A stretch of 64,000 nucleotides of DNA from Betaproteobacteria bacterium (GTDB taxonomy: Bacteria; Acidobacteriota; Vicinamibacteria; Vicinamibacterales; CAVVIG01). The position numbers and the translations under genes are program-made. The stretch is from contig JBLMXQ010000090.1 of the NCBI GenBank assembly GCA_050257855.1, forward strand, positions 624 to 64,623, in the 5' to 3' direction. The notes below the pieces were generated by a model. The model made no database searches. It was not told the origin of the DNA and saw only the letters and a program-made list of their open reading frames with translations. Below, piece by piece: positions 1-64,000 of this stretch. Every line of letters begins with the position of its first letter. The first letter of the stretch is position 1.

Positions 1-669
1 GCCGTCTCGGACCGGACGGCGGCAATCATCGCCGAGCCGATTCAGGGCGAGGGCGGCATCCGCCCGCTCACGCCTGCGTTCGCGGCGGCGCTGGGCGAGG
101 CGTCGGCGAAGACCGGCGCGCTCCTCATCGCCGACGAAGTGCAGTGCGGGCTCGGCCGCACCGGCGAGCCGTTCCATTTCGCGGCGCTCGGGCTGAAACC
201 GCATCTCGTGTCGATTGGCAAGGCGCTCGGCGGCGGCGTCCCGATCGGAGCTGCCCTGGTCAGCGATGACGTGGCACGCACGATTGCCTTCGGCGACCAC
301 GGCACGACGTACGGCGGGAATCTGCTGGCGTGCCGCGCCGGGCTCTGCGTCCTTCAGGAGCTGGTCGGCGGCGGACTGCTCGCGCAGGTCGGCCGGGTCG
401 GCCGCCACGTCGAGCGGCAGCTTCGCGCCATCGCGGCCGCCCGGCCGATCGTGAAGGAGATTCGCGGCCGCGGCCTGATGTGGGGACTCGAACTCACCTG
501 CGACGCGACGCCGGTGGTCACCGCGGGGCTCGAGCGCGGCGTCATCGTCAACCGCACGTCGGAGACCGTCGTCCGGCTGCTGCCGCCGCTCGTGCTGACG
601 GAAGCCGACGCGGACGCGGCGCTCGATCGCCTCGACGCGGCGCTCGGCGCCGTGGAACGGGCGTCATGA
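1..669 (+). CDS. argD: Acetylornithine aminotransferase (class III PLP), 5'-truncated by window edge
   Basis: Frame 1 is open from base 1: AIIAEPIQGEGG, LIADEVQCGLGRTG, GKALGGG, HGTTYGGN, RLLPPL; first gene of the arg cluster. Confidence 0.9.
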   Translation, partial: AVSDRTAAIIAEPIQGEGGIRPLTPAFAAALGEASAKTGALLIADEVQCGLGRTGEPFHFAALGLKPHLVSIGKALGGGVPIGAALVSDDVARTIAFGDHGTTYGGNLLACRAGLCVLQELVGGGLLAQVGRVGRHVERQLRAIAAARPIVKEIRGRGLMWGLELTCDATPVVTAGLERGVIVNRTSETVVRLLPPLVLTEADADAALDRLDAALGAVERAS

Positions 670-1199
670 GGCGCGCGAGGCTCACGCTGCGGACGGCCGA
701 ACCGTCCGAGGCGGCAACGCTGCATGCGCTCATCGACACGAACCGGCAGGAGGGCCACCTGCTGCCGCGCGCCATCGGCGAGCTCCACGCCCACGCGCTG
801 CGCTTCGTGGTGGCGGTCCGGCGGCGGCAACTCGTCGGCTGCGCCGAGCTCGCGCCGCTCAGCCCGACGGTGGCCGAGGTCCGGTCGCTGGCCGTCGACC
901 GGCGGGCCCGCGGCGCCGGCGTCGGGACGGAGATCGTCGCCGAGCTGCGGCGCCGCGCGCGGCGCGAAGGCTTCGACACGCTCTGCGCCTTCACCCACGC
1001 GCCCGGCTATTTCATCCATCTCGGCTTCTCCATCGTCCCGCACCTGTGGCTGCCCGAGAAGGTGCACACCGACTGCGTGAAGTGCCCGCTGTTCCGCCAG
1101 TGCGGCCAGTACGCCATGGTGCTGCCGCTCGACGAGGTGCGCGAGCGGGCGCCGGACGTGCAGGCGCCGGCGGCGCAGCCATCGGCGAGGTACGCCTGA
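666..1199 (+). CDS. argA: Short GNAT amino-acid N-acetyltransferase (ArgA-type)
   Basis: ATGA overlap with the argD stop; LLPR, AEVRSLAV, RGAGVG acetyl-CoA motif, C-terminal PEKVHTDCVKCP..C typical of short ArgA. Confidence 0.75.
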   Translation: MRRARLTLRTAEPSEAATLHALIDTNRQEGHLLPRAIGELHAHALRFVVAVRRRQLVGCAELAPLSPTVAEVRSLAVDRRARGAGVGTEIVAELRRRARREGFDTLCAFTHAPGYFIHLGFSIVPHLWLPEKVHTDCVKCPLFRQCGQYAMVLPLDEVRERAPDVQAPAAQPSARYA

Positions 1200-1200
1200 C

Positions 1201-2391
1201 GTGGGAAGCGGCGTGACGAGCGCCCGCGGGTTCCGGGCCTCCGGCCTCAGCGCCGGAATCAAGGCGAACGGGAGCCCGGACCTGGCCCTGCTGGTGTCCG
1301 ACCCGCCGGCCAGCGCCGCCGCCGTCTTCACCACGAACCGCGCGCAGGCGGCGCCGGTGCTCGTCTCGCGCGAGCACCTGGCTCAATCGAGCGGCCGCAT
1401 CCGCGCCATCGTGACGAACAGCGGCTGCGCCAACTCGTGCACCGGCGAGGACGGCGTGCGCGCCGCGCGGGAGATGGCCGACGCGACCGCCAGGCAGCTC
1501 GGGTGCGCCGCCGAGGAGGTGCTCGTCGCGTCGACCGGCGTCATCGGCGTCGCGCTCCCGATCGACAAGGTTCGCGCCGCGATCCCGGCCGCCGTGCTGG
1601 CGCTCGGCGAGGACGGCGGCGCCGCGGCCGCGCGCGCCATCATGACGACCGATCCGTTTCCGAAGGAAGCGTCGGCGCGGACGTCGATCGCCGGACGGGA
1701 CGTCACGGTCGGGGGGATGGCCAAGGGCTCGGGGATGATCGAGCCGATGATGGCCACGATGCTCGGCTTCGTGACCACGGATGCGGCGCTGCCGCACGCT
1801 CTGCTCGATCGCGCGCTGCGGCAGGTCGTGCAGGACACGTTCAACGCGATCACGGTCGACGGCGAGTGCTCGACCAACGACTGCGTGATGCTGCTGGCCA
1901 ACGGCGCCAGCGGCGTCGCAATCGACGAGGCGGGCTACGACGCGTTCGTCGCCCTGCTCTACGCGGTCTGCCTGGAGCTGGCGCTCGGCATCGTTCGCGG
2001 CGGCGAGGGCGCAACGAAGCTCGTGAAGGTGACCGTGACCGGCGCGGCGTCCCGCGACGACGCGCGGCGCGCCGCGAAAGCGATCGCCAACTCGCCGCTC
2101 GTCAAGACGGCCATTCACGGCGGCGACCCGAACTGGGGGCGGCTCGTCGCGGTCGCGGGCCGGGCCGGCGTCGACTTCGATCTCGCACGGGCAGGCGTCA
2201 CGATCGGCAGCACCGTTCTGTTCGAGAACGGGCGGCCGTACGACGAGAACGCGCCAGCGGCGGCCGAGCACCTCAAGCGTACCGACGTCTCGGTCAGCGT
2301 CCATCTCGGCGCCGGCCGCGACACGTCCACGGTGTGGACATGCGATTTGAGCGCCGAGTACGTGCGCATCAATGCCGACTACCGCACCTGA
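1201..2391 (+). CDS. argJ: Ornithine acetyltransferase
   Basis: FTTN, NSGCAN, STGVIG, IMTTD, KGSGMIEPMMATML autoproteolysis motif, STND, DPNWGR, YVRINADYRT. Confidence 0.95.
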   Translation: MGSGVTSARGFRASGLSAGIKANGSPDLALLVSDPPASAAAVFTTNRAQAAPVLVSREHLAQSSGRIRAIVTNSGCANSCTGEDGVRAAREMADATARQLGCAAEEVLVASTGVIGVALPIDKVRAAIPAAVLALGEDGGAAAARAIMTTDPFPKEASARTSIAGRDVTVGGMAKGSGMIEPMMATMLGFVTTDAALPHALLDRALRQVVQDTFNAITVDGECSTNDCVMLLANGASGVAIDEAGYDAFVALLYAVCLELALGIVRGGEGATKLVKVTVTGAASRDDARRAAKAIANSPLVKTAIHGGDPNWGRLVAVAGRAGVDFDLARAGVTIGSTVLFENGRPYDENAPAAAEHLKRTDVSVSVHLGAGRDTSTVWTCDLSAEYVRINADYRT

Positions 2392-2422
2392 CGGTGCTCG
2401 AAGGCCACAAAGGGGCATCCGC

Positions 2423-3394
2423 ATGCCATCAGCAGCAGCATCCGCCGCCGTCGCGCGGCGCAAGGACTTCCTCTCCGTCCTCGACTTCGAGGCCGCGGAT
2501 CTCGAGCGCTGTCTCGTCCTGGCGGCCCGCGTCAAGGCCGAGCGCCCGCAGGGCCGTCATGCGCCGACCGCCGATGTGCTCGACGGCCGGCACGTGGCGA
2601 TGCTGTTCGACAAGCCATCGCTGCGGACGCGATCCACGTTCGAGATCGCCATCCGCGAGCTGGGCGGGCACGTCGTCGCGCTCCAGCCCGACGTCGCCCT
2701 CGGCCGGCGCGAGCCGGTCGCGGACGTCGCGCGCAACCTCGAGCGATGGGTCGACGCCGTGATCATCCGCACGTTCTCGCAGCGGGTCCTGGAGGAGTTC
2801 GCCGCCGCCGCCGGGCGGCTGCACGTCGTCAACGCGCTGACCGACGAGGAGCACCCGTGCCAGGCGGTTGCCGATCTGCTGACGCTGCAGGAACGGCTCG
2901 GAGAGCTGCGCGGCCGGACCATCGCGTACGTCGGCGATGGCAACAACGTGGCGGCGTCGCTCGCGCACGCCGCAGCGATGGCCGGAATCCACATCCACGT
3001 CGCGAGCCCCGAGGGGTACCGGCTTCCGGAGCGCGTCGTGCGGGAGGCCGCCCGCGTCGCGCGGCACGGCGCGCGACTGCGCCTGTTCTCCGACCCGTTC
3101 GACGCAGTGAGCGGGGCCGACGCCGTCTACACCGATACGTGGACGTCGATGGGCCAGGAAGCGGAAGCCGACGTGCGCCGTCAGGTGTTCGCGCCGTACC
3201 AGGTGAACCGCGCGCTGATGGCCGCCGCCGCGCCCCGCGCCTTGTTCATGCATTGCCTCCCGGCCCACCGCGGCGAGGAGGTGACGGCCGACGTGTTCGA
3301 GTCCGAGCGGTCGGTCGTCTTCGATCAGGCCGAGAACCGGCTCCACGGCCAGAAGGCGCTGCTGCTGATGCTGCTCGCGGGGCGACGGCCTTGA
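2423..3394 (+). CDS. argF: Ornithine carbamoyltransferase
   Basis: FDKPSLRTR, HPCQ, GDGNN, DTWTSMG, HCLP, QAENR; ATG at 2423 after AAGGGG. Confidence 0.92.
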   Translation: MPSAAASAAVARRKDFLSVLDFEAADLERCLVLAARVKAERPQGRHAPTADVLDGRHVAMLFDKPSLRTRSTFEIAIRELGGHVVALQPDVALGRREPVADVARNLERWVDAVIIRTFSQRVLEEFAAAAGRLHVVNALTDEEHPCQAVADLLTLQERLGELRGRTIAYVGDGNNVAASLAHAAAMAGIHIHVASPEGYRLPERVVREAARVARHGARLRLFSDPFDAVSGADAVYTDTWTSMGQEAEADVRRQVFAPYQVNRALMAAAAPRALFMHCLPAHRGEEVTADVFESERSVVFDQAENRLHGQKALLLMLLAGRRP

Positions 3395-3398
3395 GGTG

Positions 3399-3516
3399 CG
3401 GGACGGCCTGTAGGCCGTCCCGCTACCGAGTCAACGTCCGGGACGGCCTGAAGGCCGTCCTGCCACCGAGTCAACGTCCGGGACGGCCTGAAGGCCGTCC
3501 CGCTACCGCGTCAACG
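3399..3516. repeat. Three tandem 40-bp units, each with a GTAG-type REP hairpin
   Basis: CGGGACGGCCTG(A/T)AGGCCGTCC-(C/T)GC(T/C)ACCG(A/C)GTCAACG at 3399, 3439 and 3479. Confidence 0.9.
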
Positions 3517-3553
3517 AGGCCGCCGGCGACCGAACCGTTATAATCGGCGCGCG

Positions 3554-5257
3554 ATGAGCGTCGACGCGCCCTGGCTCGCACACTACGACGCCGGCGTTCC
3601 GGCCACGCTCGGGCCCTACCCTGACCGCACGCTGCTCGACTACGTGTCCGACGGCGCGCGCGAGCGCCCGGACCATCCGGCGCTGCTGTTCAAGGGCGCG
3701 ACGGTCACGTACGGCGCGCTCGAGCGGCTGAGCGACGCGTTCGCGGCCGCGCTGGCGAGCCTCGGCGTGAGGCGCGGCGACCGGGTGGGGCTGCTGCTCC
3801 CCAACTGCCCGCAGTTCTTCATCGCCGAGCTCGCCGCCTGGAAACTCGGCGCGATCGCCGCGCCGCTGAACCCGATCTACACGGAGCACGAGATCGAGGA
3901 GCCGCTGCGCGATCACGGCATCGAGACGGTCGTCTCGCTGACCCGTTTCTACGGGCGCGTCAAGCGCGTCCAGCCGCGCACGCCCGTCCGGCGCGTCATC
4001 GCGACGAACATCAAGGAGTACTTCCCGCCGGTGCTCAAGCTGCTCTTCACGCTCGCGCGCGAGCGGCGAGAGGGCGACCGGATCACCCTGGCGCCCGGCG
4101 ATCACGATTTCGCGCACCTGCTGCTCGTCAACAAGGACCGGCGGCCGCCCCGCGAGCCGATTTCGATCGACGACCCCGCGGTCCTCCTGCTGAGCGGCGG
4201 CACGACCGGCACCCCGAAGGGGGTCCTCGGCAGGCACGGCGCGTACACGATGACCGGCCTGCAGATCGTCGCCTGGACGACGCCGCTGCTCGGCCGGCTC
4301 ACGGACACGATCTGCCTCCCGCTCCCGCTGTTCCACGTCTACGCGAACGTCGGCGTACAGGCACTCGCGTTCGTCACGCAGAATCCGCTCGCCATCGTGC
4401 CGAATCCGCGCGATCTCGACGACCTCGTGGCGACGATCCGGCGCGTCAAACCGTCCTTCTTCACCGGTGTGCCGACGCTCTTCATCGCGCTGCTCAACCA
4501 CCGGGCGGTCAGGCGCGGCAAGGTGGATTTCAAGTCGATCAAGATCTGCTTCTCCGGCGCGGCGGCGCTCCTGGCCGACACGAAGCAGCGCTTCGAGTCG
4601 ATCACGGGCGGCCGGCTGGTCGAAGGCTACTCGCTCACCGAGGCGATGATGGCGCTGTGCGTCAACCCGGTGAACGGGCCGAACAAGATCGGCTCCGTCG
4701 GCATGCCGCTGCCCGACGTGTCGGTGCGGATCTTCGACGGCGACGAGGGCGTCCGCGTGCTCGGCACGGGGGAAATCGGCGAGATCGCCCTCTCCGCGCC
4801 GCAGCTGATGATCGGCTTCTGGAACCGTCCCGAGGAGACCGCAGGCGTCCTGCGCGATCACGAAGAACCCGGCGGCACGCGGCGCTGGCTGCACACAGGC
4901 GACCTCGGCTACCTCGACGAGGACGGCTACGTGTTCATCGTCGACCGCAAGAAGGACCTGATCAAGACGAGCGGCTACCAGGTGTGGCCGCGCGAAGTCG
5001 AGGAGACGCTCGCCTCCCATCCGGCCGTCGCAGAGGTCGGCGTCGCCGGGGTCGCCGATCCGGTCAAGGGCGAGGCGGTGCGCGCGTGGGTCGTCCTTCG
5101 CTCCGGCCACGCGGCCACGGAGGAGGAACTGCGCGCGTACTGCAAGAAGCAGCTCGCGCCTTACAAAGTCCCGACCCGAATCGAGTTCCGCACCGAGCTG
5201 CCCAAGACGCTCGTCGGCAAGGTGCTGCGCCGGGCGCTGCGCGGCGGCGGCCAGTGA
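3554..5257 (+). CDS. Long-chain fatty acid--CoA ligase (FadD-like)
   Basis: SGGTTGTPKG P-loop, EGYSLTE, WLHTGDLG, DRKKDLIK, PKTLVGK. Confidence 0.9.
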   Translation: MSVDAPWLAHYDAGVPATLGPYPDRTLLDYVSDGARERPDHPALLFKGATVTYGALERLSDAFAAALASLGVRRGDRVGLLLPNCPQFFIAELAAWKLGAIAAPLNPIYTEHEIEEPLRDHGIETVVSLTRFYGRVKRVQPRTPVRRVIATNIKEYFPPVLKLLFTLARERREGDRITLAPGDHDFAHLLLVNKDRRPPREPISIDDPAVLLLSGGTTGTPKGVLGRHGAYTMTGLQIVAWTTPLLGRLTDTICLPLPLFHVYANVGVQALAFVTQNPLAIVPNPRDLDDLVATIRRVKPSFFTGVPTLFIALLNHRAVRRGKVDFKSIKICFSGAAALLADTKQRFESITGGRLVEGYSLTEAMMALCVNPVNGPNKIGSVGMPLPDVSVRIFDGDEGVRVLGTGEIGEIALSAPQLMIGFWNRPEETAGVLRDHEEPGGTRRWLHTGDLGYLDEDGYVFIVDRKKDLIKTSGYQVWPREVEETLASHPAVAEVGVAGVADPVKGEAVRAWVVLRSGHAATEEELRAYCKKQLAPYKVPTRIEFRTELPKTLVGKVLRRALRGGGQ

Positions 5258-5964
5258 TGGCCAGAGTCGCCACCGCGCTCCTCGCGGCCGCGCTCGTGGC
5301 CCTCGCGCCGCGCGCGGGACGCGCCGAAGCGGACAAGTACGACATCTACGCGGTCCGCTTCGCCTCCGCCGGCGGGCGCCCCGACTTTTTCTGGGTCCTG
5401 AAGGGAGCCGACGGCCGCATCGCGCTCGTGGACCCCGGGTACCGCCGCGCACGCCGCATCGATCAGGCGCACGCGCGCGATTTCGTCGAGCCCTCGACGG
5501 CGATGGCACCGCTCCACGTCGCTCCGTCCGACGTGACCGACATCCTGCTCACGCGCGTCGCGCAGAGGGAGGCGGGCGCCATCGAGCTGTTCCCCGCCGC
5601 GCGTGTGTGGGTCCAGAAGACGGCGTACGACTACGCGGTCGGCGACGCCTGGGCCGAGCCGGCGTTGCACGCCGACCTCGACGCCGGCGCCATCCTCGGC
5701 CTCGTGCGGCGCAACACGGCCGGCCTGCTGACACTCGTCGACGGCGACGACGACGCGTCGATCTCGGGAATCGAGTTCCACGTCGGGCGCGGCACCGGGT
5801 GCCGCTGCCAGTACCTCGTCGTGCAGTCGCACGGCGGGCGATTCGTCCTGGCGGGCAGCCGCGCGGACGTGATGCCCGCGATGCCGGACGTCGTCGTCGA
5901 GGACGACCCGGCCGTCTTCGAGCGGTTCACGCGGATTACCGACCGGATTGTCCGCGTCGAGTGA
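5257..5964 (+). CDS. Exported MBL-fold protein resembling the AHL-lactonase family but lacking metal ligands
   Basis: TGATG coupling to the ligase; signal peptide; YDIYAVRF, LVDPG, DVTDILLT, FPAARVWVQ scaffold, but HxHxDH is replaced by RVAQRE. Confidence 0.65.
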   Translation: MARVATALLAAALVALAPRAGRAEADKYDIYAVRFASAGGRPDFFWVLKGADGRIALVDPGYRRARRIDQAHARDFVEPSTAMAPLHVAPSDVTDILLTRVAQREAGAIELFPAARVWVQKTAYDYAVGDAWAEPALHADLDAGAILGLVRRNTAGLLTLVDGDDDASISGIEFHVGRGTGCRCQYLVVQSHGGRFVLAGSRADVMPAMPDVVVEDDPAVFERFTRITDRIVRVE

Positions 5965-6997
5965 AGATCGCCTTCGGCATCCGGACGTGCACGCCCATCG
6001 GGCCGTCCACGAGCTGCGTGATGGCCAGGTTGCCGGCGACGCTCGTCAGCATGTAGGCGTCCTCGCGCGACAGGTGCTTCGTCGTGGCGAGGAAGTCGAT
6101 CATCTCGCGCGTCGCGATGCGCGTGGCCTCCGTCAGGTCCTTGTCGATTCCCATCGTGATGTAGTCGGTCGGCGTCTCCGCCCGCGGCCACGTCAGGTGC
6201 ATGTCCTTGCGGACGACGAACTGGAAGGTGCCGACGAGCGAAGTCTCGAGCGCGGTGATGTCCACTTCGCCGTCGCCCTGGGCGGCATGGCCGTCGCCCA
6301 CTTCGAACAGTGCGCCGGGCACGTTGACCGGGATGTAGAGAGTCGACCCAACCACCAGATCCTTGTTGTCGAGATTGCCCGCGTGCCTGCCGGGCGGGGC
6401 GCTGCTGACACGCCCGGCCGAGGGCGGCGGCGCCACGCCCATGCTGCCAAAGAACGGATGCAACGGTATCTCGATGCCGTCGCCGAAATGCGCGACCATC
6501 CGCCCGGCGTCGAGCGGCACGATCTTCATCCGGCCTTCCTTGAAGTCCTGCGGCAGGAAGCCGCTCCGCGTCCCGAACGCGTTGTAGGCGTACGGAATCG
6601 CGAGATCGATGGCCTTGATGCGAACCTCGAGGACGTCTCCCGGCTCGGCGCCGTCGACGTAGATCGGTCCGGTCAGAATGTGTCCGCCCGGCCCCTTGTC
6701 CGTCACCTGCTCGACGATCGAACCGAGCGCCGGCTCGACCTCGCGGGCGGCGACGCCGGCGCCCTCGAGCCGCTTCGGGGTCGAGGTGATGAGCGTGTGG
6801 ATGCGGACCGTGTCGCCGGAGTTCACCCGCATCACCGGTCGGGCCGCGGCGTCGTAGTACCCGTACGCCACGGTCTGCGGCGTCGGCTCGAGTGTCTTCA
6901 CCGCGGCCGCCTCGCCGCGCTGTCGAGCGGCCGCGAGCACCGATGCTCCGATCGCCGCTGCCGCCACCAGTCCAGCTGTCGCTCCACGTGTCCTCAT
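5936..6997 (-). CDS. Acetamidase/formamidase family protein with signal peptide
   Basis: GHILTGPIYVDGAEPGDVL, PFFGSMGV, GNLDNKDL, GDGHAAQGDGEV, ALET. Confidence 0.9.
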   Translation of the reverse strand: MRTRGATAGLVAAAAIGASVLAAARQRGEAAAVKTLEPTPQTVAYGYYDAAARPVMRVNSGDTVRIHTLITSTPKRLEGAGVAAREVEPALGSIVEQVTDKGPGGHILTGPIYVDGAEPGDVLEVRIKAIDLAIPYAYNAFGTRSGFLPQDFKEGRMKIVPLDAGRMVAHFGDGIEIPLHPFFGSMGVAPPPSAGRVSSAPPGRHAGNLDNKDLVVGSTLYIPVNVPGALFEVGDGHAAQGDGEVDITALETSLVGTFQFVVRKDMHLTWPRAETPTDYITMGIDKDLTEATRIATREMIDFLATTKHLSREDAYMLTSVAGNLAITQLVDGPMGVHVRMPKAIFTRRGQSGR

Positions 6998-7113
6998 GGC
7001 CGTCCCTCCGTCGGTCGCGTCCGCGACTTTCCCATCCCGTAACGCCTTACGCCGTGCGCCGTGCGGACGCGGCGCTTCGAGGCGCTATCCGCCTCAAATC
7101 CACCGTTTCACGG

Positions 7114-7129
7114 CGGCACGGCGCTTGCG
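7114..7129 (+). promoter_or_regulatory. Putative sigma-54 -24/-12 promoter of the cupredoxin gene
   Basis: CGGCACGGCGCTTGCG matches TGGCACG-N4-TTGC at exact spacing; about 38 bp before the ATG, which has a GGAGGA SD. Confidence 0.6.
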
Positions 7130-7166
7130 ATCCACCACACAGCCAACGCTTACTGGAGGATTGTTC

Positions 7167-7550
7167 ATGCGCTTCACCGTCCGTACATACACTCTGCTGC
7201 TCGCCACCGGTCTGCTCGCATCGGCCGTCGCGTGCGGCGGTTCATCCAACTCGAACCCCACGAGCCCGTCCCCGCCAGCGTCGTCCGCCGACGTCACGGT
7301 CGGCATCGTGGGCGATCGCGCCAGCCAGTCGTACTCGCCCAGCCCGGTCACGATGCGGGTCGGTCAGACGATTGCGTGGCACAACAACGACAGCATCACG
7401 CACACGGCCACGCAGGACGCCGGCACGTTCAACACCGGAAACCTCGCCGCGGGAGCGACGAGCGCGCCGGTGACGATGAGCACCGCCGGGACGTTCACGT
7501 ACCACTGCACGATCCATCCCGGCATGGTCGGCACCGTCACCGTTCAATAA
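7167..7550 (+). CDS. Cupredoxin (plastocyanin/amicyanin-like) lipoprotein
   Basis: Lipobox AVAC, Ser/Pro linker, N-x-D-x-x-x-H, YHCTIHPGMVG type-1 Cu motif. Confidence 0.88.
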   Translation: MRFTVRTYTLLLATGLLASAVACGGSSNSNPTSPSPPASSADVTVGIVGDRASQSYSPSPVTMRVGQTIAWHNNDSITHTATQDAGTFNTGNLAAGATSAPVTMSTAGTFTYHCTIHPGMVGTVTVQ

Positions 7551-7575
7551 CGCGCTCTCGGGATCCTCACGCGAG

Positions 7576-7621
7576 ATCGGGAGACCAGGAGGACCGACAA
7601 CCCCTCCTGGTCATCCGATCT
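7576..7621. terminator. Hairpin between convergent genes (possible bidirectional terminator)
   Basis: AGATCGGGAGACCAGGAGG...CCTCCTGGTCATCCGATCT imperfect inverted repeat; no U-tract. Confidence 0.4.
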
Positions 7622-7658
7622 TCCGTTCGAGTCTCCGGACCTCCCGGGCGCCCGTGAG

Positions 7659-9410
7659 TCACTCGCTCAGCTCGCGCGCCGCGCTCCTCAGCATCGCGCG
7701 GATCTTGTTCCGCTCGCGGACGAGCGCCGTTCTGATGAACGGCCGCTCCGCCGCCGGCGCCGTGGCAACGCGGTTGGCCGCCTCGAGGCGCGGCACGACC
7801 GGGAGCTTCACCGCCGGATCGTGGTCGAAGCGCTCGCCGCGCGCGTAGCCGAGCGGGACGAGCACGCGCGCGAGGCGGCGCAGCGCGGCGTTCGCCGCCC
7901 GCCGCGCCTCGGGGCTGCCGCCGGCCCGCCGCTCGGCTCCGGCCCGCCACGCCGCGAACCGCTGCTTCAGCTGTTCGAGATCGCCCACGATCGGCGAGAG
8001 ATCGACTTCTCCCCCCGCGCGCGCGTCGTATTCGGCGACCGCCGCGGCGATCTCGTCCATCGCGGCGCCGTAGTCGTACGGATGGAGCGGCGCGTTCAGC
8101 ACGCGCACGATCGTCGTCAGGTAGACGCGCAGGTCGCGCCGCAGGATCTCGAGATCGGCGACCGGCGGCAGATCGTTGGGTGTGTGCCACGTCGGGCTGC
8201 CGCCGTTGCCGCCGACGGCATAGTAGCCGCGGCGCTTCCGCTCTTCGATGGGGATGTTCGACAGCAGCATGTAGAACGCCGTCGGGCCGATCTGGTTGAA
8301 CGAGTAGTCGCCCGCGCGCAGCGGCCGCATGCCCTTCGCCGGCTCGCCCACGGCATCGCCGATCGCGTCCGTGCAGAGCGCGGCGGCCTCCGCCATCCAC
8401 ATCACTTCCTCGTAGGCGGTCGCATCACGGCAGCCCGGCGAGTCGATGTTGAGGTGTCCGATGCACCACTCGTCGATCTCGTCGGCGAACGTATCGGCAT
8501 ACCACGTCGAGCCCGCGTAGCGGCCGGTCGAGTGTCCCGGCCACCACGCGACGCGCACGCTCCGCTTCAGGCGGTCGCGTACCCCGTGGAGCACCCGCGC
8601 CAGCTCCAGCAGCGTCGCATCGCCGGTCGCGTTGTCGCCGATCCCGACGTACCACGAGTCGTAGTGGCCGTGCACGAGCAGGAACTCGTCCGGGTCCCCG
8701 GCGCCCCGGATCTCGGCCACCGGGACGAGGCACGGCGCCCACCCTTCGCGCAGCCAGGTCCGCACCGCCGCGCGCGCGCGTCCGCTCGAGGCGAGCGCGA
8801 TGAGCCGCTGTCCGTCCTCCTGGTTCACGCAGACCACCGGCGTGTGCGGCTTGCGCGGCAGCGACTCGGGCGTCGGAGCGCCCCAGATCGACGTGCAGAT
8901 GCCTTCGTGGATGTCCCGGCCCGGGTGGATGAAGATCTGCGCGATGGCGCCGCGGCGCTCGAAGGCGAGCACGGTGCCGGGCATCGAATAGCCTTCGGTG
9001 ACGACAATCCGTCCTGCGACCGGGTCGGAGGCGACCTGGGCGGATGCAGCCGAAGGCGTGTCGAACAGATCGCCGGTGCCGCCCGCGTACTTCGACGGGA
9101 CGTAGCAGATCTCGCCGGTCACTTCCGCGCCGTCCGTCGACACGGCGAACGCCGGCGGCCGCGACCGCATCGTCGCGCCGTTCACGATGACTTCGGACCG
9201 CTCCGGAATGCTCAGGAACAGGTCGGGCCGGTGGACGGTCACGGGCACGCCAAGGTCGCGGAGCCGCTCCGCGATGTACTCGCCGGCGGCGTGTTCGTCC
9301 GGCGTGCCGGACTCTCGGGTCAGCGTCGCAAAGCGCTCGATCAGCTTCGCGGGCTCGTTCGTGGAGATCTGATTCCGAATCGACGACTCCAGTTCTGGAT
9401 CCTTGAACAC
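7659..9410 (-). CDS. M28-family metallopeptidase/amidohydrolase with PA-like insert, no signal peptide
   Basis: HGHYDSW, GDNATG, LNIDSPG, WHTPND; the usual GEE motif appears as PGHS. Confidence 0.8.
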   Translation of the reverse strand: MFKDPELESSIRNQISTNEPAKLIERFATLTRESGTPDEHAAGEYIAERLRDLGVPVTVHRPDLFLSIPERSEVIVNGATMRSRPPAFAVSTDGAEVTGEICYVPSKYAGGTGDLFDTPSAASAQVASDPVAGRIVVTEGYSMPGTVLAFERRGAIAQIFIHPGRDIHEGICTSIWGAPTPESLPRKPHTPVVCVNQEDGQRLIALASSGRARAAVRTWLREGWAPCLVPVAEIRGAGDPDEFLLVHGHYDSWYVGIGDNATGDATLLELARVLHGVRDRLKRSVRVAWWPGHSTGRYAGSTWYADTFADEIDEWCIGHLNIDSPGCRDATAYEEVMWMAEAAALCTDAIGDAVGEPAKGMRPLRAGDYSFNQIGPTAFYMLLSNIPIEERKRRGYYAVGGNGGSPTWHTPNDLPPVADLEILRRDLRVYLTTIVRVLNAPLHPYDYGAAMDEIAAAVAEYDARAGGEVDLSPIVGDLEQLKQRFAAWRAGAERRAGGSPEARRAANAALRRLARVLVPLGYARGERFDHDPAVKLPVVPRLEAANRVATAPAAERPFIRTALVRERNKIRAMLRSAARELSE

Positions 9411-9420
9411 CGGGTTTCTC

Positions 9421-10815
9421 CTAAGGTCGGGCGCCGGCGGCGGCCGCAGGCGTCCGCAGACTCACGACGAGGAACGCGGCGACGCTCGCGGCGACGCCCG
9501 GAAAGATCGCGTCGAGACCGAGCGGCGCGGTGGCGGGCAGGCTCCAGGCGACGCACACGGCGAGCCCGATCAGCATCGCTGCGAGGGCGCCGCCGGAGGT
9601 GGCGCGGCGCCAGTTCAGGCCGATGACGACCGGCGCGAAGAAGAAGCTCGCCACGAGCTTGGCCTGGAACAGCACGATGAACTGCACGAGCGGCACTTCG
9701 TGGACCGCGAACCACACCGGCACGAGCGCCAGGACGACGATCGTGCTGCGGTTGGCGAGCAGCTGCCGCCGGTCGCTCGCGAGCCAGCGCGACACCGGCG
9801 CCCACACGTCATGGACGACGCTCGCCGAGGCGACCAGCAGGAGGGCGTTGACCGTGCTCATGATTGCCGAGAACGCCGCCGCGATGAGCAGTGCCCCGGC
9901 CGCCGGCGTCAGCACGTGCGCGGCCATGACCGAGCTGGCGAGATCGCCCGACGGCAGGTCCGGGAACAGCGCGCGCATCGAGAGCCCGATCAGCATGATC
10001 GCACTGCCGATGATCGCCTGGAACACGAGCGCCACCCCGACGGCGTACCGCGTCGTCGCCACGTCGCGCATGGCGATGAAGCGCGTGATCTCGAGCGGCG
10101 TCGCGGCAAGCGACAGGCCGAACGCGGCGCCGAACGCCAGCAGCTCGCGCCAGCCGTAGAACCAGCCGAGGAGGCGTGGATCCACGGACGCCAGCTGGCG
10201 CGCAAGGCCGTCGAGCCCGCCGAGATGCCCGAGCAGCGCCGGGACCGCCACGAGCACCCCGGCGACCATCACGAAGCTCTGGAGCAGGTCGATGCGCGCG
10301 CCGCCGTGCAGGCCCCCGAGCAGCGAGTAGACCGCCGTGCTCGCGAGCACGAGCGCGATGCCGGTCCACTGCGGCCAGCCGAGCACGGCCTCGACGATGA
10401 TGCCGCTCGCCTTGTACTGCGCCACGAGGAAGATCGTGTACGCCAGAACGATGAGCGCGGCCGAAAGCGTCCGCGCGGCGCTGCCGTAGCGGCGGCCGAA
10501 GAAGTCCGGCACGGTCAGGGCGCCCGACGCGCGCAGCTTCGGCGCGACGAACACGGCCGAGACAATCCAGCCGAGCCACGCGCCCGGCCACACCCACGCG
10601 AAGCAGACGCCGGCCATGTAGTGCAGACCGACCGTCCCGACGAAGGTCCCGGCGCTGATCTGCGTGGCGACGAGGGTCCCGCCTCCGACCAGCGCGCCGA
10701 GCGTCCGCCCGGCAACGTAGAAGTCCGCCGCCGTCCGGGTCCGGCGGTATCCGACCCACCCGAGCGCGACGATGCCGCAGAAATAGGCGACGAGGACGAT
10801 CGCGAACACGCTCAC
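9421..10815 (-). CDS. Sodium:solute symporter (PutP/PanF-like)
   Basis: DFYVAGR, ATQISAGTFVG, TVPDFFGRRY, AAAFSAIMST, many TM segments; GTG overlaps the upstream stop (GTGA). Confidence 0.9.
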   Translation of the reverse strand: MSVFAIVLVAYFCGIVALGWVGYRRTRTAADFYVAGRTLGALVGGGTLVATQISAGTFVGTVGLHYMAGVCFAWVWPGAWLGWIVSAVFVAPKLRASGALTVPDFFGRRYGSAARTLSAALIVLAYTIFLVAQYKASGIIVEAVLGWPQWTGIALVLASTAVYSLLGGLHGGARIDLLQSFVMVAGVLVAVPALLGHLGGLDGLARQLASVDPRLLGWFYGWRELLAFGAAFGLSLAATPLEITRFIAMRDVATTRYAVGVALVFQAIIGSAIMLIGLSMRALFPDLPSGDLASSVMAAHVLTPAAGALLIAAAFSAIMSTVNALLLVASASVVHDVWAPVSRWLASDRRQLLANRSTIVVLALVPVWFAVHEVPLVQFIVLFQAKLVASFFFAPVVIGLNWRRATSGGALAAMLIGLAVCVAWSLPATAPLGLDAIFPGVAASVAAFLVVSLRTPAAAAGARP

Positions 10816-11378
10816 GGTCGCAGGCGTCTGCCGTCCCGGCGCGCCATGAGGCGCGCCCATGCGAAGTACGCCGCAATGAACGCCGCGGCGAACACGAACC
10901 AGCCGTAGAAGTTCGCGCCGAACAGCGAGCCGGCGGTCGGCGGCGCGAAGCCGTCGAGCCATCGGGCCGGCGGCGCCGCGCCGCCCCGGGACAGGCTGAC
11001 GAAGGCAGGCGCCGCGGGAAGAGACGCGGTACCGATCCACTGCCCCTGCCGTTCGCTCCAGGACAGCCGCGGGAACTCGTCATCCGGAGGCGCAACGCCG
11101 GGCGCAAGGCGCACGACGAGCTCCACCGGCCGCCCCTGTGGAGCCGAGGGAACCGTGCACCGAAGCTCGGAGGCCGGGGCCGCCGGCGACGGCAGGTACG
11201 TCATGCTGGCGTGGAACCCGTCGCCGACCGCGCTCACCGCACAGCGACCGTCGGCCAGGAAGTCGACCGCGAGCCTGACCGACGCTGCGCTCGCGATCAC
11301 CACGGACACGAAGGGTACGAAGGACGCACAGGCAACGACGGAAACGACGCACGCGACCGAGCGGGCCGGCGATCGCAT
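10812..11378 (-). CDS. Hypothetical exported protein with C-terminal membrane anchor
   Basis: Abuts both neighbours; N-terminal hydrophobic stretch; C-terminal TM FYGWFVFAAAFIAAYFAW followed by basic residues. Confidence 0.6.
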   Translation of the reverse strand: MRSPARSVACVVSVVACASFVPFVSVVIASAASVRLAVDFLADGRCAVSAVGDGFHASMTYLPSPAAPASELRCTVPSAPQGRPVELVVRLAPGVAPPDDEFPRLSWSERQGQWIGTASLPAAPAFVSLSRGGAAPPARWLDGFAPPTAGSLFGANFYGWFVFAAAFIAAYFAWARLMARRDGRRLRP

Positions 11379-12671
11379 CTACATCGAGCCGGCGGCCGGG
11401 GCTTTCCTGCCCTTGATCAGCACCGCGATCGCATCGGGCCGGCCGTTGACGAAATCGATGCGCGTCGACCCGTCCGGCGTCTGCCGGATCACACCTGGAA
11501 TCGACAGCCACGTCAGGTACCACCCGCGCGGCAGGACGACCGAGTTTCGGGGACGGCCGAAGCTGCGGTCGAACACCAGATCCTGGCCCTCGAGGCGGTA
11601 GCTGGCGGGCGCGGTGTAGGTCTCGGAAATCCGCAGCCGGATCGACTGCCCTTTCCTGACCGGCGGAAACCTCACGACGACGACCTGCGCGTCGTCCGGC
11701 ACCTGCTCGCCGTGCATGTCGATCTTCGCCGCCTTGAGCTGCGCGCCGGTCATGATCTCGTCCTTCAGCGCGTCACCGGTGTCGAGGATCTTCGCCGACG
11801 GATTGGACACGGTGCTGCCGTTGCGCACCACGTTCACGTAGTTGTCCACGCCCTCGCGCGACTCGGTGTAGTCGTGATAGAGGCTGAAGGCGTGCGTGGA
11901 CGGTTCCTGCAGGAAGTACACGATGTCGCGATCCTGGTGCGCCCGCTCGGAGAGGCGCGCCCGCTCGGTCGGGCCCTGCGACGGCGGCGCCTCCCAGCTC
12001 CGCGCGCTGGAGGGCGGCTGCGGCGCGGCCGCGGGGCCCGTCTGCGCGCCCGGCTTCGCCTTGACGATGAGCGCGGCAGCCCCGGGATCCTGGTGCATGA
12101 AGCTGATCTTCACGCGGCCGTCCGGCTCCGACAGGACCTGCGACGGCACGTTGCAGTCGGTCAGCTGGTATCCGGCCGGCAGCACGACGCTGTTGCGTCG
12201 GATGCCGAGCGGGCGATTGAACACGATCGAGCTGCCTTCGCGGTAGTAGCTCTTGGGATCCTTGTACGTCTTGACGATCCGGATCCGCGCCTGGCCCCCG
12301 TCGGGGGGAACCGCCCGGGCGAGGTGGATGCGGAGGTAGTCCATGCCGGGATCCGCGCGGGCCAGGCCGCTGGCCTTCGCCTCGGCGCCGCTGACTTGCT
12401 CGAACTTCAGCGGCTCGCCCGTCATCATGTCGTAGACCGATTCGTCGCTCGCGACGCTCCCCTTCCGAATCGGGTTGAAGAAGTAGGTCGCGCCGGGCGT
12501 GGTGGCCGTCACCTCGTAGTCGATCGCGAACGACGCGCTGTCGGGCGCGAGGAGCTCGTACTTCGTGTACTCGTCCTGCTCGGTCTGTCTCGGCTGGGCG
12601 GATGCAACGGACGCAACGGGAACGAAGGACACAAGGGATACGAAGGCGGTCGAGGCGATGAGCGATCTCAT
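11379..12671 (-). CDS. Hypothetical secreted protein made of two homologous domains
   Basis: ATG at 12671 after GAGGA/CAGGA; signal peptide; repeated TY..P.SY..EG...VF.R..G..RNSVVLP.G..LT....P....PDG...I.F. Confidence 0.8.
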   Translation of the reverse strand: MRSLIASTAFVSLVSFVPVASVASAQPRQTEQDEYTKYELLAPDSASFAIDYEVTATTPGATYFFNPIRKGSVASDESVYDMMTGEPLKFEQVSGAEAKASGLARADPGMDYLRIHLARAVPPDGGQARIRIVKTYKDPKSYYREGSSIVFNRPLGIRRNSVVLPAGYQLTDCNVPSQVLSEPDGRVKISFMHQDPGAAALIVKAKPGAQTGPAAAPQPPSSARSWEAPPSQGPTERARLSERAHQDRDIVYFLQEPSTHAFSLYHDYTESREGVDNYVNVVRNGSTVSNPSAKILDTGDALKDEIMTGAQLKAAKIDMHGEQVPDDAQVVVVRFPPVRKGQSIRLRISETYTAPASYRLEGQDLVFDRSFGRPRNSVVLPRGWYLTWLSIPGVIRQTPDGSTRIDFVNGRPDAIAVLIKGRKAPAAGSM

Positions 12672-12733
12672 GGTCCTGTCCTCGTGAAGATGGTCGGGGA
12701 TCCGGCGGCGGGCACCGCGGCAGTATACCCGGG

Positions 12734-13996
12734 TCAGCGCAGGTCGGTGCCGCGAGTTTCGGGAATCCAGATCCAGGCAACCGCCGCCAGCAGGAACGCC
12801 GCGCCGGTGACGCCGAACGCGAGGCCGAAGCCGCGCGTCTCGGCGAGCGACGCCACGGCATACGGCGCGACGGCGCTCGCCACGCGGCCGATGTTGTACG
12901 TGAAGCCCTGCGCGGTTGCGCGGATGGCCGTCGGGTAGAGCTCGGCCGTGAGCGCGCCGAAACCGCTGAAATAACCGGTGCCGAAGAACGCCACGAACGG
13001 TCCGAGGATCAGCAGCGCGAGCGGCGCGCGAATCACGCCGTACAGGGGGAGCAGGACGCTCGCCGCAAGCACGTACGTGACGTAGGCGGTCCGCCGGCCG
13101 ACGGCATCCGCGATGAACCCGAACGTCACGTAGCCGAACCACATGCCGACCTGCATGGCGATGACGAAGAGCGACATCGTCTCGGCCGAGAGGCCGACGC
13201 CGCCGCGCGACGGACCGAGGCGGAGGTACGCGGGGATCCACGAGTTCAGACCCCACCAGCCGAACATGGTGCACGCGTTCATCAGCGTCACGGCGACCGT
13301 AATCCCGCCGCGGCCGTGCCGGAAGACCTCGCCGAGACGCGTGCCGCTGGCCGGCGCGACGTTCCGCTCGCGCCAGATCGCCGGCTCCTCGACACGGCGC
13401 TGAATCCAGACCGTGAAGAGCGCCGGCAACACGCCGACGAAGAACACGCCGCGCCAGCCCCAGCGCGGCGCCACGAGCAGGTAGACGAGGGCGGCGGCGC
13501 CGTAGCCGATCGCCCAGGCGCTCTGCATGAACCCGAGCGCCTTGCCGCGGTGTTCGGCGGGGAACGTCTCGGACACGAGGGCGGCGCCGCTCGCCCACTC
13601 CCCGCCCATGCCGATGCCGAGGAAGACGCGAAAGATGGCGAGCTGCAGCGCGGATTGCGCGAACCCGCACAGCGCCGTGAAGACCGAATAGGTCAGCACG
13701 CTCGCCATCAGGGCCCGCTTGCGGCCGAGCCGATCGGCCACCACGCCGAAGACGATGCCGCCGGCCGCCGATGCGAGCAGCGTGATCGAGTTCAGGACGC
13801 CGGCCATCGGCAGGGACAGGTGCAGCGCGGGATCCTCGACGAGCGCTGCCACGACCATCGCGAACAGCATCACGTCGAACGAATCGAGCATCCACCCGAG
13901 CGACGCCGCGACGAACGCGCGGCGCGCGTGAACGTCGGCCGCGTGCCACCAGCCGAACAGGCCCTGCGGACGATCAACCGGAACCGCCGTGGTCAC
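12734..13996 (-). CDS. MFS transporter (aromatic acid/SHS-like)
   Basis: GWMLDSFD, ADRLGRKR, GIGMGGEWASG, ELYPTAIRATAQGFTYNIGR, IPETRG. Confidence 0.9.
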   Translation of the reverse strand: MTTAVPVDRPQGLFGWWHAADVHARRAFVAASLGWMLDSFDVMLFAMVVAALVEDPALHLSLPMAGVLNSITLLASAAGGIVFGVVADRLGRKRALMASVLTYSVFTALCGFAQSALQLAIFRVFLGIGMGGEWASGAALVSETFPAEHRGKALGFMQSAWAIGYGAAALVYLLVAPRWGWRGVFFVGVLPALFTVWIQRRVEEPAIWRERNVAPASGTRLGEVFRHGRGGITVAVTLMNACTMFGWWGLNSWIPAYLRLGPSRGGVGLSAETMSLFVIAMQVGMWFGYVTFGFIADAVGRRTAYVTYVLAASVLLPLYGVIRAPLALLILGPFVAFFGTGYFSGFGALTAELYPTAIRATAQGFTYNIGRVASAVAPYAVASLAETRGFGLAFGVTGAAFLLAAVAWIWIPETRGTDLR

Positions 13997-14129
13997 CAGG
14001 TCACCTTCCGGGCGTGATCCTACCCGTCCGTGAGCCGATTCGGCGGTCTTTTTCGCATTGCGGTACGGAGGCCGGATTCCGGACCGCGGCCGGAGAACGC
14101 GGCCGGGTTCGACACCGGGAGGAGACCGA

Positions 14130-14831
14130 ATGTCCAGCACACAGCGTGCCGCGCACCGGCGGGACCACCGCAGCGTGCTCGCGGCTCTCGAGAAGAAGCT
14201 GCTCATCGCCATCGCGCGGCGCCTGCCGCGCTGGGTGAGCTCGGATTTGCTGACCCTCTTCGCCCTGGCGTCGATGGGCGCCGCCGGACTGGCGTTCGCG
14301 CACATCACGGACGGGCCCTGGAGCGCGGCGGCCGTCGTCGCGGCGCTGGCAGCGAACTGGTTCGGCGACAGCCTCGACGGCACGCTCGCCCGCGTCCGCG
14401 GCCATGAACGGCCCGGCTACGGCTTCTACGTCGATCACGTGGTCGATCTGATGGGCATCACGGCGCTCGTGGCCGGGATGGGCGCCTCCGGCGCGATGCG
14501 TCCGATCGTCGCAGCGGCGGTGCTGGCCGGCTACGTGCTGGTGGCGGCCGAAACGTTTCTCGCCACGCACGCCTCCGGCGTCTTCCGGCTGTCCTTTGGC
14601 GGCATCGGCGGAACCGAACTGCGCCTTCTGCTGGCGGTCGCCGCCGTGCGAGTGGCCGCCAATCCCATGGCGGCCGTGCCCGGTGTCGGCGTGATGCCTC
14701 TGCTCGACGTCGGCGGCGTGATCGGCGCGGCCGGCCTTGGCGTCGCGTTCCTGATCTCCGCGGCCCGGAACGCGCGCGCGCTGTACCTGGCGGAACCGCT
14801 GCCGGTCGACCGGGCCGGGAGAGCGGCATGA
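14130..14831 (+). CDS. CDP-alcohol phosphatidyltransferase family protein
   Basis: GDSLDGTLAR...GFYVDHVVD signature; GGAGGAG SD. Confidence 0.88.
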   Translation: MSSTQRAAHRRDHRSVLAALEKKLLIAIARRLPRWVSSDLLTLFALASMGAAGLAFAHITDGPWSAAAVVAALAANWFGDSLDGTLARVRGHERPGYGFYVDHVVDLMGITALVAGMGASGAMRPIVAAAVLAGYVLVAAETFLATHASGVFRLSFGGIGGTELRLLLAVAAVRVAANPMAAVPGVGVMPLLDVGGVIGAAGLGVAFLISAARNARALYLAEPLPVDRAGRAA

Positions 14832-15280
14832 GGGGGACCGCGTTTGCGGTCGTGGGCGCGCTGGGGTTCGTCGTTCAGATCGGGACGGTGGCGGCGCTGA
14901 CCAGGCTCGCTGGATGGAATGCCGCGTCGGCCACCGCGGCGGCGGTCGAGCTCGCGGTCCTGCACAACTTCCTCTGGCACGAGCGCTGGACGTGGGCGGA
15001 CCGCATCGGGCGGGGCGCGACGGGCGCGGTCCGCCGGCTCGCCCGGTTCCATCTGGCGAACGGCGCCACGTCGATGGGCGCGAACGTGCTCGGCGTCTGG
15101 GCCGCGGCGGCGCTGTTCGGACTCGATCCGATCGCCGCCAACGTGGCCGCCGTCGTCTGCACCGGCGCGCTGAATTTCATCACCCTGGATCGCTGGGTCT
15201 TCCTGGCCGATGGCGTGCGCGAGGGTGGCGTGCCCTCATCCCGGCGCGATGCTACTGCGCCCCGATCGCTTTCACCGTGA
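14828..15280 (+). CDS. GtrA-family membrane protein
   Basis: FAVVGALG, AVELAVLHNFLWHERWTW, NF...RWVF; ATGA overlap. Confidence 0.85.
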   Translation: MRGTAFAVVGALGFVVQIGTVAALTRLAGWNAASATAAAVELAVLHNFLWHERWTWADRIGRGATGAVRRLARFHLANGATSMGANVLGVWAAAALFGLDPIAANVAAVVCTGALNFITLDRWVFLADGVREGGVPSSRRDATAPRSLSP

Positions 15281-16013
15281 CGCCCGCCGCTTCGAGACCG
15301 TGGCGGATTCTCGCCGCGAGATCGTCCGAGCCGGGCGTGTCGCCGTGAACGCAGATCGTCTCCGCGTCGAGCGAGACGATGCTGCCGTCGGCGGCAACGA
15401 CCGTCCGCTCCTTCGCCATCCTGACGGCCCGGGCGACGACCGCCTCGGGATCGTGAATGACGGCGCCCGGCTTGCGGCGCGACACGAGCGAACCGTCCGG
15501 CTCGTACGCGCGATCCGCGAACACCTCGGCCGCCACGCGCAGCCCGGCCGTCTTGCCGGCCGCGAGAATCTCGGATCCCGGCAGGCCGAAGAGGATCAGG
15601 CCGCGATCGAAGGCAGCGACAGCGCGCGCGATCGCCGCCGACAGCTCGGGATTCCGCACCGCCATGTTGAACAGGGCGCCGTGCGGCTTGACGTGCTGGA
15701 GGCGCACGCCTTCGGCGGCGGCCACGCCGGCGACCGCGGCGACCTGATAGAGCACGAGGTCCTCGGCCTCGCGCGGCGTCACGTTCAGCTCGCGCCGCCC
15801 GAAGCCGACCAGATCGGGAAAGCCCGGATGCGCGCCGACCGCGACGCCGTGCGCCTTCGCCATCCTGATCGTTCCGCGGAGCACCGACGGATCGCCGGCG
15901 TGGAATCCTGCGGCGACGTTGGCGGAAGTGATCGCCTTCATCAACCCGGCGTCGTGCCCGATCGTGTAGGCGCCGAAGGATTCGCCCATGTCAGAGTTGA
16001 TGTCGATTCGCAT
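15252..16013 (-). CDS. pxpA: 5-oxoprolinase subunit A (LamB/YcsF family)
   Basis: IDINSDMGESFG, GFHAGDP, GAHPGFPD, HVKPHGALFN, EVFADRAY, ICVHGDTP. Confidence 0.93.
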   Translation of the reverse strand: MRIDINSDMGESFGAYTIGHDAGLMKAITSANVAAGFHAGDPSVLRGTIRMAKAHGVAVGAHPGFPDLVGFGRRELNVTPREAEDLVLYQVAAVAGVAAAEGVRLQHVKPHGALFNMAVRNPELSAAIARAVAAFDRGLILFGLPGSEILAAGKTAGLRVAAEVFADRAYEPDGSLVSRRKPGAVIHDPEAVVARAVRMAKERTVVAADGSIVSLDAETICVHGDTPGSDDLAARIRHGLEAAGVTVKAIGAQ

Positions 16014-16195
16014 GGCGGCGCTCGCTGGAGATACGTCGGCGCTGAAGTCGCGTGCCTGATTTGCGGACAGCGGACCGTGAACGTGACGCGGTGGCGGAAC
16101 GGACGGTCGGACGAACGGCGCCGGCAGCAAGCGCGGCCGGGAAGGGCGGCAGAAGCAATCGCCGGATCATCGCCGGCGATTCTACATCCACGCGT

Positions 16196-16236
16196 ACAAA
16201 ACAAAAGGGCATCGCGTGATTGCGATACCCTTTTGG
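16196..16236 (-). terminator. Intrinsic terminator
   Basis: Minus strand CAAAAGGGTATCGC-AATCAC-GCGATGCCCTTTTG-TTTT. Confidence 0.85.
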
Positions 16237-16299
16237 CTCACCGGCCTGGCTCCCCCAGCATTCACGGCGCCCTGCCGTAATCAGACCGGTGATTGCGAC
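16197..16299 (-). ncRNA. Candidate ~100-nt sigma-54-dependent small RNA, family unknown
   Basis: Lies between a -24/-12 motif and a terminator; outer stem CACCGGTCTG/CAGGCCGGTG with inner ACGGC/GCCGT hairpin; TCGCAATCAC present twice. Confidence 0.55.
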
Positions 16300-16309
16300 G
16301 AGTCCTTTC

Positions 16310-16325
16310 GCAATGCGCGTGCCTA
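16310..16325 (-). promoter_or_regulatory. Putative sigma-54 -24/-12 promoter
   Basis: Minus strand TAGGCACGCGCATTGC = GGCACG-N4-TTGC. Confidence 0.7.
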
Positions 16326-16396
16326 CTCCGGGCGTGCACGATTCCGCGAAAAATCCTGGCGGCCGGCAGCCGCGTCTCGCGCGCGCGTCACGACTT

Positions 16397-16412
16397 TGTC
16401 GCGACGGTTACA
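16397..16412. promoter_or_regulatory. Putative enhancer-binding-protein site (TGT-N10-ACA)
   Basis: TGTCGCGACGGTTACA about 70-90 bp upstream of the -24 box. Confidence 0.4.
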
Positions 16413-16487
16413 CTTTTTGCGCACCGGCCGCGCTGGCTCGTGAACGCGGCCCGCGCCGCGAGTCGGCCTGAACCGAGCGCCGCCCGG

Positions 16488-17036
16488 CTAGAACGTCGGC
16501 AGGCGATCGATCACTTCCGACAGCGCCGGGAACCGGCGGTCGCGCGGCGAGAGGATCGGGTCGCTCACCTTCCAGTCGATCGCCAGGTCGCGGTCGTTCC
16601 AGGCGATGCCGACTTCGTCCTCCGGATCGTACAGCTCCGTGCACTTGTATTCGACCTGGGCGACGGCGCTGACGACCGAGAAGCCGTGAGCGAATCCCGG
16701 CGGCACGTAGCACTGCCTGAAGCTGTCCGCCGACAACATGACGCCGACCCATTGCCCGAACGCAGGCGAGCCGCGCCGCACGTCGACGGCGACGTCGAAG
16801 ATTTCGCCCTCGACGACGCGGATCAGCTTGCCCTGCGGCCGGCGCACCTGGAGATGCAGTCCCCGGACGGTCCGGCCGAGGGAGAGCGAGTGGTTGTCCT
16901 GGATGAACGGGCCGGGCACGCCGGCGGCGCGGTACTTGTCCGCGCGGTAGGTCTCGAGAAAGTACCCGCGGCCGTCGCGGTGGACGTCCGGCTCGATCAC
17001 CAGGACGCCGGGGAGATCCGTCGGGAGGAACCGCAC
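16488..17036 (-). CDS. rfbC: dTDP-4-dehydrorhamnose 3,5-epimerase
   Basis: DGRGYF, QDNHS, RGLHLQ, DVAVDVRRGSP, PPGFAHGF, YKCT. Confidence 0.95.
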   Translation of the reverse strand: MRFLPTDLPGVLVIEPDVHRDGRGYFLETYRADKYRAAGVPGPFIQDNHSLSLGRTVRGLHLQVRRPQGKLIRVVEGEIFDVAVDVRRGSPAFGQWVGVMLSADSFRQCYVPPGFAHGFSVVSAVAQVEYKCTELYDPEDEVGIAWNDRDLAIDWKVSDPILSPRDRRFPALSEVIDRLPTF

Positions 17037-17037
17037 G

Positions 17038-17910
17038 TCACGGCTCCTGCTCGAGCACACGGAACAGATATTGCCCGTATTCGCTCGATTCCATCGCGTG
17101 CGCCAGCCGCCGCAGCGCGGCGCGGTCGATGTAGCCCATGCGGTACGCGATCTCCTCGACGCAGGCCACCATCAGCCCCTGCCGTTCCTCGATCGCCTGA
17201 ATGTAGCTCGACGCCTGCATCAGTGCCTCGTGGGTGCCGGTATCCAGCCAGGCGATGCCGCGCGCGAGCCTCTCGACGTGCAGGGCGCCGCGTTCGAGGT
17301 AGGCGCGGTTGACGTCGGTGATCTCGAGCTCGCCGCGCGGCGATGCCTTCAGGCCGGCGGCGATGCCGAGGACGTCGTTGTCGTAGAAGTACAGTCCGGT
17401 GACGGCGAGCGACGACCTCGGCTTCGCGGGCTTCTCCTCGATGCTGACGGGACGTCCCCGCGCGTCGAGCTCGATGACGCCGTACCGCTCGGGATCGCGG
17501 ACCTGATAGCCGAATATCGTCGCGCCGTGCTCGCGCGCGGCCGCGGCGCGCAGGTAGTCGGAGAAGTGCGCGCCGTAGAAGATGTTGTCCCCGAGGGCGA
17601 GCGCCACGCGGTCGCGCCCGATGAACTCCCGGCCGATCAGAAACGCCTGCGCGAGCCCCTCGGGCCTCGACTGCACCGCGTACCGGATGGACAGCCCGAT
17701 CTCCTCGCCCGCGCCGAGCAGCCGGCGGAAGCTCTCCTGGTCGTGCGGCGTCGTGATGACCAGGATCTCCCGGATGCCGGCGAGCATCAGCGTGGAGAGC
17801 GGGTAGTAGATCATCGGCTTGTTGTAGATCGGCATCAGCTGCTTGCTGATCGCCCGCGTCAGCGGGTGCAGCCGCGACCCCGATCCGCCCGCCAGAATGA
17901 TCCCCCTCAT
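17038..17910 (-). CDS. rfbA: Glucose-1-phosphate thymidylyltransferase
   Basis: [46 protein letters not shown]. Confidence 0.96.
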
Positions 17911-18989
17911 CGTCCCAGTCCCAGCCGCTGCCGATCATAGCGCCCGGCCTGCACGCGCGCACACCAGTCGCGGTGTCCGAGGTACCACGCGACCGTCTCG
18001 CGCAGGCCGGTCTCGAACGAGTGCCCCGGCGTCCATCCCAGCTCCCGCCGGATCTTCGTCGCATCGATCGCGTACCGGCGGTCGTGCCCGGGCCGATCCG
18101 GCACGAACGACTTCAGCGCGCGGTAGGAGGTGACGCCCTTCGTCGAGAGCGCCGGGTTGCCCGCGGCCGGCCACAGCTCTTCGAGCGTGTCGCACAGCCG
18201 GTCGACGACGTCCAGGTTGGTGCGTTCGTTGCCGCCGCCGATGTTGTAGCTCTCGCCCGGCCGGCCCCGCTCGAGCACCGTCAGCAGACCCGCGCAGTGG
18301 TCGTCGACGTGCAGCCAGTCGCGGACGTGGCCGCCGTCGCCATAGATCGGCAGCGGACGGCCGTCCAGCGCGTTCAGGATCATCAGCGGGATGAGCTTCT
18401 CGGGAAACTGGTACGGGCCGTAGTTGTTCGAGCAGTTCGTGACGATCGTCGGCAGTCCGTAGGTTCGATGATACGCGCGGACCAGGTGGTCGGCGGCCGC
18501 CTTGCTCGCCGCGTACGGCGAATTCGGCGCGTACGGCGTGTCCTCGCTGAACTGACCGCCCGGCCCGAGCGCGCCGAACACTTCATCGGTCGAAACGTGC
18601 AGGATGCGGAACGCCTCGCGCGCGTCAGGCTGCACGCCGTCCGCAAAGCGCCGCGCCGCATCGAGGAGCACGAACGTGCCGACGATGTTCGTGTCGACGA
18701 AGGGCTGCGGGCTGTCGATCGACCGGTCGACGTGCGTCTCGGCCGCGAGATTCAGCACGCCGTCCGGCTGGTGCTCGCTGAAGACGCGGGCCATCGCGCC
18801 GCGGTCGGCGATGTCCGCCTGAACGAACGTCAGCCGTGGATCGTCGAGGGTTCCCTCGAGGTTCAGCAGGCTGCCCGCGTACGTCAGCTTGTCGACTACG
18901 ACGACCCGGCAGGCCGTGTGCGCGAGCGCGCGCCGGACGAGATTGGAGCCGATGAAGCCGGCCCCCCCCGTGATCAGCAGTGTTCGCAT
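17907..18989 (-). CDS. rfbB: dTDP-glucose 4,6-dehydratase
   Basis: [46 protein letters not shown]. Confidence 0.96.
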
Positions 18990-19026
18990 GGAAGGGCCCG
19001 GGACCTGAGCCCTTGGCCCTGAGCCC

Positions 19027-20169
19027 TCATACCGCCGCGCCCTCCGGATACTGCAGGGCGAGCCGCAGCTCCTTCGCGAGCGAGTCCACGGTGGTGCCGC
19101 TGCGCTTCCAGGCGCCTTCGGTCTCGAACCGCAGGTCGCCGATGCGGCGCCCCCACGGCGCGATGACCCGGCCGATGGCGCGGAAGTCGGCCCGGTCGGC
19201 GTGCTCCTGATCGAGGCGGCGGATGACGTCGGGCGCGACGCGGATGAACGCCCGGAGAGCGGACGCCGACTTGATGCTGTACTTGCGCCCGTTCCACGCG
19301 CCGCCGAACACGAGCGCGATCTGCTTGAAGTAGTTGACGAAGAACTTCTTCGCGTCCTCCCGGAAGTCGGCCGCCTGCCGCGGGCTGCCGAGCGCGTCCG
19401 ACGCGAGCAGCTTCTTCAGCTCCTGTGCGAGCGGCGCCTGCGCCACGCGCCCGTGACCGACCCCGAGCAGCTTGATTTCGTCGTACAGCGGCGAGTCCTC
19501 CCGGTCGTTCAGCGCGCGGACGACGTCGTGAGCGGTCGCCAGGTTGTCGTCGCGGTACAGCTGCCGCCCCGACAGGCTGACCAGGTGCGACGCGTTCAAC
19601 CGGGTGTGCTTCGCGTTGATCGTCACGAACATCTGGACGACATGGTCTTCGGGCAGACGGTCGAAGATGACGGCCGGAACCGTGAAGTCCTCGCCGGCGA
19701 AGCGGTCGATGTCGGCGTGCAGGGCGAGTAACCGGTGCTGTCCGTCAATCGCCCGCAGGATGCCCTCGCGCTCGGGCACCTTCAGGATGCCCAGCCGCGA
19801 ATCGTCGGATGCCGGCTGGAACGTCAGCTTCTCGTCGCACGAGATGATGACGGCGCCCGGAATCGAGGGGAGATCGCGCGCCTGCCGGCACTGCTCGTAG
19901 TACTGCACGAGCTCGTCGATCTTCCGCCGGATGATCTGACGCTGGTACGCCTTCTCGCTGGACGCAATCCGCCGTTCGAGCAGATCCCAGTTCACTTTCG
20001 AGGGCGCCGCGCCGGGCCGCGCCTTCCCCCCGCGCACCGGCGGCTGCGAGCCTTCGCCGTAGCTCAGGACCTCGAACCGAACGAGCTTGTCGATGTCGCT
20101 GGCCGTCAGCGAAGCTTGATAGAATTGCACCCCGAACTGCTGCATGCGGATCGCGGCAACGTTGATCAT
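19027..20169 (-). CDS. DGQHR-domain protein (DndB/ParB-Srx-like)
   Basis: YQR, P..VII, IDGQHRL and FVTIN motifs in family order. Confidence 0.85.
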
Positions 20170-20225
20170 AGGTTTCTTCAGTCCCGTACGCTCAGGCTGG
20201 CCCGCTACACAGCTCAAAGAGACGG

Positions 20226-20255
20226 ATTGTATCGACCGGACGGCGGCCATCTCAA
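20226..20255 (-). promoter_or_regulatory. Putative sigma-70 promoter of the DGQHR-rfbBAC unit
   Basis: Minus strand TTGAGA-N18-TACAAT. Confidence 0.5.
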
Positions 20256-20343
20256 CGATTTTTTCGCCGCTCCTGCACCGTACCTGCACGAGCGAGCACG
20301 GTCAGTACACGACCTAAGCCTCTCACAATGAAGGAGTTATAAC

Positions 20344-23121
<2,778 letters not shown>

Positions 23122-23161
23122 ATCGAAAGGGCTCGGGGCTCGAGGCGGCAAAGACAAACGG

Positions 23162-23180
23162 TTGCACATTTTGAGTGCAA
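23162..23180. promoter_or_regulatory. Palindromic operator TTGCAC-N7-GTGCAA
   Basis: TTGCACATTTTGAGTGCAA in an AT-rich gap 21 bp before the ATG at 23202. Confidence 0.5.
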
Positions 23181-23201
23181 ATCAAGTAGGTTTTTGAGCC
23201 C

Positions 23202-25409
23202 ATGCTCCGGGTTTCCACGGTTTTCCTGGCGGCCGTGCTGGCCGGCGCCGCCACGGCCAGTGCTGCCGCAGCCGCCGGTGCCGCCGGCGACCGCGAGGTG
23301 AGCGCGGCCAGGGCGACGCAGCCAATCGTCCTCGACGGCGCGCTCGACGATCGAGCGTGGCAGAGCGCGCCGCCGGCGTCCGGCTTCACCCAGAGCGAGC
23401 CGCACGAAGGGGAGCCTGCGACCGAGGCGACCGAGGTACGTGTCCTTTACGACGCGGACACTCTCTACGTGGGCGTGTTCGCCCACGACGTCCACCCGGT
23501 CCTCGTCAACGAGCTGAAGAAGGACTTCGACACGTCGAGCGCGGACGTCTTCGAAGTCGTGCTCGACACGTTCGACGACGGCCGCAACGGCTACCTGTTC
23601 GCCGTCAACGCGATGGGCGCGAAGTGGGACGCGCAGACGTTCAACGAGGGCCGGGACGTCAACAGCAACTGGGACGGGATCTGGCACGTGCGGACGCGCA
23701 TCGTCAAGGGCGGCTGGACGGCCGAGATCGCCATCCCTTTCCGGACGCTCCGGTTCAACGGCGCCAGTCAGCAGACGTGGGGCATCAATTTCCTGCGCCG
23801 CATCCGCCACCGCAACGAGGACAGCTACTGGTCGCCGGTGCCGCGGATGTTCCAGATCACGCGGACGTCGCTCGAAGGCCGCCTTCAGGGACTGCGCGGG
23901 GTGCATCCCGGGCGCGACCTGCGCCTGAAGCCGTACGTGCTGACCAGCAGCTCCGCGGTCGCACCGAGCCCGTCGACCGGCAGCCTGCAGGGCGGCTTCG
24001 ACGCGAAATACGGGATCACGAGCGGCCTGACGTGGGACTTCACGGTCAACACGGATTTCTCGCAGGTCGAAGCCGACGAGCAGCAGGTGAACCTCACGCG
24101 ATTCAGCCTGTTCTTCCCCGAGAAGCGTGATTTCTTCCTCGAGAACTCGGGCGTCTTTCAGTTCGGCACGCCGAACGGCGGCGGCGGCGGAAGCGGCGCG
24201 CCGGGCGGTCGGACGAACGGCCTGCCCGACAACGTCCTGTTCTTCAGCCGCCGGATCGGCCTGTCGGACGACGGACAGGCGTTGCCGATTCTGGGCGGCA
24301 CGCGGCTGACGGGGCACGCCGGCGCGTACACGATCGGCGCGCTCAATATCCAGCAGCGGCGCAGCGCCTCGGCGGCCGCGACGAACTTCACGGCGGTCCG
24401 CCTCCGGCGCAACATCCTGGCGAACTCGGACGTGGGCGTGATGGTGCTCGACAAGCAGCAGCACGGCGGCGGATTCAACCGGCTGTTCGGCGCCGACGCG
24501 AACTTCCAGTTCTTCGAGAAGCTGAACCTGAACGGGTTCGTCTCCAAGACGGCTTCACCGGCGTCGGTGGTCGGCGGCACGGGACACGATCTGATGTGGC
24601 GTGCAGGCACGTCGTACCGCGGCGAGGTGATCGACACGAGCTTCGCGTATACGTCCACCGGCGACCGGTTCGACGACGAGCTCGGGTTCATCCCCCGCGT
24701 GGGGATCGCGCGGACGGATTTCAAGTTCGGACCGCATCTGCGCCCGGCGGCGGTCAGCGGCTGGCTGCGCGAGATCTACCCGCACTACCAGCTGGTCGAC
24801 ATCACGCGGACGAGCGACGGGACCTTCGATTCGCGCTACATGGACTTCCACCTGCCGTTCAACTTCCAGGACGGCTCGTTCATGGAGGTCGGCCACAACA
24901 CGAACCTCGAGGTCCTCACGCAGCCGTTCACGATCAACACGACGCGGAACGTCGTCGTGAATCCCGGGCGGTACGGCTACGACGAGAACTTCGTCACCGC
25001 CACCACGAGCAGCGGGCGCGCCGTGTCGTTCAACGGACGGATCGGCGTCGGCACCTTCTATGACGGCCGGAAGCGCTCGTACCAGGCGGGCACCACCGTG
25101 CGCTTCAGCGCGCGCCTCAACACGAGCCTGTCGGTGCTCCAGAACGTCGTCAGGCTGTCCGACGGGTCGTTCGACACGACCCTGATCACCGGCCGCGTCA
25201 ACTACGGCTTCTCGACCCACGTGTTCCTGAACGCCCTGATCCAGTACAACACCGACATCCGCGAGTGGAGCTCGAACGTCCGCTTCGACTGGATCCATCA
25301 CTCGTTGAGCGATCTGTTCCTCGTGTACAACGATCACCGCGATACGATCCACGGCCAGATGCTCGACCGCTCCGTCGCGGCGAAGATGACCTACATGATG
25401 GCGTTCTGA
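23202..25409 (+). CDS. CBM9-like N-domain plus DUF5916-like outer-membrane protein
   Basis: LDGALDD..W, LDTFDD, WTAEIAIPF, TVNTDFSQVEAD, FFPEKRDFFLE, FFSRRIG, C-terminal aromatic residue. Confidence 0.8.
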   Translation: MLRVSTVFLAAVLAGAATASAAAAAGAAGDREVSAARATQPIVLDGALDDRAWQSAPPASGFTQSEPHEGEPATEATEVRVLYDADTLYVGVFAHDVHPVLVNELKKDFDTSSADVFEVVLDTFDDGRNGYLFAVNAMGAKWDAQTFNEGRDVNSNWDGIWHVRTRIVKGGWTAEIAIPFRTLRFNGASQQTWGINFLRRIRHRNEDSYWSPVPRMFQITRTSLEGRLQGLRGVHPGRDLRLKPYVLTSSSAVAPSPSTGSLQGGFDAKYGITSGLTWDFTVNTDFSQVEADEQQVNLTRFSLFFPEKRDFFLENSGVFQFGTPNGGGGGSGAPGGRTNGLPDNVLFFSRRIGLSDDGQALPILGGTRLTGHAGAYTIGALNIQQRRSASAAATNFTAVRLRRNILANSDVGVMVLDKQQHGGGFNRLFGADANFQFFEKLNLNGFVSKTASPASVVGGTGHDLMWRAGTSYRGEVIDTSFAYTSTGDRFDDELGFIPRVGIARTDFKFGPHLRPAAVSGWLREIYPHYQLVDITRTSDGTFDSRYMDFHLPFNFQDGSFMEVGHNTNLEVLTQPFTINTTRNVVVNPGRYGYDENFVTATTSSGRAVSFNGRIGVGTFYDGRKRSYQAGTTVRFSARLNTSLSVLQNVVRLSDGSFDTTLITGRVNYGFSTHVFLNALIQYNTDIREWSSNVRFDWIHHSLSDLFLVYNDHRDTIHGQMLDRSVAAKMTYMMAF

Positions 25410-26479
25410 GCCGGCGTGCGCGGCGCAGCCCGCCGGGCCAGCCACTGCTCCTCGGCGCGAACCGCTCCGTACATCAGCACCACGAACGCCGCATAGCCGA
25501 CCGCGGCTCCCCAGAGCGGCAGGCGGCCACGCCAGAGCCAGCTGGCGTATCCGTAGACGAGCTCGACGTGTATCCAGTAGACGAAGAGCGAGTGACGGCC
25601 GAACGCCTCGAGCGGCTCGATGCGGAGCCCGAGGGCCGCCGCGACTTCCGCCAGCCCGTACAGCACTGCGAGCGCGAGCATCATGATCCCGACGCGAATC
25701 ACGAACCAGCTCGGCGAGCTGGTCCAGAACGACGACTCGCGGTACAGGCTGGGGCGGGACGCCAGGTAGAACCCGGCGGCGACCAGCAGCACGCCCGCGA
25801 AGCCGATGACCGCGTTCGCACGACGCTCCTCGTGCGCGTCGCGGACGGCGGAGAGCAGCACGCCGGCGACCGCACCCGCGAACACGAACCCCGACCACGG
25901 CAGCATCGTGAAGTTGGTGAAGGCGCCGGACGGCCGGACGTACCACTGCAGGAGCGACGGAAGGCGGTCGATGGCCGTGATTTCGCGGACGAGCGGCGTC
26001 ACGAGGGCGATCGCCGCTGCAGCGACGGCGAACAGCGCCGCGGTCACCGCCTTCGACTCGGACATCGCCCAGACGAGGCCGGAGACGGCGATGGCGGGCC
26101 CCATGACGTTCAGGATGTCGACGCGCAGCAGCTTCCAGGGCGACCCGCCCGGCGAGAGGACGAAAGCCTGGAGGCGGAAGAGGAACGCCAGGCCGAAGAT
26201 CTCGACGCCGCGCCGGAACACGCGGCGGACGCCGGCCGCCCGCTCGCCGGCCCGCCGCGCGGTCGCCGCCGCGGACAGCACGAGCGAGAGGCCGGCCAGC
26301 CACAGAAACAGGGGCGCGGCGAACCCGCCGAGGATGACGGCGTCGCGGAAGGCGATGGTCGATCGCGCGCCGGCGCGCGTCCAGGCGTCGCTGACGTGCG
26401 CCTCGATCATCAGGAGCACGGCGATCGCGCGGGCCCAGTCGATGTAGGCGCGCCTGCCCGCCCTAGGCGCGGACGGCAA
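25391..26479 (-). CDS. DUF1624/HGSNAT-like membrane acyltransferase (start uncertain, TTG assumed)
   Basis: IDWARAIAVLLMIEAH, APLFLWLAG, VDILNVMG, LPWSGF, GRHSLFVYWIH. Confidence 0.78.
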   Translation of the reverse strand: MPSAPRAGRRAYIDWARAIAVLLMIEAHVSDAWTRAGARSTIAFRDAVILGGFAAPLFLWLAGLSLVLSAAATARRAGERAAGVRRVFRRGVEIFGLAFLFRLQAFVLSPGGSPWKLLRVDILNVMGPAIAVSGLVWAMSESKAVTAALFAVAAAAIALVTPLVREITAIDRLPSLLQWYVRPSGAFTNFTMLPWSGFVFAGAVAGVLLSAVRDAHEERRANAVIGFAGVLLVAAGFYLASRPSLYRESSFWTSSPSWFVIRVGIMMLALAVLYGLAEVAAALGLRIEPLEAFGRHSLFVYWIHVELVYGYASWLWRGRLPLWGAAVGYAAFVVLMYGAVRAEEQWLARRAAPRTPAQNAIM

Positions 26480-26873
26480 ACGACACCTGGAAGTCGAGGT
26501 CCTGCCGCAGCGAGTGCCACACCGAGCAGTACTTCTCCCGTGAGAGCGCAATCGCGCGCTCGACCGCGTCCGGCGGCACCTCGCCCTCGAGATCGAGCCG
26601 GAGGGTCATCTTCACGAACCGATGCGGATCCTCCTGGGCGCGATCGCCGACCAGATGCCCCTTCAGCGCTTTGAGCGGATGCCGGCCCTTCGTGAGGATC
26701 TGCGTCACGTCGACGGCCATGCACCCGGCGAGCGCCGCCGCCAGGGCCTCGACGGGCGATGGTCCGGCCGCGCCGGCGCTGTCCAGCGTCATGGAAGCCT
26801 TGTTGACGGTCGCCGAGAAGGTCAGCCCGCCGGTCCAGGTCAGGTCCGCGACGATGGGAGGTCTGTGGGCCAC
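26463..26873 (-). CDS. OsmC/YhfA-like protein
   Basis: GPSPVEAL...LAGC...D and LSREKYCSV two-Cys pattern. Confidence 0.9.
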   Translation of the reverse strand: MAHRPPIVADLTWTGGLTFSATVNKASMTLDSAGAAGPSPVEALAAALAGCMAVDVTQILTKGRHPLKALKGHLVGDRAQEDPHRFVKMTLRLDLEGEVPPDAVERAIALSREKYCSVWHSLRQDLDFQVSFAVRA

Positions 26874-26910
26874 GCGACGATTCTAAGGCCAGCTCGGCCC
26901 GGGCGATGGC

Positions 26911-26952
26911 TTGACTTGTACTATTAATTTATTATACTAGTTCAATCATACA
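26911..26952 (+). promoter_or_regulatory. Sigma-70 promoter overlapped by YtrA-type GntR operator(s)
   Basis: TTGACT-N16-TATACT; AT-rich TGTACTATTAATTTATTATAC and TATACTAGTTCAATCATACA. Confidence 0.7.
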
Positions 26953-26953
26953 A

Positions 26954-27337
26954 ATGACCGTTGTCGCCATCGACCCGCGCGACCCGACGCCCATCTACGC
27001 CCAACTCGAGCGCGGATTGCGCGCGGCAATTGCCACCAGCCGTCTCCGCCCGGGCGACCAGCTGCCAACGGTCCGCCAGCTGGCCGTCGAACTCCAGGTG
27101 AACGCCAACACGGTCGCCCGCGTCTACGCGGAGCTCGAGCGCGCCGGCGTCATCGAGACCAAGCGCGGCGTCGGATCGTTCATCAGCGCCACGCCCGCGC
27201 AGGCGCACCCGCCGCGGGATCGCGATCGGCGGCTGCGCGCGTTCGCCACCCGCATCCTCGCCGACGCCGAAGCGGCGGGTTTCACCATCGACGACATCAT
27301 CGCGACGCTCGATGCGCACCGACAGGGAGGAGCATGA
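26954..27337 (+). CDS. GntR transcriptional regulator, YtrA subfamily
   Basis: PIYAQL, LPTVRQLA, NANTVARVY..LE..G, RGVGSF; short C-terminus, 127 aa. Confidence 0.92.
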   Translation: MTVVAIDPRDPTPIYAQLERGLRAAIATSRLRPGDQLPTVRQLAVELQVNANTVARVYAELERAGVIETKRGVGSFISATPAQAHPPRDRDRRLRAFATRILADAEAAGFTIDDIIATLDAHRQGGA

Positions 27338-28273
27338 ATGGCTACGATTGTCCTCGGTCGTCATTCGCAGGACCCGGGCAGCCGCCCGCGTCCCAACGTG
27401 GTCGCGGCGGCGGTGCTGCTCGGATCGATCGCCCTCGGCGCCCTCGGCACGATCGCGACGCGGAATCCCGCTCCGGTCGTCGTGATGGCGCTCATCGGCA
27501 TCGTGCTGATGCAGTCGCCGCGAATCGCCCAGCAGTGGGAGCGCGCCGTCATCCTGCGGCTCGGGCGGTTCGTCGAGCTGCGGGGAGCGGGGCTCTTCTG
27601 GATCGTCCCGTTCATCGACCGCGTCGACTCGTGGATCGATCAGCGGACCATCACGACGAGCTTCGCCGCCGAACAGACGCTGACGTCCGACACGGTGCCG
27701 GTGAACGTGGACGCGGTCCTGTTCTGGCTGGTGCACGACGCGCAGAAGGCCGCGCTCGAGGTGCAGGACTACGCGCAGGCCGTGAGCTGGGCGGCGCAGA
27801 CCGCGCTGCGCGACATCATCGGGCGCACCGCGCTGACCGATCTGCTGAGGGGCCGCGAGCGGATCGAACAGGAGCTGCAGCAGCTGATCGACGCGCGGTC
27901 GAACCCGTGGGGAATCACCGTCCAATCGGTCGAGATGCGCGACGTCGTCATCCCGAACGCGCTGCAGGACGCCATGTCGCGCGAAGCACAGGCCGCCCGC
28001 GAGAAGCAGGCGCGCATCATCCTCGGGCAGGCGGAGCTCGAGATCGCGAAGTCATTTCAGGAGGCGGCGCGTGCGTACCACGACAATCCGACCGCCCTCC
28101 ACCTGCGCGCGATGAACATGCTCTACGAAGGGCTGAAGGAAAAGGGCGCGCTGATGCTGATCCCGAGCAGCGCGGTCGAGTCCATGGGCATGGGCGGCCT
28201 GATGGGAGCCGCGGCGCTTCAGCAGCAGAGGCTCACGGGCTCCGGACAGAACCCGGCCGGGAACGTCGAGTGA
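27338..28273 (+). CDS. SPFH/band-7 (stomatin-like slipin) membrane protein
   Basis: WERAVILRLGRF, VDAV, AQTALRDIIG, AQAAREKQAR; starts right after the GntR stop. Confidence 0.92.
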   Translation: MATIVLGRHSQDPGSRPRPNVVAAAVLLGSIALGALGTIATRNPAPVVVMALIGIVLMQSPRIAQQWERAVILRLGRFVELRGAGLFWIVPFIDRVDSWIDQRTITTSFAAEQTLTSDTVPVNVDAVLFWLVHDAQKAALEVQDYAQAVSWAAQTALRDIIGRTALTDLLRGRERIEQELQQLIDARSNPWGITVQSVEMRDVVIPNALQDAMSREAQAAREKQARIILGQAELEIAKSFQEAARAYHDNPTALHLRAMNMLYEGLKEKGALMLIPSSAVESMGMGGLMGAAALQQQRLTGSGQNPAGNVE

Positions 28274-28388
28274 GGCGTCGAGCGATGAAGCGGTCAAGGG
28301 GGCAATCGCGATCGCGGCCGCCGCGCAGCCGCCCGCGGTCTGCCGGACGCGGTGGGCCGGCGAGCGGGAATTCGCCAGCCGGAAGGCG

Positions 28389-29162
28389 CTACCGGACGGC
28401 GGAGCTCTGAGGCACTGACGCAGAGCGGGAGCGGGGCTTGAAAATCGACGAGCGGATGGCCAGCCAGACGGCCGGCAGCACGACGAGCGAATACGTCAGC
28501 ATGTGGCCGAACGGGCTGTCGGGGCCCCAGGACTCGGTCCGCTGATGGATGATGGTGCTGTACGGCAGCAGGTGCTGCTCGGCCATCTCATGCACGCCCC
28601 GGATCGTCAGCTGCACCACGAAGACGAACAGGAAGATCGCCGTCGCCTGGAAGAAGAGCGTCAGGTTCACGCGCGAGCCGTACCGCGACCAGAGCCACGC
28701 GACTCCCGCCGCGCCGGCAACTCCGAGAGCCGCCCCGGCCGCGAGGTGGAGCGTCTCCCGCAGCTGCAGCAGCAGAAGGGCCGTCTCCATGCCTTCGCGC
28801 GTGACCATCAGCACGGTGAAGAGGAACACGCCGACGAACGCGCCCGCCGCGGCGCTCGAGGACTGCAGCCGACCTTCGATGTCGCGCTTCATCCGTCGGC
28901 CGGCGCGCCACATGTGGACTATCATCCAAGTGACCGACACCGCTGCGACGATCGCCAGCGGACCGTCGAGCCACTCCTGATTGGCGGCGTTGTAAAGCAG
29001 GTACCCGCCGGCAAGGCTCAGCAGCGTCGCTGTCCCGATGCCCCAGTGGACCGCCCGCGCCAAGTTCGCCTGTCCGGATTTCTTCAGGTAGGAAAGGCTG
29101 ATCGCGACGATCAGGAACGCTTCGAGTCCCTCACGCAGCGTGATGACGAAAGCTTCAAGCAT
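28389..29162 (-). CDS. FTR1/EfeU-family iron permease
   Basis: Two RExxE motifs (REGLE, REGME) and about 7 TM segments. Confidence 0.9.
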   Translation of the reverse strand: MLEAFVITLREGLEAFLIVAISLSYLKKSGQANLARAVHWGIGTATLLSLAGGYLLYNAANQEWLDGPLAIVAAVSVTWMIVHMWRAGRRMKRDIEGRLQSSSAAAGAFVGVFLFTVLMVTREGMETALLLLQLRETLHLAAGAALGVAGAAGVAWLWSRYGSRVNLTLFFQATAIFLFVFVVQLTIRGVHEMAEQHLLPYSTIIHQRTESWGPDSPFGHMLTYSLVVLPAVWLAIRSSIFKPRSRSASVPQSSAVR

Positions 29163-29206
29163 GAACAGGAACCCGGGTGCGCCGGCGTCGATGGCTGATT
29201 CGGTCG

Positions 29207-29228
29207 AAAACGAGACTCAGTCTCAAAA
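29207..29228. promoter_or_regulatory. 7-1-7 inverted repeat, candidate iron-regulator box for FTR1
   Basis: Minus strand TTTTGAGACT-G-AGTCTCGTTTT about 50 bp upstream of the FTR1 start. Confidence 0.55.
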
Positions 29229-29316
29229 TTACAGACCCAGCGTACCCATCCATATCCGACCTGTCAAGTCGGCCTTTGTCTGCGGCCGTAAACCGCCCGT
29301 GCGATAAGCTGGGATC

Positions 29317-30219
29317 ATGAAGTTGGTCGTCGGTTCCTTGCTCGCCCTGCTCGCCTCCGCCGCTCCGATTGCCCGGGCGCAGCAGCCGACGTTCCGCGCC
29401 GGCACCCGGCTCGTCTCGGTCTTCGCCACCGTGACCGACGCGCAGCAGCGGCTCGTGCCGAATCTCACGAAGGACGACTTCGAAGTCTTCGACGACGGCA
29501 AGCCGCAGCCGATCGAGCTGTTCCAGAACGAAGTGCAGCCGATCACGGTGGTGGTGATGCTCGACACGAGCGCCAGCATGACCGGCTCGATCGATCTGCT
29601 CCGCGAAGCCGCCGAGCAGTTCGTCATCCGTCTCCTGCCGGAGGACAAGGGCCGCGTCGGCGCGTTCAACGACAAGATCCAGTTCAGCTCGTCGTTCACG
29701 TCGAACCGCGACGAGCTCGTGAGCGAGCTCGGCGACCTCGATTACGGCAACGGGACGCTGCTCTACGACGCGCTGTCGGCGAGCTTCGACGAGCTGAAAG
29801 GCATCGAGGGGCGCAAGGTGGTCCTGATCTTCACCGACGGCGACGACACCGAGAGCCACACCAGTCTGGGCGACGTGATCGATCGCGCGCGCGCCGAAGA
29901 CGTCATGGTGTACGCGATCGGCCTGGAGAGCAACTACTTCAACGGCGTGCAGATGGTGCGCAGCAAGCCGGATCGCGGGCTCAAGAAGCTGGCCGAGGAA
30001 ACCGGCGGCGGCTATTTCGAGCTGACGCGCACGAACGATATGGCGCCGACCTTCACGCACATCGCCTACGAGCTGCACAGCCAGTACGTGCTCGGCTTCA
30101 CGCCGCCGGTGCTGGACGGCAAAGTGCACAAGCTGTTGGTGAAGGTGAAGCAGCCCGGCATGACGGCACGAGCGCGCCGGAGCTACCTGGCCGCGAGCGA
30201 CCGCACCGATCGGGACTAG
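29317..30219 (+). CDS. VWA-domain protein (Acidobacterial VWFA-related)
   Basis: Signal peptide; FRAGTRLV, DFEVFDDG, MIDAS DTSAS, TLLYDA, TDG, ETGG, QYVLGF. Confidence 0.9.
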   Translation: MKLVVGSLLALLASAAPIARAQQPTFRAGTRLVSVFATVTDAQQRLVPNLTKDDFEVFDDGKPQPIELFQNEVQPITVVVMLDTSASMTGSIDLLREAAEQFVIRLLPEDKGRVGAFNDKIQFSSSFTSNRDELVSELGDLDYGNGTLLYDALSASFDELKGIEGRKVVLIFTDGDDTESHTSLGDVIDRARAEDVMVYAIGLESNYFNGVQMVRSKPDRGLKKLAEETGGGYFELTRTNDMAPTFTHIAYELHSQYVLGFTPPVLDGKVHKLLVKVKQPGMTARARRSYLAASDRTDRD

Positions 30220-30250
30220 CGCAGGCCGCCGGGCCTGCGCGCGGGGGCGC

Positions 30251-30337
30251 CTACGCCAGCATCACGGTGATGATGACGAGAACGAGCAGAAGACCGACGA
30301 CCATCTCCGCCGTTGACGAGAACGTCCATTCGTACAC
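30251..30337 (-). CDS. Putative 28-aa single-TM small protein
   Basis: GTG start: (M)YEWTFSSTAEMVVGLLLVLVIITVMLA*; AGGCAGGTG upstream; below the ORF-track size cut-off. Confidence 0.5.
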   Translation of the reverse strand: MYEWTFSSTAEMVVGLLLVLVIITVMLA

Positions 30338-30399
30338 TGCCGTTCACCTGCCTTTCATCCGTTTAGACGAACGGCTCGCCTCAAAGGTTTAGTCCGCGC

Positions 30400-30720
30400 A
30401 TGACGACACTGTCCGAGCAGGAGTTCCGAATCCGGAGCGACGAGGCGCTCGACACCGCCCGGCGGGCGCTCCTCCGCCTCGCCGACGAGGAAGGCTTCGA
30501 AGTCGAGCTGGCCAGCGGCGTGCTGAACGTCGACTTCGAGGAACCGTCGGAGATGCGATTCGTCGTCAGCCCCAACGCGCCGGTGCGTCAGATCTGGGTA
30601 TCGGCGATGGCGCGGAGCTACAAGCTGTCGTGGGCGCCGGAGCTGAGCGCGTTCGCGCTCGACGGCGAGCCGCTGCCGGCGCTGCTCGAGCGGCTGGCGC
30701 GCCAGCACCTGCATGGCTGA
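30400..30720 (+). CDS. cyaY: Frataxin-family iron donor protein
   Basis: GVLNVDF, FVVSPNAPVRQIWVSA. Confidence 0.85.
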   Translation: MTTLSEQEFRIRSDEALDTARRALLRLADEEGFEVELASGVLNVDFEEPSEMRFVVSPNAPVRQIWVSAMARSYKLSWAPELSAFALDGEPLPALLERLARQHLHG

Positions 30721-30763
30721 GGCTTGTCTGGTACAATCTGCGCAACCTTCTTGGGAGAACCCT

Positions 30764-31468
30764 ATGCGCAGATTCCTCGTCGTCACCACGATGATCGTGT
30801 CCGCCGCCGCCGCGGGTGCCTGCAGCAAGTCGCCCGCCGACAAGACCGCCGACCAGCTCCAGAAGGGCGCCGACTCGATGCAGAAGGGCGCCGACCAGAT
30901 GGAGAAGAGCGCCGACTCGATGCAGAAGGGCGCCGATTCGATGCAGAAAGGCGCCAACTCCATGGCCAAGGGCCTCGAGGACATGGCCAAGGGCCTGGGC
31001 GCCCTGACGGGGAATCCGGACCAGAAGCCGGTCGATCCGGTCAGCTTCAGGGACCTCGAGACGGTCATGCCGGACCTGCCCGGCTGGGAGCGGGGCAAGC
31101 CGACCGGTGAGCGGATGACGAGCCCGGTCAGCTACTCGCAGGCGACGGTCACCTACACGAAGGGCAACGCGCGAATCGAGCACAAGGTAATGGACTCCGC
31201 GCTCAATCAGCTGCTCGTCGCGCCGTTCACGATGTTCCTGACCGCCGGCTACGAAAAGGAAACCGACGAAGGCTACGAGAAGTCGGTGAAGGTCGGCGAG
31301 TATCCCGGGTGGGAGAAGTGGAACAGCTCGGACAAGGACGGCGAGCTGAATGCGGTCGTGAACGGCCGGTTCATCGTGCAGATCCAGGGGCACGGCATCG
31401 ACGACCCCAAGGTCCTGCACGACCTGATGGAGAAGACCGACCTGAAGAAGCTCGCGTCGCTGAAGTAG
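30764..31468 (+). CDS. Hypothetical lipoprotein with 7-aa repeats
   Basis: Lipobox AGAC; (M/L)QKGADS heptads; GGAGA SD; TACAAT upstream. Confidence 0.8.
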   Translation: MRRFLVVTTMIVSAAAAGACSKSPADKTADQLQKGADSMQKGADQMEKSADSMQKGADSMQKGANSMAKGLEDMAKGLGALTGNPDQKPVDPVSFRDLETVMPDLPGWERGKPTGERMTSPVSYSQATVTYTKGNARIEHKVMDSALNQLLVAPFTMFLTAGYEKETDEGYEKSVKVGEYPGWEKWNSSDKDGELNAVVNGRFIVQIQGHGIDDPKVLHDLMEKTDLKKLASLK

Positions 31469-31542
31469 GCGCTCCGCGCGCGGGGGCGGGTTTCCAGGGC
31501 GGCACGGCTGTCATCCGGCAGCCGCGCCGCCCTTCGTGTCTG

Positions 31543-32022
31543 TCAGACCGTTGCGCGACCGGCCGTCGCGGTCGATCCCTGGTAGAGCGGACGCACCTGG
31601 AACAGGATGTAGAGGCCGATCAGCCCGCCCACGATCGCCGAGACGATCGCCCCCATCAGCAGCGAGGACACGATGCTGAGCAGCCGCGAATAGAAGATCA
31701 GGTTCCACCCGGACATCTTGCGCGCGAACAGGCCCGGGAGGGACATGACGTCGAGCACGAGCTCCGCACACACGACCAGCATCGCGAACCCGAAGCCCCC
31801 CGCCGCGGTCGGCGATCCCAGCGCGGCGAACGGCAGCAGGATGGCCCCGATCCCGAGCGCGAACAGCACGAGCGGCAGGCTGATGACGAGCAGCACGACG
31901 ACGATCCACGGTCCGTACTTGACGATCGCTTCCTTCCCGCCGTCGGGAATCTGGAACGGCGCTTTCTTGACCAGGTAGAAGTCGAGGAATCCGATCAGAT
32001 CCTTTGGCGCTTGCTCTTCCAT
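31543..32022 (-). CDS. Hypothetical membrane protein (about 4 TM)
   Basis: GGAGA SD before ATG 32022; KKAPFQIP, PWI, LPGLFARK..GW, YILFQVR. Confidence 0.75.
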   Translation of the reverse strand: MEEQAPKDLIGFLDFYLVKKAPFQIPDGGKEAIVKYGPWIVVVLLVISLPLVLFALGIGAILLPFAALGSPTAAGGFGFAMLVVCAELVLDVMSLPGLFARKMSGWNLIFYSRLLSIVSSLLMGAIVSAIVGGLIGLYILFQVRPLYQGSTATAGRATV

Positions 32023-32278
32023 GGTGTCTCCCGTGTGTCCTGGGCCCCGCTCGTTCGTTGCGAGGCGCCCGGCTTCGACGTTGATCTGGCGCCCCCCGGG
32101 GCCCGGCTCGTGGGCGGGATTATCGAATATAGAGCGCTTCCGATCCACAAAAAACGTGACCGGGCCCTCGAGCGCGTTCCGGGAGCCGGACGGTCGCTGC
32201 TGACGGCCCGACCCCGGCCGCTTCAGCCCCGGACCAGCGTTGGGCCGGCGTGTTTCGAGCTCCCGCCGCGGCGCGCGC

Positions 32279-33652
32279 TCAGGCCAGCGGCTCGAACGCC
32301 GCCGTGAAATGGCGCAGAACGGGAGGCGCGGCGGTGATCCGGTAGCCGCGCAGGCGGTCCCTGATACTTGCTACAGCAATCACCGCTTCGGCCACGTAGT
32401 CGATGTGGGACTGCGTGTAGACCCGGCGGGGAATCGCGAGCCGCACCAGATCCAGGGCGGCCGGCGTCTCGGTCCCGTCCGGATGACGGCCGAACATCAC
32501 CGTTCCGATCTCGACGCCGCGCACGCCGGCCTCGACGTAAAGCGCGTTGAGGAGGGCGATGCCCGGGTATTCGAGCGGCGGCACGTGCGGCAGCAGCGCG
32601 CGCGCGTCCAGGTAGACGGCATGGCCGCCCGGCGGCTGGATGATCGGCACGCCGGCCGCCGCTACCTTGTCGGCCAGGTAGGCGGTCGAACGGATTCTGT
32701 ACCGGAGGTACGGCTCTTCGACGACCTCCTCGAGCCCGCGCGCGATTGCCTCGAGATCGTATCCCGCCAGTCCGCCGTAGGTCGGGAACCCCTCGGTGAG
32801 GATGAGCAGGCGCCGGGAGGACTCGGCCCACTCGTTGCTGTTCATCGCGAGGAAGCCGCCGATGTTGGCGAGCCCGTCCTTCTTGGCCGACATCGTGCAT
32901 CCGTCGGCCAGGCTGAACATCTCGCGCGCGATGTCGATCGGCGCGCGATCCTGCTGGCCGGGCTCGCGCTGTCTGATGAACCACGCGTTCTCGGCGAACC
33001 GGCAGGCGTCGAGGAAGAACGGCTTGCGGAACCGGTCGCAGAGCCGCCGGATGGCGCGCAGGTTCCCGAGGGAGACCGGCTGGCCGCCGCCCGAGTTGTT
33101 CGTCACGGTGGCCATCACGAGCGGGACGCGGTCGCCCTCGCGATCGAGCAGCGCCTCGAGCGCGCCCACGTCGACGTTTCCCTTGAACGGATGGACGAGC
33201 GAGGGCTCGCGCCCTTCGGGGATGACGAGGTCGCGCGCCTCGGCCCGCTCGACCTCGATGTTCGCGCGCGTCGTGTCGAAATGGTTGTTGTTCGGCACGA
33301 TGTCGCCCGGACGGAGGATCGAGTGGAACAGGATTCGCTCGGCCGCGCGCCCCTGGTGCGTCGGGATGATGTGGGCGAAGCCGGTCAGGTCGCGCACGAC
33401 GCGCTCGAAGCGGTAGAACGAGCGGCTGCCGGCATACGACTCGTCGCCCTGCATCAACGCGCCCCATTGCGCCGACGACATGGCGCCGGTGCCGGAATCG
33501 GTGAGCAGATCGATCAGCACGTCCTCGGCGCGCAGCTTGAACACGTTGTGCTCGGCGCGCGCCAGCGCCGCCGCGCGCTCGTCCCGCGTCGTGAACTTCA
33601 GCGCCTCGACCGACTTGATCCGGAATGGCTCGATGATCGTGTGAAACTGCAT
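32279..33652 (-). CDS. tnaA: Tryptophanase
   Basis: EPFRIKSVE, IDLLTDSGT, QGRAAE, MSAKKD (PLP Lys), GFPTYGG; FDTT and LRHFTA are tryptophanase-type residues. Confidence 0.88.
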   Translation of the reverse strand: MQFHTIIEPFRIKSVEALKFTTRDERAAALARAEHNVFKLRAEDVLIDLLTDSGTGAMSSAQWGALMQGDESYAGSRSFYRFERVVRDLTGFAHIIPTHQGRAAERILFHSILRPGDIVPNNNHFDTTRANIEVERAEARDLVIPEGREPSLVHPFKGNVDVGALEALLDREGDRVPLVMATVTNNSGGGQPVSLGNLRAIRRLCDRFRKPFFLDACRFAENAWFIRQREPGQQDRAPIDIAREMFSLADGCTMSAKKDGLANIGGFLAMNSNEWAESSRRLLILTEGFPTYGGLAGYDLEAIARGLEEVVEEPYLRYRIRSTAYLADKVAAAGVPIIQPPGGHAVYLDARALLPHVPPLEYPGIALLNALYVEAGVRGVEIGTVMFGRHPDGTETPAALDLVRLAIPRRVYTQSHIDYVAEAVIAVASIRDRLRGYRITAAPPVLRHFTAAFEPLA

Positions 33653-33660
33653 ATGCACCG

Positions 33661-33687
33661 GTAGGGGACGGTCTTCAGAACCGTCCC
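33661..33687. repeat. Single GTAG REP hairpin
   Basis: GTAGGGGACGGTCTTCAGAACCGTCCC. Confidence 0.85.
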
Positions 33688-33699
33688 GTGTGAGACCGC

Positions 33700-34698
33700 C
33701 TACAATCGAAATCCGCCGGCCAGCGGATCGTCCTCGTCCACCATGAACGTGTGCTCGCCGGTAATCCACGCGGAGCCCTCGATCTCGGGCACGATCGCCT
33801 CGTGGGGCCCGACAGACGTCCGCGCCGCGATCCGCCCGGAGAATCGCGTGCCGATCAGGCTTTCGTGCACGAAAGGCCTGTCTTCCGACAGCAGGCCCAT
33901 CGCATCGATCACGGCCATGACGGCGGCGGTCCCGGTTCCGCACGGCGAGCGGTCGACCGCGGCGTCGGCGAAGACGGTGACGTTGCGCAGGTCGCTCCGA
34001 TCGTCGCTCGGCGGCCCGGTGAAGATCGTGCCGTACACGCCCTCGAGTCCGCGATCGATCGGATGCGCGACCTGATGGCTCGCGTCGATGGCGTGCCTGA
34101 TCTCGGTCCCGAGACGCCGCAGCTCCGGCAGGTGCGCGGCATCGATCGGCAGGCCCGCCGCCTCGCTGTCGACGATCGCATAGAAGGCGCCGCCGAAGGC
34201 CACGTCCGCGCGCACGACGCGACCGGCCGCGCGCACGGCAATTCCCGGGTACAGCACGAACGAGGGCACGTTGAGGAAGGAGACGCTGCGGACGCGAAGG
34301 CCTGACCGGTCGACTGTCGCCCGCGCGCGAATCGTGCCGGCGGGCGAATCGTAGACCACTGACACGCCGTCGCCGCCCGGAACGAGCAGCTCGCGCTCGA
34401 GCGCGATCGTCGTGACGGCGATGACGCCGTGGCCGCACATCGTGCTGTAGCCCTCGTTGTGCATGAACAGCACTCCCGCGTGGGCGCCGGGAGAGACAGG
34501 CTCGGTGAGGACCGCGCCGTACATGTCGGCGTGGCCGCGCGGCTCGAGCATCAGCGCCCGCCGCAGGTGATCGGCGTGCTTCCTCACCCACTCGCGGCGC
34601 GCCATCATCGTCCGGCCCTGCGGCGCCGGAAAGCCGTCGACGATGAGCCGGAGCGGCTCGCCGCCGGCGTGCGCGTCGATTGTCTTCATCCGGATCAT
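33700..34698 (-). CDS. Proline racemase / hydroxyproline 2-epimerase family
   Basis: IDAHAGGEPLR, EPRGH.DM, MCGH and DRSPCGTG (Cys/Cys pair). Confidence 0.92.
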   Translation of the reverse strand: MIRMKTIDAHAGGEPLRLIVDGFPAPQGRTMMARREWVRKHADHLRRALMLEPRGHADMYGAVLTEPVSPGAHAGVLFMHNEGYSTMCGHGVIAVTTIALERELLVPGGDGVSVVYDSPAGTIRARATVDRSGLRVRSVSFLNVPSFVLYPGIAVRAAGRVVRADVAFGGAFYAIVDSEAAGLPIDAAHLPELRRLGTEIRHAIDASHQVAHPIDRGLEGVYGTIFTGPPSDDRSDLRNVTVFADAAVDRSPCGTGTAAVMAVIDAMGLLSEDRPFVHESLIGTRFSGRIAARTSVGPHEAIVPEIEGSAWITGEHTFMVDEDDPLAGGFRL

Positions 34699-34764
34699 GC
34701 GATAGAACTGTAGCCTACCTGAGGGCTCGGGGGCTGGCCCGCCCGAAGCCGACGGCTATTTGCG

Positions 34765-35769
34765 ATGCTCGCCTTCTATTCGGACATCTTCGTGCTCCCG
34801 CTGCCGGAGACGCATCGATTTCCGATGGGCAAGTACCGGCGCCTGCGCGAGCGGCTCCTCGAGGAGGGCGTGCTGGCGAGCGGCGACCTGCAGGTCCCGC
34901 CCGCCGCCGGGTGGGACGAGCTGCGGCTGGTGCACGACGCGTCGTACGTCGACGCCGTCGCGACCGGCAGCCTCGCGCCCGGGATGCAGCGGCGAATCGG
35001 CTTTCCGTGGTCGCCCGGCATGGTCGAGCGGTCGCGGCGATCGGTCGGCGCGACCCTTGCCGCCGCGCGCGAGGTCACGAGCGGCGGCAAGGCGAACGCT
35101 TCGGGCTTCAGCGTTGCCGCGAACCTGGCAGGCGGCACCCATCACGCGTTCCGCGATCGCGGCGAAGGATACTGCGTCTTCAACGACGTGGCGGTCGCCG
35201 CACGCGTGCTGATGCGCGACCGCCTGATCGCACGCGCCCTGATCGCCGACTGCGACGTCCACCAGGGCAACGGCACGGCGGCGATCTTCCGTGAAGACCC
35301 GGCGGTTTTCACGCTGTCGCTCCACGGCGCGAACAACTACCCTTTTCGCAAGGAGCGGAGCGATCTCGACGTGACGTTCGAGGACGGCGCCGGCGACGAG
35401 GAGTACCTCGATGCCGTCGATCGCCATCTGCCCCTCGCCCTGGACCAACACCGGCCGGACATCGTGTTCTACCTCGCCGGCGCCGATCCGTTCGAGGGCG
35501 ATCGCCTCGGCCGACTCGGGCTCACGATTGCCGGCCTGCGGGAGCGCGATCGGCGCGTCTTCGCCGCGTGCCGCGATCGCGGCATTCCGGCCGTGGTGAC
35601 GATGGGCGGCGGCTATGCGCCCGACGTGGAGTCGATCGTCACGATTCATGTCAATACCGTCCGGGAAGCTGTCGGCTCTCAGCTGTCAGCGGTCGGCTGT
35701 CAGCGGTCGGCTGTCGGCTGTCAGCAGCAGCTGCAGGCGCCCGGCGCGAGGCACCCGAGAAATGATTGA
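34765..35769 (+). CDS. Histone-deacetylase-family deacylase
   Basis: HRFPMGKY, GGTHHA, GYCVFND, DCDVHQGNGT, GADP, GGGY; C-terminal tail runs through a 7-bp repeat. Confidence 0.9.
   Translation: MLAFYSDIFVLPLPETHRFPMGKYRRLRERLLEEGVLASGDLQVPPAAGWDELRLVHDASYVDAVATGSLAPGMQRRIGFPWSPGMVERSRRSVGATLAAAREVTSGGKANASGFSVAANLAGGTHHAFRDRGEGYCVFNDVAVAARVLMRDRLIARALIADCDVHQGNGTAAIFREDPAVFTLSLHGANNYPFRKERSDLDVTFEDGAGDEEYLDAVDRHLPLALDQHRPDIVFYLAGADPFEGDRLGRLGLTIAGLRERDRRVFAACRDRGIPAVVTMGGGYAPDVESIVTIHVNTVREAVGSQLSAVGCQRSAVGCQQQLQAPGARHPRND
35668..35723. repeat. Eight tandem heptamers GC(T/G)(G/C)TC(A/G)
   Basis: gctgtcg gctctca gctgtca gcggtcg gctgtca gcggtcg gctgtcg gctgtca. Confidence 0.85.
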
Positions 35770-36745
35770 TTTCCTCCTCCTCGACGAATCAGACGTCGCG
35801 TCCGTGCTCTCGATGGACGACCTCATCGAGACGATGGCGTCGGCGCTGCAGCGGTTCTCCACCGGCCGGGTCGAGCAGCCGGTCCGGACGGTCATTTCGG
35901 TGGACGGGGATCGCGCGTTCTTCGCCTCGATGCCCGCCCTGGCGCGCGATCCCGAGGCGCTCGGCGCGAAGCTCGTGACCGTCTTCGGCGGCAACCCGGC
36001 GCGCGGCCTGCCTTCGCACCTGGCGAGCATCGTGCTGCTCGACCCCGGGACCGGCGCGCTTCTCGCCCTCATGGACGGCCGCTACATCACGGAGGCCCGG
36101 ACGGCCGCCGTCTCCGCCGTCTCCTCGCGGCTGCTCGCCCGGCGCGGGGCGTCATCGCTGGCGATCATCGGCTCGGGCGTGCAGGCACGAAGCCATCTCG
36201 AGGCCCTCTCGCGCGTCCATCGACTCCGACAGGCGACGGTGTGGAGCCCGAACGCGGATCGGCGCCGCCGGTTCGCCGACGAGATGACGCCGCGCGCGCC
36301 CTGCCCGGTCAAGGCGGTGGATCACGCGGGCGAAGCGGTCGTCGGCGCAGACCTCATCGTGCTGGCGACCTCGTCTCCGACGCCGGTCATCGAGAGCGCC
36401 TGGGTGAAGCCCGGCGCGCACCTGATGGCGGTCGGCGCCTGCCGGCCGACGCAGCGGGAGATCGACCCGGCGCTCACGGCACGGGCGCGCCTGTTCGTGG
36501 ACTCCCGCACGGCCGCGCTCGTCGAGTCGGGCGACGTCGTGCTCGGGATCGCGGAAGGCCGGTTCGGACCCGATCACCTCGCCGGGGAAGTCGGCGAGCT
36601 GGTGAACGGCGCGCCGGGGCGCCGCGACGACCGTGAAATCACGATCTTCAAGTCGCTGGGGCTGGCCGTGGAAGACGTGACGGCGGCCGATCTCGCCTAC
36701 CGGCGGGCCGTCGAGAGGGGGATCGGGCAGAAGCTCCGGATGTAG
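35762..36745 (+). CDS. Ornithine cyclodeaminase/mu-crystallin family (possible ketimine reductase)
   Basis: GAKLVTVF, ITEARTAAVS, GSGVQA, FKSLGLAVED. Confidence 0.9.
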   Translation: MIDFLLLDESDVASVLSMDDLIETMASALQRFSTGRVEQPVRTVISVDGDRAFFASMPALARDPEALGAKLVTVFGGNPARGLPSHLASIVLLDPGTGALLALMDGRYITEARTAAVSAVSSRLLARRGASSLAIIGSGVQARSHLEALSRVHRLRQATVWSPNADRRRRFADEMTPRAPCPVKAVDHAGEAVVGADLIVLATSSPTPVIESAWVKPGAHLMAVGACRPTQREIDPALTARARLFVDSRTAALVESGDVVLGIAEGRFGPDHLAGEVGELVNGAPGRRDDREITIFKSLGLAVEDVTAADLAYRRAVERGIGQKLRM

Positions 36746-36785
36746 ATTGCAGGACTGCAGGAAGGAGCTCCTGCAATCCTGCAAT
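36746..36785. repeat. Inverted pairs of 8-mers forming a hairpin between convergent genes
   Basis: ATTGCAGG ACTGCAGG aaggagct CCTGCAAT CCTGCAAT. Confidence 0.75.
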
Positions 36786-36793
36786 TGGCGTCT

Positions 36794-37543
36794 TCAATTC
36801 GTCGCCGTCAGCTGCTTCTCCTGGTCCGCCATCCACTTCTGGAAGTCGGCCTGGCTCTGCACGGTCACGAAGCCGCGCATGCGGTAGTGGCCGAGGCCGC
36901 AGAGCTGCGAGCAGGTGATCTCGTAGTCGCCCACCCGCGTCGGGATGAACCAGACCGGAATCTCCAACCCCGGAATCGCGTCCTGCTTCACGCGCATCTC
37001 GTAGATGGCGAAGCTGTGGATCACATCCTTCGTGGAGAGGTGGATGAGGATCGGGCGGTCGACCGGCATGTTGAGCTGGTTGATCGTCGTGATGTCGTCC
37101 TTTCCGTTCGGATCCGTCCGATCGAGGCCCAGCGGGTTGTCGGCTGCCACGAACTTGACGTCCGTGCGGCCGAACTTGCCGTCCGGCCCGGGGTAATGGA
37201 CGTTCCACGCGAACTGTTCGCCGACGACGCGGACGACGACGGCGTCCTTTTCCGCGGGGATGTCCTGCACGCGCCTGGCCCATGCCGGAATCGCGTACCC
37301 GATGAGCAGCAGCACCTCGATGACCGCCACGCCGATCTCGACGTACCTGGAGAAGTGCCCCTTGGCGCCCTCGTAGCTCGCCTTCGGATTGGCGCCGCGG
37401 CGGAACCGGAACAGCACGTAGACGAAAAAGGTTCCCCAGCCGACGAACAGGATCGCCATCAGCCAGTGGATCAGGACGATGAGGTGGTCGATCTCGGCGG
37501 CGTGCGCCGAGGCCTCGACCGGCAGGCCCAGCAGCTTCAGCAT
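36794..37543 (-). CDS. coxB: Cytochrome c oxidase subunit II, no fused cytochrome c
   Basis: Two TM segments, QFAW, DVIHSF, DAIPG, CuA motif CSQLCGLGHYRM. Confidence 0.93.
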   Translation of the reverse strand: MLKLLGLPVEASAHAAEIDHLIVLIHWLMAILFVGWGTFFVYVLFRFRRGANPKASYEGAKGHFSRYVEIGVAVIEVLLLIGYAIPAWARRVQDIPAEKDAVVVRVVGEQFAWNVHYPGPDGKFGRTDVKFVAADNPLGLDRTDPNGKDDITTINQLNMPVDRPILIHLSTKDVIHSFAIYEMRVKQDAIPGLEIPVWFIPTRVGDYEITCSQLCGLGHYRMRGFVTVQSQADFQKWMADQEKQLTATN

Positions 37544-37800
37544 TGAGCGGTCCCCTCCGACGCCAGCGGACGTCCTCCCTCGGGTGCGGCGGCCGCCGCG
37601 GCGGCGTTGGCCCTGCGCACGAGATTCACGAAGAAGGTGCCGAAGCCGGCGAGCACGGCGCCGGTGATGACGAGCATCACCAGGATGCTCGTGTTGGCGG
37701 CGTGCGCCATCGGCGAGTCGTTCTGGCCGAAGCACACCGGGCAGGCGAGCGCCGCCCGCGGCACGGCGAGGATGAGAGCGGTCCAGATGATCCTGCGCAT
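37537..37800 (-). CDS. Small exported CxxC membrane protein in the cox operon
   Basis: Signal peptide ending ALA, then CPVCFG, then one TM; stop overlaps the coxB start. Confidence 0.75.
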   Translation of the reverse strand: MRRIIWTALILAVPRAALACPVCFGQNDSPMAHAANTSILVMLVITGAVLAGFGTFFVNLVRRANAAAAAAAPEGGRPLASEGTAQC

Positions 37801-37813
37801 GGGTCCCCCCGTT

Positions 37814-38011
37814 TTACAGCCCCTTGGTCTTCCGCTGGAATGCCGCGCCGTAGATTGCCAGCGCGGCGCCGACGGCGAGCGCGGCCACGGCAACGGTGGC
37901 ATAGCCCTCCGCGTGATCCACGCGGTACTGGCCGGCCGCCCACGCCGCGAAGAACGCGGTCAGGATGACCGACAACGCGATGAACACGAGATGAAAAGCC
38001 CGGAGCGACAT
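37814..38011 (-). CDS. 65-aa two-TM protein in the cox operon
   Basis: MSLRAFHLVFI...; fills the gap between subunit IV and the CxxC gene. Confidence 0.7.
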   Translation of the reverse strand: MSLRAFHLVFIALSVILTAFFAAWAAGQYRVDHAEGYATVAVAALAVGAALAIYGAAFQRKTKGL

Positions 38012-38015
38012 GCCG

Positions 38016-38333
38016 TCACCGGGCCTGCGCGATCGCCGTGCCGATGTGATCCGCCATCGTCAGCGTCGGGATGAAGATGAGGGCGAGGAAGAAGACGACC
38101 GTCAGCACCAGCGCGCCGTAGATCCACTGCTTTTCGTGGCTGAGATGCATGAAGACGGTTGCGACCATCGAGCCCTTCACGCCCGCGATGATCAGGGCGA
38201 CGGCGATGGCGATCGGCACCGCGAAGTGCAGCGTGCTGGCGCCCACCGTCAGCAGCGTGCAGACGAGCAGCGCCCCGAAGATGATCATGTAGCTGCGGAC
38301 GCTCTTCCTGACGTCGGCCGGTTCCGAATGCAT
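38016..38333 (-). CDS. Cytochrome c oxidase subunit IV family
   Basis: Y..IFGALL..TLLTV, K..MV...FMHL..E; GGAGA SD. Confidence 0.88.
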   Translation of the reverse strand: MHSEPADVRKSVRSYMIIFGALLVCTLLTVGASTLHFAVPIAIAVALIIAGVKGSMVATVFMHLSHEKQWIYGALVLTVVFFLALIFIPTLTMADHIGTAIAQAR

Positions 38334-38350
38334 TCCCGTCTCCTGCAGCG

Positions 38351-38548
38351 AACGGGACGGCCTGAAGGCCGTCCCCTACCGATTGTCACTGCAACGGGAC
38401 GGCCTGAAGGCCGTCCTCTACCGATTGTTTCTGCCAACGGGACGGCCTGAAGGCCGTCCTCTACCGATTGTTTCTGTAGGGGACGGTCTTCAGACCGTCC
38501 CTTCCACCGCTCTCCACGTCCCGCAGGGGACGGTCTTCAGACCGTCTC
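38351..38548. repeat. Cluster of five GTAG REP hairpins (three reverse, two forward)
   Basis: AACGGGACGGCCTGAAGGCCGTCC(C/T)CTACCGATTG at 38351, 38393, 38436; G(T/C)AGGGGACGGTCTTCAGACCGTC at 38476, 38523. Confidence 0.92.
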
Positions 38549-38558
38549 TTGCGCCGCT

Positions 38559-39143
38559 CTACAGCAGATACAACACCGGGAACAGGAAGATCCAGACGAT
38601 GTCGACGAAGTGCCAGTAGAGGCCGGTCGTCTCGATCCTGTTCGTGAACTGGTCCGGGTTCGTCTTCCACAGCTTCGCGCCCGGCCCGAGGAAGTACGCC
38701 ATGACCACCATGCCGCACAGGATGTGCAGGGCGTGGAGGCCGGTCAGCGTGAAGTAGATCGCGAAGAACGTGTCGTGCGACGGCCACTGCCCCGCCTCGA
38801 AGTGCTCCTTGTACTCGAAGTACTTGTTGACCAGGAACACGGCCGCCAGGATGAACGTCGCGCCGAGATACATCCGGTGCCGGGCCCAGTTCCTCACCTT
38901 GAGCGAGGCCCAGGCCATCACCATCGTGACCGACGAGGTGATCAGGATGATCGTGTTGATCGTGCCGAGCGGGACGTTCAGCTGATTGTGCGGCCACTCG
39001 GGCGCGCCGACGCGCAGCAGGATGTACGACGAGAACAGCGCGCCGAAGAGCATCACCTCGGAGGCGAGGAACAGCCAGATGCCCAGCTTGCCGTTGGTCA
39101 GGCCCGTGTCGGGCCGCGCTTCGACCGTGTAGGGGATGTTCAT
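38559..39143 (-). CDS. Cytochrome c oxidase subunit III (short form)
   Basis: WLFLASEVMLF, NTIILITSS, LTGLHALH, YWHFVDIVW. Confidence 0.93.
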   Translation of the reverse strand: MNIPYTVEARPDTGLTNGKLGIWLFLASEVMLFGALFSSYILLRVGAPEWPHNQLNVPLGTINTIILITSSVTMVMAWASLKVRNWARHRMYLGATFILAAVFLVNKYFEYKEHFEAGQWPSHDTFFAIYFTLTGLHALHILCGMVVMAYFLGPGAKLWKTNPDQFTNRIETTGLYWHFVDIVWIFLFPVLYLL

Positions 39144-39144
39144 G

Positions 39145-40914
39145 CTAGGCGCGCTCCGGCTCGAACTGCGGCGTGAAGTCCTTCGCGGCGCCCGGCACGC
39201 TGTACTCGTACGGACCGCGGTACACGATCGGCTCGGTCAGGAAGTTGCCGTGCCCGGGCGGCGACGGCGCCGACCACTCGAGCGTCGTCCCTTCCCAGGG
39301 GTTCTCCGCCACCTTCCTGCCCCATTTCAGGCTGGCGAAGAAGTTGACGATGAACGGGATCTGGAAGAGACCGAGGCCCCAGGCCGCGAACCCGATCACG
39401 AGGTTCCACTTCAGCAGATGCTGGTTGTGCGCGTACTGCATGCCGCCGTCGTACATCCGGCGGTTCATGCCGCCCAGCCCCTGGATGAACATCGGCATGA
39501 AGACGAAGTTGATGCAGATGAAGGATCCCCAGAAGTGAATCTTCGCGAGGAGATCGTTCATCCGCCGGCCGGTCGCCTTCGGGAACCAGTAGTAGATGCC
39601 GGCGAAAAGCGCGAAGATCGTCCCGGGCGCCACGACGTAATGGAAGTGCCCGATGACGTAGTAGGTGTCGTGCAGGTGGATGTCCGACGGCGCCAGGCCG
39701 AGCGGCAGCCCCGTGAGCCCGCCGATGCCGAACATCGGCAGGAACGCGAGCGCGAACAGCATCGGCGTCGTGAACCGGATCGACGCGCCCCACAGCGACA
39801 GCAGCAGCGCCGTCAGGATGACGACCGACGGGATCGAGATGATCATCGTCGTCGTCTGGAAGAACGCGCTCATCGCCGTCCCCATGCCGGTCATGAACAT
39901 GTGGTGCGCCCACACGATGAACGACATGAAGCCCAGGAAGATCACCGAGTAGACCATCGCCTTGTAGCCCCACAGCGGCTTGCGGGTGTTGTTGGCGAGG
40001 ACCTCGGCGACGATGCCCATGGCCGGCAGGATGAGCACGTAGACTTCGGGATGCGCGAGGAACCAGAACAGGTGCTGCCAGAGCAGCGGGCTCCCGCCGC
40101 CGCTCACGGCCAGGACCTTGCCGCTGACGACGAGGCCGCTCGGCAGGAAGAAGCTCGTGCCGGCGAGCCGATCCATCAACTGCAGGACGGCGGCGCCCTC
40201 GAGCGGCGGAAACGCCAGCAGCAGCAGGAACGCGGTCACGAGCTGCGCCCACACGAAGAACGGCAGGCGCATGAAGCTCAGGCCCTTCGCCCGCAGCTGC
40301 ACGATGGTGGTGATGAAGTTGATCGAGCCGAGGAGCGACGAGGTGATGAGGAACACCATCCCGAACAGCCAGATGGTCTGTCCCGTCGTGGCGATGTCGG
40401 CGAGCGGCGTATAGGACGTCCAGCCGGACTGCGCGGCGCCGCCGGGGGCGAAGAAGCCCGCCAGCATCGTGACGCCGCCCAGGAAGTACACCCAGTAGCT
40501 CATCATGTTGAGCTTGGGGAACGCCATGTCGGGCGCGCCGATCTGCAGCGGCATGACGAAGTTGCCGAACCCGCCGACCGCCAGCGGCACGACGCCGAGG
40601 AACACCATGATGGTGCCGTGCATCGCGCCCAGCTGGTTGTAGAACTCGGGAAGCATGATGCCGCCGGGCGCCTTGTCGGGCCCGAACCAGCTTCCGATCA
40701 GCGGAATGGGCCGGCCCGGATAGGCCAGCTGCCACCGCATGATCATCATCAGAGTGAAGCCGAAGAGCAGAAAGGTCAGCCCGGTGATCGCGTACTGGAT
40801 GCCGATGACTTTGTGGTCAACGGAAAAAACGTACTTGCGCCAGAACCCCGGCTCTTCGTGAGCATGCGCACGATCGCCATGCCCGACCGTCCCGAACGTG
40901 GCCACCTTGTCCAA
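39145..40914 (-). CDS. coxA: Cytochrome c oxidase subunit I, type A (TTG start assumed)
   Basis: DHKVIG, MHGT, DMAFP, GWTSY, FLAHPEVY, WAHH, HDTYYVIGHFH, RR. Confidence 0.95.
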   Translation of the reverse strand: MDKVATFGTVGHGDRAHAHEEPGFWRKYVFSVDHKVIGIQYAITGLTFLLFGFTLMMIMRWQLAYPGRPIPLIGSWFGPDKAPGGIMLPEFYNQLGAMHGTIMVFLGVVPLAVGGFGNFVMPLQIGAPDMAFPKLNMMSYWVYFLGGVTMLAGFFAPGGAAQSGWTSYTPLADIATTGQTIWLFGMVFLITSSLLGSINFITTIVQLRAKGLSFMRLPFFVWAQLVTAFLLLLAFPPLEGAAVLQLMDRLAGTSFFLPSGLVVSGKVLAVSGGGSPLLWQHLFWFLAHPEVYVLILPAMGIVAEVLANNTRKPLWGYKAMVYSVIFLGFMSFIVWAHHMFMTGMGTAMSAFFQTTTMIISIPSVVILTALLLSLWGASIRFTTPMLFALAFLPMFGIGGLTGLPLGLAPSDIHLHDTYYVIGHFHYVVAPGTIFALFAGIYYWFPKATGRRMNDLLAKIHFWGSFICINFVFMPMFIQGLGGMNRRMYDGGMQYAHNQHLLKWNLVIGFAAWGLGLFQIPFIVNFFASLKWGRKVAENPWEGTTLEWSAPSPPGHGNFLTEPIVYRGPYEYSVPGAAKDFTPQFEPERA

Positions 40915-40971
40915 CGCCGACTCCCTTCCGAGAATCGTCCCCCCGCCGCCGGCACGCCGAATTGTGCGGGC

Positions 40972-41000
40972 ATTGTATGCAGAAGGTCGAGGCGGCGCAA
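40972..41000 (-). promoter_or_regulatory. Putative sigma-70 promoter of the cox operon
   Basis: Minus strand TTGCGC-N17-TACAAT. Confidence 0.55.
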
Positions 41001-41019
41001 GCTTCGTAAGATAACCGGT

Positions 41020-42249
41020 ATGGCTCGTTCGCGCCCCCGCCCGCAGGCCGCAAGACGGTTCGCGCGGCCCGCGACGGCGCTCGTCGTCGGAGGCGCGCTC
41101 CTGCTGCTCGCGCCCGGCGCCGCTCCGGCGCGCGCCAACGCGGCGTCGGCGGCGCTGCGCGCCCGCGCGGCCGAGGAGCTCTACAACCTCGATCGCGATC
41201 TGGCCATCGCGACCTATCGCGAGGCGGTCGCCGCCGACCCGCGCGATCCGGCCGCCTACCGCGGGCTCGCCAGCGCGCTGTGGCTGTCGATCACCTTCCG
41301 CCGCGGCAACATGACGGTCGACGACTACCTCGGACGGGTCACGCGTCCGGCAACGAAGGCGCCGGCGCCGCCGGCCGGCACCGCCGCGGCGTTCCGCGAC
41401 GCCGTCAACCGCGCCGTCGCGCTCGCCGGCGAGCGCATCGACGCCAACCCGCGCGATGCCGAGGCGCACTACGAGCTCGCCGCCGCCAACGGCCTGCGCG
41501 CTTCGTACGCGGCGACCGTCGACGGCAGCGTCCTCGCCGCGTTCCGCGCCGCGCGCGAGGCGTACGACGAGGACGAGAAGGTGCTCGACCTCGATCCGCG
41601 GCGGAAAGATGCCGGGCTGGTCGTCGGCACGTACCGCTACGTCGTCTCGACGCTCTCGCTCCCGGCGCGCTGGATGGCGTACGTCGTCGGGTTCGGCGGC
41701 GGCAGGGAGGCAGGACTGCGTCTGGTCGAGGACGCCGCGTCGTACGACGGCGACAACCAGACCGACGCCCGCTTTGCGCTCGTGCTCCTCTACAACCGCG
41801 AGCGCCGGTACGACGACGCGCTGAAGCAGCTGGCGGTGCTTCGCGATCGCTATCCGCGCAACCGGCTCGTGTGGCTCGAAACGGGATCGACCGACCTCCG
41901 GGCCGGCCGCCCCGTCGCCGCCCTGCGCGCGCTCGAGGACGGCATGGCCCGCTTCGCCGCCGATACGCGGCCGCGGATGTTCGGCGAAGATGCACTCTGG
42001 CACTACAAGCGCGGCGCGGCGCGGGCGGCCGTCGGCCGGACGGCCGATGCGGAACAGGATCTCCGCGCCGCCGTCTCATTGGAGGGACGCGACTGGGTCC
42101 ATGGACGGGCCCATCTCGAGCTCGGAAAGCTCGCGGCGACGGCCGGCAACCGCTCCGCCGCACGCGCCGAATTTCAGCTGGCAATCAGGTTGAGCGAAGC
42201 AGACAATGACCCTCTGACGGCGCAGGAAGCGCGCCGCCTCCTGAAGTAG
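41020..42249 (+). CDS. Exported TPR-repeat protein
   Basis: Signal peptide, YNLD, several TPR-like helical repeats; ATG at 41020. Confidence 0.82.
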   Translation: MARSRPRPQAARRFARPATALVVGGALLLLAPGAAPARANAASAALRARAAEELYNLDRDLAIATYREAVAADPRDPAAYRGLASALWLSITFRRGNMTVDDYLGRVTRPATKAPAPPAGTAAAFRDAVNRAVALAGERIDANPRDAEAHYELAAANGLRASYAATVDGSVLAAFRAAREAYDEDEKVLDLDPRRKDAGLVVGTYRYVVSTLSLPARWMAYVVGFGGGREAGLRLVEDAASYDGDNQTDARFALVLLYNRERRYDDALKQLAVLRDRYPRNRLVWLETGSTDLRAGRPVAALRALEDGMARFAADTRPRMFGEDALWHYKRGAARAAVGRTADAEQDLRAAVSLEGRDWVHGRAHLELGKLAATAGNRSAARAEFQLAIRLSEADNDPLTAQEARRLLK

Positions 42250-42253
42250 GCCG

Positions 42254-42751
42254 ATGCCCAGCGCCAAGAAGACCTGGATCTCCATCGCGCTCGCCGCGGT
42301 CATCATCATCGTCGTTCTCGGACTGGCGGTGATCGGCGCCGGTACCTATGTCGTGTACAGCCACGTGCAGGCGCAGTTCGTCGCCGTCGACACGGCCGCC
42401 TCGGAGTTCGCGCGGGCGCGCGCCCGGTTCGCCGGCCAGACGCCCCTCATCGGGTTCGACCAGGACGACGAGCCGGAGGTGAATCGCCCGCCAGCGTCGG
42501 CGCCACGCCACGGAATCCACGCGCTGCATGTGCTGGCGTACGACGCCAGGAATCACAAGCTGGTGAACGTAGAGGTCCCGGGATGGGTGGTCCGCATGAT
42601 GTCTGCCAGCGGCCACATCCGAATCGCCAACCTGGATCTGAGCGGCGACGCCGGCCGGATCACGCTCGACGACCTCGAGCGACATGGACCCGGGCTCGTC
42701 CTGGATCGGCACACGAGCCGCGGATCCCAGGTGCTCGTCTGGGCGGAGTGA
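42254..42751 (+). CDS. Hypothetical membrane-anchored protein
   Basis: N-terminal TM; starts 4 bp after the TPR stop; TLDDLERHGPGLVLD. Confidence 0.75.
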   Translation: MPSAKKTWISIALAAVIIIVVLGLAVIGAGTYVVYSHVQAQFVAVDTAASEFARARARFAGQTPLIGFDQDDEPEVNRPPASAPRHGIHALHVLAYDARNHKLVNVEVPGWVVRMMSASGHIRIANLDLSGDAGRITLDDLERHGPGLVLDRHTSRGSQVLVWAE

Positions 42752-42816
42752 GAACCCGGCTGAATAAAAAAGTGGACAGTCCCGGCGGTACCGGCGCAGT
42801 TTCCACGGGATTTCGC

Positions 42817-42831
42817 TGGCATACCGCTTGA
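42817..42831 (+). promoter_or_regulatory. Possible sigma-54 promoter (variant -12)
   Basis: TGGCATACCGCTTGA, 34 bp before ATG 42866. Confidence 0.4.
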
Positions 42832-42865
42832 AGCCGTCGAGGGTGCCATGCGCCTTCGAGGGGTT

Positions 42866-43495
42866 ATGCGGACTGCATCGCGCTTCGCGCCGGTCTTCCT
42901 GCTCGCCGCAGCGCTCGTCTCCACGTCGGCCTGTGCGGGCAGCTACTACGACTACGACCGCGGCGCGCGCTACGACGTCGGCCGGCGCGCGTACGAGAAC
43001 GGCTACCGCGAGGGACTGCGCCACGGCGAGAGCGACGCGCGGGACGGCCGCCGCTTCGACGTGCAGCGTCAGGACGACTACCGCGACGCCGACGAAGGTT
43101 ATCGACGCGGGTACGGCGATCGCGACGACTACCAGCGGGCCTACCGTCAAGGCTTCGCGGCCGGCTACGCCGAAGCCTACAACCGCGTCGCGCAGGGAGC
43201 GTACGGATCGCGCTACCCGTCGGCGACGCCCTATCCGCCGTACGCGCCGCCGTCGGCGGCCGGACCGTACGGGGCGTATCGATCGCCGGCATCCGATATC
43301 GGCTACCGCGACGGCTACGAAGCCGGGCGCGACGACGCGCACGACCGCGACCGCTACGATCCGATCGGCGCGAAGCGCTATCGATCAGGCGATCACGGCT
43401 ACAAGCGCGAGTTCGGCCCGCGTGAAGAATACCAGCGCGAGTACCGCGCGGCGTTTCAGCAGGGATACGACAGGGGATACAGGGAGAGGCGGTAA
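42866..43495 (+). CDS. Hypothetical exported/lipoprotein with two Tyr/Arg/Gly-rich repeats
   Basis: GY.DG...G..DA..R.R.D and YQR.YR..F..GY..GY each occur twice; GAGGGG SD. Confidence 0.8.
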   Translation: MRTASRFAPVFLLAAALVSTSACAGSYYDYDRGARYDVGRRAYENGYREGLRHGESDARDGRRFDVQRQDDYRDADEGYRRGYGDRDDYQRAYRQGFAAGYAEAYNRVAQGAYGSRYPSATPYPPYAPPSAAGPYGAYRSPASDIGYRDGYEAGRDDAHDRDRYDPIGAKRYRSGDHGYKREFGPREEYQREYRAAFQQGYDRGYRERR

Positions 43496-43540
43496 TAGTG
43501 AAAGCGAATGTGGTGATGGGGTGATGGTCCGGTGCGCCGT

Positions 43541-44974
43541 TCAGCGTTCTGTCAGTCCGAGGAACCGGCGCACTCTCGCAGCGAAGGAGCCGGGCGGCTC
43601 GGGGGCGGTCGGTTCGACTCCGGCCGTCCGGTGAGCGGCGAGTTCGGCGCGGCGGCTGGCGACGGCGGCGCTGATCCGATCGACCGCCGCCGGATTGGCC
43701 AGCACGAACTCGCGGAAGCCGTCTGCGGCGATCTCCAGCAGCTCGCACGGGCCCGCCGTGGCAACCGTGGCGACGCGCGGCTCGCCGGTCAGAAGCGACA
43801 TCTCGCCGAAGACGTCCCCGGGGCCGAGCTGCGCGAGCGGCGCCGCCGCGCCGGTCACCGACACCAGGAGCGCGCCGCGCTCGACCACGAACATCGACGC
43901 GCCCGGCTCTCCCTGCCGGACGACGACCTCGCCGGCGGCATAGCTCGCCCGCCTGGCCGCGCGCGCGAGCGCGCCGCGCTGCTCGTCGTCGAGCGCGTCG
44001 AACAGCTGCGTCGCGCGCAGCGTCTCGACGATCGCTTCGTGGTCGGAGGCAGCCGGGGCCGCGTCGCGGCGGACGTAGACCTGCGTCGGAAACGGGATGG
44101 TGAGGCCCCGGCGGCGGAACACGTAGTAGATCCGCGTCCGTATCCGATCGCGGACGAGGCTGTCGGCGCCGAAGTCGGTGATCCAGACGCGCACCTTGTA
44201 GTTGATCGAGAAATCCGCGAAGTCGTCGACCAGCACCTCGACGGCATGATCGGGCGCGAGGAGCGGCTCGTCGCGGACCGCCTCGAAGATCGCCGCCCGC
44301 ACGTCGTTCGGCGCATCGTCGTAGCTCGCGCCGATCTGCAGGTCGATCCGCGTGGCGACCGTCGGCTCCGAGTAGTTCGTGATCGTGTCGCGCGCCAGGA
44401 CGCTGTTCGGCACCACGACGAAGTTGCCCGCCTTGGTTCGAATCTTGGTGGCGCGCCAGGTGATCTCGGCGACGCGGCCGTCGACGCCGCCGAGCGTCAC
44501 CCAGTGGCCGACCCGGAACGGCCTCTCGACCTGAATCGCGAGGCCGGCGAAGAAGTTCCCGAGCGTGTCCTGCAGCGCGAAGCCGACGATCACGGCGCCG
44601 ACGGCCGTCGTTGCCAGGATGCGCTCGCGGAGGATGAGCGTGGCCGCAATCGCGAACAGCACGATCAGGATCGTGTCCTGGACGATGTGCGGAAAGTGAT
44701 CCGGCACCCCGTCGGTGCGCCAGGGATTCAGCGCCAGCGCGATCCCGGCGTTGATGACCCCGAACGCGATGGCGAGCGCGATGACGATCGGGATCCAGCC
44801 CCGGAGGGATGCGACCAGCTCGGACGGGAGGGGCGCGTAGGCGGCTGCCGCGGCCGCCGCGGCCGTCGCCGCGAAGACGACGGCCGAGACCGTCAGGCGC
44901 CCGCGCACGTGCCGGTTCACGCACGCGGCCCGCGTCGCGAGCGCCAGGATCAGGAGGACGACCGCCAGGATCAC
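43541..44974 (-). CDS. MscS mechanosensitive channel with C-terminal cNMP-binding domain
   Basis: GFALQDTLGN, PFRVGHWV, WRATKIRT, VPNS, IPFP; FGEMSLLTGEPRVATV. Confidence 0.92.
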   Translation of the reverse strand: MILAVVLLILALATRAACVNRHVRGRLTVSAVVFAATAAAAAAAAYAPLPSELVASLRGWIPIVIALAIAFGVINAGIALALNPWRTDGVPDHFPHIVQDTILIVLFAIAATLILRERILATTAVGAVIVGFALQDTLGNFFAGLAIQVERPFRVGHWVTLGGVDGRVAEITWRATKIRTKAGNFVVVPNSVLARDTITNYSEPTVATRIDLQIGASYDDAPNDVRAAIFEAVRDEPLLAPDHAVEVLVDDFADFSINYKVRVWITDFGADSLVRDRIRTRIYYVFRRRGLTIPFPTQVYVRRDAAPAASDHEAIVETLRATQLFDALDDEQRGALARAARRASYAAGEVVVRQGEPGASMFVVERGALLVSVTGAAAPLAQLGPGDVFGEMSLLTGEPRVATVATAGPCELLEIAADGFREFVLANPAAVDRISAAVASRRAELAAHRTAGVEPTAPEPPGSFAARVRRFLGLTER

Positions 44975-45049
44975 GGTGGCCGATCATAATGCCTTTCGGG
45001 CCGCCCTTCGCGCGCGGCGGTCCGGCCCGGATGCCTGGCGGCCTTCGCC

Positions 45050-45847
45050 TCAGGGGGCTGAGGGCTTCGCGGGTTCGAACTTCTCCAGCGTCTGCGTGAC
45101 GTGCGTAAGGAAGCGCCCGTTCACGGACGTTTCGGTGTCGCGCTTCACGAAGCCGACATCCGGCACGAACCAGCTCGTCTCGTGCCCGGTGACGTGCATC
45201 GGCCCCTGATTCACCGTGAGTGCCATGTCCAGCTCGGTCCCGGAATAACTGCCCGCCGGGACCGTGATCACCCCCCGACGGATCACACGCCGGCGCACCG
45301 ACCATGATCCGTCGGCGGCGCGCCACTGCCAGGCTTCGCCCGGGCGCAGCGACGCGTTCAGGACCTGCTGGGGCGGATCCATGGGAACCTCCTGGCCCCC
45401 CTCGAGGTCGAGGCGCTTGCCGAGCATCAGGCCGCCGGCGGTGAGGCGATACCACTCCGTCAGCCACGGACGGCCCGCGCGGGTCGATTCGATGCGGACG
45501 TAGTCGGCGTCCGCAATCCGGTCCCGTCCCCCGACGGTCGAGATCACGGTGGATTCGACGACGTTGCCGTGGGCGCGGGAGGCATCCTGCTCGGACAAGT
45601 GCACGCCGGGACCGACCTCCTGGCGCTCGTGATAGACCCACTTCGTGCCCGGACTCAGGGGGAATCGCGGCAGTCCCGACGCTGCCGGGCCGCCGGCGCG
45701 GCCAGTCGGCTTGTCCGACCGATCGCGACGGGCGCGGTTGCCGCCAGCGGGCGAAGTCGCGCGAACGGGCGAGATTCCCGCTGCCATTGCGCCCATCAGA
45801 ATCGCGGGAGCGAGCATTCGCAGAGGTGCCGCCACGTGAGCCTCCAT
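45050..45847 (-). CDS. Hypothetical exported protein (start uncertain)
   Basis: FPLSPGTKWVY, ITVPAGSY, WFVPDVGFVK pattern seen in beta-rich secreted proteins. Confidence 0.7.
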   Translation of the reverse strand: MEAHVAAPLRMLAPAILMGAMAAGISPVRATSPAGGNRARRDRSDKPTGRAGGPAASGLPRFPLSPGTKWVYHERQEVGPGVHLSEQDASRAHGNVVESTVISTVGGRDRIADADYVRIESTRAGRPWLTEWYRLTAGGLMLGKRLDLEGGQEVPMDPPQQVLNASLRPGEAWQWRAADGSWSVRRRVIRRGVITVPAGSYSGTELDMALTVNQGPMHVTGHETSWFVPDVGFVKRDTETSVNGRFLTHVTQTLEKFEPAKPSAP

Positions 45848-45950
45848 CGAACCCAGGTGTTTCGACGCGTCGACGGTTTGACACGCGGGGCGCCCGCGCG
45901 TTGCAGCGACCTCGATCACTGCGAACCGGCGGGTGCGGCGCGCCCACCCG

Positions 45951-45985
45951 GAAAACGAAAAGCCCCGGCGGAGGCCGGGGCTGTT
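45951..45985 (-). terminator. Intrinsic terminator of tRNA-Glu
   Basis: Minus strand AGCCCCGGC-CTCC-GCCGGGGCT-TTTCGTTTT. Confidence 0.88.
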
Positions 45986-46008
45986 GTCGAGAGGAGATCT
46001 ATGAGTGA

Positions 46009-46083
46009 TGGTAGCGGTACGGGGATTCGAACCCCGGTCCCGTGGCTGAGAACCACGTGTCCTGACCCCTAGACGATACCGCC
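46009..46083 (-). tRNA. tRNA-Glu, anticodon CTC, CCA encoded
   Basis: GGCGGTATCGTCTAGGGGTCAGGACACGTGGTT-CTC-AGCCACGGGACCGGGGTTCGAATCCCCGTACCGCTACCA folds as a cloverleaf. Confidence 0.96.
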
Positions 46084-46104
46084 ACTCGCCGACAGGAAAC
46101 TCTT

Positions 46105-46133
46105 ATCTTATTGAGACGGGTCGACCGCGTCAA
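46105..46133 (-). promoter_or_regulatory. Sigma-70 promoter of tRNA-Glu
   Basis: Minus strand TTGACG-N17-TAAGAT. Confidence 0.8.
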
Positions 46134-46151
46134 CCGCAGGTATGATGGGCC

Positions 46152-47552
46152 ATGCTCCGGTGGCTCGCTGCGCTCGTTGTCATCGCTCTCGTTGTTCTTG
46201 GCGGCGCGTACCTGATTGCGGGCCGCACGGCGGCGCCGCAGATCAGCATCGACCAGCCCGTCCGCGTCGTCGGGCAGTCCGGCACACTGCAGGTCACCGT
46301 CGAGGCACCGGGCGCGCGCTTCTCGGCGCTCGAGATCGCGGTCGAGCAGAACGGCAGGTCCACTCGCCTGTTCTCCCTCGGCACGGCGCAGCAGGCCACG
46401 CTGACGCAGCCGGACCGCGATCGCATCCGCATCGCGCTCCCGTTCGGGAAGAAGAGCGTGCCGGAGCTGACGGCCGGCACGGCGCGGATCGTCGTCACTG
46501 CGGCGCGGCCCTCGTTCCTGAAACTCCGCACCCTGACGAGCCGGTCGACCAGGGACGTCCAGGTCCTTCTGCAGCCGCCGAGCATCGCCGTCGTCTCGAC
46601 GCATCACTACGTGAACCACGGCGGCTCGGAGATGGTCGTGTACCGCGTGACGCCGCCGGACGTCGCATCGGGCGTGCGCGTCGGCGACATCGAATATCCC
46701 GGCTTCGCGGCGTCCGGCGCCGGCATCACGAGCGACCCGTCGCTGAAGGTGGCCTTCTTCGCCCTGCTGTACGATCAGGACCTGAACACACCGATCGTCG
46801 CCTTCGCCCGCGACGCGGCCGGCAACGAGGCGAAGACGAGCTTCATGGACGATGTGTTCGAGAAGCCGTTCAAGAAGAGCAACATTCAGCTCGACGATCG
46901 GTTCCTCCAGCGCGTCGTACCCGAAATCATCGAGCACACGCCGGAGCTGCGCCTGCAGCCGCCGGCCAACGACCAGGAACTGGTGGCCGATTTCCTCAAG
47001 GAGAACGGCTGGCTGCGGCAGCAGAACGCCGAGACCATCCGCACGATCGCGTCGACGAAGACTGCGCCGACACGCTACTGGTCAGGCCCCTTCGTGCAGC
47101 TCGGCAACTCCAAGGTCGAGGCGGCCTTCGCCGATCACCGGACCTACTTCTACAAGGGCAAGGAGATCGATCAGCAGGTCCACCTCGGCTTCGATCTCGC
47201 AGTGACGAGCCGCGTGCCGGTGGTCGCCGCCAACGACGGAACGGTGCTGCACGCGAGCTGGCTCGGCATCTACGGCAACTGCGTCATCATCGACCACGGG
47301 ATGGGCGTTGCGTCGCTGTACGGTCACCTGTCGTCATTCGACGTCAAGGTGGGCGATCACGTCCGGCGCGGCCAGACCATCGGGCGCAGCGGGATGACCG
47401 GCCTCGCCGGCGGCGATCATCTCCACTTCACGATGCTCGTGAACGGGCGCATGGTGAATCCGGTCGAATGGTGGGACCCGCACTGGGTCGCGGATCGCGT
47501 GGAGCGCAAGCTGCGCGAGGCGGGCGCGACCGTCTCGCCAACAGCGCGGTGA
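46152..47552 (+). CDS. M23-family metallopeptidase
   Basis: HLGFD (HxxxD), YGNCVIIDHG, YGHL, HLHF; N-terminal anchor. Confidence 0.92.
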   Translation: MLRWLAALVVIALVVLGGAYLIAGRTAAPQISIDQPVRVVGQSGTLQVTVEAPGARFSALEIAVEQNGRSTRLFSLGTAQQATLTQPDRDRIRIALPFGKKSVPELTAGTARIVVTAARPSFLKLRTLTSRSTRDVQVLLQPPSIAVVSTHHYVNHGGSEMVVYRVTPPDVASGVRVGDIEYPGFAASGAGITSDPSLKVAFFALLYDQDLNTPIVAFARDAAGNEAKTSFMDDVFEKPFKKSNIQLDDRFLQRVVPEIIEHTPELRLQPPANDQELVADFLKENGWLRQQNAETIRTIASTKTAPTRYWSGPFVQLGNSKVEAAFADHRTYFYKGKEIDQQVHLGFDLAVTSRVPVVAANDGTVLHASWLGIYGNCVIIDHGMGVASLYGHLSSFDVKVGDHVRRGQTIGRSGMTGLAGGDHLHFTMLVNGRMVNPVEWWDPHWVADRVERKLREAGATVSPTAR

Positions 47553-47686
47553 ACTCGCCAACAGCGCAGTGAATATGATACTGATAGCATGCTGATTTGC
47601 CCGGCAACCGGGCGTCGGATCCCGTTTGCTCCGGGTCAGCAATTTGCAGTGCGCGATCAGCAATCGGCACTTCTGAGGAGAGATCA

Positions 47687-48502
47687 ATGCGTCTACGACA
47701 GGTTTGGGTCAGCGCGCTGGGCCTGACGCTCGCGGCCACGATGGTGGCGTGCGGCGGCGGCAGCAAAGAAGCATCGAGCACTTCGGCCGAGTCGTCCTCG
47801 CCGTCGGCCGCGCCGGCCGGCAAGAAGGTCGATGCGGCAACGGCCGGCGAGCTGACGGGCACCGTCACGCTCGAGGGCACGCCGCCCAAGAACGAGCTCA
47901 TCAAGATGAACGCCGATCCGGTCTGCATGCGCGAGAACAAGACGCCGCAGTTCCAGGAGACCTACATCGTCGGCGACAACGGCAAGACGCTCGCGAACGT
48001 CTTCGTCTACGTGAAGGACGGGCTCGGCGACTACGTGTTCGACACGCCGACCCAGCCGGCGACGATCGACCAGAAGGACTGCCGGTACCATCCGCACGTG
48101 TTCGGGATCCGCGTGGGCCAGCCGCTCGAGATCATCAACGACGATCCGACGCTTCACAACATCCACGCGATGCCGAAGCTGAACCAGGAATTCAACAACG
48201 GCCAGCCCATCCAGGGGATGAAGACGACCCACACCTTCACGCAGAAGGAAGTGATGGTCCCGTTCAAGTGCGACGTGCACGGCTGGATGAACGCCTACGT
48301 CGGCGTCGTGGACAATCCGTACTTCGCCGTCACCGACAAGGACGGCAAGTTCGACCTGAAGACGCTGCCGCCCGGGACCTACACGATCGAGGCGTGGCAC
48401 GAGAAGCTCGGCACGATGACGCAGAGCGTCACGATCGGTCCGAAGGAAACCAAGGACATCTCGTTCGCGTTCAAGGTCGGGGCCACCTCGGCCACGAATT
48501 AG
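47687..48502 (+). CDS. Lipoprotein with cupredoxin-like core and carboxypeptidase-regulatory-like domain
   Basis: Lipobox VAC; DQKDC.Y.PH, NDD..LHN.H, KCDVHGWM, PPGTYTIEAWHE; GAGGAG SD. Confidence 0.82.
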   Translation: MRLRQVWVSALGLTLAATMVACGGGSKEASSTSAESSSPSAAPAGKKVDAATAGELTGTVTLEGTPPKNELIKMNADPVCMRENKTPQFQETYIVGDNGKTLANVFVYVKDGLGDYVFDTPTQPATIDQKDCRYHPHVFGIRVGQPLEIINDDPTLHNIHAMPKLNQEFNNGQPIQGMKTTHTFTQKEVMVPFKCDVHGWMNAYVGVVDNPYFAVTDKDGKFDLKTLPPGTYTIEAWHEKLGTMTQSVTIGPKETKDISFAFKVGATSATN

Positions 48503-48504
48503 GC

Positions 48505-48585
48505 AATCGGTAGGGATCAGACCATCGGTAGGGGACGGTCTCAACACGATAATCGGTAGGGGACGGTCTTAAGACCGTCCCCTAC
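48505..48585. repeat. GTAG REP cluster: two truncated copies and one perfect 30-bp palindrome
   Basis: ATCGGTAGGG three times; GTAGGGGACGGTCTTAAGACCGTCCCCTAC at 48556-48585. Confidence 0.88.
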
Positions 48586-48605
48586 AGAAGTCCCGCCCGG
48601 GAATC

Positions 48606-49622
48606 ATGCTTCACCGCTTCGCCAAGTTCGTCGCCGCCTGCACCGTGCTCCTCGTCCTCGCGGGAAGCCTCGTCACGAGCACCGGCTCGGGCCTGTCGGT
48701 CCCGGACTGGCCGACGACGTACGGCTGGAGCATGTTTACGTTCCCGCCGTCCAAATGGGTCGGCGGCATCTTCTACGAGCACGGACACCGGCTGATCGCG
48801 AGCTCGGTCGGAATGCTGACGATCGTCCTGGCCGCGTGGCTGTGGTTCTCCGAGCCGCGCCGCTGGATGCGGTGGCTGGGCGTGGCGGCGCTCGGCGCCG
48901 TGGTGGCACAGGGCATCCTCGGCGGCCTCACCGTCCTGTTCTTCCTGCCCGCGCCGGTCTCGACGGCGCACGCCGGGCTCGCCGAAATCTTCTTCTGCAT
49001 GACGGTGGCGATTGCGGTCTTCACGTCGCCGCGGTGGATAGCGGGCTACGGCCGCCGCGCCGGCGAGCCGGCGGGCGTCGACGATCCGGCACTGCGGCGC
49101 GTCGCGACCGCGACGACCGCGCTCATCTTCGTTCAGATCCTCATCGGCGCCACGATGCGGCACACCGGCGCGGGGCTCGCGATCCCGACGTTCCCGCTCG
49201 CGTGGGGGCACGTCATCCCGACGCACTGGGATCCGAAGATCGCAGTGCACTTCGCGCACCGCGTCGGCGCGCTCGTGGTGACGCTCTTCATCGTCGCGAC
49301 GGCGGCGCACGCGTGGTATCACGAACGGCACCGGACCGAGCTGACGCGCCCGGCCGCGCTGCTCGTCGGCCTGGTCGCCGTGCAGATCACGCTCGGCGCG
49401 CTGACCGTGTTGAGCCGCCGCGACGTGGGGATCAACAGCGCGCACGTCGTGTGCGGCGCCCTGACGTTCGCGACGTCGCTGGTGGTGACGCTCCGGAGCT
49501 GGCGGTTCCGGTTCGCGACGCCCGCAATCGCGGTAGACGTGCGGGCCGCCTCGCCCGCCCTGTCAGCCTCGCCCCTGGCGGGCCGACCCGCCGGCCCGGC
49601 CCGGTCCGGAGTCCGCGCTTGA
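48606..49622 (+). CDS. ctaA: Heme A synthase (COX15/CtaA family)
   Basis: GLSVPDWP, EHGHR, QGILGG, HAGLA, HFAHR, QITLG, SAHV. Confidence 0.88.
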   Translation: MLHRFAKFVAACTVLLVLAGSLVTSTGSGLSVPDWPTTYGWSMFTFPPSKWVGGIFYEHGHRLIASSVGMLTIVLAAWLWFSEPRRWMRWLGVAALGAVVAQGILGGLTVLFFLPAPVSTAHAGLAEIFFCMTVAIAVFTSPRWIAGYGRRAGEPAGVDDPALRRVATATTALIFVQILIGATMRHTGAGLAIPTFPLAWGHVIPTHWDPKIAVHFAHRVGALVVTLFIVATAAHAWYHERHRTELTRPAALLVGLVAVQITLGALTVLSRRDVGINSAHVVCGALTFATSLVVTLRSWRFRFATPAIAVDVRAASPALSASPLAGRPAGPARSGVRA

Positions 49623-50530
49623 AGACCGTGCAGGCCGAAGCCACTGTGCCGGTCGCGCTCGCCTCCGGCACCGCACCCTCCCGCGTCGTCGACTATTTCG
49701 CCTTGACCAAACCCCGGCTCAACTTCCTCGTCGTCGCGACGAGCGCCGCCGGGTACTACCTCGGCACGCAAGGCACGCCGGACCTCGCGAAGATGGCGGC
49801 CGCGGTCGCCGGTACGGCGTTCGTGGCCGGCGGCGCGGCCGCGCTGAACCAGGTCTACGAGCGCGACACGGATGCGCTGATGCGGCGGACCCGGATGCGC
49901 CCGCTGCCGGATCGCCGGCTGGCGCCGGGCGACGCACGCGTCTTCGGCCTGGCGCTCTCCGGGCTCGGACTGGCGCTGCTGGCGACGCGCGCCAACCTGC
50001 TGGCGGCCCTGCTCGCGCTCGTCACGCTGATCGTCTATCTCGTCGTCTACACGCCGATGAAGCGGCGGTCGCCGTCCGCCACGCTGGTCGGCGCCGTGCC
50101 CGGCGCGCTTCCGCCGTTGATTGGCTGGGCGGCGGCGAGCGGCTCGCTGTCAATCGGCGGCTGGACGCTCTTTGCGATCGTGTTCCTGTGGCAGGTCCCG
50201 CATTTCATGGCGATCGCCTGGCTGTATCGCGACGACTACCGCTCGGCCGGCTTTCCGCTGCTGCCGGTCGTGGAACCCGATGGCCGGCAGACCGGCCGCC
50301 AGGCGCTGGCGTACGCGTCGGCGCTCCTGCCGGTCAGCCTCGTGCCGACGATCGTCGGCCTGAGCGGCCCGATTTATTTCGGGCTGGCGCTCGTGCTTGG
50401 CACCGCCCTGCTCTGGCTGGCCGTGAAATTCTCCCGCACCCGCACGAACGCGGCCGCCCGCGCCTTATTCTTCGCGTCCATCACGTACCTGCCGCTCATC
50501 TGGATCGCGATGATCGCGAGCAAGCAATAG
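49619..50530 (+). CDS. ctaB: Protoheme IX farnesyltransferase (heme O synthase)
   Basis: LTKPR, NQVYERDTDALMRRTRMRPLP, YTPMKR, GALPPLIGW, WQVPHF; TTGA overlap. Confidence 0.95.
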   Translation: MKTVQAEATVPVALASGTAPSRVVDYFALTKPRLNFLVVATSAAGYYLGTQGTPDLAKMAAAVAGTAFVAGGAAALNQVYERDTDALMRRTRMRPLPDRRLAPGDARVFGLALSGLGLALLATRANLLAALLALVTLIVYLVVYTPMKRRSPSATLVGAVPGALPPLIGWAAASGSLSIGGWTLFAIVFLWQVPHFMAIAWLYRDDYRSAGFPLLPVVEPDGRQTGRQALAYASALLPVSLVPTIVGLSGPIYFGLALVLGTALLWLAVKFSRTRTNAAARALFFASITYLPLIWIAMIASKQ

Positions 50531-50581
50531 AATCAGGTTCACGGGGTTCACAGGGTTCATGACCTGCAGAACCCCGAACCC

Positions 50582-51028
50582 GTGCACCAGGTGAACCCCC
50601 TGAGCCTGTTCGGTCTTCTTCCCGCCGTCAACGCGAGCCTGAACGCGCTGTCGGCGATTCTGCTGGTGATCGGATACGTGATGATCCGGACGCGGCGCAT
50701 CGAGCTGCACCGCCGCGTGATGATTGCGGCGTTCGTCACCTCGTCGCTGTTCCTGGCCTGCTATCTCGTGTATCACGCGAAGGTCGGGAACGTCCGGTTC
50801 ATGCGCCAGGGAATCGTGCGGCCCGTCTACTTCACGATCCTCATCACGCACGTGACACTCGCGGCGCTCGTCCTGCCGCTGGCGCTCGTCACGCTGTCGC
50901 GCGCACTCAAGGCGCGTTTCCCCCAGCACCGCCGAATCGCGCGATGGACGCTCCCGGTGTGGTTGTACGTGTCGGTGACCGGCGTGCTCGTCTACGTCCT
51001 GCTCTACCAGCCCGGCTGGCTCTTCTGA
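50582..51028 (+). CDS. DUF420 membrane protein
   Basis: PAVNASLN, HRRVM, FLACYLVYH, LITH, HRRIARWT.PVWLYVSVTGV. Confidence 0.9.
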   Translation: MHQVNPLSLFGLLPAVNASLNALSAILLVIGYVMIRTRRIELHRRVMIAAFVTSSLFLACYLVYHAKVGNVRFMRQGIVRPVYFTILITHVTLAALVLPLALVTLSRALKARFPQHRRIARWTLPVWLYVSVTGVLVYVLLYQPGWLF

Positions 51029-51088
51029 GCGCACGCTGGGCCCTTCAACCCAGCTCCCAGGAGCCCCCAGCCGCGTGCGTCCCAGTTC

Positions 51089-53503
51089 CTAGTACAGCTC
51101 GTACTTCTTCGCAACCCGCCGCCACGCGTCTTCTTCGGGCTTCCACGACGCGGCGATTGCCGACGGGTCGTCGCCGGCACGGATTCGCTTCAGCGTCTCG
51201 GCGGATCCGAACAGGGTCAGCGCCTTTTCGAGCTCGAATGTCGCGCCGTAGAGGCGCGAGAGCGCGGCGGCGATCTCGAGCCCGACGCGCACCGGACGGA
51301 CGGCCCGCCGGTCGGTGACGATGAGGAACACGCCGTGGCAGCGCTCGCCGCCGAGCTTCGCGCCCGTCTGTGGGGTGAAGCTCACAGGGTAGAAGCGGAC
51401 GCCGGCGATGCCGCGGGCGTCGAGGGCCGCGGCCAGCGCGACGCCGTCGATCCAGGGCGCGCCGACCTGCTCGAACGGCGTATCGGTGCCGCGGCCGACC
51501 GACACGTTGGTCTGCTCGATCGCGCCCAGGCCGGGGTAGAGCGTCGCCGCGGTCATCGTGCGCAGGTTCGGCGACGGGTTGACCCACTCCAGCCCGGTCT
51601 CGTCGAACCACTCGGTGCGCAGCCAGTGCTGCATCGGCACGACCGTCAGATCCGCCCCGATGCCGGCTTCGACGTTGAACAGCCGCGCCAGCTCGCCGAT
51701 CGTGAGGCCGTGACGGATCGGCATCGGCAGGTATCCGACGTAGCGACTGCCACCCGGCGCCTGCATCGGCCCTTCGACGTCGATGCCGTCGATCGGGTTC
51801 GGCCGATCGAGCACGACGACCGGCAGTTTCCGCGCGGCCGCGGCTTCCATCACGTACGCGACGGCGGCGGGATAGGTGTAGAACCGGGCGCCGGCATCCT
51901 GCAGATCGACGACGAGCGCGTCGAGGCCGTCGAGCATCGCCGCGGTCGGCTTCCGCGTGTCGCCGTACAGCGAGTAGATCGGCAGGCCGGTCTTCGCGTC
52001 CCGGGACGACTCGATCTTCTCGTCCCGGTCGCCGCGGATGCCGTGCTCGGGGCTGAAGAGCGCGACCAGGCGGACGCCCCTGGCTTCCGCCAGAGCGTCG
52101 ATCGTGCTCGCCCCGGATCGCAGCCGACCGGTCTGGTTCGTCAGCAGCCCGACCCGCTTGCCGGCGAGCGGCGCGAAGTTCTGTGCGGCGAGGACGTCGA
52201 TGCCGGCGAGGGTTGGCGGCGACGGCGCCGCCCGGCTCACGCCTCCCGCTTCCGGCCGAGCCTCGGTCTGGCGGCCGTCGCCGCGCAGGCGGCGCGCTCG
52301 CTCCACATCCTGCTGCGTGTAGATCGCCGAGGCCGCAATCGTCGAGACGCGCGCTCGAAGCGGCGTCACGTCCCCCGTGCCGTCCGGATGCACGCGATTC
52401 GACAGGAAGATGACGTAGCTGCGCGTCGCGGGATCCAGCCACAGACCGGTGCCGGTGAAGCCGGTGTGCCCGTATGTGCTCCCGACCGGAAACAGCTCGC
52501 CGCGGTTCGCGGCGAACGACGAGTCGATGTCCCAGCCGAGCCCGCGCACGTCCCGCATGCCGCGCGGCGTGGACGGACGCGTCATCCGCGCCACGGCCGC
52601 CGGGGCGAGGATGCGCACGCCGTCGAGCGTCCCGCCGGCGAGCAGCATCCGGCAGTAGCGCGACAGATCCGCGGCGGTACTGAACAGGCCCGCATGACCG
52701 GCAAAGCCGCCCATCCTCCGCGCGGTCGGATCGTGAACGACGCCGCGCAGAAACGGGGCGTCCGGCTGGTTGCACGGCCAGGCGAGCGGCCGGCACCGCT
52801 GGGTCGGCGCGATCCGCGCCCGGAGGGACGCGGGCGGCAGGAACATCGTGTCGTGCATCCCGAGCGGCTCGAATATGCGCGCGCGCGCGTAGCGATCGAG
52901 CGTCTCGCCGCTCACGCGCCGGACGATGTCGCCGAGGAGGAAGAAATTGATGTCGCTGTAGACGAACCGGGATCCGGGGGGCGCGTCGAGCCTCAGCGCC
53001 GACGCGCGGCGGATCGCTTCGTCGGCGCCGGAGAACTCGACCTCGAGCGGCAGGTCGGGCGGCAGCCCGGACGTGTGCGTCAGGAGATCGAGGATGGTGA
53101 TGCGATCCTTGCCGTCCACGCCGAACTCCGGGATGAACCGCGCGACCGGATCGTCGAGCCGGATCCGCCCCTGCTCGACGAGCTGCATGACAGCCGGCGT
53201 CGTGGCGATCACCTTCGTGAGCGACGCGAGGTCGAAGATCGTGTCCTCGGTCATCGGCTCTGGCGCGGGCTGGACGGCCCGATGGCCGAACGCGTGATGA
53301 TAGAGGACCCTGTCGCCGCGTCCGACGACGATGACCGCGCCCGGCAGTTCGTGCCGGGCGATCGCCTCGTCCACGGCCCGTGCGATCGGCGCCCAGCGAT
53401 CCGGCGGAGCGGTTTCCTGCGCGCGTGCCGAGGCGAGGACGGCAGTCGCCGCGACGGCCGTGACGAGCGCCGCCCGGCCGCCCCGAGCGGACGGTCGTTT
53501 CAT
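51089..53503 (-). CDS. Fusion of class-C beta-lactamase-like serine hydrolase and DUF1343 (NamZ-like exo-muramidase)
   Basis: FDLASLTK, YSD, GHTGFTG; then GLLTNQT, LFSPEHG, DLQDAGARFYTY, DRPNP, RHGLTIGE, SPNL. Confidence 0.9.
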   Translation of the reverse strand: MKRPSARGGRAALVTAVAATAVLASARAQETAPPDRWAPIARAVDEAIARHELPGAVIVVGRGDRVLYHHAFGHRAVQPAPEPMTEDTIFDLASLTKVIATTPAVMQLVEQGRIRLDDPVARFIPEFGVDGKDRITILDLLTHTSGLPPDLPLEVEFSGADEAIRRASALRLDAPPGSRFVYSDINFFLLGDIVRRVSGETLDRYARARIFEPLGMHDTMFLPPASLRARIAPTQRCRPLAWPCNQPDAPFLRGVVHDPTARRMGGFAGHAGLFSTAADLSRYCRMLLAGGTLDGVRILAPAAVARMTRPSTPRGMRDVRGLGWDIDSSFAANRGELFPVGSTYGHTGFTGTGLWLDPATRSYVIFLSNRVHPDGTGDVTPLRARVSTIAASAIYTQQDVERARRLRGDGRQTEARPEAGGVSRAAPSPPTLAGIDVLAAQNFAPLAGKRVGLLTNQTGRLRSGASTIDALAEARGVRLVALFSPEHGIRGDRDEKIESSRDAKTGLPIYSLYGDTRKPTAAMLDGLDALVVDLQDAGARFYTYPAAVAYVMEAAAARKLPVVVLDRPNPIDGIDVEGPMQAPGGSRYVGYLPMPIRHGLTIGELARLFNVEAGIGADLTVVPMQHWLRTEWFDETGLEWVNPSPNLRTMTAATLYPGLGAIEQTNVSVGRGTDTPFEQVGAPWIDGVALAAALDARGIAGVRFYPVSFTPQTGAKLGGERCHGVFLIVTDRRAVRPVRVGLEIAAALSRLYGATFELEKALTLFGSAETLKRIRAGDDPSAIAASWKPEEDAWRRVAKKYELY

Positions 53504-53644
53504 CACAGGGGGTTTCACGCCGTTCGGCTGCGGCCTCGCGCTCCAGGGCCGCGCGGCCGTCGGGCTTCGCGCTCCGTGGGGCGATTCAATATATACTGAG
53601 CGAACGTTACGGACACTTTACCGCGTGTTTCAGGGGGACTGACC

Positions 53645-54589
53645 ATGCGTCATCGTCTTTATTTCTGGAGGGCGGTGCTCGCCGCGCTCCTCGTCACGGC
53701 ATGGGCCGGCCTGGCGTCGGCCCAGATCGGGCGTGTCGGCGGCCAGGTCAAGGACGAGACCGGGAAGCCGATCAAGGGCGCGACCGTCACCGCCGAGAAC
53801 CCCAACGCGTCGCCGAGCTCGTTCAAGGCGACCACCGATGACAAGGGCCAGTTCTCCATCATCGGCCTCCGGGCGGGCTCGTGGACCTTCACGGCATCCG
53901 CCCCTGGCTTCGCTCCCGAGTCGGGCAAGTTGAACGTGTCGACGATCGGGTCGCCGAATCCGCCGATGACCTTCACGCTGCGCAAGGGCGGCGGTGGCGT
54001 TCCGGGACTCGAGGGCGTCGACGCCAAGGCGCTCCAGGCCGATCTCACGGCCGCCGACAACCTTTACAACACCAAGCAGTGGGACGAGGCAATCGCCGCT
54101 TACAAGGCGATCCTCGCGAAGGCGCCGACGCTCTCGGTCATCAACCTGCAGATCGCCGCCTGCTATCGCAACAAGAAGGACTACGACTCGGCAATCGCCG
54201 CCTACAACGAGGTGCTCAAGGCCGACCCGACGAACGACAAGGCGAAGATCGGCATCGGCATGACCAACCTCGAGAAGGGCGATCTGACCGCCGCGGAGCA
54301 GACGCTGTCCGAGGCCGCGCAGGGCATGGGCGCCAGCAAGGAGGTCTTCTACAACCTCGGCGAGGTGAAGTTCGCCAAGGGCGAGACCGACGATGCGGCC
54401 AAGTGGTATCAGAAGGCGGCCGACGCCGATCCGAACTGGGGCAAGCCGGTCTTCAAGCTCGCGCTTGTCGCCCTGAACAAGGGCGACAAGGACGGCGCGG
54501 CGAAGCTCTTCCAGAAGGTCATCGACGTCGATCCGATGTCGCCCGAAGCAGCGCAGGCCAAGGCGGTCATCGAGCAGCTCAAGAAATAG
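53645..54589 (+). CDS. Exported carboxypeptidase-regulatory-like domain plus TPR protein
   Basis: Signal peptide; GQVKDETGKPIKGATV, TDDKGQF..GLR.G.W; TPR repeats. Confidence 0.88.
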   Translation: MRHRLYFWRAVLAALLVTAWAGLASAQIGRVGGQVKDETGKPIKGATVTAENPNASPSSFKATTDDKGQFSIIGLRAGSWTFTASAPGFAPESGKLNVSTIGSPNPPMTFTLRKGGGGVPGLEGVDAKALQADLTAADNLYNTKQWDEAIAAYKAILAKAPTLSVINLQIAACYRNKKDYDSAIAAYNEVLKADPTNDKAKIGIGMTNLEKGDLTAAEQTLSEAAQGMGASKEVFYNLGEVKFAKGETDDAAKWYQKAADADPNWGKPVFKLALVALNKGDKDGAAKLFQKVIDVDPMSPEAAQAKAVIEQLKK

Positions 54590-54597
54590 ACGAGCCG

Positions 54598-54703
54598 GTG
54601 CTGCGTGCCGGCTGCCGGGCGCTGACGGAGGTTGGTGGTCCGCACCAGCAGCCGGCACCCGGCACCCGGTACCAGGCACCCGAGCACTCAAGCACCAAAG
54701 CAC
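54598..54703. repeat. Inverted arrays of 7/8-mers (GCACCCG-like)
   Basis: ggtgctg cgtgccg gctgccg ... gcacccg gcacccg gtaccag gcacccga gcactcaa gcaccaaa gcac. Confidence 0.7.
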
Positions 54704-54706
54704 GCT

Positions 54707-56929
54707 GTGGCCCGCTCCCTCCGCTCCACGATCATCCTCGGCCTGGTCGCGATAGGGACGGTGCTCGCCGCGGTCGGCGGCTGGCGCTACGCGCGGGCCT
54801 CGGCGCCCGTCAACGGGCCGATCGTCCTCATCTCCATCGACACGCTCCGCGCGGATCATCTGCCGGTGTACGGATACACCAAGGTGCGGACGCCCGCGAT
54901 CGACGCCCTCGCGCGCGACGGCGTCGTGTTCGACCACGCCTATTCGCACGCGCCGCAGACGCTGCCGGCGCACACGGCGCTCCTCTCGGGCCGGCTGCCG
55001 TTCGACACCGGCGTGCGCGACAATCTCGGCTTCACCGTGCCGCCGAAGGTGCGCCTGCTGCCGCAGATGCTCCACGACCGCGGCTACGCGACGGGCGGCG
55101 TCGTGTCCGCCTTCGTGCTGCGGCACGAGACCGGCATCTCGCGCGGCTTCGATTTCTTCGACGACAAGATGCCACCGAGCTCGCCGGAGGTGACGATCGG
55201 CGAGATCCAGCGTGACGGCGGCGAGTCCGAGGCGATCGCCGAGCGCTGGCTGACGCGCATCGGCACCTCGCGCGCCTTCCTGTTCCTGCATCTCTACGAG
55301 CCGCACAAGCCCTACACACCGCCGGCGCGGTACGCGCAGTACGCGCCCTACGACGGCGAGATCGCCTACGCGGACGAAATCGTCGGCCGACTGATGAAGT
55401 ATCTGAAGACGCATCAGCTGTACGATCAGTCGACGATCGTGCTCCTGGCGGATCACGGCGAGGGACTCGGAGATCACGGCGAACAGGAGCACGGCCTGTT
55501 CGTCTACGACGAGACGATCCACGTGCCGCTCATCGTGAAGATGCCCGGCGGCGAGCACGGCGGCCGCCGCATTCCGGACGTCGTGAGCCAGGTCGACATC
55601 GTCCCGACCATCCTCGATCTCGTCAAGGCGCCGATTCCCGACAACCTGCGCGGGCGGTCGCTGACGCCGCTGCTCGACGGCACAGGACAGCTGCCCGAGC
55701 AGGCGGTGTATTCGGAGGCGATGTACGGCCGCTACCACTTCGGGTGGAGTGAGCTGACGGCGCTCACCGACGGGCGCTACCGCTACATCAAGGCGCCGCA
55801 CGATGAGTTGTATGACCTCGAGCGCGACCCGCACGAACGCGACAATCTCGCGGGCGACCGCCCACAGGCGCGCATGGCCCTGCGCAGCGCGCTCGATCGT
55901 CTGACCAACGGGACGAAAATCGACGCGCCGGCCGAGGTCTCGGCCGACGCGCGCGAACGGCTGGCCGCGCTCGGCTACGTCGGATCGCAGGCAGCCCCGC
56001 CGGACACGCCGGGCGACGAGCTGCCCGACCCCAAGGACAAGCTCGACATCCTCGAGCGCTACCGGGCCGCCGTAGATCTGGCCCAGGCACGCCAGTGGCC
56101 GCAGGCGATCGCCCTGCTGCAGCAAATCCTGAAGGACGACCCGGGCATGGCGGACGTGTGGACGCAGCTGGCGACCATCGACATCCGCGCCGCACGCTTC
56201 GAGCAGGCGATCGACGCGTACAAGCACGCAATCGAGCTCCAGCCGGCCGTCGCAAACACGTACATCGGCGCCGCGTCCGCCATGCTCCACCTCCGGAAGT
56301 TCGAAGATGCCCGGAAGCACGCGGAGCTGGCAGCGCAGGTGGCCAGCGACGCGAACGACGCGCACATGGTCGCCTCCGCGCATGAGATGCTGGCGAACAT
56401 CGCGCTCGCCCGCCACGACGAGGACGCGGCGCGCCAGGAAGCGGCGCTCGCGCAGAAAGCCGAACCCTCGCTGCCCATCGCCGCGTACGTCGATGCGCGC
56501 CTGCTGTACGACGCCGGAAGGTACGAGGACGCGCTCCCGCTGTTCGAGCAGGCGATCGCAGCGCTGAAGGCGCCTGGCTCAATCCAGATGCCGGAGCTGC
56601 ATTACTACGCCGGCGATACGCTCGGGCGCCTCGAGCGCTACCCGGAGGCCGAAGCCGAGTTCGAGCAGGAGCTGCGCTTCTTCCCGCAGAACTTCCGCGC
56701 GCGCGCCGGCCTGGCAATGCTCTACCAGGCGACCGGCCGGCCGGACGCCGCCGGCCGCGCCATCACCGACATGGTCCGCATCACACCGACGCCGGAGTCC
56801 TACGCCCTCGGCGTGCGCCTCTGGACGATGTTCGGCAATCCCGATCAAGCCAATGCCCTCCGCACGGAAGCGCGCCGCACCTTCGCCGAAGCCCCGCGGC
56901 CCGGCGCGCGGCCCGGCCGCCAGCGCTGA
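54707..56929 (+). CDS. Alkaline-phosphatase-superfamily 'sulfatase-like' protein (Thr nucleophile) plus TPRs, paralog 1
   Basis: IDTLRAD, QTLPAH, HLYEPH.PY, ADHGE, ELYDL..DP, LAALGY, TPRs; GTG start assumed. Confidence 0.88.
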   Translation: MARSLRSTIILGLVAIGTVLAAVGGWRYARASAPVNGPIVLISIDTLRADHLPVYGYTKVRTPAIDALARDGVVFDHAYSHAPQTLPAHTALLSGRLPFDTGVRDNLGFTVPPKVRLLPQMLHDRGYATGGVVSAFVLRHETGISRGFDFFDDKMPPSSPEVTIGEIQRDGGESEAIAERWLTRIGTSRAFLFLHLYEPHKPYTPPARYAQYAPYDGEIAYADEIVGRLMKYLKTHQLYDQSTIVLLADHGEGLGDHGEQEHGLFVYDETIHVPLIVKMPGGEHGGRRIPDVVSQVDIVPTILDLVKAPIPDNLRGRSLTPLLDGTGQLPEQAVYSEAMYGRYHFGWSELTALTDGRYRYIKAPHDELYDLERDPHERDNLAGDRPQARMALRSALDRLTNGTKIDAPAEVSADARERLAALGYVGSQAAPPDTPGDELPDPKDKLDILERYRAAVDLAQARQWPQAIALLQQILKDDPGMADVWTQLATIDIRAARFEQAIDAYKHAIELQPAVANTYIGAASAMLHLRKFEDARKHAELAAQVASDANDAHMVASAHEMLANIALARHDEDAARQEAALAQKAEPSLPIAAYVDARLLYDAGRYEDALPLFEQAIAALKAPGSIQMPELHYYAGDTLGRLERYPEAEAEFEQELRFFPQNFRARAGLAMLYQATGRPDAAGRAITDMVRITPTPESYALGVRLWTMFGNPDQANALRTEARRTFAEAPRPGARPGRQR

Positions 56930-59060
56930 GCGGCGCCGCCGCCCGCCGGCGCTCGCCGCGGCCGGGGCGATGCTCGCCGTCCTCGGCGCCGCTGCGTGGT
57001 GGTGGTGGCCCCGCACCGCCCCGCAGGTCGATCTGCATCCGATCGCGCGTCAGAACGTGCTGCTCGTCACCATCGACACGCTGCGCGCCGACGCGCTCGA
57101 CTGCTACGGAGGCCCGGCCCGCACGCCCGCGCTCGATCGGCTGGCCACCGAGGGCGTGCGCTTCACCTTCGCGCACGCGCAGGCCCCGCTCACGCTGCCG
57201 TCTCACACGAGCATCCTGACCGGCGAGTATCCGTACCAGCACGGGGTCCGCGAGAACAGCGGATACCGCCTGGCGCCCGGCGCCCGCACGCTCGCCACGA
57301 TCCTGAAATCCGACGGCTACGCGACCGGCGCGTTCGTGTCCGCGTTCCCGTTGAACTCCCGCTTCGGCCTGAACCAGGGCTTCGACGTCTACGACGATCA
57401 CGTTGGCGAGACGCGCTCGCCGACCGAGTTCGTCATGCCCGAGCGCCCCGGCACGGCGACGGTCGCGATCGCGCGGCCGTGGATTGCCGCCAGGCAGCGC
57501 GATGGCGGCAGACCGTGGTTCGCGTGGGTCCACGTGTTCGATCCGCACGCGCCGTATCAGCCGCCGCCGCCCTTCGACCGCGAGTACGCCGACCGCCCCT
57601 ACTACGGTGAAGTGGCCGCCGCCGACAGCGCCCTGGCGCCGCTCCTCGACGATGTCCGCCGGGCGCCGCAGCCCACCCTCGTCGTCGTGACCGGCGACCA
57701 CGGCGAAGCGCTCGGCGATCATGGAGAAGCGACGCACGGGCTGTTCGCGTACGAATCGACCCTGCGGATTCCGCTGATCGTCGCGGAGGTGGGCGGCGGG
57801 CGGCCGGAATCCACGCGGGGCGAGGTGTCCGACGTGCCCGTGCGCCACGTGGACCTGCTGCCGACCATCCTCGACGCCGTCGGCCAGCGCGCTCCGGAGG
57901 GCCTGCCGGGCCGCACGCTGCTGCCGGCTGCCGAGCGCCGCGACGGCGCGGCGCCTCGGCCGTCGTACTTCGAGGCGATGTCCGCGATGCTCAACCGCGG
58001 CTGGGCTCCCCTGACCGGCATCGTCGCGGGCCGCGACAAGTACATCGACCTGCCCATCCCCGAGCTGTACAACCTTGCGCGCGATCCAGGCGAGCAGACG
58101 AATCTCGTCTCGCGCGACGCCGATCGCGCGCGCGTCCTCCAGACCGCCCTCCGCGGCTTCCACGCGGCCCTCCCGGGACAGCGGCAGACCGAGGACCCGA
58201 AAGCGCTCGCCGAACTGCAGGCGCTCGGGTACATCTCCGGCGAGGCGCCCCTCAAGGCGCATTACACGGAGGCCGACGATCCGAAGCGGCTCGTCGATCT
58301 CGACGCGGCCCTGCACCGCGGCGTCGAGCTGTACGGCGAGCATCGTCTGCCCGAGGCCGAGCATGTGTATCAGGCGATCATCAGCCGGCGTCCCGACATG
58401 TCGGTCGCCTACCGCCATCTCGCGTTCGTCCATTGGGAGAGCGGCGATGTTCGCGGCGCGGTCGACGTGCTGAGGCGCGCGATCCAGGCGCACGTCCGCG
58501 ACGACGGCATCACGGCGCAGCTTGCGAACTACCTCGCCGAAACCGGCGATCCCGAGGAAGCGGTGCGCCTGCTCGCGCCGGTGGCGCAGGAGCAGACGCC
58601 GGACCTGGATGCGCTGAACGCGCTGGGAATCGCGTACGCCCGAAGCGGCCGGCCGAAGCTGGCGCGGCAGGTGTTCGAGCGCATGCTGGACGCGAGTCCG
58701 GCGAGCGGGATGGCGTTCGAGAACCTCGGAGCGCTCGACCTCGGGGAGAACGACCTCGCAGCGGCCCGCCAGCATTTCACGCGCGCGGTTCAACTCGATC
58801 CCCGATCCTCCCAGGCCCATGCCGGGCTCGGCGTTGTCGCCGTCAAGAGCGGCGATCGACAGCAGGCCGTGGCCGAGTGGCGGAAGGCGGTCGAGCTCGA
58901 CCCGACGAACTTCGACGCGCTCTACAACCTCGCGACGACGCTCGAAGACGAGGGCCAGAGGGAGGCTGCGCGACCCTATCTCGACCAGTTCGTCCGCACT
59001 GCCCCGCCGGCACTGTACGGCCCCGAGATCCGGCAGCTATCGGCGGTAATGCAGAAATAA
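56853..59060 (+). CDS. Sulfatase-like (Thr) plus TPR protein, paralog 2
   Basis: IDTLRAD, LTLPSH, HVFDPH.PY, GDHGE, LQALGY, TPRs; start could be 56970. Confidence 0.88.
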   Translation: MPSARKRAAPSPKPRGPARGPAASAERRRRPPALAAAGAMLAVLGAAAWWWWPRTAPQVDLHPIARQNVLLVTIDTLRADALDCYGGPARTPALDRLATEGVRFTFAHAQAPLTLPSHTSILTGEYPYQHGVRENSGYRLAPGARTLATILKSDGYATGAFVSAFPLNSRFGLNQGFDVYDDHVGETRSPTEFVMPERPGTATVAIARPWIAARQRDGGRPWFAWVHVFDPHAPYQPPPPFDREYADRPYYGEVAAADSALAPLLDDVRRAPQPTLVVVTGDHGEALGDHGEATHGLFAYESTLRIPLIVAEVGGGRPESTRGEVSDVPVRHVDLLPTILDAVGQRAPEGLPGRTLLPAAERRDGAAPRPSYFEAMSAMLNRGWAPLTGIVAGRDKYIDLPIPELYNLARDPGEQTNLVSRDADRARVLQTALRGFHAALPGQRQTEDPKALAELQALGYISGEAPLKAHYTEADDPKRLVDLDAALHRGVELYGEHRLPEAEHVYQAIISRRPDMSVAYRHLAFVHWESGDVRGAVDVLRRAIQAHVRDDGITAQLANYLAETGDPEEAVRLLAPVAQEQTPDLDALNALGIAYARSGRPKLARQVFERMLDASPASGMAFENLGALDLGENDLAAARQHFTRAVQLDPRSSQAHAGLGVVAVKSGDRQQAVAEWRKAVELDPTNFDALYNLATTLEDEGQREAARPYLDQFVRTAPPALYGPEIRQLSAVMQK

Positions 59061-59159
59061 ATCGCCGGCCAGCCAGATGGAGCCTCGCGCGCCGCCATCC
59101 GGGGCGTACGATAAAATCGTTCAATTGAGAACGCGTGCGCCTGCGGCCATGGCAAGAAC

Positions 59160-61646
59160 ATGAAACCTGCGCTTGCGCTCGTTGTCGGGTGCGTCGCTTC
59201 GCTCCCTCTCGCCGGGGCGGCGCAGCAGGCTGCGTCCACTCAGCCGGCCGCGACGTTCAAGGCGGGCGTCGAGCTTGTTCGCCTCGACGTCGGCGTCATC
59301 GGGCCGGACGGCCGGCCGATCCGCGACCTCAGACGGAACGAGATCCAGGTCCTCGAAGACGGCCGGCCTCGGCCGATCCTTTTCTTCCAGCACATCGAGG
59401 CGCCCACGGATCCGTACATCGAGGTGGCGGCGCGCACGGTGGCCGGCGAGGTCTCGACGAATCAGGGCGCTGCCCGCGGTCACCTCTACGTCATCATCTT
59501 CGATCAGGAAAACATCGAGCCCGGCAACGAGCAGCGCGCGCGTCTGGCCGCGCAGCGTTTCGTCCGAACGCACCTGCGCCCCGGTGATCGCGTTGCGCTA
59601 TATGCCGTGCCGGGTCCCGGCCCCGAGCTCCCCTTCACATCGAACGTGTCGCTGCTCATGGCCGGACTCGAGCAGGTCCACGGCGTCGGCGAGACGCAGG
59701 AGATAGGCGTCTTCGGCACGATGACGAGGCACGAGGCCTTCCAGATCGTCCGCGGGGATGACGACGTGCTGCAGCGCGTCGCACAGCGCGATGCCGAGCA
59801 GCTCGCGGGGACGGACGCCGGCGCCCGGGTCGGCCTGAACGCCGCAGGCTCCGGCTCGACGCCCCTCAGCGACCTGGTCCGGGAGGATGCCCGCACCATC
59901 GTCAACAAGGCTGACGCACAGTCGCGGCGCGTGCTGTCGATGATCTCCGACATCCTCGAGCCGATGCGCGCGGTGGAGGGGCGCAAGACGGTATTCCTGA
60001 TCTCCGAGGGCTTCAACGGCGATCACCTGGCCCGAGATATCGAGCGCGTGGCGGCGGCGGCGGCACAATCGTACAGCGTCATCTACGCCATGGACCTCAA
60101 CCGACGCGGGCTCGACGCCAGCGCTGACCTGCCAACCGGCGGCGACCGCGCGGCGTCGGTTCTCGACAAGATCGATCCGCTCGGCAGCCTTGCCGTCGAG
60201 ACGGACGGCGCGCTGATTCCCGACGCGGGCTCGCGTGCGGATCAGGTGTTCGACGACATCGCGGCGCGGTCGCAGGACTACTATCTCGTCGGCTTCACGC
60301 CGCTCGAGTCAGCCCTCAAGGATCCCGGCACGTACCGGCCGATCGCGGTCCGAGTCACCAGGCGGGGAGCGCGCGTCAGCACGCGCACCGGCTTCGCGCT
60401 CGTGGATCCCGGAAAGAGTATCCCCCGGCGAGAGGCCATCGAGCGCGCCATGGCGGCGCCGTTCCCCCAGCAGGGCCTGCCGGTCCGCTATACCACGTAT
60501 GTGCTGCGAAGCGGCAGCCCCGGCATGCAGCGGGTGATTCTCAGTCTCTCCGCCGAGCTGCCGCTCGCGTCGGAACACCTGGTCGCGCCGGCCGACGTCG
60601 TGTTCGTGGTTCGCTCGGTCGCTGACGGCCGCGTGGCCGCCAGCGGTACGGACACGATTCCGCTGCCCGAACGGCGCATCGCCGGCGAGACGACCGGCAC
60701 GGGCCGCTATCACGTGCAGTTCGAGCTGCCCGCGGGAGAGTACCTGATGCGCGCTGTCGTCCGCGAACCGGGCGGCCTGGTGGGCAGCGCCGATCGGCGG
60801 TTCACCGTTCAGGCGCTCGGGGGGCCGTCGGTCACGAGCGGCGACCTCGTCCTCAGCGCCGAGCGCGGCGAGCTGCCGGTCCGGCCGGCCGCCTACGCGG
60901 GCGACGGCCTGAGCGGCGTACTGGAGCTCTACGGCCGCACGGCCGATCAGCTGCGGAACGCGCGGGTGATCGTCGATTTGGCGCCTGTCGGCGAGCACGC
61001 GCCGATCGTCTCGGGCTTCGCTGATCTGGGAAGCGTCGTCGCGGCGGGCTCCGGCGTCTCCCGGGAAGCCCGCATCGCGCTGCCGCTGACCGGTATCGCG
61101 CCCGGTACCTACGTCGCGCACGCGGCGGTCAAGATCGGCAGCGACACGGTCTCGGAGGTGATGCGCGAGGTCGAGATTCGCGAAGGCTCGAGGCCAGCCG
61201 TCGCTGACGACACGACCGAGGCCTTCGACCCGCACGAGGTCGTCAACGGCGCGTTCGCGCGCGACTACGTCGAGCGGACGAAGGACAGCACCGCGCCGTC
61301 GCCCACCGACGCCCGCGAAGGCCTGGCGCGTCTGGCGGCGGCGGACTATCCGGCCGCCATCAAGGCCTTCGATGAGGCGCTCGATGCGGATTCGCAGAAC
61401 GCGGCTGCAGCGTTCTTCCTGGGCTGGGCGTACCATGGCGCCGGCGATGATCGCCAAGCGATCAGCGCCTGGCGGCGCGCGGCGTATATCGATCCGTCGA
61501 TGGTGCCCGCGCACCTGGCCCTAGCCGACACGTACCTGAGGCTGTCTCAGCCCGGTCTCGCCGTCCAGGCACTGCGCGCCGGGCTGGCCGTTCGGCCGCA
61601 GTCACCCGAGTTGCTGGATCGGCTCGCTCGCATCCGGGGCCGTTGA
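59160..61646 (+). CDS. Acidobacterial VWA protein with C-terminal beta domains and TPRs
   Basis: FKAGVELVRLDV, LEDG, GRKTVFLISEG, ETDG, YYLVGF, PAGEY..R.VVR; MIDAS degenerate (DQENI). Confidence 0.85.
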   Translation: MKPALALVVGCVASLPLAGAAQQAASTQPAATFKAGVELVRLDVGVIGPDGRPIRDLRRNEIQVLEDGRPRPILFFQHIEAPTDPYIEVAARTVAGEVSTNQGAARGHLYVIIFDQENIEPGNEQRARLAAQRFVRTHLRPGDRVALYAVPGPGPELPFTSNVSLLMAGLEQVHGVGETQEIGVFGTMTRHEAFQIVRGDDDVLQRVAQRDAEQLAGTDAGARVGLNAAGSGSTPLSDLVREDARTIVNKADAQSRRVLSMISDILEPMRAVEGRKTVFLISEGFNGDHLARDIERVAAAAAQSYSVIYAMDLNRRGLDASADLPTGGDRAASVLDKIDPLGSLAVETDGALIPDAGSRADQVFDDIAARSQDYYLVGFTPLESALKDPGTYRPIAVRVTRRGARVSTRTGFALVDPGKSIPRREAIERAMAAPFPQQGLPVRYTTYVLRSGSPGMQRVILSLSAELPLASEHLVAPADVVFVVRSVADGRVAASGTDTIPLPERRIAGETTGTGRYHVQFELPAGEYLMRAVVREPGGLVGSADRRFTVQALGGPSVTSGDLVLSAERGELPVRPAAYAGDGLSGVLELYGRTADQLRNARVIVDLAPVGEHAPIVSGFADLGSVVAAGSGVSREARIALPLTGIAPGTYVAHAAVKIGSDTVSEVMREVEIREGSRPAVADDTTEAFDPHEVVNGAFARDYVERTKDSTAPSPTDAREGLARLAAADYPAAIKAFDEALDADSQNAAAAFFLGWAYHGAGDDRQAISAWRRAAYIDPSMVPAHLALADTYLRLSQPGLAVQALRAGLAVRPQSPELLDRLARIRGR

Positions 61647-61716
61647 CCGAGGCGCCTGGGGCGGCGAGCGTCGGAGTCGGTTCGCGGCGGGGGTGGGACT
61701 TCGCCGCCAGGAGATC

Positions 61717-63693
61717 ATGAAACTCACCCTCGCGAGTCTCGTCGCCGGTGTAGCATCGATTCTGGTGCCGGCGGGAGCGCAGCCGCCCCCGAACGTGCTC
61801 CTGGTGACGATCGACACGGTCCGGGCCGATCACATCGGCGCGTACGGGTACACCAGCGGATCGACGCCGGTGCTCGATCGACTCGCGCGCGAGGGTGTGC
61901 GCTTCGCCGACGCGACGACGCAGGCGCCGCTCACCGGGCCCGCGCACGCGGCACTCCTGACGGGGATGTACCCTGCGCGATTCAGCCTGCGCGACAACGC
62001 GACCACTCCGGTTCCCCCGGAGGTGGTGACCGTCGCCGAGGCGTTCAAGGCGAGCGGCTACCGGACCGGCGGGTTCGTCGGCGCGTTCATCCTCGACCAC
62101 CAATACGGCTTCGGCAAGGGCTTCGACGAGTTCGACGACCGGTTTGCCGACTTCAGGACGTCGATGAAGTTGTCGGCGCGCCGTATCGGCGGCGAGGTGA
62201 CGGACGCAGCGATCAAGTGGCTAGCCGCCCCGAGCGCCCGGCCGTTCTTCGCGTGGGTGCATCTCTACGACGCGCACGCGCCGTACGAGGCGCCGGCGCC
62301 GTACCGCACCCGGTTTCGGGGAGCGCCGTACGACGGCGCGATCGCGTATGTCGACGCGTGCATCGGCCGGCTGATCGAGTCCCTCGAAAAGAGCGGGCGT
62401 CTCGACCATACGATCGTCTCGGTCATCGCCGATCACGGCGAGTCGCTCGGCGAGCACGGCGAGCAACAACACGGCGTGTTTCTCTACGACACCACTCTCC
62501 ACGTTCCCTGGATTCTGCGGCTGCCGGGCAAGGCGCACGCTGGAACCGTCGTCGGCACGCAGGTGCGCGCGATTGACGTGACGCCCACAATCGAACAACT
62601 GGCCGGCGTGCCGGTCGGGCGAGGCCTCGACGGCGGGAGCGTCGTAGCCGAGATCGGCGGTCGGACTCGCCGCGATCCGCCGCCGTCATACGCGGAGACG
62701 TTCTATCCGAAGCTGCACTTCGGACTGAGCGAACTGCGATCCGTGCGTGTGGGCGACTGGAAGTACATCGACGCGCCCAGGCCCGAGCTGTACGACCTGC
62801 GGAAGGACCCAGGCGAGATCGACAGCCGGATCGGCACGCGCCCGGAACTCGCGGCGGGCCTCTCCGCCGAGGCCCGCAAGATCGAGGCAGCATTCGGGCC
62901 CGAACCGACTGCAACCGCCGTCACGCAGCCGGATCCCGAGACGCTGGCCCGGCTGAGAAGCCTCGGGTACGTCGGCGTCGTGTCGGCCGGCGGCCCCGGT
63001 CGCGGAGAGGATCCCAAGGACGCGATAGAACGCCTGGAGCGGCTCGGCGAGGGGCTGTCCCGCGCGCAGCAGATGCTGGGACGCGGTCGAGCCGAGCAGG
63101 CGGTTCCGATTCTCGAGCAGCTGCTGAAAGAGAACGACCGGTCGTTCGAACTGCACCTGACACTGGGGGATGCCTACAGGGAGACCGGGCGACCTCGTGA
63201 GGCGATCGACGAATATGCGGCGGCGAGCCTTTCGAATCCGCGTGCCGCCGTCCCGCTCCTGGCAGCGGCCCGCGCGTATCTGGCCGTCGGCGACGCCGCC
63301 CAAGCGCGCGAGAAGGTGGAAGCCGCCGAGCGGCTCGAACCGGAAACGAGCGACGTGCACGTCGTGCGTGGCATGATCTACGAGCAGGCGGGACGAGGGC
63401 CCGAAGCGCTCCGGGAGTACCAAACGGCCCTTCAGGCGAACCGCTCGAACCCCGAAGCGCGCGCGCGTGTGGCCGGTATGGCGCTCCAGCTGGGCCAGCT
63501 CGATCTGGCCGGCGAGCAATTCCGAGCCCTGCTCCAAATAGGGTACCGGCCGTCCCGGATGCATTTCGGGCTGGGCCAGGTGGCGCAGCGCCGGGGCGAT
63601 TTGAAGCGCGCGGCAGCCGAGTACCGCGAAGCGTTGCGCCTCGAACCGGCGTTTACGCCGGCCCAGACCGCGCTGCAATCGGTGGAGCGTTAG
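61717..63693 (+). CDS. Sulfatase-like (Thr) plus TPR protein, paralog 3
   Basis: IDTVRAD, LTGPAH, HLYDAH.PY, ADHGE, LRSLGY, TPRs; AGGAG SD. Confidence 0.88.
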   Translation: MKLTLASLVAGVASILVPAGAQPPPNVLLVTIDTVRADHIGAYGYTSGSTPVLDRLAREGVRFADATTQAPLTGPAHAALLTGMYPARFSLRDNATTPVPPEVVTVAEAFKASGYRTGGFVGAFILDHQYGFGKGFDEFDDRFADFRTSMKLSARRIGGEVTDAAIKWLAAPSARPFFAWVHLYDAHAPYEAPAPYRTRFRGAPYDGAIAYVDACIGRLIESLEKSGRLDHTIVSVIADHGESLGEHGEQQHGVFLYDTTLHVPWILRLPGKAHAGTVVGTQVRAIDVTPTIEQLAGVPVGRGLDGGSVVAEIGGRTRRDPPPSYAETFYPKLHFGLSELRSVRVGDWKYIDAPRPELYDLRKDPGEIDSRIGTRPELAAGLSAEARKIEAAFGPEPTATAVTQPDPETLARLRSLGYVGVVSAGGPGRGEDPKDAIERLERLGEGLSRAQQMLGRGRAEQAVPILEQLLKENDRSFELHLTLGDAYRETGRPREAIDEYAAASLSNPRAAVPLLAAARAYLAVGDAAQAREKVEAAERLEPETSDVHVVRGMIYEQAGRGPEALREYQTALQANRSNPEARARVAGMALQLGQLDLAGEQFRALLQIGYRPSRMHFGLGQVAQRRGDLKRAAAEYREALRLEPAFTPAQTALQSVER

Positions 63694-63786
63694 CGGATTC
63701 TTTGGTGGAAGCGCCGCCGCACGCGAGTGCGCGCGGCGACAGGCGGCCGGGGCGGGGCCTCGCCGCGAAGTGAAGATGAGGCTCAT

Positions 63787-64000
63787 ATGATCGCAGCATT
63801 TCTCATCGCCCTGACGATGGCGCCGGGACAGGCTGCCGCGTCCGGCGCCGTTGGGCTCGGACAGGCCCAGAGCGTAATGGAGATCGACAGCAGCAAGATC
63901 AAAGGCGAGCCGCTTCGGCTGGCCTGGTCGCCCGATGGTACGGAACTCTTCCTGATGAGTGCCGAGCGCGACAGGACGGGCAGCTTGCGGCCCTCGAAGA
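63787..64000 (+). CDS. Exported hypothetical protein, 3'-truncated by window edge
   Basis: GAGG SD; MIAAFLIALTMAPGQA...LAWSPDG, open to the window end. Confidence 0.65.
   Translation, partial: MIAAFLIALTMAPGQAAASGAVGLGQAQSVMEIDSSKIKGEPLRLAWSPDGTELFLMSAERDRTGSLRPSK

Follow-up and report, generated by a model that had tools for sequence, protein, structure and literature searches.

Vicinamibacterales (Acidobacteriota) are an abundant, mostly uncultured soil lineage. In the window, that is, the whole 64,000-nt stretch of DNA analysed here, the region between rfbC and pxpA carries on its minus strand a TGT-N10-ACA sequence, a -24/-12 motif, a branched stem and an intrinsic terminator, all present where the original prediction, made from the sequence of the window, had placed them. 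This raises the question of whether the region holds a small RNA gene of its own or a control element of one of its neighbours. The elements and the surrounding genes are as follows.

15252-16013, minus strand: pxpA (5-oxoprolinase subunit A, LamB/YcsF), the downstream neighbour; PF03746, E = 2.5e-100; NF003814, E = 5.1e-109
16196-16298, minus strand: predicted small RNA of ~96-103 nt, from fold, conservation and covariation; both ends predicted
16196-16235, minus strand: intrinsic terminator with U-run, stem 16235-16222 / 16215-16202, loop AAUCAC; terminator scan and fold
16238-16292, minus strand: three-way junction core (P1, P2, P3)
16292-16282 / 16248-16238, minus strand: P1 helix; minimum-free-energy fold
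16280-16274 / 16268-16262, minus strand: P2 helix, loop AGGGC; minimum-free-energy fold
16259-16257 / 16251-16249, minus strand: P3 helix, loop GGGGG; minimum-free-energy fold
16249-16260, minus strand: invariant hairpin UGCUGGGGGAGC, order-wide form R-GCU-GGGG(G)-AGC; proposed functional contact
16310-16325, minus strand: sigma-54 type -24/-12 promoter TAGGCACGCGCATTGC, with GG and GC at the exact sigma-54 spacing
16341-16373, minus strand: enhancer-promoter spacer, with a terminator-like hairpin (16373-16359) and the AT-rich GATTTTTCGCGGAAT (16355-16341)
16380-16420, minus strand: putative upstream activator (enhancer) region, with TGT-N10-ACA (16412-16397) and the overlapping palindrome CGACAAAGTCG (16401-16391)
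16488-17060, minus strand: rfbC (dTDP-4-dehydrorhamnose 3,5-epimerase), the upstream neighbour; PF00908, E = 6.7e-65
17038-17910: gene of the rfbB-rfbA-rfbC block; PF00483
17907-18989: gene of the rfbB-rfbA-rfbC block; PF16363
19027-20289, minus strand: DGQHR-domain (DndB-like) gene; PF14072; 82% identity to the L050 protein

In the family of the window, as seen from synteny, the DGQHR gene and the RNA are separated by an insertion, the rfbB-rfbA-rfbC block, which reaches to 18989 and ends with rfbC. In most other families the RNA has the DGQHR gene upstream, as its ancestral neighbour; this gene adjoins the RNA in 50 of the 93 loci.

Fold and covariation

The branched junction and the terminator together form the minimum-free-energy structure of positions 16300-16196 (-55.2 kcal/mol, z = -5.61), and none of 200 shuffled sequences was as stable. 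In the window, the terminator scan found a stem of 14 pairs with a 6-nt loop and a T-run. In an alignment of 30 copies from the same family, 98% of the cells are paired and double changes occur in 12 of 37 base pairs, a level reached by none of 500 shuffles. In the larger alignment, with 95 copies and 14 families, pairing amounts to 96.3% of the cells, and compensatory double changes are found in 32 of the 37 pairs, including all 11 pairs of P1, five of the seven pairs of P2, and all ten pairs of the terminator core stem. The number of compensated cells is 423, compared to the shuffle mean of 94, and again none of 500 shuffles reaches the observed level. As a control, shifting the 3' partners lowers pairing to 40-47%. 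By these alignments, a structured RNA is conserved and covaries across the order.

Other parts of the RNA are more variable. The J1/2 strand differs among families in length and sequence (A, UA, GAUA, U, UGGU, AAUAU), and so does the J2/3 strand. At least seven U are present within 10 nt past the terminator stem in 64 of 95 copies; the terminators of family f18 have weak U-runs.

The decamer TCGCAATCAC had been proposed as a repeated functional motif. It is indeed present twice (16298-16289 and 16225-16216), and in this genome it is a genuine repeat, since only 16 of 5000 shuffled RNA sequences contained a direct repeat of 10 nt. A functional role, however, finds no support in the relatives, as the repeat recurs in one of the 30 family copies, the next longest shared word being 6 nt, in the genome from the same genus. 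In the alignments, the invariant element is the G-loop hairpin P3 instead of the repeated decamer. The P3 pairs are GC, CG and UA in 94 of 94 distinct copies, while all other helices covary, and P3 is retained in the paralogues L263 and L264 although their P2 sequence is wholly different.

Distribution and novelty

To describe the spread within the family, we used 36 genomes, comprised of one per genus and a second genome of the window's genus. BLASTN found the RNA body in 30 of these 36 other genomes (E <= 7.9e-15), and in the same number of genomes conservation (80-94% identity) begins at the predicted +1. A covariance model (R2) found the RNA in 89 of 151 sampled genomes of Vicinamibacterales, representing 14 of 19 families, and in none of the 140 sampled Acidobacteriota genomes outside the order. 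The -24/-12 motif and the stems are conserved in relatives, as the original prediction would have it.

The window's genome has one copy according to the same model. Two or three copies were found in 12 of the 89 carrier genomes, including tandem pairs in G053 and G115; those found additionally in G040 and G162, like the paralogue of genus g41, are located in unrelated loci. In addition, five weak matches (28-36 bits) in families f15, f5, and f2 lie downstream of the DGQHR gene in genomes otherwise scored as negative, and may be regarded as diverged copies; none was found downstream of this gene in nine f3 loci. We also considered co-distribution of the RNA with the DGQHR gene and rejected it: of the 12 f3 genomes, 11 have the gene and none has the RNA, and of the 11 f18 genomes, two have the gene and 10 the RNA.

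The original prediction could not match the RNA to a family, and neither could we. A search of positions 15000-17500 of the window against Rfam 15 at E <= 10 yielded four chance-level matches, none of them on the RNA body; the nearest one, to sodF_sRNA at 16379-16459, scored 19.6 bits against the threshold of 46. At gathering thresholds, the whole window contained one tRNA only, and 20 loci with copies from 13 families (two being extra copies) contained two tRNAs only. In the literature we found no small RNA described for Vicinamibacterales (Acidobacteria subdivision 6), the largest result set being covered by its top-ranked papers; among these, neither Luteitalea nor Vicinamibacter was mentioned. 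On these searches, the RNA is an order-wide, covariation-supported family without an Rfam counterpart.

Promoter and upstream region

The consensus of sigma-54 (RpoN) promoters is TGGCACG-N4-TTGCW, with GG at -24 and GC at -12. The window promoter AGGCACGCGCATTGC at 16324-16310 has this GG/GC spacing, and 90 of 95 copies have GG-N10-GC at a fixed distance. In 88-89 of these 90 copies, GG is followed by C/T, A, C/T, and GC is preceded by TT; in 81 of them the GC sits 5-9 nt ahead of the start of the covariance model. Among the other five copies, three have GGCACG-N4-TTGG, one is cut at the contig end, and one has no motif; the tandem copies of G053 and G115 are not among the five. The genome encodes a single rpoN (PF04552, one match) and many enhancer-binding proteins (31 matches to PF00158, 24 of them above 170 bits). 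The RNA gene thus probably uses a sigma-54 promoter, with the predicted +1 near 16298, 12 nt past the -12 C, and the predicted 3' end in the U-run at 16206-16196. Together with the compensated base pairs, the promoter bears out the idea of a self-contained sigma-54-type promoter-to-terminator unit for a structured RNA of ~100 nt.

Further upstream, the original prediction pointed to a NifA-type site. The TGT-N10-ACA sequence is present in the window, but 23 of 94 copies have its strict form upstream, compared to 2 of 94 in a control search downstream, and most copies retain only the TGTAA/CGTGA half. The order-wide element is instead a YGTRAB half-site at -135..-75, found in 86 of 94 copies; two control windows gave 7 and 10 of 94. 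The AT content across the 94 copies peaks at -120..-90 and at -50..-30, and the pattern TTYYB-N2-8-RAWW occurs in 22 of 94 copies vs. one and none in the control windows. The AT-rich stretch in the window's spacer may be a bending or IHF-like site.

We searched for the corresponding regulon and activator. The composite upstream site of the window occurs once in the genome. A stricter pattern retrieved 27 sigma-54-like promoters genome-wide, none with YTGTAAB upstream, the window's own GTGTAAC being excluded by this pattern. No activator gene was found on the contig of the window, nor beside the RNA in the analysed flanks of the 93 loci, except for two loci of the g41 paralogue. In genus g41, all 9 loci with the second copy of the RNA have a sigma-54 activator gene divergent to it, and the two activators examined have the REC-AAA+-HTH_8 architecture. 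The upstream sites of the paralogues differ, YGTRAB in the main copy vs. two copies of GGAAAAAWTTYA in g41, so the paralogues would respond to different activators rather than to a single one.

Independence from neighbouring genes

The original prediction offered an attenuated leader of pxpA as the alternative to a separate RNA gene. In its general form, this alternative assigns the sigma-54 promoter to pxpA: the RNA would work in cis, as a 5' leader or attenuator, or as a unit with two outputs, and the structured RNA with its terminator would set the level of read-through, possibly with release of a stable small RNA. Several observations are consistent with this. On the same strand downstream of the RNA, pxpA is found in 49 of 93 loci, across families f1, f8, f18, f6, and f10, and its start codon often lies 9-60 nt past the terminator (11-13 nt in L012, L020, L024, and L029; 33-44 nt in six of nine f18 loci). 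Given this proximity and the lack of a good U-run after the f18 hairpins, co-transcription with pxpA is plausible in f18. Moreover, a promoter scan of positions 15500-17000 of the window gave no sigma-70-like promoter, and in three of six f9 loci the downstream neighbour is an M20 dipeptidase gene, which replaces pxpA and, like it, has a function in amino acid salvage.

However, over the 93 loci the RNA has no constant same-strand position directly ahead of pxpA. It is convergent with the DGQHR gene, at 3-255 nt, in 13 loci (9 of 9 in f19 and 4 of 5 in f2), with nothing downstream to lead. In eight loci, five of them among these 13, pxpA is upstream of the RNA; in f6 it is 645-1115 nt away, and it was not found within the analysed flanks of 36 of 93 loci, including those of f12, f16, f4, and f5. 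Loci in which the RNA is inverted with respect to the flanking genes, or is not near pxpA, still have its promoter and terminator. The extra copies of G040 and G162 and the g41 paralogue, located in unrelated loci, have the same implication. In the window itself, pxpA starts 183 nt past the terminator, with a TAGAAT -10-like hexamer in the gap; it is not followed by pxpB or pxpC, and the genes beyond it are on the opposite strand. Finally, on inspection of the alignments by eye we noticed no conserved alternative (antiterminator) pairing. The inverted, pxpA-distant and multi-copy loci, with one paralogue beside an NtrC-type activator gene, argue for an independent gene and disfavor the leader, which we consider possible but unlikely as the general explanation. 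The RNA gene is independent of its neighbours.

Other interpretations

Some of the same features could indicate a ligand-sensing riboswitch, with the junction as the aptamer, e.g. for a nitrogen or glutamate-cycle metabolite, and the terminator as the expression platform. The three-way junction with its covarying stems and invariant P3, the short linker leading from the junction to the terminator, and the frequent position directly upstream of pxpA would all fit. On the other hand, J1/2 and J2/3 vary among families, and the P2 sequence is completely exchanged in some paralogues; inverted or stand-alone loci speak against a cis-acting switch; no Rfam riboswitch family matched, and the alignments, inspected by eye, showed no switching helix. 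We regard this reading as improbable.

Three other RNA classes were considered and rejected. The hammerhead ribozyme has an invariant core of CUGAUGA and GAAA; the RNA has CUGAUUA ... GAA at the three-way junction, J1/2 is variable, and there was no match to an Rfam hammerhead. A CsrB/RsmZ-type sponge would have many GGA loops and go together with CsrA; CsrA (PF02599) was not found in the genome, which is 99.99% complete, and the RNA has only two G-rich loops. An ANTAR reading was dropped.

It is very improbable that the region encodes a small protein. The candidate is a GUG-initiated frame of 19 codons starting from the 3' strand of P1, with GGGGGAG 8 nt ahead of the GUG in the window copy; yet the GUG is absent from many copies, where the 3' strand of P1 reads GGCG, indels in the linker change the frame, and the substitutions track base-pair covariation with no codon periodicity. 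Least credible of all is the suggestion that the motifs are due to chance and the hairpin merely terminates the rfb operon: the element does lie directly 3' of rfbC in the window, but the RNA with its promoter and terminator is also present in families without rfb genes at the locus, the covariation statistics of both the 30-copy and the 95-copy alignments contradict it, and the separate terminator-like hairpin at 16373-16359 could serve the rfb operon.

Targets and expression

Given its invariance, we infer that P3 (GCU-GGGG(G)-AGC) is likely the functional part of the RNA. The number of G in its loop varies (four, five, or six), and this does not sit well with a contiguous pairing seed. Searches for targets gave no clear candidates. 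The 13-nt complement of P3 has no perfect site elsewhere in the genome: of 210 sites with up to two mismatches, the sole perfect one is the RNA gene itself. Duplex energies of the RNA core with the pxpA start regions, compared to shuffles, showed no signal (mean z = +0.23 over 57 loci), and there is no positionally conserved complement in the pxpA or DGQHR mRNAs. Near the starts of ~3000 crudely called genes, 32 matches to 8-mer complements were found, with no stand-out candidate. As a side observation, three of these 32 matches sit in a recurring word, GCCCCCAGCCCCAG, just upstream of -10-like hexamers.

We also looked at metatranscriptomes, where six runs contained ~5% of the sampled words. 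Four were examined; two yielded nothing, and the other two gave three contigs of relatives at depth 2-5. In X14, one contig is on pxpA, and another includes the 3' portion of the RNA and extends 139 nt beyond the terminator. In X15, a contig spans the RNA core, starting ~24 nt before the predicted +1 and continuing past the terminator. The two RNA-covering contigs, which between them extend beyond the -12 element and the terminator, could represent DNA or read-through. Contigs cannot show transcript ends, so these speak neither for nor against expression of the RNA.

Proposed model

Taken together, the data make it fairly probable that the locus is an independently transcribed gene for a small regulatory RNA of ~100 nt, characteristic of Vicinamibacterales. 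An enhancer-binding protein would bind the YGTRAB/TGT-N10-ACA site ~100 bp upstream and, over the AT-rich spacer, activate transcription by sigma-54 RNA polymerase from the -24/-12 promoter. The transcript would begin near 16298 and stop at the intrinsic terminator near 16200, and some read-through into pxpA may take place where pxpA is close behind. The transcript would fold into the three-way junction of P1, P2, and P3, followed by the terminator hairpin with its U-tail, and would act in trans via P3, either by pairing with C-rich sites in target RNAs or by binding a protein.

Hfq-associated small RNAs typically have such a layout, ending in an intrinsic terminator with a long U-tail, and contain an internal U-rich or ARN site for Hfq. 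The RNA has such a terminator with a U-tail, and Hfq is encoded in the genome (PF17209, 70.6 bits). Only 21 of the 95 copies have an ARN-type Hfq motif (the ARNAR word) in their linker.

A more specific scenario, which we put forward as speculative and rather doubtful, is that the family consists of sigma-54 output RNAs, each paralogue wired to a different enhancer-binding protein, while P3, the same in all paralogues, docks a global RNA-binding regulator. The RNAs would then titrate a protein rather than pair with other RNAs, occupying a CsrB/6S-like niche in an order without CsrA.

For the small RNA gene favored here, the analysis provides an order-wide family with a usable covariance model and a defined promoter architecture, comprised of the enhancer site, the AT-rich spacer, and the -24/-12 element. 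The invariant P3 hairpin offers a handle for experiments, and the different upstream sites of the paralogues make signal integration directly testable.

Comparison with known systems

Small RNAs that depend on sigma-54 and an activator are represented by Qrr1-5 with LuxO in Vibrio and by GlmY/GlmZ with GlrR in Enterobacteriaceae. Like the RNA described here, they form multi-copy families with intrinsic terminators and U-tails, and some copies lie beside the activator gene. To our knowledge, neither Qrr1-5 nor GlmY/GlmZ is homologous to the Vicinamibacterales RNA. The Qrr RNAs have conserved single-stranded seeds; in the Vicinamibacterales RNA, by contrast, it is a short G-loop hairpin that is invariant. 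Unlike both Qrr and GlmY, the Vicinamibacterales paralogues have differing upstream sites, and hence would have several activators.

Another similar system is Pxr of Myxococcus xanthus and its relatives. Pxr has a predicted sigma-54 promoter, an upstream enhancer-binding region, and, directly upstream, pxrR, a gene for an NtrC-like response regulator (PMC5684412); some species have paralogues (PMC5568312). Pxr is restricted to one clade, as is the Vicinamibacterales RNA, and the position of pxrR beside Pxr resembles that of the REC-AAA+-HTH_8 gene beside the g41 paralogue. By contrast, the Vicinamibacterales RNA comes from another phylum, and its main copy has no activator gene nearby. The two also differ in structure: Pxr, which gates development, is comprised of three serial hairpins, while the RNA of Vicinamibacterales is predicted to fold into a three-way junction enclosed by P1.

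Sequence Features and Fold

The core of the original prediction, a sigma-54-driven structured RNA of ~100 nt between rfbC and pxpA, proved right: the RNA (16298-16196, minus strand) belongs to a real, conserved family of small-RNA genes, hitherto uncatalogued, whose members carry a sigma-54-type promoter. The predicted features were present on the minus strand at the coordinates claimed for them when the sequence was read, among the following elements:

16490-16488, minus strand: stop codon of rfbC (sequence read)
16412-16397, minus strand: TGT-N10-ACA, overlapping a CGACAAAGTCG palindrome (sequence read)
16373-16359, minus strand: small hairpin and T-run, then an AT-rich stretch (terminator scan)
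16325-16310, minus strand: sigma-54 -24/-12 element TAGGCACGCGCATTGC, GG and GC in sigma-54 spacing
Flanking gene, minus strand: rfbC (PF00908)
Flanking gene, minus strand: pxpA (PF03746; NCBIfam 5-oxoprolinase subunit A)

The fold also matched its description exactly. Helix P1 (11 bp) encloses P2 (7 bp, with the loop AGGGC in the window copy) and P3 (GCU-GGGGG-AGC in the window copy), and downstream of this three-way junction there is a 14-bp terminator followed by UUUUGUUUUGU. This structure has a folding energy of -55.2 kcal/mol (z = -5.61); none of 200 shuffled sequences was as stable. The repeated decamer, TCGCAATCAC, does occur twice in the window, where predicted, and a direct repeat of such length arose in 16 of 5000 shuffles, but it is specific to the window's genome, as it was found in only 1 of 30 family copies.

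Directly 3' of the terminator U-run (16194-16197, minus strand), we observed GUAC, kept in 27 of the 30 family copies (UUUUGUUUUGUAC); it may indicate where the RNA truly ends, or form part of a downstream promoter. A hexamer resembling a -10 element, TAGAAT, is found 12 nt past the U-run (16179-16184, minus strand), and similar TAnnAT words (TAAGAT, TACAAT) occur 3' of the terminator in several family copies. This hexamer may belong to pxpA's own promoter; scanning for consensus promoters gave no complete sigma-70 promoter at the site.

Conservation and Covariation

The RNA is single-copy in the window's genome. We ran BLASTN on 60 relatives, the family part of which comprised one genome per genus and a second genome of the window's genus. 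The RNA body was found in 30 of the 36 other family genomes (E <= 7.9e-15, 80-94% identity), and the alignments start almost exactly at the predicted +1. In an independent MAFFT alignment of 30 sequences (A1), the mean column identity is 84%, the core GAUUACGGCAGGGCGCCGUGAAUGCUGGGGGAGCC is nearly invariant, and P1 and the terminator covary. On the predicted structure, 98% of the A1 cells are paired and 12 of 37 pairs have double changes, which no shuffle out of 500 matched. The larger alignment A4 (95 copies) yields the same helices, with 96.3% of cells paired and double changes in 32 of 37 pairs, figures that favor the structure to some extent, as the copies were aligned to a covariance model and thus fitted to it. 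A4 contains 423 compensated cells, compared with 94 on average in shuffles (0/500 shuffles match), and pairing falls to 40-47% when the 3' partners are shifted by 1-3 columns. In distant copies, compensatory changes are seen also in P2, for example, ACGGC/GCCGU to GUGGC/GCCAC.

In Rfam searches, cmscan of 15000-17500 at E <= 10 returned four chance-level matches, none of them to the RNA body. The whole window at gathering thresholds yielded one tRNA and nothing more, twenty diverse family members yielded two tRNAs only, and no homologue in sequence or structure turned up among the catalogued families. A full-text literature search, in which one result list was judged on its best-ranked entries, found no such RNA in Acidobacteria or Vicinamibacterales.

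Distribution

R1, a covariance model made from A1, matched 70 of the order's 151 genomes, and a second one, R2, made from A4, found the RNA in 89 of 151 and in 84 of the 137 high-quality genomes. The strict filters of such large searches miss weak copies; five more of these were recovered when the region downstream of the gene encoding a DGQHR-domain protein was searched without filters.

Genomes with the RNA (model R2) in families f1-f19 of the order
f1: 10/12
f2: 10/12
f3: 0/12
f4: 1/3
f5: 8/12
f6: 12/12
f7: 0/12
f8: 11/12
f9: 6/7
f10: 1/12
f11: 0/1
f12: 3/11
f13: 0/2
f14: 1/1
f15: 1/2
f16: 3/4
f17: 0/1
f18: 10/11
f19: 11/11

When the phylum was sampled evenly, every match of either model belonged to the order, and the 140 genomes from other orders had none. 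At least 80 loci emerged when 185,579 species genomes were scanned for an exact pattern. Among the matches listed, R1 confirmed 53 of 80; the titles of 51 of these name Vicinamibacterales, Vicinamibacteria, Acidobacteriota or Acidobacteria gp6, and the other two are an "uncultured bacterium" and a MAG labelled Bifidobacterium. The latter locus (L107) holds a 100-bit copy typical of the window's family, and its contig is probably mis-binned or mislabelled.

Promoter Architecture

In 90 of 95 copies, GG-N10-GC occurs in the 45 nt upstream. Three of the remaining five read GGCACG-N4-TTGG, one is truncated at a contig edge, and one (locus L028) has nothing. In 81 of the 90, GC lies 5-9 nt before the model start, which places the predicted transcription start 1-7 nt before P1. 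Further upstream, at -135 to -75, a YGTRAB word (CTGTAAG, CGTGATC) is present in 86 of 94 copies, compared to 7/94 and 10/94 in control windows, and the AT content peaks at -120 to -90 and -50 to -30. The TGT-N10-ACA at 16412-16397 had been called NifA-type; the site is there, but the label is too specific, as the strict form occurs upstream in 23 of 94 copies, mostly of the window's family (downstream, 2/94). Read from sequence, the layout is that of a textbook activator-dependent sigma-54 promoter, and we infer that sigma-54 is used. In the window's genome there is a single rpoN gene, and of ~24 strong sigma-54 activator genes not one lies on the window's contig.

Elsewhere in this genome, sigma-54-like promoters with a strong terminator within ~60-80 nt were seen on contigs C28 (~33661, minus strand) and C62 (~562, minus strand). 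Both units may encode further small RNAs, with no sequence kinship to the window's RNA; in the C28 unit, which is directly 3' of a tRNA gene, UUGAGCAUNAUUU occurs twice. In addition, GCCCCCAGCCCCAG recurs immediately 5' of -10-like hexamers before three genes (contigs C74, C77, and C80) and may be a promoter-associated repeat.

Genomic Context and Copy Number

Across 93 loci, the ancestral gene order is DGQHR-domain gene, RNA, pxpA; the window's family differs in having rfbB-rfbA-rfbC inserted as a block between the DGQHR gene (19027-20289) and the RNA. The RNA could instead be a cis-acting leader or attenuator of pxpA. The best argument for this, or for read-through, is that pxpA lies downstream on the same strand in 49 of 93 loci, often 9-60 nt past the terminator. 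Elsewhere the arrangement differs. In 9/9 loci of f19 and 4/5 of f2, the RNA is inverted and convergent with the DGQHR gene, 3-255 nt away; pxpA can lie upstream of the RNA, divergent in five loci and on the same strand in three; in f6 it is 645-1115 nt away; in f4, f5, f12, and f16 it was not found within the fetched flanks; and in three of six f9 loci an M20 dipeptidase gene takes its place downstream.

More than one copy was found in 12 of the 89 genomes (R2). Genomes G053 and G115 carry tandem pairs ~340 nt apart upstream of pxpA, none of them among the five copies lacking GG-N10-GC. G040 has three copies at separate loci, the extra ones with the P2 sequence wholly replaced and GCUGGGGAGC retained. 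In a genus of f6 (g41), the direct repeat upstream of the second copy is a different one (GGAAAAAWTTYA twice, ~21 nt apart), and this copy is divergent from a sigma-54 activator gene in 9/9 loci (L256-L262, L202, and L229). The two activators examined are REC-AAA+-HTH_8 response regulators; the gene directly adjoins the RNA in L202 and lies behind an OmpA-family gene in L256, the distance in the other seven loci being about as in L256. Since the RNA retains promoter and terminator in any orientation, has been duplicated and has gained new activator sites, we consider it a gene in its own right.

Co-distribution with the DGQHR gene was rejected, as this gene and the RNA occur in 11/12 vs. 0/12 genomes of f3 and in 2/11 vs. 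10/11 of f18; hence, we take their linkage as synteny rather than as a sign of shared function. The single-copy DGQHR-domain (DndB/DpdB-like) protein itself (19027-20289, minus strand, ~400 aa) is present in 106 of 151 genomes and is 73-92% identical across families (full-length matches, excluding the query's genome and a near-twin). Such strong conservation is unusual for this domain, whose other known occurrences are in variable islands for DNA modification and defence.

Possible Targets and Expression

The RNA would act in trans as a regulator. Hfq is encoded in the window's genome, and CsrA was not found there. A terminator hairpin with a U-run is the usual Hfq-binding module; in 64 of 95 copies, the 10 nt after the terminator stem include at least 7 U. 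All three pairs of P3 are invariant in 94/94 distinct copies. P3 alone never changes, and its lack of covariation, unlike every other stem, suggests that the sequence itself is under selection. P3 might be a pairing seed for C-rich sites or a protein-recognition hairpin; its G-run is 4, 5 or 6 long depending on the family, which counts against a simple seed. Crude searches gave no second perfect P3 complement in the one whole genome searched, that of the window, no outstanding target candidate among its gene starts, no conserved complement in neighbouring mRNAs, and no excess pairing with pxpA start regions (mean z = +0.23, 57 loci).

According to a run search, six metatranscriptomes hold ~5% of the sampled words. 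Of the four examined, two had no contigs and two had three low-depth contigs of relatives, which cover pxpA, the 3' portion of the RNA, and the RNA core, respectively. Both RNA-covering contigs extend past the terminator, and the core contig begins upstream of the predicted +1.

Comparison With Known Systems

Qrr/LuxO and GlmY/GlrR are systems of the same kind. The closest in architecture is Pxr of Myxococcus, a small RNA confined to one clade; it has stem-loops, a promoter predicted to be of the sigma-54 type, and an enhancer region, and a gene for an NtrC-like regulator adjoins it (PMC5684412). Pxr has paralogues in some species (PMC5568312).
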